A DNA stretch of 32,000 nt from Candidatus Heimdallarchaeota archaeon B3_Heim (GTDB lineage Archaea > Asgardarchaeota > Heimdallarchaeia > Hodarchaeales > Hodarchaeaceae). The notes under the pieces were generated by a model that ran no database searches, was not told the DNA's origin, and saw only the letters and a program-made list of their open reading frames with translations. The first letter of the stretch is position 1. Each line of letters opens with the position of its first letter. Positions 1 through 32,000 of this stretch are shown here, piece by piece. Made by a program: the position numbers and the translations under genes. Location: positions 1-32,000 of the forward strand of contig NJBF01000020.1 in assembly GCA_003144275.1 (NCBI GenBank), in the 5' to 3' direction.

Positions 1-154
1 TTACTTAAGAATAGGACAATAGCAAAAGCAGAAATTAAACATGGGATCAATTAATTAATTAGGCGAGGGCTTATAAACCGAGAAGTGAAACAAGATGTAG
101 CTCAATACAGGATTAGAAAAATTAAATATTGGAGGGGATATAACAAAGGAGAAA

Positions 155-424
155 ATGGGTAACTGGCGAAAAAAGTTTGAAGAGAGGATTATTGATCAAA
201 TCGAAGTAACAGAGAGAGATGTTATTGTCGCAGGACATGCTCATAGACATTTTCACAATAAAAAGCAAAAAATCATGTTAATTCCATCGATTAAGACATT
301 TTTAAGAGATCAACAACCACAGGCTGTAGGGTGTCTGGGTTTAGTAGGGTTCCATTCTGAAGTTAGGACAAATGATTGTGAAACAAAGATTGATAGAATG
401 GTTATTCCTCAAGTACTCATTTGA
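155..424 (+). pseudogene. C-terminal fragment of a calcineurin-like metallophosphoesterase (or a small stand-alone ORF)
   Basis: VIVAGHAHR matches the GHxH motif of metallophosphoesterases. The N-terminal DxH/GD/GNH motifs are absent, and there are stops in all three + frames between nt 50 and 100. An SD-like AAGGAG precedes ATG155. Confidence 0.35.
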
Positions 425-452
425 AACCAATCCATTTACAAATTCTTATTCA

Positions 453-3400
453 TTAAGAAATAAATCTCTCCGTTTGAAGCAAGAATTTCTCATTTTCCAA
501 ATCTTTGTTTAGAATAAAGATAAAATCGTCTAATGATTCCTTCGCGACTTCGTTCCCAAATTTAGGTAAGAAAATTAGTGGTGTATAAAATTTAAAAATC
601 AAATTCGTCCGTTCTTGACTAGTTGACTTATCAAGGCACCGTTTTAGACAATCACAAAGATGAGAGACATGTTTTTCGTGTGCCGTTGAAAAAGGCATTA
701 ACTCCCCTTGGTAATAGACTGAGTAGGGTAAGATTTTTGCATGAATTATCCTAGAGGATAATTCCTTCACAACCCAGCTATAAGGTGCATAATAAGGCAA
801 GTTGAAATCATCAAATCGTTCTTCAAATTGATCACCTCGAATCTTTTTCTCTGCAATTTGCTGAATCAGAACTAATCTGGATAGAATTCGACCTACCTCT
901 TCTAAATCAAGGTGAGATGATCGTCCAGGCTTGTCAGCAGAAATATGACTAAAAATGGGTTTGGCCTTATAACCCAGTCCCAGTTTGGCGTTCATTAATC
1001 TTAATCTGTTACGTAGTGTTCGATTAATGCTGTTTAATGCTGCATCAAATGGAGTTAATCCTCCCCGATAATCGCGTATTTCCTTATTTTTTTTCCAAAT
1101 AAGACGAGTGTAAGTTCTTCCGTAAGTTCTATCGTGAAAAATCATTGGATCCACTGGGTCCTGTATTCGTTGAGTGAATTCTCGAACTCCCTCTGCAAAT
1201 GGTCGAAAAATCCACCCTTCAAGAGCAGTTACTTGTTTTAATGAAAATTGTTCTGGATTGGAAATATATTTACTTAAATTACTAGCACTCCTATACAAAA
1301 TTCGTTTCATTCGATATGTTATTTGCTTACTGAAATGTTTTAGGTTATAAAATTCGGCTATTTCCACTAGGTATGCAGTGGCATGTAATGCTGATTGAAC
1401 TAGCCCTAATAGATGCATTTGTTGTAAGGATGATCTAACCTCTGGCAAACTAATCGCTTTGAGTATATCTTCACTAGGTTCCTTTAGAACTCCTTTCGTC
1501 GAAATATAAAAAACATCGATGTTCCATTGTTTTAGTAGTTTCGTTAAACGCGGTTTTCCTATATTGATAACAGAAGAAATTTTATATAACGGATATTTTT
1601 CAGGTTTTCGTTTTCTATATCGTTGTAGCCACAGAAATGGGATAATTCCTGTATGTTTCTTGATGGTTACCTGATCTTCTGGACGAAGAACAAGGTGGCG
1701 AGAGCGATAGTTGAATGAAAGATGATGAAAAGTATCTGCAAGTTCAAGAATCAGATCATTCAGTTTCCAAGTATCAATGATATGGGGAACAGTTAAATCT
1801 AGAGTTCTTTGCAGCTCTCCTTCTTCATTGGAGATTCTTAAAACCTGAACATGTCTTCCATAATGCAAGCGATCAGTCTCTTTGATTTTAACATAGTTGG
1901 ATCCCTTTATCATTCCAAAGTATTCTGATGCTGTCTTCAGATGTAATTTTTGCTCTTCTCGAATCGGAAATTCTTCTCCGATTTGAACTTCAAGGGTTAC
2001 ATCTTTGTTTATTGTAGGATCTAGCTTATTTAAATCTTCTCCGATTATGGGTGTTTCGAAAGAGGGGCGCCATAAGGAGCAGGCTACCTTGGAAGAAAAG
2101 AAGTTACTCAATCGTTCTTTCATCATGGGAGGAATAAGATCTTCATCATAAATTGCCACTTGCTGGTAGAAAAGACAGTCCTTTTTCCTTCGATAAGTGA
2201 AATACGCACATTCACCGCAGTGCCGGTTTAAGAAACTAGTGTCAGGTAGTTGTTGATCTTTTTCTCTTTGATTGCCTGTGTGGATTAGCACTAGTCGTGA
2301 CTTAAAAGGATAGATTTTGATACTTTTGAAGTTTAAGCATTTACGAATTTCTGAAACACTTTGTACCATTGCATTTTTCTTTTGTGAAGAATATGATAGG
2401 GACTCAATATAGCTTTGAATCTCATTAAAGTCTCCTTTTAGAATTCTTTTAATCGAACGGATATATGTAAAAAAATTGACGGCTAAATCATCTTTATTTG
2501 CTTCCTGAGCGTATTTTCGTATATCGAAGAAAACTTCCTTCTCATGAATTGACCCAGGTTGTAAATATCTCTCCATCCAATGATTAAGGTCTGAAAGAAC
2601 ACGAAGAAAGGCTTTCCCCCGATATCTTAACCGAGGTGTTTTGGGACGAGTTCTGAAAGTTACAGGTTCTGTTTCGTTGAGTTCTTGCAAATGGTGATAG
2701 AAATCAGGTCGTTCATCCTTTTCAAACTGTAAAACTTCTACTAGTATCTTATCGGCTCCTTCAATCATTGATGACGCATATTTCTGATATTTCCAAGCTG
2801 CTATTACTACCGATTGAAAATCACGTAAGTTGGTTATCGTAAAATTTATGCTTTTCGTTGTCTGAAAAAACCATTGTGTACAAAGGAAAAATAGTTTCTC
2901 ACGCTCCGAAACTGTAATTTCTGAAAGTGTATTGATCTCAAAGAAAGAGGGAAAGCTCCTTTGTAAATACGTCAAAAAAGGTAGGATATTCATTTCATTA
3001 AGTAAAAACCATCGGCCAAGTGGTGTTGTTTGATAATACTTCAAATCCAGTAATCCCACCAAACGTAAGTCGAGGATTACCTTTTCTATAGTAAGAGGGA
3101 TAGAAGTGTCAAGAACTATTTGTGTTAACCATGAGGAGTAAATAGAACAAATCCATTCGTCTTTCCTCATTCGTTTTTGAGTTGTGACCAACAGGGCAGT
3201 TAATAATAATTCCTGTATGTGTTCTTGTTGATTTGTGAGATAACCTATTTGATAGGGCATTGGTGAGCTATTTAGAAGATGGGAAAAGAAATTTTTTTTG
3301 ATGAGCAAAGGCTGTAAAAAGCATATTCGTTTATTTAAGTCAAAATTTCTAAGTAAATTTGAAAAGGAGATAAAGTTTTCTATTAGAGCGTGTAAGGATG

Positions 3401-4472
3401 TAGTAGTAATTTCGTCTCCTATATCAATAAAAATTCGATCAACTTTTGATATGAATTGAGTTAGTTGAGACTCAGCTTGAGCAAGTGAAAGAAAATGAAC
3501 TGAGTTATATGCATACTTCATCCTTGAATTATTATCAAAGGATAATCCGTATTCCTGTAAAAAATCCATCCAGATGTCTGAAGATAAATGATTGGAGATG
3601 ATTAAGAGACGTTCACGATAATGAAGGTGATAGAAAAGCAGAAGGGATAAAATAATTCCTCTTAATGCCTTCCAGTGGTTCCTATGACGTGAAACCTTTC
3701 TAATATGTTTAACAATATGACCTTTGTTTCGAAACGGAACAAAATCAGAAAATAAAAGTTGTTTTTCAGGTAAACTTCGATTTAAAAAGTCAATTCGATC
3801 AATAAGAGAGGGAGGTAGAGTGAGTTCATTGAGAAATGTTGCAGAGATCTCATCTAATGTAAGAAATTCCCAAGAAGGAGAGACATCCTTGGTTGGCTGA
3901 ACTCTAGAAGTCACAACTAATTCTTTGTTTTGGTGGTGAGCTAACCATTCATAGAAAGGTCTAGCATTGAGATTATCAGTGAGTATGATAGATTTCACGT
4001 TGCAAGAAAAGCTAAGTAAAATGTTATGAAGAAGAAGAAGAGTAGAAGAGAAGTAACAAAGGCGATCAGGTTTATACAGGATTATACAGATCCGACTGCT
4101 GTTTAAATCGATGTTTTGAAAAAAAGTATCTACTTGATTATAGGTAAGAGCGATTTTTTGGATAATATGATTTTCTCGCAAAGAAAATTTTGCCATGCGT
4201 AATGATGGATGATTTTTATTGAGATGGAATTTGGGAGAATGGAGAAGAAAAGAAAATGTCTTATCGATGCGAAGCTCAGAAGCAGAGAAAAGAAAACGTC
4301 TAAAAGCTTGTTTTTCAAAATTTAGGTCGTTCTTATCATATAAAAAAATGAACCGGTCATAATCTCTGCAGTAAGAGTCCAAAAAAGTCTCCAAATCAGA
4401 ATAAGCTTGATTTGCGTCCTGATTAATTAAGAGATCAATATGATTTGAAATGCTTGGGTTCATACTCATCAT
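453..4472 (-). CDS. cas1: Giant Cas1-domain fusion: inactivated Ski2/Hel308-like SF2 helicase (aa ~35-600), Cys4 site (aa 752-798), Cas1 integrase (aa ~930-1300)
   Basis: Cas1 N-domain signature PLYKISSVINIG..LTKLLKQWNIDVFYISTKG. Catalytic-domain motifs TALEG (E1085), PFDAALNS, LGLGYKAKPIFSH (H1176) and SSHLDLEEVGR (D1189/E1192), corresponding to the Cas1 consensus GLDPxxGFLH...SLALDLMEEFR. Confidence 0.8.
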   Translation of the reverse strand: MMSMNPSISNHIDLLINQDANQAYSDLETFLDSYCRDYDRFIFLYDKNDLNFEKQAFRRFLFSASELRIDKTFSFLLHSPKFHLNKNHPSLRMAKFSLRENHIIQKIALTYNQVDTFFQNIDLNSSRICIILYKPDRLCYFSSTLLLLHNILLSFSCNVKSIILTDNLNARPFYEWLAHHQNKELVVTSRVQPTKDVSPSWEFLTLDEISATFLNELTLPPSLIDRIDFLNRSLPEKQLLFSDFVPFRNKGHIVKHIRKVSRHRNHWKALRGIILSLLLFYHLHYRERLLIISNHLSSDIWMDFLQEYGLSFDNNSRMKYAYNSVHFLSLAQAESQLTQFISKVDRIFIDIGDEITTTSLHALIENFISFSNLLRNFDLNKRICFLQPLLIKKNFFSHLLNSSPMPYQIGYLTNQQEHIQELLLTALLVTTQKRMRKDEWICSIYSSWLTQIVLDTSIPLTIEKVILDLRLVGLLDLKYYQTTPLGRWFLLNEMNILPFLTYLQRSFPSFFEINTLSEITVSEREKLFFLCTQWFFQTTKSINFTITNLRDFQSVVIAAWKYQKYASSMIEGADKILVEVLQFEKDERPDFYHHLQELNETEPVTFRTRPKTPRLRYRGKAFLRVLSDLNHWMERYLQPGSIHEKEVFFDIRKYAQEANKDDLAVNFFTYIRSIKRILKGDFNEIQSYIESLSYSSQKKNAMVQSVSEIRKCLNFKSIKIYPFKSRLVLIHTGNQREKDQQLPDTSFLNRHCGECAYFTYRRKKDCLFYQQVAIYDEDLIPPMMKERLSNFFSSKVACSLWRPSFETPIIGEDLNKLDPTINKDVTLEVQIGEEFPIREEQKLHLKTASEYFGMIKGSNYVKIKETDRLHYGRHVQVLRISNEEGELQRTLDLTVPHIIDTWKLNDLILELADTFHHLSFNYRSRHLVLRPEDQVTIKKHTGIIPFLWLQRYRKRKPEKYPLYKISSVINIGKPRLTKLLKQWNIDVFYISTKGVLKEPSEDILKAISLPEVRSSLQQMHLLGLVQSALHATAYLVEIAEFYNLKHFSKQITYRMKRILYRSASNLSKYISNPEQFSLKQVTALEGWIFRPFAEGVREFTQRIQDPVDPMIFHDRTYGRTYTRLIWKKNKEIRDYRGGLTPFDAALNSINRTLRNRLRLMNAKLGLGYKAKPIFSHISADKPGRSSHLDLEEVGRILSRLVLIQQIAEKKIRGDQFEERFDDFNLPYYAPYSWVVKELSSRIIHAKILPYSVYYQGELMPFSTAHEKHVSHLCDCLKRCLDKSTSQERTNLIFKFYTPLIFLPKFGNEVAKESLDDFIFILNKDLENEKFLLQTERFIS

Positions 4473-4528
4473 TTCAAGAATAAAGGAGCCACCAGAGAGA
4501 AATGGAATGAATTCCTATTTTCCCATGT

Positions 4529-4553
4529 CCTTTGTGTTTCAAAGGTTTAAATA
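4529..4553. promoter_or_regulatory. Shared TATA box of the divergent cas1 / nuclease-RAMP promoters with an abutting inverted repeat
   Basis: TTTAAATA at 4546-4553 reads TATTTAAA on the minus strand. CCTTTG-n5-CAAAGG at 4529-4545 lies directly next to it. Confidence 0.4.
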
Positions 4554-4590
4554 CCCATATATGAAATGAATTATTTGACTACATCTCTTT

Positions 4591-5304
4591 ATGGAGCTAA
4601 TATGTATGAATTCAAAATTAAATAAAAAACTTTCCAATTTTTCCTCTTCAATAACAGACCAAGAATTAGCAGTTAAACAGCTTCTTCTTCACAACGATAT
4701 TTCCTTTGTTATGCATCAAAAACTTCATCTGAATGACCGTTACTATATTATCGACTTTATGATAAACAATTCTATTCTCTTAGAGTGTTCATTCACGACC
4801 ATGTACCGTGTCGGAGTAGCTCTTAAACAAAAATCCCTTCAACTTGAAAGAAAATATTCACAGCTTAAAACTACATATCCTAATCAGTTTTGGGTATTAT
4901 TTGAATCTACTAAACCTATCAGTTCTCAACTTTTAACTACTCTTAAACGTTTAATGCCTTCTGTTGATCAGCTCCTCACCTCTCAAAAGCAGCTTCTCGA
5001 AATCTATCGAATACTTAGGGCATCTCCTCAGAAATCCTCTCAGTTTAATTTTGCCAATCAACTTGATTTCTTGAAACCTAAGATAAAACGAGAAGAAAAA
5101 TCCACTTTAAAAAGCTCTTTTAGAAATAAAGGATTAAAGGAACATTCTAATATTTTTTTAAGAAAATTAAACAAAGTACAACTGTTTTCTTCTAATAATA
5201 AGTATAGAAATCAAGATTTATACGTTTTTAATTCATCTCCAACATATTTGAATACCGCTCATAACAAATCTACCGAGGTGAAAGCTCAAAGGAGGAAAAT
5301 TTGA
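4591..5304 (+). CDS. PD-(D/E)XK-family nuclease (DUF559/Vsr-like) with a low-complexity Lys/Asn-rich tail
   Basis: ELAVKQLL..ISFVMHQ...YIIDFMINNSILLECS fits the E...(P)D-x(8-10)-(D/E)xK-like core. Its stop codon abuts the next ATG (TTGAATG). Confidence 0.55.
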   Translation: MELICMNSKLNKKLSNFSSSITDQELAVKQLLLHNDISFVMHQKLHLNDRYYIIDFMINNSILLECSFTTMYRVGVALKQKSLQLERKYSQLKTTYPNQFWVLFESTKPISSQLLTTLKRLMPSVDQLLTSQKQLLEIYRILRASPQKSSQFNFANQLDFLKPKIKREEKSTLKSSFRNKGLKEHSNIFLRKLNKVQLFSSNNKYRNQDLYVFNSSPTYLNTAHNKSTEVKAQRRKI

Positions 5305-6039
5305 ATGAAACAAAAAGAAGAAATTCAGTATAGATTTTTCGAATGTTCTTTTCCTTTAAGTTACTGGGCAAAAGGAACGGATGATTTCAAAGCAGTATTT
5401 ACTCAAATCTCTGATTATATGTCTACTCTCGACCAATTAAATATTTGGTATAATAATAACCATTTAATTCCAAGACCTTCTTTAAGTAACTCAACTCGAT
5501 TGTTTTTTCTTGTCAATGAGTTAATCGTTAGCAATGCGCTACAACTGAAAGGAGTCTCAGGCGGAGATCCAGTAGATTTTAATTCTGATCTTGCCACAAA
5601 AAACCAATCATCTATTTTAAGAAACGAAAAATGTCTGCCTCGTCCAAAAAGAGTCTTATTAGATTTGAACGTTGATCGTCCTGAAATTCTAATTCCTCTA
5701 AAGCAGAAAGGGATCGAGATAATCCAAATATGGGACCTCATAGCCGATCTTGTACAATATGAAATTATTGAGACGTGTATTAACCAATACATTGATCTTA
5801 TAATCACTTCTAATACAAGACTCTTCACTAGTTCCGAAGAATGGATAAATTATCTTCTACCCCATCGGACTCGAATATGTTACATTTCTGAACAGTATTT
5901 AGCCAATCCAAGTCAGCTCACTGAATTAATAATTCAATCCGCTCACAGTAAAAAGAGGTATAAATCTCCAAATCGTCCAATATATCTCATAGAGCGTGCT
6001 CAACCATCCACTAAGCAATCTGGGGAGGATAAAAGATGA
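5305..6039 (+). CDS. Two-domain protein with a C-terminal DUF5615/Mut7-C-type PIN-like domain
   Basis: VLLDLNV..EILIPLKQKGIEIIQI...EIIETCINQYIDLIITSNTRLF follows the xLLDEN...L...G..V.....DEEI..A......IIT.DxDF pattern. SD GGAGG at 5291-5295. Confidence 0.55.
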   Translation: MKQKEEIQYRFFECSFPLSYWAKGTDDFKAVFTQISDYMSTLDQLNIWYNNNHLIPRPSLSNSTRLFFLVNELIVSNALQLKGVSGGDPVDFNSDLATKNQSSILRNEKCLPRPKRVLLDLNVDRPEILIPLKQKGIEIIQIWDLIADLVQYEIIETCINQYIDLIITSNTRLFTSSEEWINYLLPHRTRICYISEQYLANPSQLTELIIQSAHSKKRYKSPNRPIYLIERAQPSTKQSGEDKR

Positions 6040-6869
6040 AGACACGAAAAATGAATCAACACGCGATAATTCTTAAAGTCTATTGTTATACACCAATCTG
6101 TAAACCGTTGAATGGGTCGTTACCTCGATCTAATGCCTCACATATGCTTCGTTTAAATCAATACTCTTATAAATATAATTTTAACGGAAAAAAGGAGAAG
6201 AAAGAAGCGTCTTCTGTTCTATACTTCATCAAAGGAATCAAAGGAGTCTTAAGACATAAGATAGCTAATATTTGTATGAGTGCGGGACTTGATGTCTGCC
6301 ATTCGACTGATAAAGAAGTCGACAAACATGGTAATCGCCTGTTACCCGAAGGTTATCACTTACTTGGTAGTTGTGTAGAGAAAAAAGAATGTGTTCTTCA
6401 TCAGATATTTGGATCAAAAGGACATGAAGGAATTATTGTTGTTCAAGCTAATCCCATAACCTCGATACCTCACAAAACTGCTGAAATCTCTGGTCGTATT
6501 CAACAAGTTCACATCGCTTCTGAGAATAGAGTCAATTTGACCTATAATGGTAAAAGTGTTCAAGACTTTTCTGAACGTTATTTTTCAGGTAATTTTCATT
6601 TTGAGATCGATGTTACTTCTTGCACACCGTTACAACTTGGGTTGATCATTGAAGGTGCAATGAATTTTGATCGGCTAGGACGTGGGTATAATACTGGATA
6701 TGGACATGTTCAAGTAAATAAAATTCAACTCCTCAAACGTACCGTTACTAGGACTCCTGTAATGGATGAAAATGGATGTTTTATTGTCCAAAATCAAATA
6801 ACAGAAGAATCCCGAAATAAACATTTTCAAAATGCTTTGGAGGTATGGCAAAATGGAATTAACACTTGA
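6036..6869 (+). CDS. cas7: Cas7-group RAMP (Csm3-like backbone subunit)
   Basis: RAMP motifs: beta1 ILKVYCYTPI, helix IKGIKGVLRH, C..LHQIFGS, and C-terminal Gly-rich loop LGRGYNTGYGHV. SD GGAGG upstream; ATGA overlap with the previous gene. Confidence 0.8.
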   Translation: MKTRKMNQHAIILKVYCYTPICKPLNGSLPRSNASHMLRLNQYSYKYNFNGKKEKKEASSVLYFIKGIKGVLRHKIANICMSAGLDVCHSTDKEVDKHGNRLLPEGYHLLGSCVEKKECVLHQIFGSKGHEGIIVVQANPITSIPHKTAEISGRIQQVHIASENRVNLTYNGKSVQDFSERYFSGNFHFEIDVTSCTPLQLGLIIEGAMNFDRLGRGYNTGYGHVQVNKIQLLKRTVTRTPVMDENGCFIVQNQITEESRNKHFQNALEVWQNGINT

Positions 6870-7671
6870 AGGAGAAATCATTACTCCAATAATATCAAGA
6901 AAAACAGTATTCAAAGTAGAAAATTGTCGAGCAGTAATACTCAATCCTAAACGCAGATATATCACAAAATCCCACAAAGAACGAAGAATCTATCCTTACT
7001 CCTTTATAGGCTATCTTGGCAAGATCAAAGTAACCTATCGATGTCAAACATTTCCTCAGGTTAAGAATAAACTAAAAGAATTGTTATCTATCGAACATAT
7101 TGGGAGATTTTGGAGTGAAGGATTAGGGAAAATCAGTTGGTTAGCTGGATGGATTGGGTCACAAGCTAAAGAGCATAAAAAAACCCAATCTAGTCGTGTA
7201 AAAATTCGAAAAGGTCTCCCACATCAGCTTCCAGAACAAATTCAAAGGTTAATTCGGTATGCTTTGCTTCACGATTTTGTACATACTCCTAGACATAAAT
7301 CGAAAATCTATATCGAACTTCAAGTGAGAGATGTAGAGATACTCAAACAGCACCATGAAAACTCGGATAATGTCCTCATCCAGACGTTTCAAAAATATGA
7401 TCGACTTGCTGCAATGATGACAAGAAAAATCAGGTCTCCACGCACTAATCGGTATACTTGGGAATCAAAGAGCATAGTGGATTTTGAGCTATTAGCACAT
7501 GACATAGAAAGCTTGGATAATAATGTATGGAAGTTGTATTTGTATATTTATGAATCGAAAGAGTTACAACAATTAAATGAGAGTTTAAACTATGGACATT
7601 CGTCATTACGCAATCATTTACTCCTAATTGCGAATTTAATAGTGCAAGACTTTCTTAGAGGTTCTCTCTAG
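6853..7671 (+). CDS. cas5: Cas5-group RAMP fused to a Cas10-type (circularly permuted) HD nuclease
   Basis: N-terminal LTLEGEIITPI and Gly-rich loop IGRFWSEGLGKI, followed by YALLHDF, QHH, KYDRLAA and C-terminal SLRNHLLLIA. The start was moved to ATG6853 because of the GGAGGT SD at 6839-6844 and the overlap with the cas7 stop. Confidence 0.75.
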   Translation: MELTLEGEIITPIISRKTVFKVENCRAVILNPKRRYITKSHKERRIYPYSFIGYLGKIKVTYRCQTFPQVKNKLKELLSIEHIGRFWSEGLGKISWLAGWIGSQAKEHKKTQSSRVKIRKGLPHQLPEQIQRLIRYALLHDFVHTPRHKSKIYIELQVRDVEILKQHHENSDNVLIQTFQKYDRLAAMMTRKIRSPRTNRYTWESKSIVDFELLAHDIESLDNNVWKLYLYIYESKELQQLNESLNYGHSSLRNHLLLIANLIVQDFLRGSL

Positions 7672-7750
7672 ATATCCTTGCATCTATAAAGTCAGAATTC
7701 CGTTGCTTTATTAATGAAAAGAGAAGGCTTGGAAATAAAGTGGTAAAGGT

Positions 7751-7921
7751 TTCTGCTTAAGTCCCTGTAAAAATATATTATTCGGGGCATCCTTAAATGC
7801 ATAGGTAAATTAATGGTAAGTTTTAATTGCTTACATGACAGTGCTTCCTCACGAAGCAGAATGAATTATTGATTGAAAGTGAGTTGAAGAGGTATAATCT
7901 CGTTAGAACCCTCTTTCAAAC
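7751..7921 (+). ncRNA. Candidate structured non-coding RNA downstream of cas5-HD (speculative)
   Basis: Series of hairpins at 7787-7800, 7816-7834, 7842-7858 and 7884-7920, plus an ATTGAAAG octamer at 7872-7879. No expression evidence. Confidence 0.25.
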
Positions 7922-7978
7922 AGTACATACATTATAAATTATTTAAAAATGAAGTAGAATTCGTTACCAATTCCCCAT

Positions 7979-8911
7979 ATGTTTAAGGTTTGTGAAAAAA
8001 TGAAATGGACTGATCTCGAAGCGCCTAGAGCGGCTATGGCCACATTGAATCGTGTTTCGGGAATCACTTTGTGGGAAGAAATGGTACGAGACCGACGTGA
8101 TTTTTGTTTATCTAAATGCCAAAACAACAAAGTAGTAAACATGCTAAGACCAAAATGTACTGATCGTCGATATTTAGATGTTTTACTGCTGAAACGTGAA
8201 TCTAAGAAAAATATGCCTATGTTCTGTTACTCCCAAAGAATAAAAGGTTTGTTACGTTCCTTTCAAGAAGGAGGATTTCTGTTACCTGATGTTTACATCT
8301 ATTTAGATGATTACTGGAAGATTATCCACGAAAAACAGACAAAACCCCTTAGAACGGCTTCGGATTTCCTAAAGCGTACAATAATCAAGGGGAAAGAAGT
8401 TCTTCCAATGGGTAATATTGATCAGCTCATTGAAGCACATTTTGTACGAGGACAGATCTTTTGTCTCTGGCCAAAATTAGATTTATGTCTTGTGAATGCA
8501 CAAGAAACAAGCATACACAGTTTAAAAATGCTCCATTCAATCGTTGATACACTTACAGAATCATATGGTCTCGATGTAGACATGTTGATTGAAGGAAACT
8601 ATGTGGAGCTAAAATTTCAGAATTTAGTGATACGAAATTCTGTATCAGTGGAAGCTGAGTTAGAAAAATCACCAGCTTTTACTGGTTATTCTGAGGATGA
8701 AATTTGGGCTGAAATTAACTTGCCTTCGGACTTTGAAGAAGAAGGTTCTGATTTTAAGGTTAAAGATCTTCATCTGATTTTTAGAACGGTAGATAAAGTA
8801 GTTGAACTAGAAGAGAGCGGTACAACAACAGATAAACAAGATGAAGAAATGCTTCAGGTAGAAAGTCTCCCTATTGAAAAAAGCAAAGAATCTAATATCA
8901 GAAAATCCTGA
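7979..8911 (+). CDS. Hypothetical protein with an acidic C-terminus
   Basis: 310-codon ORF with no recognised motif. The start may be ATG8000. Confidence 0.65.
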   Translation: MFKVCEKMKWTDLEAPRAAMATLNRVSGITLWEEMVRDRRDFCLSKCQNNKVVNMLRPKCTDRRYLDVLLLKRESKKNMPMFCYSQRIKGLLRSFQEGGFLLPDVYIYLDDYWKIIHEKQTKPLRTASDFLKRTIIKGKEVLPMGNIDQLIEAHFVRGQIFCLWPKLDLCLVNAQETSIHSLKMLHSIVDTLTESYGLDVDMLIEGNYVELKFQNLVIRNSVSVEAELEKSPAFTGYSEDEIWAEINLPSDFEEEGSDFKVKDLHLIFRTVDKVVELEESGTTTDKQDEEMLQVESLPIEKSKESNIRKS

Positions 8912-8922
8912 TTACTGGTATA

Positions 8923-9318
8923 TTATTCCTCTATCGGCGCATTAAAATATTCTAAAACCTCTTGAAGGGAAATCTGTTTTTGTTCGCTTAGGATACGAGC
9001 CATTGCCATAGCGGTTTCTTTCCATGGTTCATCAATTCCATCCTGAATTGATAATTTCTGTATTTTTAATCTTTCAGTCATGATTTCTCTCTTTAATTCA
9101 CTATTTTCAAGTTCTAATTGTTTAATGAAGGATTTCATACCTGATTCAGCTTTGAATTGGTGGTTCCAATAAATATTCATTCTCCCGAACTTCTCCATGT
9201 GAAGTTTTTTTTCATCAACTAATTTTTTTAGATCGGCTCTAGTTATTTCAAACCCCTTTTTTTGTAGTTCAGCAAACGTGAAGGGTTTCTGCAATTTTAA
9301 TATTTCTGGGAACGACAT
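8923..9318 (-). CDS. Winged-helix + coiled-coil protein, Mnd1/Hop2-like
   Basis: wHTH wing LKKLVDEKKLHMEKFGRMNIYW, a heptad coiled coil, and C-terminal W-x25-F-x2-P. Start taken at ATG9318. Confidence 0.55.
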   Translation of the reverse strand: MSFPEILKLQKPFTFAELQKKGFEITRADLKKLVDEKKLHMEKFGRMNIYWNHQFKAESGMKSFIKQLELENSELKREIMTERLKIQKLSIQDGIDEPWKETAMAMARILSEQKQISLQEVLEYFNAPIEE

Positions 9319-9623
9319 CAGCAAAACAACACTTTAATCTTCTGCAGCTTTAATCTATACAATTGGTGCTTTTCTAGTTAATTTTTATTTATTTTCTTGT
9401 ATGAATTGGGAATCAGATCCTTCCTGGTATTAATTTTCTTTATTCAAAATTTATAATGGAGATTTTCATATATGGAAAAAGAACCAAGGCATTAATAGAT
9501 AGCTGTGATGATAGAAAATATTCTATAAACCATATTTCATCATTAATCATATTTGGAGAATATTTTTCTGATTTGAAGAAAAAAATGTCTTCCTCCAACC
9601 ATTACAAAAGAGACCTGACAATA

Positions 9624-11549
9624 ATGTTTTCAATTCAAAAAAAAGATGGCTTAGGACGCATAGGTACTATCTTAACGGCTCATGGAAAGGTATCAACTCC
9701 TGTTCTATTGCCCGTTATTAATCCTAACAGACAAGAAATACCTCCGGCTGATATGGTTAAGTGTGGGGCTGAAGCATTTATCACAAATTCATATTTACTT
9801 TATCGTGATATTCCTAACAGAGAAAAAGCATTAAAACTAGGATTACATAAATTAATCGATTTTGATGGCCCTATAATGACAGATTCCGGGGCATTTCAGC
9901 TTATGGAGTATGGAGAAGTTTCTATCACAAATTCGTTGATTACTTCTTTTCAGGAGCAAATCCAGAGCGATATTGGAGTTTTTTTAGACATTCCTACTAA
10001 ACAAGGAGACCTCCAAGAGGTTCAGAATGCCTTGAAAAAAACACTGGTGAGAGCTGATGAACACATTCAGTGCCGAGATCCATCGAGCAAAATTTTATGG
10101 GCTGGCCCTATTCAAGGAGGAGAATTTTTAGATTTAGTCGAACAATCAAGCATGGAAATGGCACACAAGGCCTTCGATATTCATCCAATAGGTTCAGTTG
10201 TACCATATTTAGAACGTTATAATTTTGAGACTGTTGTCAAAATGATATTGACTGCAAAAAAGCATCTTCCATTGAATCGGCCGATTCATCTATTTGGAGC
10301 CGGTCATCCTATGTTCTTCGCCATTTCAGTCTTTCTGGGTATTGATATGTTTGATTCTGCCGCATATTTCTTGTATGCAAGAAAAAATCGCTATTTAACA
10401 GAATTTGGAACTCATTATTTAGATGATCTTCAATATTTCCCGTGTTCTTGCGAAATGTGTCTCTCACATAAGGTAAAAGAGTTACAACGCCTTGATCATT
10501 CAACACGTACTCATTTACTAGCCAAACACAATCTAAATGTAAGCTTTGCAGAACTTCAGAGAGTCAAGCAAGCAATCATTGAAGGGAGATTGTATGAATT
10601 AGTTATGTCTCGGACAATGAATCATCCATCGCTGGCTAGATTAATTCCACATTTATTTGATACCCCCACTTCTAATTTCATTGAAACTTTTACGCCAATC
10701 TCCTCTAAAAGAGCCAAATTAATTACTCACCCTGCTTTGAAGTTTCATCCACAAATATTGAGATATAAACAACGAATTCTCAATCGGTTCTATCCGTGGA
10801 GTTCCAAACTAATCCTAGCACGTGATTATCGTAAAATCCGATCAACAAAGAATTTTCAAGTACTGAAGATATCACCACTTTTTGGAGTAATACCAGATGA
10901 GTTACAAGGAGTTTACCCACTTGTTCAACATGAAAGAATACCTTTGCATTTTACCGAACAAGATATTGAATTTATTGAAGAGTTCCTTAGTAAATATAAG
11001 GAAAAATTTCAAGCAATAGAACTTCATTCCAACCTAGAAATTAATAGCAATATAATAGATCAATTTAAGATTATGGACAAAAATAAAAGAACTTCCAAGC
11101 CATCCGATGAATTTAAACTCAATGCAATTATAGATTTCCAATTTGGATCGGGTATCCATGAAGTATTTGATGATATGCCTGTATCTGTGCATCGTTCCCC
11201 TAAAACCGGAATCTTAAGAAATTTTACTTATCTGGACAAAATTGTGGGGACCATACGCCCCTCTGATTTTTCCATAATTCCTTCAAAATCATTTGCTGAA
11301 AAACTCTGTAAGCTTATCCCCGCTCCTAAGTTACGTGTAGTCGCTTCAGATGATAGTATTCCTTTTGTTTCTAGAAATAAAGATCTTCTAGCAAGATTCG
11401 TTAAAAATGTGGATCCAGAAATAAAATGTGGAGAAGAGGTGTTTATTGTCGATGACAAAGGAAATTTTATTAATTCTGGAAGAGCCCATTTATCAGCTTC
11501 TGAAATGATCCAATTTAATCATGGTATAGCTGTGAGAGTCCGAAGATGA
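9624..11549 (+). CDS. tgtA: Archaeosine tRNA-guanine(15) transglycosylase with C-terminal PUA domain
   Basis: KDGLGRIG, TPVLLPV, MTDSGAFQ, GPIQGG, HLFGAGHP, DMFDSA, Zn site CSCEMC..HN, and a PUA domain. The conserved start is MFSIQ (9624); ATG9585 is possible. Confidence 0.95.
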   Translation: MFSIQKKDGLGRIGTILTAHGKVSTPVLLPVINPNRQEIPPADMVKCGAEAFITNSYLLYRDIPNREKALKLGLHKLIDFDGPIMTDSGAFQLMEYGEVSITNSLITSFQEQIQSDIGVFLDIPTKQGDLQEVQNALKKTLVRADEHIQCRDPSSKILWAGPIQGGEFLDLVEQSSMEMAHKAFDIHPIGSVVPYLERYNFETVVKMILTAKKHLPLNRPIHLFGAGHPMFFAISVFLGIDMFDSAAYFLYARKNRYLTEFGTHYLDDLQYFPCSCEMCLSHKVKELQRLDHSTRTHLLAKHNLNVSFAELQRVKQAIIEGRLYELVMSRTMNHPSLARLIPHLFDTPTSNFIETFTPISSKRAKLITHPALKFHPQILRYKQRILNRFYPWSSKLILARDYRKIRSTKNFQVLKISPLFGVIPDELQGVYPLVQHERIPLHFTEQDIEFIEEFLSKYKEKFQAIELHSNLEINSNIIDQFKIMDKNKRTSKPSDEFKLNAIIDFQFGSGIHEVFDDMPVSVHRSPKTGILRNFTYLDKIVGTIRPSDFSIIPSKSFAEKLCKLIPAPKLRVVASDDSIPFVSRNKDLLARFVKNVDPEIKCGEEVFIVDDKGNFINSGRAHLSASEMIQFNHGIAVRVRR

Positions 11550-11670
11550 ATCATTCGGATAGACAGTCATATTAGTTCAAATCAATTTTATGAGACAACT
11601 GATTTCCTCACACGTTCTGGAAAATCGCCAAAAGAGTTAGCTTTTAAATTTCTAGAAAAATAATTGCTAA

Positions 11671-12615
11671 ATGGAGGTAAGATCTGTGCCCCAGCGAACC
11701 AGAAGGAAAAACTTGTTGGAAATTTCAAGCCAGCCCGAATTATGGATATTTAGCAATTTACTAGCTGAAAAATGGATTAGTGAGAAAGATATTGAAAATC
11801 CTATGTTTGAACGGCGTGTTACGATGCCCATATCATTACCTTCTGGTACCGCGATTTTTAAGATTGAATCTGATGGAACTCAAGGGGATGTTATTTCATT
11901 CTCAATTGCTCATTCGTCTGAGATTCGTCTTTTTCAACTCCTAGAACCTGCACAAATTTCAAAGTTCAAACAAATTGTACTATCATCTGTAGATACAATT
12001 TATAATGAGAATTTTGACTTTTTTAGCTATTTACAACCATATTATTTGCCAAAATTGAGAGATATTGGAGTAATGGAAATTTTAGGAGATACACCTATAC
12101 AAGACTTATCAAATTATGGAGTTAAATCACGAATTTTGCTGCGAATTTCTGATCCTGTACAGGGATATGAAGTTCCACAATTTTGGCGTGTGAATAAAAG
12201 CCTAGAAGCTTTATCAAGGAATGATACGAGAAATAACAAGCGAATAAGTTACCTTCGCTCTACCATATGTGATCGCTTAGCAAAACATGCCGTAATAGAG
12301 AGTCTCAGATGTGCAATCATTGCACTCAAACACTATGCAGATTTATTGGATAGCATGACATCTGAATCCAAGATAGAATATTCTGATGAATACTTAGAGC
12401 TTGCTGACGGTTTGTATCAGTTAGGAGAATTTCAAGATTCGGCTGTGTTTTATTCAAAATGTCTTTCTCATTCAAATTATGAAAACAGGGAAGAAGAAGT
12501 TAGAAACAAAATTCTAGCAGCTTTAAAATCGTCTATAGAACAGTTAGAACCCCAAGAATTTCTCGAATACGCATTATTCGCAGCTCGAGTAGCTCGTGGG
12601 CATGAAGAGAAGTGA
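11671..12615 (+). CDS. Hypothetical protein, C-terminal TPR-like helical repeat
   Basis: YLELADGLYQLGEFQDSAVFYSKCL resembles a TPR unit. Confidence 0.65.
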   Translation: MEVRSVPQRTRRKNLLEISSQPELWIFSNLLAEKWISEKDIENPMFERRVTMPISLPSGTAIFKIESDGTQGDVISFSIAHSSEIRLFQLLEPAQISKFKQIVLSSVDTIYNENFDFFSYLQPYYLPKLRDIGVMEILGDTPIQDLSNYGVKSRILLRISDPVQGYEVPQFWRVNKSLEALSRNDTRNNKRISYLRSTICDRLAKHAVIESLRCAIIALKHYADLLDSMTSESKIEYSDEYLELADGLYQLGEFQDSAVFYSKCLSHSNYENREEEVRNKILAALKSSIEQLEPQEFLEYALFAARVARGHEEK

Positions 12616-12623
12616 GATATTAT

Positions 12624-13343
12624 TTAATCAAGAATGTGCTTGAATAAATTCATTGTCATGATTTTCGATCCATAGAAGATTTCAGCATACTTACAACCTG
12701 CAAGAGAACCGAAAAATCTACCCATACCTTCTAACCAATCAATGATGGGGGGATTATAAGAAGAGTGAGCTCTAAATTGGGACTCGTAAGCTAACAAGGC
12801 TGATTTTTTAGTTTCAAAATGTTCACTAATGTCGACAGTAAATTGTAGGGGTTGGGATCGAGTAAAGAGTTCGCGAGCGGTATAATAGTAAAATACATTA
12901 TCTATCCGCCATGGAGCTAGTCCATCGAACATATGTTCCCATTTTGTTAATCTACTATAAAATGTGGCTGCATCAAATATAAGCTGACTTTGATAATGAT
13001 CAGGGGAGGCTCTGGGAGTCATACCCTGCATCCCAATAACAATTTTTGGTTTCATTCTCCTAAATTCTTTTGCTAATTTCATTCGTGCCTCTAAATTATC
13101 AAGCAATTTTCGGTTAGGTAGATCAAGAGTTACTCTTTCAATCCCAAGAATTTTTGCAGCTTTTGACGCTTCAGCGAGACGTACTTGCGGATCATCGTTG
13201 AAGGGTGTTGGTTCTCCATTAGTCAAATCTATGATACCAATACGGTAGCCCTTTTCCGAAAGTAAAGCAAGTGTTCCTCCACAACCAATTTCTGCATCAT
13301 CAGGATGAGGTGAAACGGCAATTAAATCAAATTTTTTACTCAT
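12624..13343 (-). CDS. PIG-L/LmbE family N-acetylglucosaminyl deacetylase (BshB1-like)
   Basis: SPHPDDAEIGCGG, LTNGE, R..EA..AA.ILG, PDH, K..A...Y.SQF, and YAE motifs. Confidence 0.9.
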   Translation of the reverse strand: MSKKFDLIAVSPHPDDAEIGCGGTLALLSEKGYRIGIIDLTNGEPTPFNDDPQVRLAEASKAAKILGIERVTLDLPNRKLLDNLEARMKLAKEFRRMKPKIVIGMQGMTPRASPDHYQSQLIFDAATFYSRLTKWEHMFDGLAPWRIDNVFYYYTARELFTRSQPLQFTVDISEHFETKKSALLAYESQFRAHSSYNPPIIDWLEGMGRFFGSLAGCKYAEIFYGSKIMTMNLFKHILD

Positions 13344-13685
13344 AAGACCATTCTATCCTTAAAAAACAATGAGATGATGAATATGATTTTTTACTATTTT
13401 TAGACCATTTATCAATATGAGAATTAAATAGATTCTTCAAATTTCCTTATTATCAGTTGACAGAGCAAAGTAAAAAGCTAATCTACAACAATTATTATTT
13501 TAGCACATAAATTGAGAACAAAGACCAGAAGTAGAAATAAAATCTGAAAGTCATTTAATATAGAAGGATAAGATCCCTCCGGAATTTAGCATTCCTTTTT
13601 AAGTAGAAGAATAATAACGAAATAGACTGACAAGTGTGATAAGTGTTAGGAAATTGGTACCAATCCAAACAATTTATCATTCTAA

Positions 13686-14438
13686 GTGATTCTTAGACTT
13701 TATTTCAAAGTAAAAATTTTCGAGGAAGATTCATTGAGTCAAAATGAAGAGCTAGTTTTTGAAGAGTCGCAACAAGGGATCAAAATTGTTATCTGGGGAC
13801 CAACATTAGCAGGAAAAACGACAGCTTTAAGTTTATTCCATGCAATCAAGAAAAAAGAGGATCCTGAAAGCGTCTATAATTTTTTAAAGCTTGAAGATAA
13901 AGCTACAGAGAGAACTATCGGTTTTGACCAAGCTACCTTCGGTTTAGGAGGAGGTCCAGGAAAGGGATTTAAGTACCATCTATTTACAACCCCTGGGCAA
14001 GATAGATTTAAATCCATGAGAAAGATTGTAATCAATGGACTTCATGGTCTGATCGTTGTGATTGATTCAGAGAAAGCTCGATGGGAAGAGAATAAGGACA
14101 GCCTTAAAGAGCTCTTCGAGGTTTCTGGAGATAAAATATATACGGGAGAGATAAAAATCGCGATCATGCTAAACAAAATGGATTTACCAGTAGAAACTCG
14201 TATAAGTGCTGCGGATGTCGGGAGATTAATGCTAGAAGCAGGTGTCTCTACTTCACTACGAGATACATTTGCAAGTACCTTTGAAGTTAGTTGTTTGAAT
14301 GCGCTGAGTGCGCTTCGCGAAGCATGGAATAAGGGAGAATGGAACCCAAAACAGCGCCCTCAAGCTGTTCAGAGAATCATACAGCCAATTCAAATGGTTA
14401 TTCGGGATATTTTGATATCCGAGCTCCAGAAACGATGA
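13686..14438 (+). CDS. Small Ras-superfamily GTPase, MglA/Arf-like
   Basis: G1 GPTLAGKTT, G2 RTIGFD, G3 TTPGQ, G4 NKMD, G5 EVSC. The start is uncertain (GTG13686 or TTG13734). Confidence 0.9.
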   Translation: MILRLYFKVKIFEEDSLSQNEELVFEESQQGIKIVIWGPTLAGKTTALSLFHAIKKKEDPESVYNFLKLEDKATERTIGFDQATFGLGGGPGKGFKYHLFTTPGQDRFKSMRKIVINGLHGLIVVIDSEKARWEENKDSLKELFEVSGDKIYTGEIKIAIMLNKMDLPVETRISAADVGRLMLEAGVSTSLRDTFASTFEVSCLNALSALREAWNKGEWNPKQRPQAVQRIIQPIQMVIRDILISELQKR

Positions 14439-14643
14439 GTTACTCTTCGTGACCTCATCAAGAAAACCTTGATAAGTTGAACTTAGTGAGGTAGGGTGTT
14501 GAAAAACCTTTTATTTAGACTTTCTCGATGGGTATAATAACCAATTTATACTAATTCAGAGAAATATGTGATAAGAAGGGATGATGGTTCATTAAAGTCA
14601 GTATCCTTTCTTGTGGGAAGAAAGAATAACCTGAGGAATATTA

Positions 14644-16530
14644 ATGAAAAAAAATAAGTTACAAGAAATCGTTGAGGGTCACCATAAGATTGAAGAAGAA
14701 GAGAGATTGAGGTTTGACCAAAAACCCTCTGAAATTCCACCTCTACCAAAGGGAAAGGCTGCTTTAACCCCCACTACCAAAGCTGGATGGCAGACTGAAG
14801 GAATAATTCGTGCTATTATTTCAAATCTGCATAATGGGAAAGATTGGGAGAAATTATTCATTTATGGGGGTAGTGGAAAGGTTATGAGGAATTGGAAGGC
14901 CTATTACGAAACAATGTATATGTTACAGTCGTTGGAGTCAAATGAAACACTTTTCATGCAGTCAGGGGTTCCCTATGGGAAAACTATAACTCATCAATTC
15001 GCACCTCGGTGTGTTGTGACGAATTCTGTTATTGTACCAAATTGGACGCAATCATTTCAGGAAATGGTTGATGCAGGTTTGTCAGTTTATGGCCAAATGA
15101 CCGCAGGTAGCTGGATTTTCATCGGATTACAGGGAATAATTCAGGGTACATACGAAACGATGATATCAGCAATTAAATCAGCTGAAAAGACTCCAAATTT
15201 TAATAAACTAACTGCGTTTGAGCAAAATGTGATTGTTACTGCAGGTCTTGGCTTGATGGGAGGTGCCCAAGCACTAGCTATAAAAATGGTCGGGAAAATC
15301 GCTCTAATAGCTGAAATTGATCCAACCAATCTAGATCGTATGTTCAATGAAGGTCGGGATGAAGGTACTCCATATTTGGATATTAAAGTAGATTCTATAG
15401 AGGAAGGAGTTAAAATTGCACGAGAATATGCATTAAAAGACGAACCGACGTCTATTGGCATATTATGTAATGCGGTTGAATTACTTGAATATTTAACCAT
15501 AAATAATATTACTCCGCATGTCCTTACAGATCAGACTTCAGCACATGATATGTTAAATGGATATGTTCCTGCTAACATGACATACGAGGAAGCAGTAGAA
15601 TTAAGAAAAATTAATCCCAAAAAGTATAAGAATTTAGCGTTTAAAACCGTCAAAACACATGTAGAATTAATGGTGGAGTTACAGAAAAGGGGAGCTGAAA
15701 CATTTGATTATGGTAACAATATCCGTACTCAAGCATTTAAGGAGGGTTATAAAGAAGCTTATAAATTCACAGGTTTTGTCCCCAAGTATATTAGACCGTT
15801 GTTTTGTGAAGGAAAAGGGCCATTCAGATGGGCCGCTTTATCTAATAATCCAAAAGACATCTTGATTACCGACAAATATGCTAAAAGGCTATTTCACGAC
15901 GATCCGATGTTGCTCAATTGGATTGATCTAGCCTCGAAGTACATTCCTTTTGAAAAAGGACTTCCTGCAAGAGTATTTTGGGCAGGATACAAAGGTAGAG
16001 CTGCATTTGGGATGTTATTGAATAAATTATATTCTGACGGAGCGATAGACGCACCTGTCATTATAGGTAGAGATCATTTGGACGGGGGATCAGTAGCAAG
16101 CCCCTATCGTGAAACTGAAGGAATGAAAGATGGATCTGATGCCATTGGAGATTATCCAGTTTTAAATCTGTTGGGAAACTCACTTTCTGGGGCAACTTGG
16201 GTTAGTTATCACGGTGGTGGAGGTGTTGGAGTCGGGTATTCTCTTCATGCAGGGCAGGTGTGTGTCGCTGATGGAACACCTCTTGCACAAGAACGACTGT
16301 TTAGAGTACTAACATGGGATCCAATGTCAGCAGTCTTACGTCATGCAGCAGCTGGATACGAAAAATCATTGAAATTCGCTACAACAAACAAAATTTTGGT
16401 TCCAGGAATAACAAAAGACCAAAATGTGAACTATCATAATCTCTATGAGGAATTAGTATCATTAGTTAAAAGACGTACTGAAATAGACCTATTTCCTCCC
16501 TCCAAAAATTTGAATATCAAATTTCTTTGA
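14644..16530 (+). CDS. hutU: Urocanate hydratase
   Basis: YGQMTAGSWIFIGLQGIIQGTYET, GLGLMGGAQ, TDQTSAHD, FDYGNNIR, GPFRW, GRDHLD, DGSDA. SD GAGG at 14633-14636. Confidence 0.95.
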   Translation: MKKNKLQEIVEGHHKIEEEERLRFDQKPSEIPPLPKGKAALTPTTKAGWQTEGIIRAIISNLHNGKDWEKLFIYGGSGKVMRNWKAYYETMYMLQSLESNETLFMQSGVPYGKTITHQFAPRCVVTNSVIVPNWTQSFQEMVDAGLSVYGQMTAGSWIFIGLQGIIQGTYETMISAIKSAEKTPNFNKLTAFEQNVIVTAGLGLMGGAQALAIKMVGKIALIAEIDPTNLDRMFNEGRDEGTPYLDIKVDSIEEGVKIAREYALKDEPTSIGILCNAVELLEYLTINNITPHVLTDQTSAHDMLNGYVPANMTYEEAVELRKINPKKYKNLAFKTVKTHVELMVELQKRGAETFDYGNNIRTQAFKEGYKEAYKFTGFVPKYIRPLFCEGKGPFRWAALSNNPKDILITDKYAKRLFHDDPMLLNWIDLASKYIPFEKGLPARVFWAGYKGRAAFGMLLNKLYSDGAIDAPVIIGRDHLDGGSVASPYRETEGMKDGSDAIGDYPVLNLLGNSLSGATWVSYHGGGGVGVGYSLHAGQVCVADGTPLAQERLFRVLTWDPMSAVLRHAAAGYEKSLKFATTNKILVPGITKDQNVNYHNLYEELVSLVKRRTEIDLFPPSKNLNIKFL

Positions 16531-16597
16531 GCTTGCATTTAAGCAAATAATAAATTAAGGGTCAATATTGAATTCGAATCGACGAACGTGACAAATT

Positions 16598-17065
16598 ATG
16601 CTTCCAATCTCTGCAACAGAACCAAAATCTGCCTCCAATTGGCTATCTGAGCATAAAGGAATAAGTTTTTCTTTTGTATTCGGTATAATTTTCGTAATAA
16701 TGGAAATACTCGGTATGATCGGAAATTCTATTATTTCCAGCGGCCCAGCCTTAATTATGATGCAAACAGTACTACTACTAATTCTCTTCGTGGGCATGAT
16801 GATATTTATCTATAATTTAGGATATGTTGTCATCATGCTAACGATAGATGAAGGTTTAAATGAGGAAGAAGTAATATTACTAAGATGGTTACTTAAACGT
16901 GCCATTGGAATATCTGTAATTTGGTTTTTGGGAGTAGTCGTATTAATGCTAACACTTACTCAATATCCTTACTTGCTTGCTGGAATGAATTGTTTCATAT
17001 TGGCCTTTTTATTTTATATCATTAGGAAAGGTGAGAATCCTCTTACAGAAGGAACTTCCATTTAA
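16598..17065 (+). CDS. Membrane protein (4 TM)
   Basis: Four hydrophobic segments of about 20 aa. Confidence 0.7.
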   Translation: MLPISATEPKSASNWLSEHKGISFSFVFGIIFVIMEILGMIGNSIISSGPALIMMQTVLLLILFVGMMIFIYNLGYVVIMLTIDEGLNEEEVILLRWLLKRAIGISVIWFLGVVVLMLTLTQYPYLLAGMNCFILAFLFYIIRKGENPLTEGTSI

Positions 17066-17081
17066 TTAGCTTACTTTAATT

Positions 17082-20057
17082 TTGGATATGTCTTGCATGG
17101 TGATTAGAGAAGAAGAACCGCCATTGGTTATGACTCTCTCTACATCAAGTTTTTCTGACTTTGAAGGTAATCATGAGCTTAAATTATTACTGATTTTACT
17201 TGCAATTGATCCCTCAATTTCTGGAATCTTAATTCACGGATCTACGGGAACTGGTAAATCGTTAATTCTTCATTTTTTCCAACAACTGAAAATTCCAATG
17301 GTGAAAAATTCGACCTGCCAGTATAACTGTACCTTGGACAGCAGAGCATTATGTGGTGAGTGCTTGGATAAAAAAAATAGGGAGATTCTAATCGATCAAC
17401 AAGATTCTTTTGTTCCAATCGTTAAGATGCCTATACATGCTTCTCTAGATTCGTTAGTTGGCAGTGTCGATATCACATTAAATTTTCGTCTAGGGATTCT
17501 AGGCCAGGTGAACAACGGGTTTTTGATCTTAGACGATCTTCATCTTCTCCCTCAGGAAACCATGAATATTCTTCTAAGTGCATGGCAATTCAATAAGAAC
17601 ACTATTCAGCGAAATACACTTTCCCTTGAACACCCTAGCAATTTTTGTCTAATTGCATCAATGAATTCTCTCAATTCTGAAATTTCAGCAAGTTGGGGAG
17701 ATAAATTTGCTTTTTCTTATCAGCTAAATTATAGAAACACTATTCAAACTAGAATTGAGATTATGGAAAAGAACCTGTTCGGCAAATTTTCTTCAAATAA
17801 TTCTAAGACCACTCCATTCTTTGAAGCCTCTTCCTCTCTAATACAAGAAATTGTCCGGTCTAGAGAGAATATCCAGCATGTAACTATTCCTTCTGACTGC
17901 ATTACACTTATAGCTAGAATTTGTTCTCACTTTCAAGTAGATGGAGTTCGAGCTGATATTTCGTTAACAAAAGGAGCTAGAGCTTTAGCTAGTTTTCAAA
18001 ATTGCAACTCTGTCACAAAAGAAGACATTATCTTCTTGGTTCCGTATATTCTTGCCCATCGTATACCTTTAGATAATCCAGATGAAATTACACGGGTAAT
18101 AGACAGACTGGTAACAACTGAAAGTGCAGAATCGAAAGAAAATGAATCAAAAAATGAAGCCATTGATAAAACTCCCTTGATTAAAGGGTCTAATCATTTT
18201 TTACACAAAACGATTGAAAATTCCGTTAAGTTTGGAAGTATTATAATGATTACTTATATATTAAGTTTAATCATTGTTAGAATTCTTTCTGTACCAAGTC
18301 TACTACCAGTTATCTTTGGATTGGTATTAATATGGGGAATTTGTTCATTCTTACTTTATTTGTGGGTACAGAAAAGGCATAAACTGATGACTGAATATGG
18401 ATTAATCGAGAAAAAGGCTAAATCAACTTCAAATTTAAAATCTTTTTCCCAGGTAAAGACATTTCGATTATCTGATTCCACAAAAGAAGATAAGCGGGAT
18501 ATTAAGAGAAAAGTAGAATTTGAACTTGAGGAAGATCAATCCAACAGTGGAAAAATCCTTCGGTTTGTCGGTTTGCAGAGACGTAGAGGGCTTATTTCTT
18601 TATCTGATAGCCTACGATTTTGGATCATGATATTAGGCCTCTTTATTCTTATCATAACAATCGTGGTTTATACAATGCTTATTCTATTAGTTCCTCCTGA
18701 ATTTTGGTTGACAATTTTCTTTTTCGTTTTCATTTTATTCACAATGGGGTATCTTCGTCAATTAAATCAAGATGAATGGAAGATCAGAAGAGCTGCAGAC
18801 GTGGGTGCCTCTCTGGGGGAAACTAGTAAGAAAGTCTCAGATCTTGGAATCGGGTTGCATGTTTCACCATTGGAATTTAAACGTACAATGCAAAATACTC
18901 AGTCAAAATCTGAACAATCTATCGTGAGCAAATTAGCGAAATTAGATGTAATCAGAAAAGACACCGAGCCGCTCATGGGAAAGAGCTTTATGGGTGATTT
19001 TGGCTCTACAGGTATAGTAAACCATTCCCAGAGAGTTTTAGCCGCGAAATTTCCTCGTCAACCTACCAGAATTGATCCTAAACGTCAAGCTATGTCTGGA
19101 AAAAGAGCTCTGAGTTTAACCTCTTTACAGACAGGTAGAGTGATTGGAGATAAACCATTCAAAGATTTTCCCAAGAGCTTTCACGTACTAGCAACAATCA
19201 TTAACTCGTTGAGAAGGAATCCACCACATTTTCATGGTAGCTCTCAACAATCTTTACAATTAGAAATGAGTGATGTTCGTGAAAAGGTGTTTAGCAGTCG
19301 GGTATCAGCAATAATCATATTTGTACTTGATTTATCACAATCAATTGAGAACGTCATAAATACCGTATCATCCTCTGTTAACTGGCTTTCTCGTCAAGCA
19401 TATTTATATCGTGATAGAGTAGGACTTGTGATTTTACAAGGAACTCAAGCTCTTACCATTCAACCCCCTACTTCTAATTTAAACTTGGTTAAACGTAAAT
19501 TACGTCGTCTTCGTGTGACTGGATCGACTCCCTTACCTGCTGGTATCCAAAAAGCTATTGAGCTTATTAAAATCGAACGGATTCGAAGTAAGAATGAAGT
19601 AATTCCAATGATTATCTTAGTTACTGATGGAGCAACAAATATTCCCTTGTTGAAACATCCTGTTACAGGAATTAACCGAAATCTTCCCTTAAAAAATCTT
19701 GGTATTGACCGTGCGGTTAAGACATCCATAGAGGATTGTCTAACACTAGCTAATCAGATTAAAAGAGAAAAAATATCATTTAATATATTTAGTGCCAATA
19801 TAAAGGGTAATGATTTATTTCAAAATATCATTAATGATAATAATCAACCGACGAAAGAATTTTTAACATCTCTAATCTCTAATAAAAATTTATTTAAAGG
19901 AAAGCAATTTATTCAATTATGGTCGTATGCTTTACTAAGAACAATGCAAGAAATCACTCTAGGAAATTTATTTTTATTATCAAGTCATCTAACTGATGAG
20001 AACTTGGAAACTTTACGAATTGCAAGAGCAGAGATACTTTCCAACATAGACAGGTGA
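17082..20057 (+). CDS. ChlI/ChlD-type AAA+ - 4 TM - vWA fusion (Mg/Co-chelatase D-like, membrane anchored)
   Basis: LLLILLAIDPSISGILIHGSTGTGKS, C.YNC....LC..C, GILGQVNNGFLILDD, DGVRADI, vWA MIDAS DLSQS/GSTPL/VTDG, and four TM helices between the two domains. Confidence 0.85.
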   Translation: MDMSCMVIREEEPPLVMTLSTSSFSDFEGNHELKLLLILLAIDPSISGILIHGSTGTGKSLILHFFQQLKIPMVKNSTCQYNCTLDSRALCGECLDKKNREILIDQQDSFVPIVKMPIHASLDSLVGSVDITLNFRLGILGQVNNGFLILDDLHLLPQETMNILLSAWQFNKNTIQRNTLSLEHPSNFCLIASMNSLNSEISASWGDKFAFSYQLNYRNTIQTRIEIMEKNLFGKFSSNNSKTTPFFEASSSLIQEIVRSRENIQHVTIPSDCITLIARICSHFQVDGVRADISLTKGARALASFQNCNSVTKEDIIFLVPYILAHRIPLDNPDEITRVIDRLVTTESAESKENESKNEAIDKTPLIKGSNHFLHKTIENSVKFGSIIMITYILSLIIVRILSVPSLLPVIFGLVLIWGICSFLLYLWVQKRHKLMTEYGLIEKKAKSTSNLKSFSQVKTFRLSDSTKEDKRDIKRKVEFELEEDQSNSGKILRFVGLQRRRGLISLSDSLRFWIMILGLFILIITIVVYTMLILLVPPEFWLTIFFFVFILFTMGYLRQLNQDEWKIRRAADVGASLGETSKKVSDLGIGLHVSPLEFKRTMQNTQSKSEQSIVSKLAKLDVIRKDTEPLMGKSFMGDFGSTGIVNHSQRVLAAKFPRQPTRIDPKRQAMSGKRALSLTSLQTGRVIGDKPFKDFPKSFHVLATIINSLRRNPPHFHGSSQQSLQLEMSDVREKVFSSRVSAIIIFVLDLSQSIENVINTVSSSVNWLSRQAYLYRDRVGLVILQGTQALTIQPPTSNLNLVKRKLRRLRVTGSTPLPAGIQKAIELIKIERIRSKNEVIPMIILVTDGATNIPLLKHPVTGINRNLPLKNLGIDRAVKTSIEDCLTLANQIKREKISFNIFSANIKGNDLFQNIINDNNQPTKEFLTSLISNKNLFKGKQFIQLWSYALLRTMQEITLGNLFLLSSHLTDENLETLRIARAEILSNIDR

Positions 20058-20064
20058 ATAGATT

Positions 20065-20940
20065 TTGAGTAATATTAGTATTAACCTCTCAAAACAGGTA
20101 TTTCTTCAAGGAGAATTAATTAAAGTAAAGATACGGTATCAAAATGAAGATATTCCTATGAAAGAAGGAAAATTATCTTTTGTCGGAACTGAAAAAGTCG
20201 AATTCAATATGCAATCATTTCTCGGGAAAAAAGGATTTCAACCTATTTGGGGAGTTTTTTTACCCAGTAGACATTTTACTGAAAAAATTGTTTTCTTAGA
20301 TGAGAGTTATGATATAAATCACTCTGGAGGAGACACTGATGATATTGAAGTCGAAATTCCCACGAATGCTATTCCCTCCTATTACGGTGATAATAGCAAA
20401 GTCTCATACTTCTTGAAAGTTGAATGCATGAATACTAATAATAAATTTATTCAAGAGGAAATAGAGATTTTGGTTGATCGAGATTATCAACCCGTACAAA
20501 AAGAAGCAACGATTAATATTGAGGATGGGACTCTTTCGTTATCTTATTCAGATCCATTGATTATTAATGCTGTGAACGTTGTTAACATCACTTCTCACAA
20601 TTTAAAAATGACAAGCCCGATTCGTTTCTATTTGACAGGGGAAGAAACAGTCACAGCTTCAGGTGTTACTGTAAATAATACATTAAAAAAATTGCCTTTA
20701 GGCCAAACTTTTGCAGAAGAAGATATTGAGAATTTTGCGATGGAGTTCAAAATTCCTACTAAATATCAGCATGGATATGAAGGATTGCAATCAAGGGTTG
20801 AATATAATATTGAGCTACACTACGTAGATATCCAAACTCGATTGGGGGTCAAGCGGGAAAAAATGAAAAAAATTGACCAAATCGCGGTTCAAGTGGATGA
20901 AATGAAAACTCATACAAAAAGAAAAGGAGCAAACCTGTGA
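20065..20940 (+). CDS. Arrestin-fold protein (alpha-arrestin/Vps26/SpoOM-like), two tandem domains
   Basis: L.K.VF..GE.I.V.I, G.E.V, and IP..A.PSY.G..S.VSY.LKV; this pattern recurs in the C-terminal half. TTG start. Confidence 0.7.
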   Translation: MSNISINLSKQVFLQGELIKVKIRYQNEDIPMKEGKLSFVGTEKVEFNMQSFLGKKGFQPIWGVFLPSRHFTEKIVFLDESYDINHSGGDTDDIEVEIPTNAIPSYYGDNSKVSYFLKVECMNTNNKFIQEEIEILVDRDYQPVQKEATINIEDGTLSLSYSDPLIINAVNVVNITSHNLKMTSPIRFYLTGEETVTASGVTVNNTLKKLPLGQTFAEEDIENFAMEFKIPTKYQHGYEGLQSRVEYNIELHYVDIQTRLGVKREKMKKIDQIAVQVDEMKTHTKRKGANL

Positions 20941-20971
20941 TGTCTGACAAGATTTTAATAACAGTTAAAAC

Positions 20972-21448
20972 TTGATATTTTTTTCTCAAGATGAGATGTT
21001 TCAGCGAATTTTTGTCCCAATTAAGGATAAAATCTTTACTTGGATCTTTAGGATACTAGTTCTAAGTGTTAGTTTATCAATTATCAGTATTTTTGTGACA
21101 ACTGATATTACTCAACTTGATACACCATTTCTAGATATCTTTATTTCTTCTTTTAGCAATTTTACTTTTTTTCTTGGACTCATTGCGATTGGTGCAGGTT
21201 TAGCAATTGCAATCTTCAAACGGTCTGAACTTACTATTGATGAACAATCCTCCAAGCAGGCGTTTAAACCAAAATATAGGAAGAAAACAGATAAAATAAA
21301 AAAGATATCTGGAAAAGACGAATCTCGAATAACCCCACCATTATTTTCCCCTAGAGAGATAATACTTCTTTCTAGTGGTGGTTTATCAATTTTGATTGGA
21401 ATTCTATCTTGGTTAATTTATGCAATCATTGTGGGGTTATTTTTCTAA
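20972..21448 (+). CDS. Membrane protein (3 TM) with a Lys-rich loop
   Basis: Three hydrophobic segments. The start may be ATG20996. Confidence 0.65.
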   Translation: MIFFSQDEMFQRIFVPIKDKIFTWIFRILVLSVSLSIISIFVTTDITQLDTPFLDIFISSFSNFTFFLGLIAIGAGLAIAIFKRSELTIDEQSSKQAFKPKYRKKTDKIKKISGKDESRITPPLFSPREIILLSSGGLSILIGILSWLIYAIIVGLFF

Positions 21449-21495
21449 TAAGCCTCAAGATAAGATAATCTCTCTATAACATACAGAAATATGTT

Positions 21496-22245
21496 TCAGG
21501 GCCGCATCAGAGAGAAAAGGATGAGAATTGGAATGGGTGATAAGCCTAGTGCGATAAGAACCGCGTATATACTATAAAAATCTCTATTTTGATTGAGGAA
21601 TGAATAGATGATGATAATTATTTTTTCAAATAATAGAATTAATAGAAAATTATGAAGAACCAAATCGAGAAAAGTTAACCATTGAAAATCTATCTTTTCT
21701 GTGTTATATTTGGTATACCAAGGTGAAATATCCTGCAATCCCTCATCTAAAATGGTGATTGTTCTTCCCTCTTCTAAGTGAACTTCTACCCAAGCATGCC
21801 ACTTACCAATAACAACATAACTATCATACCCTCTGAAAGTAAGAAGGGAACAGGCAACAATGGCCCTTCCATCGCAATCATCCGACCCTCGGTTGAGAAC
21901 TTCTGAAAGACTTGGACGATAGTCCCACGAAAGATAATTAGTGATATCTTCTCCATATTCTATTTCTTGAATGGTAAATCGTCCTACAGCATATATCTCA
22001 AGTTCGATTGGATCACTGGGAAAAGACGACAATGGAACGAATTCATTTGCATAATAGTCTTCAAATTTCGCATTAAACTCCTCAATTTGAGGATTATCGG
22101 GTTGTATGGTTTCGGTAAGGGCAATCCGATTACTAATTTGTCCTGGCCAAGCGAAGGGGTTCGGAGTAAATCCTGTAAAAAGGTAAATAACTGTAACGAG
22201 TCCCGCAACGATTAATTCTTTATGAGTAATTGTAAGGGATCCCAT
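21496..22245 (-). CDS. Membrane-anchored transglutaminase-like cysteine protease
   Basis: GSDDCDGRAI...SLL..RG and HAWVEV followed by ILD give a Cys-His-Asp triad. N-terminal TM and two C-terminal TMs. Confidence 0.75.
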   Translation of the reverse strand: MGSLTITHKELIVAGLVTVIYLFTGFTPNPFAWPGQISNRIALTETIQPDNPQIEEFNAKFEDYYANEFVPLSSFPSDPIELEIYAVGRFTIQEIEYGEDITNYLSWDYRPSLSEVLNRGSDDCDGRAIVACSLLTFRGYDSYVVIGKWHAWVEVHLEEGRTITILDEGLQDISPWYTKYNTEKIDFQWLTFLDLVLHNFLLILLFEKIIIIIYSFLNQNRDFYSIYAVLIALGLSPIPILILFSLMRP

Positions 22246-22438
22246 TTTGATTCAACTAATATGAAAGGAATATTTTGACGGGGGTTTAAGATCTCAGATA
22301 GATAATAAAGGCACATAATCCATATAATAGCAGATTATTAAGTTTTATATAATTTTATACACTAATGCAATATTAATAGATAATTTTTCAAAACTTCTCT
22401 TCGTTTTACAGAAGCAATGAATGAAATCTATCACCTAG

Positions 22439-24451
22439 TTATTTATCTACTTTATTCTCCCCTTTCTCTTTAGAAATTTCTCCATCTAGTATTTGAGAAA
22501 TTTTCTCTTGAGCTGCTCTTCGTGAGGCAATAAATCGTTCTATCGAAACTTTTTCTAGTTTATCTGCCATTTCTTGGGTTAATAATCTTCGTGATGGAGT
22601 ATTTTCCAACAATCTCCGGAATTTTCCTTGATAGTGGATTGTTGTAAGTAGTAAAGTCAACATTCCTATAAAAAAGATAGGAATTATATCATAAAACTCT
22701 GGTATATTACTGTAACGCACCAAACTACTGTCAAAACTAATAATACTGTTATAGAATGTTACAGCAAGAGAATAGGCCGATATATAGTCCATTATATTAT
22801 ATGGTGCTAGAACTTTGAAGTACGATTCATTTATCGAATCAAGATATGCTTGTAAATTTCGATCATAGGCCTTAGTTTCGATCACCGCAGAAGCTTGTAG
22901 GATTTTTGCCATTCCTGCTTGAAGAAGCATATCAATTTGCCCACGTTGAACGTTATCTTTTGAAAAAATACTAAATCGGGAAGAATGCGTATAATAAGTC
23001 ATTGGATCGTTAACAAAATTGCCCAACATGCCAAATTGGAAAGGGTGCATCAATCCAATCTGATGGCCAGTTTCATGAATAATTGTTTGAGTTAATCCTT
23101 GCAAAGGCTGTGGATTAGAACGGTTATTGCCAAGCATTATTCCATAATCTTGACTGATAATTGTCATTGGCCGATTTTCAGAGTCTTTCAAAGCTATTCC
23201 CACAAGACCAGGTTCCATTTTTGCTTTTTCAGGTATAGCAAAAGTAGCATTGTCGAATAGAAACGCAATTGTTTGAAAATGTGTGGTAAAATAAGCTTGA
23301 TGATCTTGTTCCATGTATCGGTGAGTATTCGTGTATAAATGCTCATATAAAGGTATAAGATCCACAGAATATTCCCAACGTGATTGTTGATCAAACTCTC
23401 CCCAAGGTACAATGGAATCCTGAACCTTTTGGTAGAGATCTGGAATCTCTGTTAAATTTATGAAACGAACAGAAACATTGATATCCATCCAAGGTAACAC
23501 ATCCATAAATGTTTCTTTGATAAAGGAAGTATTAACAGTCCAATTAAGGGTTCCTGTGGGAATTCCAGTCATATTATTTAAGACCAAGATTTCAATTGAA
23601 AATTGCAATCCAGTACTTAAATCCCCAACAGGGGTTGGGGGAGCATAAACGAAATCTTGAACCCAAAGATTCCTTTCGATCTCATAAATCCATTCACTCA
23701 AGTATTCTGCAAGTCTTTTCTTACCGTACTCTGTAGAAAAGTCATATAGCTTTTGCATATCCTGAATAGTACTATTTTGACCACTATTTTGTAGAAGATA
23801 GGAATCTGCAGAGAGATCAAGATAGTAAAGCCGTTCCTGATCTCCATACCCAATCATGTAATTTCTATTAATCGATTCTCCAGAATCTGGGTCAATATAT
23901 GTTGCATTATACCAATGATGCGGATATTGAGTATCATCGATATTTGTAAAATTTGCTAAAATTAACGTGTAGCCAGATGTTGGAGGAGGCCCTAAATAAT
24001 TATTATAATTGGTAGATAGCCAGTCGAGTGTTAGATTTGCGGAAATATAACGACCTGTATCACTGGTACCATCAGAATGATTTATAGTGTCAGGTTTAGC
24101 CGAATTATTAAAAAATGTATACAGTGCGGTGTTAAACTCGTTTGGAGCAAGCTCATATGAATGATTAATATAAAAGGTCTTATCTGTATACTCTTGATGA
24201 AAATAGTTGTAAACATTTCTACCCAAAAGCGAGTTACCTTGAGGAAAGCCTGGAAAACCGATGAGGGGAGAAATTATTGCGGGATCAAATCCAACGAATA
24301 CGATACGAGATTCAATAGTACCAGAATCGTAAGGTGGATTTGGTAGAATAAAATATGAACCTTTTACGGTTCCAATATTTTGAGAAACCTGAAGAGATAA
24401 TATAAGGACGTATAAAATAATCATTTTTTTAGTATATGTAGCCATTCTCAT
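22439..24451 (-). CDS. Secreted, C-terminally anchored zinc metalloprotease (metzincin-like)
   Basis: Signal peptide, HETGHQIGLMH (HExxHxxGxxH), a DPMTY Met-turn-like motif, and a C-terminal TM helix. Confidence 0.8.
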   Translation of the reverse strand: MRMATYTKKMIILYVLILSLQVSQNIGTVKGSYFILPNPPYDSGTIESRIVFVGFDPAIISPLIGFPGFPQGNSLLGRNVYNYFHQEYTDKTFYINHSYELAPNEFNTALYTFFNNSAKPDTINHSDGTSDTGRYISANLTLDWLSTNYNNYLGPPPTSGYTLILANFTNIDDTQYPHHWYNATYIDPDSGESINRNYMIGYGDQERLYYLDLSADSYLLQNSGQNSTIQDMQKLYDFSTEYGKKRLAEYLSEWIYEIERNLWVQDFVYAPPTPVGDLSTGLQFSIEILVLNNMTGIPTGTLNWTVNTSFIKETFMDVLPWMDINVSVRFINLTEIPDLYQKVQDSIVPWGEFDQQSRWEYSVDLIPLYEHLYTNTHRYMEQDHQAYFTTHFQTIAFLFDNATFAIPEKAKMEPGLVGIALKDSENRPMTIISQDYGIMLGNNRSNPQPLQGLTQTIIHETGHQIGLMHPFQFGMLGNFVNDPMTYYTHSSRFSIFSKDNVQRGQIDMLLQAGMAKILQASAVIETKAYDRNLQAYLDSINESYFKVLAPYNIMDYISAYSLAVTFYNSIISFDSSLVRYSNIPEFYDIIPIFFIGMLTLLLTTIHYQGKFRRLLENTPSRRLLTQEMADKLEKVSIERFIASRRAAQEKISQILDGEISKEKGENKVDK

Positions 24452-24600
24452 TATTCCCTTTGATTTTCTGAGTTCATCTGTATATTATGAAAGGATTTGA
24501 TCATTATATCAATAAGAGAACCCAGTCTAGGATCTCTGAAAAGCCTCACGATTGAGGTAATTTACAGCACCTTAGTCGCATGATGATCCTAACACGCTAA

Positions 24601-24635
24601 TTTTTTCTTATTAAGAAAAAAAAAAGAAGAAAAAG
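24601..24635 (-). terminator. T-tract terminator of the opp operon
   Basis: CTTTTTCTTCTTTTTTTTTTCTT directly after the oppF stop on the minus strand, overlapping a 9-bp inverted repeat at 24601-24621. Confidence 0.6.
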
Positions 24636-25640
24636 CTAAAACTTGTAAGCAGTCTCCTCCAACGGAAAATGACATGCAACAAAGTGATCTGGAGCAATTT
24701 CTTCCAATGGTGGTTCTTTTTGTGAACAAATAGCTTTTGCATACATACATCTTGTGGAAAAACGACACCCTGGAGGAGGGAAAACAGGACTAGGTACATC
24801 TCCTCTCAACACTAATCGGTTCATTTTCCTCTTTAGATTCAGACTCGGTACAGCAGAGATCAAGGCTTCTGTATACGGATGACTTGGACTATGGAATAAT
24901 TCCTCTGTTGGAGCTTTTTCAACGATTTTTCCTACGTACATTACCGCAACTTCTTGTGTAAGATGTCTAACTACTCCAAGATCATGAGCTACAACTAGAT
25001 ATGTGAGATTAAACTCTTTTTGCAGATCTTGGAGTAGGTTAAGTATTTGTGCTTGAATCGATACATCTAATGCCGATACTGGCTCATCAGCGACAATAAA
25101 TCTTGGATTGAGAGCAAGTGCTCTTGCCACTCCAATTCTTTGACGTTGACCACCCGAAAACTCATGAGGAAAACGATAAAAATGATCAGGGGCCAATCCA
25201 ACCGTTTTTAAAAGATTAAAGACTATTTCAGATCGTTCAGTTGCATTTGCAACCCCATGAACTACTAAGGGTTCACCGATAATGTCACCGACACTCATCC
25301 TGGGATCTAATGAGGAATAGGGGTCCTGAAAAATAATTTGCATATCTTTTCGGAGCTGTCGGAGTTTTCTACCTTTAAGCTTCGTGATATCCCTACCCTC
25401 AAATATAATCTGGCCATCAGTAGATTCATATAACCGTAGAATACAACGGGCAGCTGTAGTTTTTCCACAACCTGATTCTCCTACAAGGCCAAGTGTAGCT
25501 CCTTTTTTTATACTGAATGAAATATCATCTACAGCTCGAAGCGTGAGTGTATCCGAAGAAAAAAGACTTTTTGCAATCTGAAAATACATTTTTAGATTCT
25601 TAACTTCAATAATGTTTCCTGATTCGCTTGATTCAATCAT
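24636..25640 (-). CDS. oppF: Oligopeptide ABC transporter ATPase OppF/DppF
   Basis: [39 protein letters not shown], and C-terminal GCRFSTRC. Start taken at MIESS (SD AGAAGGA). Confidence 0.95.
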   Translation of the reverse strand: MIESSESGNIIEVKNLKMYFQIAKSLFSSDTLTLRAVDDISFSIKKGATLGLVGESGCGKTTAARCILRLYESTDGQIIFEGRDITKLKGRKLRQLRKDMQIIFQDPYSSLDPRMSVGDIIGEPLVVHGVANATERSEIVFNLLKTVGLAPDHFYRFPHEFSGGQRQRIGVARALALNPRFIVADEPVSALDVSIQAQILNLLQDLQKEFNLTYLVVAHDLGVVRHLTQEVAVMYVGKIVEKAPTEELFHSPSHPYTEALISAVPSLNLKRKMNRLVLRGDVPSPVFPPPGCRFSTRCMYAKAICSQKEPPLEEIAPDHFVACHFPLEETAYKF

Positions 25641-25654
25641 ATTCATTCCTTCTT

Positions 25655-26638
25655 TTAACTGTAAAGATGACATGATACATAATGGCCTGGTTCGATTTCT
25701 ACCGTGTTTGGATAAGATTCTCGACATTTAGTCATTGCCTTCGAGCACCTAGGATGGAAAGGACAACCTGATGGTGGATTAATTAGATCTGGTACATCTC
25801 CTGGAATAGGCATAAGTCGTTCTCGTTTTTCTGTGATTTTAGGTATGGATGCATGTAATCCAATTGTATAGGGATGTTTTGGAGATTCAAAAATTTGTTC
25901 CACCTTCCCAAATTCACTTATTCTACCTGCATACATAACTGCAACCTTTGAACTAAGTTCAACAACAAGACCGAGGTTATGAGTGATTAATATAAGCGAT
26001 GTCTGTATTTCATCCATAAGTCTGGACATAATTTCTAGTATCTGAGCTTGAATAGTAACATCTAATGCGGTAGTCGGTTCATCAGCAATTAAGAGACTGG
26101 GGTTACATGATAGTGCCATCGCAATTCCAACACGTTGTCGCATACCTCCACTTAACTGGTGAGGGTAGTTTTCAACGCGATTTCTTGGATTTGGAAGACC
26201 CACCATACCAAAATAATCAATTACCTTTTCTAACACTTCATGTTTTGTCAGTTTTTGATGTAAGTCAATTGTTTCTGCTACCTGTTCCCCAACGGTCAAA
26301 ACTGGATTTAATGAAGTCATGGGATCTTGGAAAATCATAGAAATCCGATTACCCCGAATTGCTCTCATCTCACTCAAAGAAATTTGATTAGGACCAATCA
26401 ATTCAATTCCATCGAATTCAACTACTCCACTTTCTATTTTTCCAGGTGGAGAAGGAATTAATCGCATCAGGGAAAGGGCAGAAACACTCTTTCCACAACC
26501 TGATTCTCCAACAAGCCCAAGGCTTTCACCACGGTTTATTGTGTAAGATACTCCATTAACTGCTTTTACTACTCCTTTTTTTGTATAAAAATACGTTCTA
26601 AGGTCATTTACATCAAGTAGTGTTCCATTTGTTGCCAT
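25655..26638 (-). CDS. oppD: Oligopeptide ABC transporter ATPase OppD/DppD
   Basis: [45 protein letters not shown]. Confidence 0.95.
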
Positions 26639-26640
26639 TA

Positions 26641-27606
26641 TTACACATCTCTTGTTCGGGGGTCTAGAACATCACGTAGCCAATCACCGAGTAGATTGAA
26701 CCCTAATACTACAAGGAAAATTGCCAAACCAGGGAAAAACATATTCCATGGATAAATAAAGAATACTGATCTTGCTCTGTCCATATCTCCACCCCAATCT
26801 GGCACATTAGGTCGCGCACCCAAACCAATGAAGCTTAAACTGGCAGTGCTAGAAATAGCTCCACCAATTCCCATCGTGGCATAAACCAATATGATTGGGA
26901 ATACATTGGGAACAACATGCTTCACGATAATACGGGTTTCACTGGAGCCTGTTGCCCTTGCAGCATCTATAAAGTCCATTTCTCGAACTGCAAGTACAGA
27001 TCCTCGGATGATACGCGCATAGCCTGGAATCCCCATAAAACCAATGAAAAACATGGCAATCAAAAGGGTATACTTTCCCCCTTCGTTCCAAGGTTGATCA
27101 GACAATGCAGCCACAATTATAAGAAGCATGAAGAAGCTAGGAATAGCCATCCACGCATCAACAATACGCATAATGATATTATCGACTGTTCCGCCTAAGT
27201 AGCCTGATACTGCGCCTAAAGAAATACCTCCAAACAGGCCTACAGATATCGATATAAATCCAGCCCACATAGCACTTTGAGCACCATAGAGTATCCGTGA
27301 AAACACATCTTGTCCAGCCCAATCAGTCCCAAGAAGAATAGGGAAAGCGTTCTCTCCTGGTCCATCTGTCAAGGGAGGTGCATAGGACGGCATTCCATTT
27401 CTATAATCGTCCTCTGTGGGGTGATAAGGGGCAACGACAGGTGCAAACACGGCTACAAAAAAGAATACAACAATTATGATAAATCCAATGGTTGCTGTCC
27501 AATTACTTGTGAGAGATTTAAAATATGCCCATAAACGATTACGAAATCGTCTTTCTCGTTTAACTTGAGCTACCAGTTCATCTTGTGTAAGTGTACTCAT
27601 ACCCAT
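26641..27606 (-). CDS. oppC: Oligopeptide ABC transporter permease OppC/DppC
   Basis: LGTD..GQDVFSRILYG, ARIIRG.VL..RE..FIDAARA.G, SLSFIGLG, WG. Confidence 0.95.
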   Translation of the reverse strand: MGMSTLTQDELVAQVKRERRFRNRLWAYFKSLTSNWTATIGFIIIVVFFFVAVFAPVVAPYHPTEDDYRNGMPSYAPPLTDGPGENAFPILLGTDWAGQDVFSRILYGAQSAMWAGFISISVGLFGGISLGAVSGYLGGTVDNIIMRIVDAWMAIPSFFMLLIIVAALSDQPWNEGGKYTLLIAMFFIGFMGIPGYARIIRGSVLAVREMDFIDAARATGSSETRIIVKHVVPNVFPIILVYATMGIGGAISSTASLSFIGLGARPNVPDWGGDMDRARSVFFIYPWNMFFPGLAIFLVVLGFNLLGDWLRDVLDPRTRDV

Positions 27607-27623
27607 AACAGTTACCTCCGGAA

Positions 27624-28679
27624 TTAGCTATACCTGATCCGTGGATCAAGGAAAGCATAAGCAATATCCACCACGATGTTCATGAAAATGAGAAGTGATG
27701 AACTAAATAGAACAACACCCATGATAACAGGATAATTTCGAAGTAACAGGGCGTTATATCCATATCGTCCCATTCCTGGCCATGAAAAGATTGTTTCCAT
27801 AATGACCGATCCACCAAATAAACCTGCGAGACTTAATCCGATAACAGTGACGACAGGAATCAGCGCGTTTTTTAATGCGTGTTTATAAATCACAACTTTT
27901 TCTGCTAATCCCTTTGATCTAGCGGTGGTAATATAATCCTGGCGAATAACTTCTAACATGCTAGATCTCGTGATACGAGCATAAAAACCAGCGGAAGCAA
28001 TTCCCATGGCTACGCCAGGTATTATGAGACGTCCCAATGGATTCGCATTATCACGCCATCCCATAGTTATGAATCCCCCATGCAAGGAGTACATATCAAT
28101 AGCGATTAGTTGAATTAATATAAATGCTAACCAGTATCCAGGTGTAGAATATAATGTCAAAGTTACAAATACAAGAACGCGATCAGTAGCCTGGTTATGT
28201 TTTATTGCCGAGATAATTCCCACAATTATTCCTGTTGAACAGGCAAATATCAATGCAGTGATTGCGAGCTGGAGAGTGGCGGGGAAAAGTATAAGCATTT
28301 CCTCAACGATTGGATTTCCGGATTCCCAATTTGTACCAAAATCACCTGTAGCCAGATGTGCAAGCCAAATCAAATACTGGATCCATATAGGATGATTAAG
28401 ACCTAAATCTTCTTTAACTTGTTCATAAGCTTCCATAGCTTCAAATAAGCTGTCACGGTCTTGATGTGCACCCTTTTGCATCTCTGGATTTATTGCTCCT
28501 CCAAAAATCAAAGTTGCTGGATCACCAACCGCGAGAGAAGCAGAGGCGAAAGTAATCATAGTTATTACTATCAGGAGCACTGGAGCAAGTAGTAGTCGTT
28601 TTATAATATATCCTTTTAATCCTGCCATTTTCAACATCATTCCATGGGTGAATAATAAGAAATAATGGTCTTTTAGCAA
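27624..28679 (-). CDS. oppB: Oligopeptide ABC transporter permease OppB/DppB
   Basis: YIIKRLL, GDFG, R.TRSSMLEV..QDYI.TARSKGL, HALKNAL, ETIFSWPGMG, DPRIR. The true start is probably at 28628-28640. Confidence 0.95.
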   Translation of the reverse strand: MLKDHYFLLFTHGMMLKMAGLKGYIIKRLLLAPVLLIVITMITFASASLAVGDPATLIFGGAINPEMQKGAHQDRDSLFEAMEAYEQVKEDLGLNHPIWIQYLIWLAHLATGDFGTNWESGNPIVEEMLILFPATLQLAITALIFACSTGIIVGIISAIKHNQATDRVLVFVTLTLYSTPGYWLAFILIQLIAIDMYSLHGGFITMGWRDNANPLGRLIIPGVAMGIASAGFYARITRSSMLEVIRQDYITTARSKGLAEKVVIYKHALKNALIPVVTVIGLSLAGLFGGSVIMETIFSWPGMGRYGYNALLLRNYPVIMGVVLFSSSLLIFMNIVVDIAYAFLDPRIRYS

Positions 28680-28905
28680 TCAAAACTCATGAAATGAATC
28701 TTCTCATATTCAAAAGACCACTTATTATTCGTAGAGAATTGATCAATGAATATTGCCACTATCCAAAACCTTATTAAAACCTAAAATCTTCTGAGATGGT
28801 TCAAAAAGGTTTTTACTTAAATATTTCTCTTATCAAAAAAGTGATATCACGTATTGGAAGCCTATGTTATAGTTCCGAGTATAAAATAGACATCTGACCA
28901 ATGAC

Positions 28906-28932
28906 AAGAAAAAAAAAGAAAAAAGGGGGGGG
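28906..28932 (-). terminator. C8 + T-tract putative terminator/attenuator after oppA
   Basis: CCCCCCCCTTTTTTCTTTTTTTTTCTT on the minus strand, 12 nt after the oppA stop. Confidence 0.5.
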
Positions 28933-28944
28933 TAGGTTGGAAAG

Positions 28945-30876
28945 TCATGCCCAATAGGAATAAGCGACGTGATATTCGCTATCACGACCAGCTACGAAGT
29001 TATTTAGATGGTCATTGTAGGCAAATGTATCAACATACCAAACTAACGGGATTTTATTCATTGCATGTGTCATGAGGTAACCCGCATCTTCACATGCCTG
29101 AACGAATTGTGCATCAGCATCAGACCATTCTGGCACTGGATACGGATAATCGGCGGGTTCTTCGATCATATAGTCAACATATCCCCATCCGTCAGTAGCT
29201 TTCGCATATGCAATCTCATAATCGATGTTATACCAGCCATAATCAGCATATCCGTAATAAAGCCAGTAAACGAAGGTTTGATAAGCTATGAAATCCCATG
29301 GAGTCTCGTAGTTACCACCATAACCTCCGACAGAGAAGTCGTAGGCTGGACCATTGAAGTTGACATCAGGTTGAGGGCCAGTGGTATTGTAGTCGTATCC
29401 TGCATCCATACCTTCACGAAGGGTATCTAAGTATTGACCAAATTCTTGTAGTTCGATTGTAACATAAATTCCAATCAGAGCAAGATCTTTTTGAATTGCG
29501 ACAGCCCGTTTGGTACAGAAGTCACAGTTCATGGTTGTTAGTAAGAAGTGCCTTCCTTGTATTTGTTTCACACCATCAATTGAAGTTTCATTTGCGTATG
29601 GACCAAAACCAAATCGGTTATCAGGTTCATTATCGAAATCGAGTGCTTCATAACCTGCAGCATCTAATAAATTTTCAGCTTCAGCAAGACCCTGGTCAAA
29701 ATCGTAGTAATCAGATGAATCAATACTTGGGAATTTGTCTAGAATCCAATCGGGGAAGATGTCATCACGTTCATCGGCAATTCCAAGATAAACATTTTCT
29801 ACAATATTTGTTCGGTTAATTGCATGAGAAACGGCTTTTCTGAACCAATCTTGAGAAACTGGGAAGTTACCAAGTCCACCCCAGTAAGTAGGCCAATCAC
29901 CTTGTAGGTTCAAATCTATACCAGCGCCTCCAAGAACAGCGATCTTATAGGCGTCAAATCCTTTTGTGTTAGTAATGCTGTCCAGTTCATCTTGACTGTT
30001 AAATCGACCAGTAGTTACATCTACGCCAGCAGTTTTTAATTCTGCTAATGCAACTGCCTTTTCCTTTACAGTTCGGAATTTAACCTGTTCAAATGCATCC
30101 TCAACTGCAGGGAAGGTAAATTGTTCATCATTACTTGCAGTAAAGGTTTGTCCCCATCCAAACCAGTCGTCGAATCTATCGAAAAGCACATAATCTTGTA
30201 AGGCCGTTTCTTTGAACTTATATGGGCCACAAGATACTGGAGCTTCTCTGAAGGCTTCCATTTTTGCCTGACAAACCTCAGTCGTGTCAGTGTAGGTTCC
30301 TTGAATATTGTAGGGTACAAGCATTAAGAAATTCCACTTACCTTGGATATCAAAGACAAACATAGGATCAGGGAAATAACCATCTGAGAATGTAACTACA
30401 AGGCCATCACCGTTAGGATCGGTAGCGGGGTAGCTAACATTATATCCAGAGTCTAGCCATTCAAGTTCAGAATATGACATATTGTCGTAGTCATAATAAG
30501 CCATATAATTGGCAATCATACTGTATCTGACGGTTTTGGCGTCAAGTACAGATCCATCGTGGAATTTTGCACCTTCACGAAGAGTAAAGGTCCATTCATC
30601 TCCAGCTTCGTTAACCGTAAAGCTCGTAGCCATTCCAGGCATTGTGACAATAGTTTCACCTGGAGCCATCATACCAAGGTATCCTTGGTATTGGTAAGCT
30701 ACGTGTGCGTCATAAGCAGAGTTATGAGAACGGTAACGATTATCAAGGTGTAATATATCTTCTTCGATTTGAACTACAAGCATATCATGTGCTGCAGATT
30801 CTCCAACACATCCACTAAGGATAGATATTGCGAATATTCCTATCAAAGCAAATGTTACACGGTATTTTCCATTCAT
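28945..30876 (-). CDS. oppA: Family 5 extracellular solute-binding lipoprotein OppA/DppA
   Basis: Lipobox-like signal MNGKYRVTFALIGIFAISILSGC, WTFTLREGAKFHDGS, PVSCGPYK, RKAVSHAINR. Start at ATG30876 with a GGAG SD. Confidence 0.92.
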   Translation of the reverse strand: MNGKYRVTFALIGIFAISILSGCVGESAAHDMLVVQIEEDILHLDNRYRSHNSAYDAHVAYQYQGYLGMMAPGETIVTMPGMATSFTVNEAGDEWTFTLREGAKFHDGSVLDAKTVRYSMIANYMAYYDYDNMSYSELEWLDSGYNVSYPATDPNGDGLVVTFSDGYFPDPMFVFDIQGKWNFLMLVPYNIQGTYTDTTEVCQAKMEAFREAPVSCGPYKFKETALQDYVLFDRFDDWFGWGQTFTASNDEQFTFPAVEDAFEQVKFRTVKEKAVALAELKTAGVDVTTGRFNSQDELDSITNTKGFDAYKIAVLGGAGIDLNLQGDWPTYWGGLGNFPVSQDWFRKAVSHAINRTNIVENVYLGIADERDDIFPDWILDKFPSIDSSDYYDFDQGLAEAENLLDAAGYEALDFDNEPDNRFGFGPYANETSIDGVKQIQGRHFLLTTMNCDFCTKRAVAIQKDLALIGIYVTIELQEFGQYLDTLREGMDAGYDYNTTGPQPDVNFNGPAYDFSVGGYGGNYETPWDFIAYQTFVYWLYYGYADYGWYNIDYEIAYAKATDGWGYVDYMIEEPADYPYPVPEWSDADAQFVQACEDAGYLMTHAMNKIPLVWYVDTFAYNDHLNNFVAGRDSEYHVAYSYWA

Positions 30877-31045
30877 TATTAATTCTCCATAAACACAACG
30901 CTCTTGAACAGCTCTATTTGTAGAAGATTGGGAGTGATTGATTTTAATTACTTCGCTCATTCTCTGAGGGACAGAATTCAATGGATCAGTGGAATCATTA
31001 AAAGAGCATGTAGAGTTTCGTGCAAATCCAACCATCAGGAGATTA

Positions 31046-31053
31046 TATATAAA
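31046..31053 (-). promoter_or_regulatory. TATA box of the opp operon
   Basis: TTTATATA on the minus strand, about 170 nt upstream of the oppA start. Confidence 0.55.
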
Positions 31054-31250
31054 TATACCGAACGGTGCTATTGGATCAATCCACTTGGGGAATAGATTTT
31101 TCTCCTTCTAGTATAAAGATAAAAAAGAGAATGCAATTTAAACAAATCTTTTGTAGCAGTATCAGTCTATTTCAAAGGTCTGTAACTAGATTTTACTTAA
31201 AATGTCTCTAATTCATTTTTCCAAGTGTACTTGGAGATATTTTTTTTTTT

Positions 31251-31808
31251 TTGAAGAAAACCAAGATATGTAACAATCAGAAACCATTTATTTCAACCAT
31301 TTTTCAATCAGTTCTTGACCGACTTATGGTGAGTCAAGAAACTAAAAGCATCATGTTTAATGTTTTGCTTTCTGGAATAATTTATGTGTTAATTTACACA
31401 TCACTATTCTATTTCGTGTATCCAATTGATTTGACAGAAAGTTCGAATTATTTAGCGCGTATTTTAGGATCTGCGTTCTTCTTTGGAGCTTTTAGTGGTT
31501 TTTTTACAGGTTTATTTGCTGGTATCCGAGTCAATTATTTGAATTTAAAATCCCCCTTAAGCTCAGGATTGAAAGCAGGATTAATTTCCGTAATTATTGG
31601 ATCAATCCTTTTCCCCCCATTTGGTGCATTTGTACAGGTTAATATCTTTGGCGATAGACCAAGTGCATTTTTATTAAATCTCTCATACCTAACGAATCTA
31701 TCCCTAGTAGGAGTCTGGCCTGGAGCATTTGTGGGAGTCATAACTGGGGCTCTCGGTGGTGTGTTATCTAGTGATATTGTACAATTTCCAAAGGAATCCC
31801 AAAATTAG
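31251..31808 (+). CDS. Gly-rich 4-TM membrane protein
   Basis: TM segments with GxxxG motifs (GAFSGFFTGLFAG, GAFVGVITGALGG). The start is uncertain (TTG31251, ATG31326 or ATG31353). Confidence 0.7.
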   Translation: MKKTKICNNQKPFISTIFQSVLDRLMVSQETKSIMFNVLLSGIIYVLIYTSLFYFVYPIDLTESSNYLARILGSAFFFGAFSGFFTGLFAGIRVNYLNLKSPLSSGLKAGLISVIIGSILFPPFGAFVQVNIFGDRPSAFLLNLSYLTNLSLVGVWPGAFVGVITGALGGVLSSDIVQFPKESQN

Positions 31809-31870
31809 ATGAAGCTCATTAAATTTCAAATCATTCTAGCTTAACAAAAAGTTATCTTGTAGGAAACCTA

Positions 31871-32000
31871 TTATTTATCTTTTTTATCAAAGACTTTTGA
31901 ACAAATTTTATTAATTTCTAAACGAGAAGGAGGTTCTCTCATTCCTCCCTCTCGTGTACGATGAAGGAGAGTTAAATAAGCACAATTTAGAATATCTTCA
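31871..32000 (-). CDS. Possible 3' end of a gene running off the window edge
   Basis: The frame EDILNCAYLTLLHRTREGGMREPPSRLEINKICSKVFDKKDK* is open to the edge, but only 42 codons are visible. Confidence 0.2.
   Translation of the reverse strand, partial: EDILNCAYLTLLHRTREGGMREPPSRLEINKICSKVFDKKDK

What the first reader, a model, noticed from the sequence alone, without database searches (positions are those of the whole stretch)
453..1700. Cas1 domain retains a complete integrase catalytic set despite extreme divergence
E1085 (LEG, codon 1218-1220), H1176 (FSH, 945-947) and D1189/E1192 (LDLEE, 906-908 onward) sit where E141/H208/D218/D221 of E. coli Cas1 lie. The N-terminal beta domain is also recognisable. 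With no cas2 or array nearby, the substrate is unknown. It could behave like a casposase (integrating the whole locus) or acquire DNA into an unrecognised repeat.
Basis: partly seen in the sequence, partly recalled or inferred. Interest (0 to 1): 0.8.

Follow-up and report, generated by a model that had tools for sequence, protein, structure and literature searches.

The report
Divergent Cas1 of Asgard ARAMP cassette
The end of a 1,339-residue Asgard-archaeal protein is a real, very diverged Cas1 integrase domain with its catalytic residues intact, but it belongs to an array-less CRISPR-derived cassette ("ARAMP") that was named from genome analysis in 2020 and, as far as I could find, has not been tested in the lab.

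Summary
ORF 453-4472 (-) encodes 1,339 aa. Residues 925-1339 (nt 453-1700) fold as Cas1: AlphaFold pLDDT 84; Z 20.3 to A. fulgidus Cas1, 18.9 to a casposase, and 6 for the next non-Cas1 fold. No sequence library detects it. A two-step profile chain, through Pfam-positive helicase-Cas1 fusions of other Asgard genomes, maps E1085/H1176/D1189/E1192 onto E. coli Cas1 E141/H208/D218/D221. All four are invariant in 21 relatives.

The context is not unknown. The gene is divergently paired with a Cas7-like RAMP gene, an HD-protein gene and two putative nuclease genes, the published ARAMP layout. This scan has met ARAMP before on other genomes.

The 94%-complete genome has no canonical Cas1, no Cas2 and no CRISPR array, and carries a second, shorter copy of the cassette. 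The cassette lies in a roughly 25-kb defence island that sister genomes lack. I found no terminal inverted repeats, no target duplication and no PolB, so the casposase reading is not supported.

The N-terminal 744 aa look like a Hel308/Ski2 helicase without ATPase motifs.

Verdict: a new member of a known, untested kind, of moderate interest. In passing, I found conserved structured RNAs next to the HD gene.

The parts
453..4472 (-). Whole ORF, 1,339 aa: Hel308-like region without ATPase motifs, winged helix, Zn ribbon and Cas1-like domain (ARAMP-type Cas1 fusion)
   Evidence: ORF and translation. There are 22 homologues among 5.8 billion clusters and 27 among 1.8 billion representatives. The family was found in 17 of 400 Asgard genomes searched.
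453..1700 (-). Cas1-fold domain, residues 925-1339
   Evidence: AF2 pLDDT 84. VIA Z 20.3 to Cas1 and 18.9 to casposase, with the next fold at Z 6. Foldseek best E 5e-8.
1503..1700 (-). N-terminal beta domain of the Cas1 fold (residues ~925-990)
   Evidence: Strands at model residues 26-91. These align to Cas1 residues 1 onward. The one direct hhalign stretch to canonical Cas1 falls here.
564..1472 (-). Alpha-helical catalytic domain of the Cas1 fold (residues ~1001-1303)
   Evidence: Helices at model residues 102-404. rmsd 2.9-3.1 over 251-259 residues to 8d3p_A and 7kft_D.
1218..1220 (-). E1085, equivalent to E. coli Cas1 E141
   Evidence: invariant.
945..947 (-). H1176, equivalent to E. coli Cas1 H208
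   Evidence: invariant.
897..908 (-). D1189-L-E-E1192, equivalent to E. coli Cas1 D218 and D221
   Evidence: D1189, E1191 and E1192 are invariant.
2079..2219 (-). Zn-ribbon-like Cys cluster (C752, C755, C766, C798)
   Evidence: Invariant cysteines. They align to the CxxC cluster of the helicase-Cas1 fusions. A second ribbon, present in most relatives, is missing here.
2253..4472 (-). N-terminal ~740 aa: Hel308/Ski2-like helicase architecture (RecA-like lobes, winged helix, helical bundle) without Walker A or DExH
   Evidence: AF2 pLDDT 73. The best Foldseek hits are the PolQ helicase domain, Brr2, Mtr4 and Hel308 at E 3e-4 to 3e-3. VIA gives Z 6.6-7.2 to helicase lobes and about 7 to winged helices. 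No ATPase motifs in any family member examined. Profile comparison with the active helicases fails.
4591..5304 (+). Cassette gene 1 (237 aa), possibly a PD-(D/E)xK-type nuclease
   Evidence: Conserved next to the fusion in 7 loci (cluster F4). The nuclease reading rests on weak Atlas leads only.
5305..6039 (+). Cassette gene 2 (244 aa), C-terminal half possibly PIN-like
   Evidence: Cluster F8 in 4 loci. Atlas structural lead, TM 0.7 by the hit but 0.38 by the query.
6036..6869 (+). Cas7-like RAMP protein (277 aa)
   Evidence: Pfam RAMPs 20.2 bits against a cut-off of 22.1. BLAST-cluster mates in other loci score 32.5 and 29.7 bits.
6832..7671 (+). HD-domain protein (279 aa), the ARAMP HD nuclease partner
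   Evidence: Weak Pfam HD hit, 17 bits, E 0.007. Cluster mates in three other loci give the same weak hit. Cluster F2 has 10 members across 10 loci, always beside the RAMP gene.
7689..7773 (+). Conserved non-coding hairpin element just after the HD gene
   Evidence: Conserved in the G187 orthologous locus and in this genome's second cassette, with 6 compensatory pairs among 3 sequences. The loop motif occurs once in the window against 0 expected.
155..424 (+). Short ORF matching the C-terminal end of the 838-993-aa helicase/metallophosphatase-type proteins that lie convergent to the fusion in related loci
   Evidence: BLASTP against L042 and L041 ORFs. The contig begins at window position 1.

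Best explanation
Residues 925-1339 are a genuine, catalytically competent member of the Cas1 integrase/nuclease superfamily. They form the Cas1 component of an ARAMP (Asgard RAMP) cassette, an array-less CRISPR derivative.

Shown:
- The two-domain Cas1 fold.
- The metal-binding and catalytic residues E1085, H1176, D1189 and E1192 at the positions of E. coli Cas1 E141, H208, D218 and D221.
- Strict conservation of these residues across a small Asgard-only family.
- Fusion to a Zn ribbon and to a Hel308-like region that lacks ATPase motifs.
- Conserved pairing with a Cas7-like RAMP gene and an HD-protein gene.
- Location in a defence island.
- Absence of cas2, canonical cas1 and CRISPR arrays from the genome.

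Inferred:
- The domain carries out metal-dependent DNA nicking or strand transfer as one arm of a defence cassette.
- The Cas7-like and HD proteins, probably with the conserved RNA element next to the HD gene, provide target recognition and a second nuclease.
- It does not perform classical Cas1-Cas2 spacer acquisition.
- In this subfamily it shows no sign of moving its own locus.
- The stand-alone SF2 helicase gene that lies convergent to the fusion in related loci may supply the motor activity that the fused helicase-like region has lost.
For: Fold:
- pLDDT 84 model.
- VIA Z 20.3, 18.9, 18.8 and 17.9 to Cas1 and casposase, against Z 6 for the next fold.
- Foldseek PDB and AFDB return Cas1.

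Catalytic set:
- hhalign chain at E 1.4e-14 and E 4.9e-7.
- All four residues invariant in 21 sequences down to 21% identity.

Homology to Pfam-positive fusions:
- P0043 hits DEAD, Helicase_C and Cas_Cas1 (36.5 bits against a cut-off of 22.3).
- The full-length alignment covers the Zn ribbon plus Cas1, E 1.7e-8.

ARAMP context:
- The RAMP and HD genes cluster with those beside the fusions in 10 loci.
- Literature: (PMC8730458, PMC12669027).

Defence island:
- Type IIG restriction-modification methylase, IS, TnpB, metallo-beta-lactamase-fold protein and SF2 helicase lie between two core genes that are adjacent in sister genomes.

No canonical adaptation machinery:
-.

Helicase-like N-terminus:
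-.
Against: - There is no biochemical evidence for any ARAMP Cas1.
- Spatial convergence of the four residues was not measured.
- The protein itself fails every sequence model of Cas1, so family membership rests on fold plus a two-step profile chain.
- The HD assignment of the partner gene and the nuclease readings of the two other cassette genes are weak, below curated cut-offs.
- The defence role is inferred from neighbourhood only.
- The contig ends 452 nt beyond the gene. The C8-C38 join is inferred from synteny, so an unassembled repeat at that end cannot be excluded.
- In genome G041 the related helicase-active cassette is present in at least nine loci, which fits mobility better than a static defence gene.
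Confidence: 0.62

Rival explanations
1. Casposase-like transposase: the Cas1 domain moves the cassette (fusion gene, RAMP, HD, RNA) as a selfish element.
For: - The catalytic set is intact and the fold is as close to casposase as to CRISPR Cas1 (Z 18.9 against 20.3, a tie).
- The cassette is present or absent at one site within the genus.
- In G041 the helicase-active relatives occur in at least nine loci. L015 and L016 share a discrete ~7.1-kb unit whose homology stops at the gene start on one side and at the RNA element on the other.
- Literature notes that some Asgard Cas1 may belong to new mobile elements.
Against: - No terminal inverted repeats or target-site duplications around the window cassette or L015 beyond chance-level matches.
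- No PolB.
- The variable segment here is ~25 kb of mixed defence and IS genes, not the cassette alone.
- G185 retains an HD-gene fragment at the same site, indicating decay in place.
- The two copies in this genome are only ~44% identical, so they are old paralogues.
Confidence: 0.18
2. Non-canonical adaptation integrase: the domain inserts captured DNA beside a repeat-like RNA gene, updating the RNA partner of the RAMP/HD effector without Cas2.
For: - The catalytic set is conserved.
- In the helicase-active relatives a 135-nt structured RNA occurs in 2-4 direct copies per locus, separated by variable stretches of about 90-135 nt or by the HD gene. It was found only next to Cas7-HD modules.
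- A conserved hairpin element follows the HD gene in the window.
Against: - The window locus has a single element and no repeated unit.
- Model R1 finds nothing in this genome.
- The intervening stretches in relatives were not shown to be foreign-derived.
- Cas2 is absent.
Confidence: 0.12
3. The Cas1 domain is a non-catalytic DNA-binding or scaffold module retained for structure only.
For: - The fused helicase-like region has clearly lost its ATPase motifs, so loss of enzyme function has occurred in this protein.
- The second Zn ribbon is also lost here.
Against: All four catalytic positions, and many neighbouring Arg, Asp and His residues, are invariant across relatives down to 21% identity. 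That would not be expected without selection on catalysis.
Confidence: 0.05

Closest known systems
ARAMP (Asgard RAMP) array-less CRISPR derivatives with a distinct Cas1 (Makarova et al. 2020, CRISPR J 3:156). I could not read the primary paper and know it through PMC8730458 and PMC12669027.
   Same: - Asgard host.
- No CRISPR array.
- A highly diverged Cas7-like RAMP gene, an HD or other nuclease genes, and an unusual Cas1, all in one cassette.
   Different: - In this subfamily the Cas1 is invisible to Pfam and is fused to a helicase-like region without ATPase motifs.
- The effector genes are transcribed divergently from the fusion gene.
- Two extra putative nuclease genes lie between them.
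- I could not check whether the 2020 survey included this clade.
Helicase-Zn ribbon-Cas1 fusions of other Asgard genomes (P0043, P0044, P0045; genomes G041 and G058)
   Same: - Same order of modules: helicase-like region, winged helix, Zn ribbon, Cas1.
- Same partner genes (RAMP, HD).
- Profile match of the Zn ribbon plus Cas1 region.
   Different: - Those proteins have intact GKT and DExH motifs and reach the Pfam Cas1 cut-off.
- They are co-directional with their partner genes.
- They carry 2-4 copies of a 135-nt structured RNA.
- They are multi-copy, with at least nine loci in G041.
CRISPR Cas1 (PF01867; e.g. A. fulgidus Cas1 4n06, type I-C Cas1 8d3p, E. coli Cas1)
   Same: Two-domain fold and the E/H/D/D(E) active-site positions.
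   Different: - No Cas2 and no array.
- No sequence-model match.
- About 900 extra N-terminal residues.
Casposase (6opm) and casposons
   Same: Fold match of equal rank to CRISPR Cas1 (Z 18.9), and a Cas1 working without an array.
   Different: No PolB, no terminal inverted repeats, no target duplication found.

Membership tests
Cas1 superfamily | Two-domain fold: N-terminal beta domain plus C-terminal alpha-helical domain | tested here: met
   VIA Z 20.3 over 312 residues covering both domains. The top 12 hits are all Cas1 or casposase and the next fold scores Z 6. Foldseek best E 5e-8.
Cas1 superfamily | Conserved Glu, His and Asp/Glu metal-binding catalytic residues in the alpha domain | tested here: met
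   A transitive hhalign chain maps E1085, H1176, D1189 and E1192 to E141, H208, D218 and D221. All are invariant in 21 sequences. The 3D geometry was not measured.
Cas1 superfamily | Match to the curated sequence model PF01867 | tested here: not met
   No hit even at E 10 for the protein or its C-terminal 440 aa. None for 10 relatives. Homologous fusions P0043 and P0045 do pass, at 36.5 and 25.8 bits against a cut-off of 22.3.
CRISPR adaptation module (Cas1-Cas2) | Partner Cas2 and a CRISPR array | tested here: not met
   No PF09827 in the genome. No array in the window or in the assembly; the only regular repeat is an LRR gene. The assembly is 94% complete in 103 contigs, so an unassembled array cannot be excluded.
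Cas1 superfamily | Homodimer through the N-terminal domains | not testable with these tools
   No usable result was obtained; see Tried and rejected.
Casposon / casposase | Terminal inverted repeats and target-site duplication around the element | tested here: not met
   Only chance-level inverted repeats in 1-9500. The left end is close to a contig break, so the test is incomplete on that side.
Casposon / casposase | Family B DNA polymerase in the element | tested here: not met
   No PolB among the cassette genes or the island genes scanned with Pfam.
ARAMP | Diverged Cas7-like RAMP gene in the cassette | tested here: met
   Window gene 6036-6869 scores 20.2 bits on Pfam RAMPs, just under the 22.1 cut-off. 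Its BLAST-cluster mates score 32.5 and 29.7 bits.
ARAMP | Cas5-like and/or nuclease partner (HD, PD-(D/E)xK, HNH) | tested here: inconclusive
   HD hits are weak: 16-17 bits, E 0.007-0.013, recurring in four loci. A RAMP/Cas5 part of this protein was not tested. The PD-(D/E)xK and PIN readings of the two other genes are Atlas leads only.
ARAMP | Asgard host, no CRISPR array, distinct Cas1 in the locus | tested here: met
   Relatives are named Thorarchaeota and Hodarchaeales. All genome hits lie within the phylum sample. No array. Cas1 domain as above.
Ski2/Hel308-like SF2 helicase (N-terminal region) | Two RecA-like lobes, winged helix and ratchet-like helical domain | tested here: inconclusive
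   The best Foldseek hits are PolQ helicase, Brr2, Mtr4 and Hel308, E 3e-4 to 3e-3, but TM is about 0.2. VIA Z is 6.6-7.2, a middling range. hhalign to the active fusions finds nothing.
Ski2/Hel308-like SF2 helicase (N-terminal region) | Walker A (GKT/S) and DExH ATPase motifs | tested here: not met
   Pattern search finds neither in P0001. In 13 further family members there is no Walker A and no conserved DExH (a few scattered DE.[HD] strings). The active fusions have GKT plus DELH or DEMH.

The most novel reading that the evidence does not exclude
The helicase-dead Cas1 fusion, the Cas7-like and HD proteins, and the conserved hairpin RNA after the HD gene form an RNA-directed DNA integration or cleavage machine. 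It would work without Cas2 or an array, with a separately encoded SF2 helicase supplying the motor. That would be a Cas1 enzyme guided by a RAMP-RNA complex rather than by a CRISPR leader and repeat.
Probability: 0.12. Interest if true: 0.8.

Novelty: new member of a known kind. Interest (0 to 1): 0.35.

Why it matters
Cas1 is the enzyme that writes CRISPR memory and that moves casposons. ARAMP cassettes keep an apparently active Cas1 while lacking Cas2 and any array, so they may show a third way of using this integrase. I found no report of a laboratory test.

This locus adds three things:
- A clade whose Cas1 is invisible to sequence models yet keeps every catalytic residue.
- A fused helicase-like region that has lost its ATPase motifs.
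- Defined constructs and substrates for a first biochemical test: residues 925-1339, E1085A and H1176A controls, and the 7689-7773 element.

It does not change what is known about the kind of system.

Tried and rejected
Sequence searches
- Pfam, NCBIfam, PADLOC and PDB-sequence searches of the protein, its thirds and a family profile gave nothing.
- Direct hhalign of the family against canonical Cas1 gave prob 2% and only a 41-column stretch in the beta domain.
- Pairwise BLASTP to P0043 gave E 0.066, although on the right helix.
- hhalign of the N-terminal 744 aa against the active helicase region gave no match.

Structure prediction
- Complex prediction of two copies of the Cas1 domain returned no verdict. 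This is not evidence either way.

Repeats and mobile-element marks
- A CRISPR-array scan of the genome flagged only C93:6726-7171, which is a leucine-rich-repeat coding region.
- A search for terminal repeats around the cassette found chance-level matches only.
- I considered whether the window's left flank could be joined to contig C8. There is no sequence overlap, and the last ~90 nt of C8 are GC-rich and look foreign. The join rests on synteny alone.

RNA
- Covariance model R1, built on the 135-nt RNA of the G041 and G058 loci, has no match in the window or anywhere in this genome.
- Rfam has no match to that RNA.
- nhmmer with the window-type element finds only its three training copies.
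- An MFE fold of 7672-7800 is no better than shuffles, z 0.46.

Other
- Atlas look-ups of the 244-aa and HD proteins gave low scores only.
- The primary ARAMP paper (PMC7307682) is not held.
Full report
**What is there.** The window holds one long minus-strand ORF, 453-4472, of 1,339 aa. The window is the first 32 kb of a 75-kb contig, so the gene ends only 452 nt from a contig end. E1085 is codon 1218-1220, H1176 is 945-947, D1189 is 906-908 and E1192 is 897-899.

**Is it Cas1?** By sequence alone nothing says so.
- Pfam, NCBIfam, PADLOC and the PDB sequence set give no hit for the protein, for its C-terminal 440 residues or for a 22-sequence family profile.
- The family is small and confined to Asgard archaea. 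There are 22 homologues among 5.8 billion clusters and 27 among 1.8 billion representatives, none a canonical Cas1. It was found in 17 of 400 Asgard genomes searched.
- An AlphaFold2 model of residues 900-1339 built on the family alignment is confident, with pLDDT 84.2 and pTM 0.82.
- Against 48,161 PDB representatives the twelve best matches are all Cas1 or casposase. They include A. fulgidus Cas1 4n06_B (Z 20.3, 312 residues, model 26-404 on chain 1-345), casposase 6opm_A (Z 18.9), Cas6-RT-Cas1 7kft_D (Z 18.8, rmsd 3.1 over 251) and type I-C Cas1 8d3p_A (Z 17.9, rmsd 2.9 over 259). The next, unrelated fold scores Z 6.0.
- Foldseek against PDB and AlphaFold DB agrees.
- Both the N-terminal beta domain and the helical catalytic domain are covered. 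Model residue 26 is protein residue 925, which is nt 1700, the boundary given in the finding.

**Catalytic residues.** Direct profile-profile comparison with canonical Cas1 (14 Asgard Cas1 genes plus E. coli Cas1) fails. A bridge exists, however.
- A Pfam Cas1 scan of 151 Asgard genomes turned up about 1,350-aa proteins in G041 and G058. These hit DEAD, Helicase_C and Cas_Cas1 above the curated cut-off.
- The window family, widened with its most distant members, aligns to their Cas1 domains with probability 98.3 and E 1.4e-14 over 323 columns.
- Those domains align to canonical Cas1 with probability 92.5 and E 4.9e-7.
- Reading through both alignments gives E1085-E141, H1176-H208, D1189-D218 and E1192-D221 (E. 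coli numbering).
- All four are invariant in 21 sequences that fall to 21% identity, together with several Arg, Asp and His residues nearby.
- I could not measure whether the side chains converge in the model, because coordinates are not exposed.

**The rest of the protein.**
- The full-length alignment to the helicase-Cas1 fusions covers a Cys cluster (C752, C755, C766, C798), a linker and the Cas1 domain, at E 1.7e-8.
- A second Zn ribbon found in most relatives is missing here.
- The N-terminal 744 residues give a moderate model, pLDDT 73.
- Their best Foldseek matches are Ski2/Hel308-type helicases (PolQ helicase domain, Brr2, Mtr4, Hel308) at E 3e-4 to 3e-3, with low TM.
- VIA gives Z 6.6-7.2 to helicase lobes and about 7 to winged helices.
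- None of the 14 family members examined has a Walker A motif or a conserved DExH; the active fusions have both.
- Profile comparison with the active helicase region finds nothing.
- I read this region as a helicase-derived module that has lost ATPase function. That reading is likely but not proven.

**Context: a known system.** Divergently transcribed from the fusion gene are four tightly packed genes.
- 4591-5304 (237 aa).
- 5305-6039 (244 aa).
- 6036-6869, a RAMP protein scoring 20.2 bits, just below the cut-off.
- 6832-7671, with a weak HD hit.

BLAST clustering over 20 fetched loci puts the RAMP and HD genes in families that accompany both the window-type fusions and the helicase-active fusions. 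In the latter the RAMP hit is above the cut-off, at 32.5 and 29.7 bits.

This is the published ARAMP layout. Reviews describe ARAMP as array-less, type III-derived CRISPR-like systems of Asgard archaea. They are usually accompanied by nucleases, and most carry a distinct form of Cas1 (PMC8730458; PMC12669027). The primary paper (Makarova et al. 2020) is not held, so I could not check whether this clade is listed. Earlier reports of this scan reached the same identification on other genomes.

**Adaptation partners.** The 94%-complete assembly has no PF01867 Cas1, although 59 of 151 Asgard genomes sampled do. It has no Cas2 and no CRISPR array; the only regular repeat is an LRR gene. It does have a second, shorter cassette on contig C21, with a 996-aa fusion and the same four partner genes.

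**Mobile element or defence island?**
- The gene to the right of the cassette (7979-8911) is a core gene, found in 21 of 22 genomes of the genus.
- In four sister genomes it directly follows a large core gene. In this genome that large gene lies at C8:73190-77866.
- Here about 17 kb of C8 plus about 8 kb of C38 appear to lie between the two core genes.
- That segment encodes a type IIG restriction-modification methylase interrupted by an IS, a metallo-beta-lactamase-fold protein, TnpB, a 917-aa SF2 helicase and the ARAMP cassette.
- The C8-C38 join is inferred from synteny with G187, not from overlap.
- Homology with the empty sites resumes at about nt 7797.
- One sister genome keeps a fragment of the HD gene at the same place.
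- No terminal inverted repeats or duplications stand out, and there is no PolB.
- This favours a defence-island resident that is gained and lost with its neighbours, not a casposon-like element.

The helicase-active relatives are a partial exception. G041 has at least nine loci. L015 and L016 share a discrete ~7.1-kb unit of homology. Mobility of that branch stays open.

**RNA leads.**
- In the helicase-active loci a ~135-nt element recurs after the Cas7 gene and after the HD gene. It has a covarying hairpin, with 7 pairs showing compensatory changes.
- It has no Rfam match.
- A covariance model finds 25 copies in G041 and 19 in G058. Every copy examined lies next to a Cas7-HD pair, and there are none in this genome.
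- The window subfamily instead has a different conserved hairpin element right after the HD gene, at window 7689-7773. It is shared with the G187 orthologue and with this genome's second cassette.
- With three sequences this is a lead, not a demonstration.

**Verdict.** It missed that the locus is an ARAMP cassette. The casposase reading finds no support here. The thing is a new member of a known, computationally described and, as far as I could find, experimentally untested kind.

Noticed in passing
L015:2029-2165, 3440-3576 and 3711-3846 (-); L016:2345-2477 and 3451-3586 (-); L017:1291-1424, 2396-2529, 2621-2756 and 2881-3023 (-): A ~135-nt structured RNA-like element lies after the Cas7 gene and after the HD gene of the helicase-active ARAMP loci. 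It has a covarying hairpin plus a long-range helix and no Rfam match. There are 25 copies in G041 and 19 in G058, and every copy examined is beside a Cas7-HD pair. ORFs of 120-250 aa called over the tandem copies are probably not genes.
   Followed up: partly
window 7689-7773 (+); L042:12464-12552; G000 C21:72054-72132 (L041:6055-6133, -): A conserved non-coding element lies directly after the HD gene in the window-type cassettes. It is a hairpin whose stem changes by compensatory substitutions around a conserved 21-nt loop motif. Only nt 7672 to about 7796 of the 307-nt gap are island-specific; 7797-7978 is shared with sister genomes that lack the cassette.
   Followed up: partly
window 155-424 (+); G000 C8:91749-94502 (L052:15750-18503); L042:52-2568; L041:16146-19127; L031:17343-20434; L032:22076-22952: A stand-alone SF2 helicase gene lies close to the 3' side of the helicase-dead Cas1 fusion in five loci. 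It is often fused to, or next to, a metallophosphatase-type domain. The window's 89-aa ORF matches the C-terminal end of these proteins. This may be a conserved extra component that replaces the lost motor.
   Followed up: partly
G000 C21:72135-78335 (L041:6135-12335): This genome has a second ARAMP cassette. It has a shorter fusion protein (996 aa, lacking the first ~370 residues of the long form) and the same four partner genes in the same divergent layout.
   Followed up: partly
window 2079-2219 (-) and alignment A1 columns 933-960: This protein lacks the second Zn ribbon (CxxC...CxC) that is nearly invariant in the rest of its family.
   Followed up: no
L049:15702-15926 (G185:C1): A sister genome without the cassette keeps a 76-residue remnant of the HD gene (42% identity) immediately upstream of the core gene that flanks the cassette here.
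   Followed up: partly
L032:6604-9918 (-) and L043:12382-15696 (+): In G102 the short-form fusion is paired with a single 1,104-aa protein that has no Pfam hit and clusters with the window's 237-aa gene. It may be a fusion of the effector genes.
   Followed up: no
L031:7181-8389 (-): A TnpB (OrfB_IS605) gene sits inside the effector operon of the P0019 locus, and that locus has no recognisable HD gene.
   Followed up: no
G000 C8:94503-94593: The last ~90 nt of contig C8 are GC-rich, unlike the rest of the 35%-GC genome. This looks like a chimeric or foreign contig end at the place where C8 should meet the window's contig.
   Followed up: no
G000 C8:80962-85494 (L052:4963-9495): A type IIG (Eco57I/MmeI-like) restriction-modification methylase gene appears to be split by a DDE transposase insertion. 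The TaqI_C specificity domain is left as a separate 169-aa ORF.
   Followed up: no
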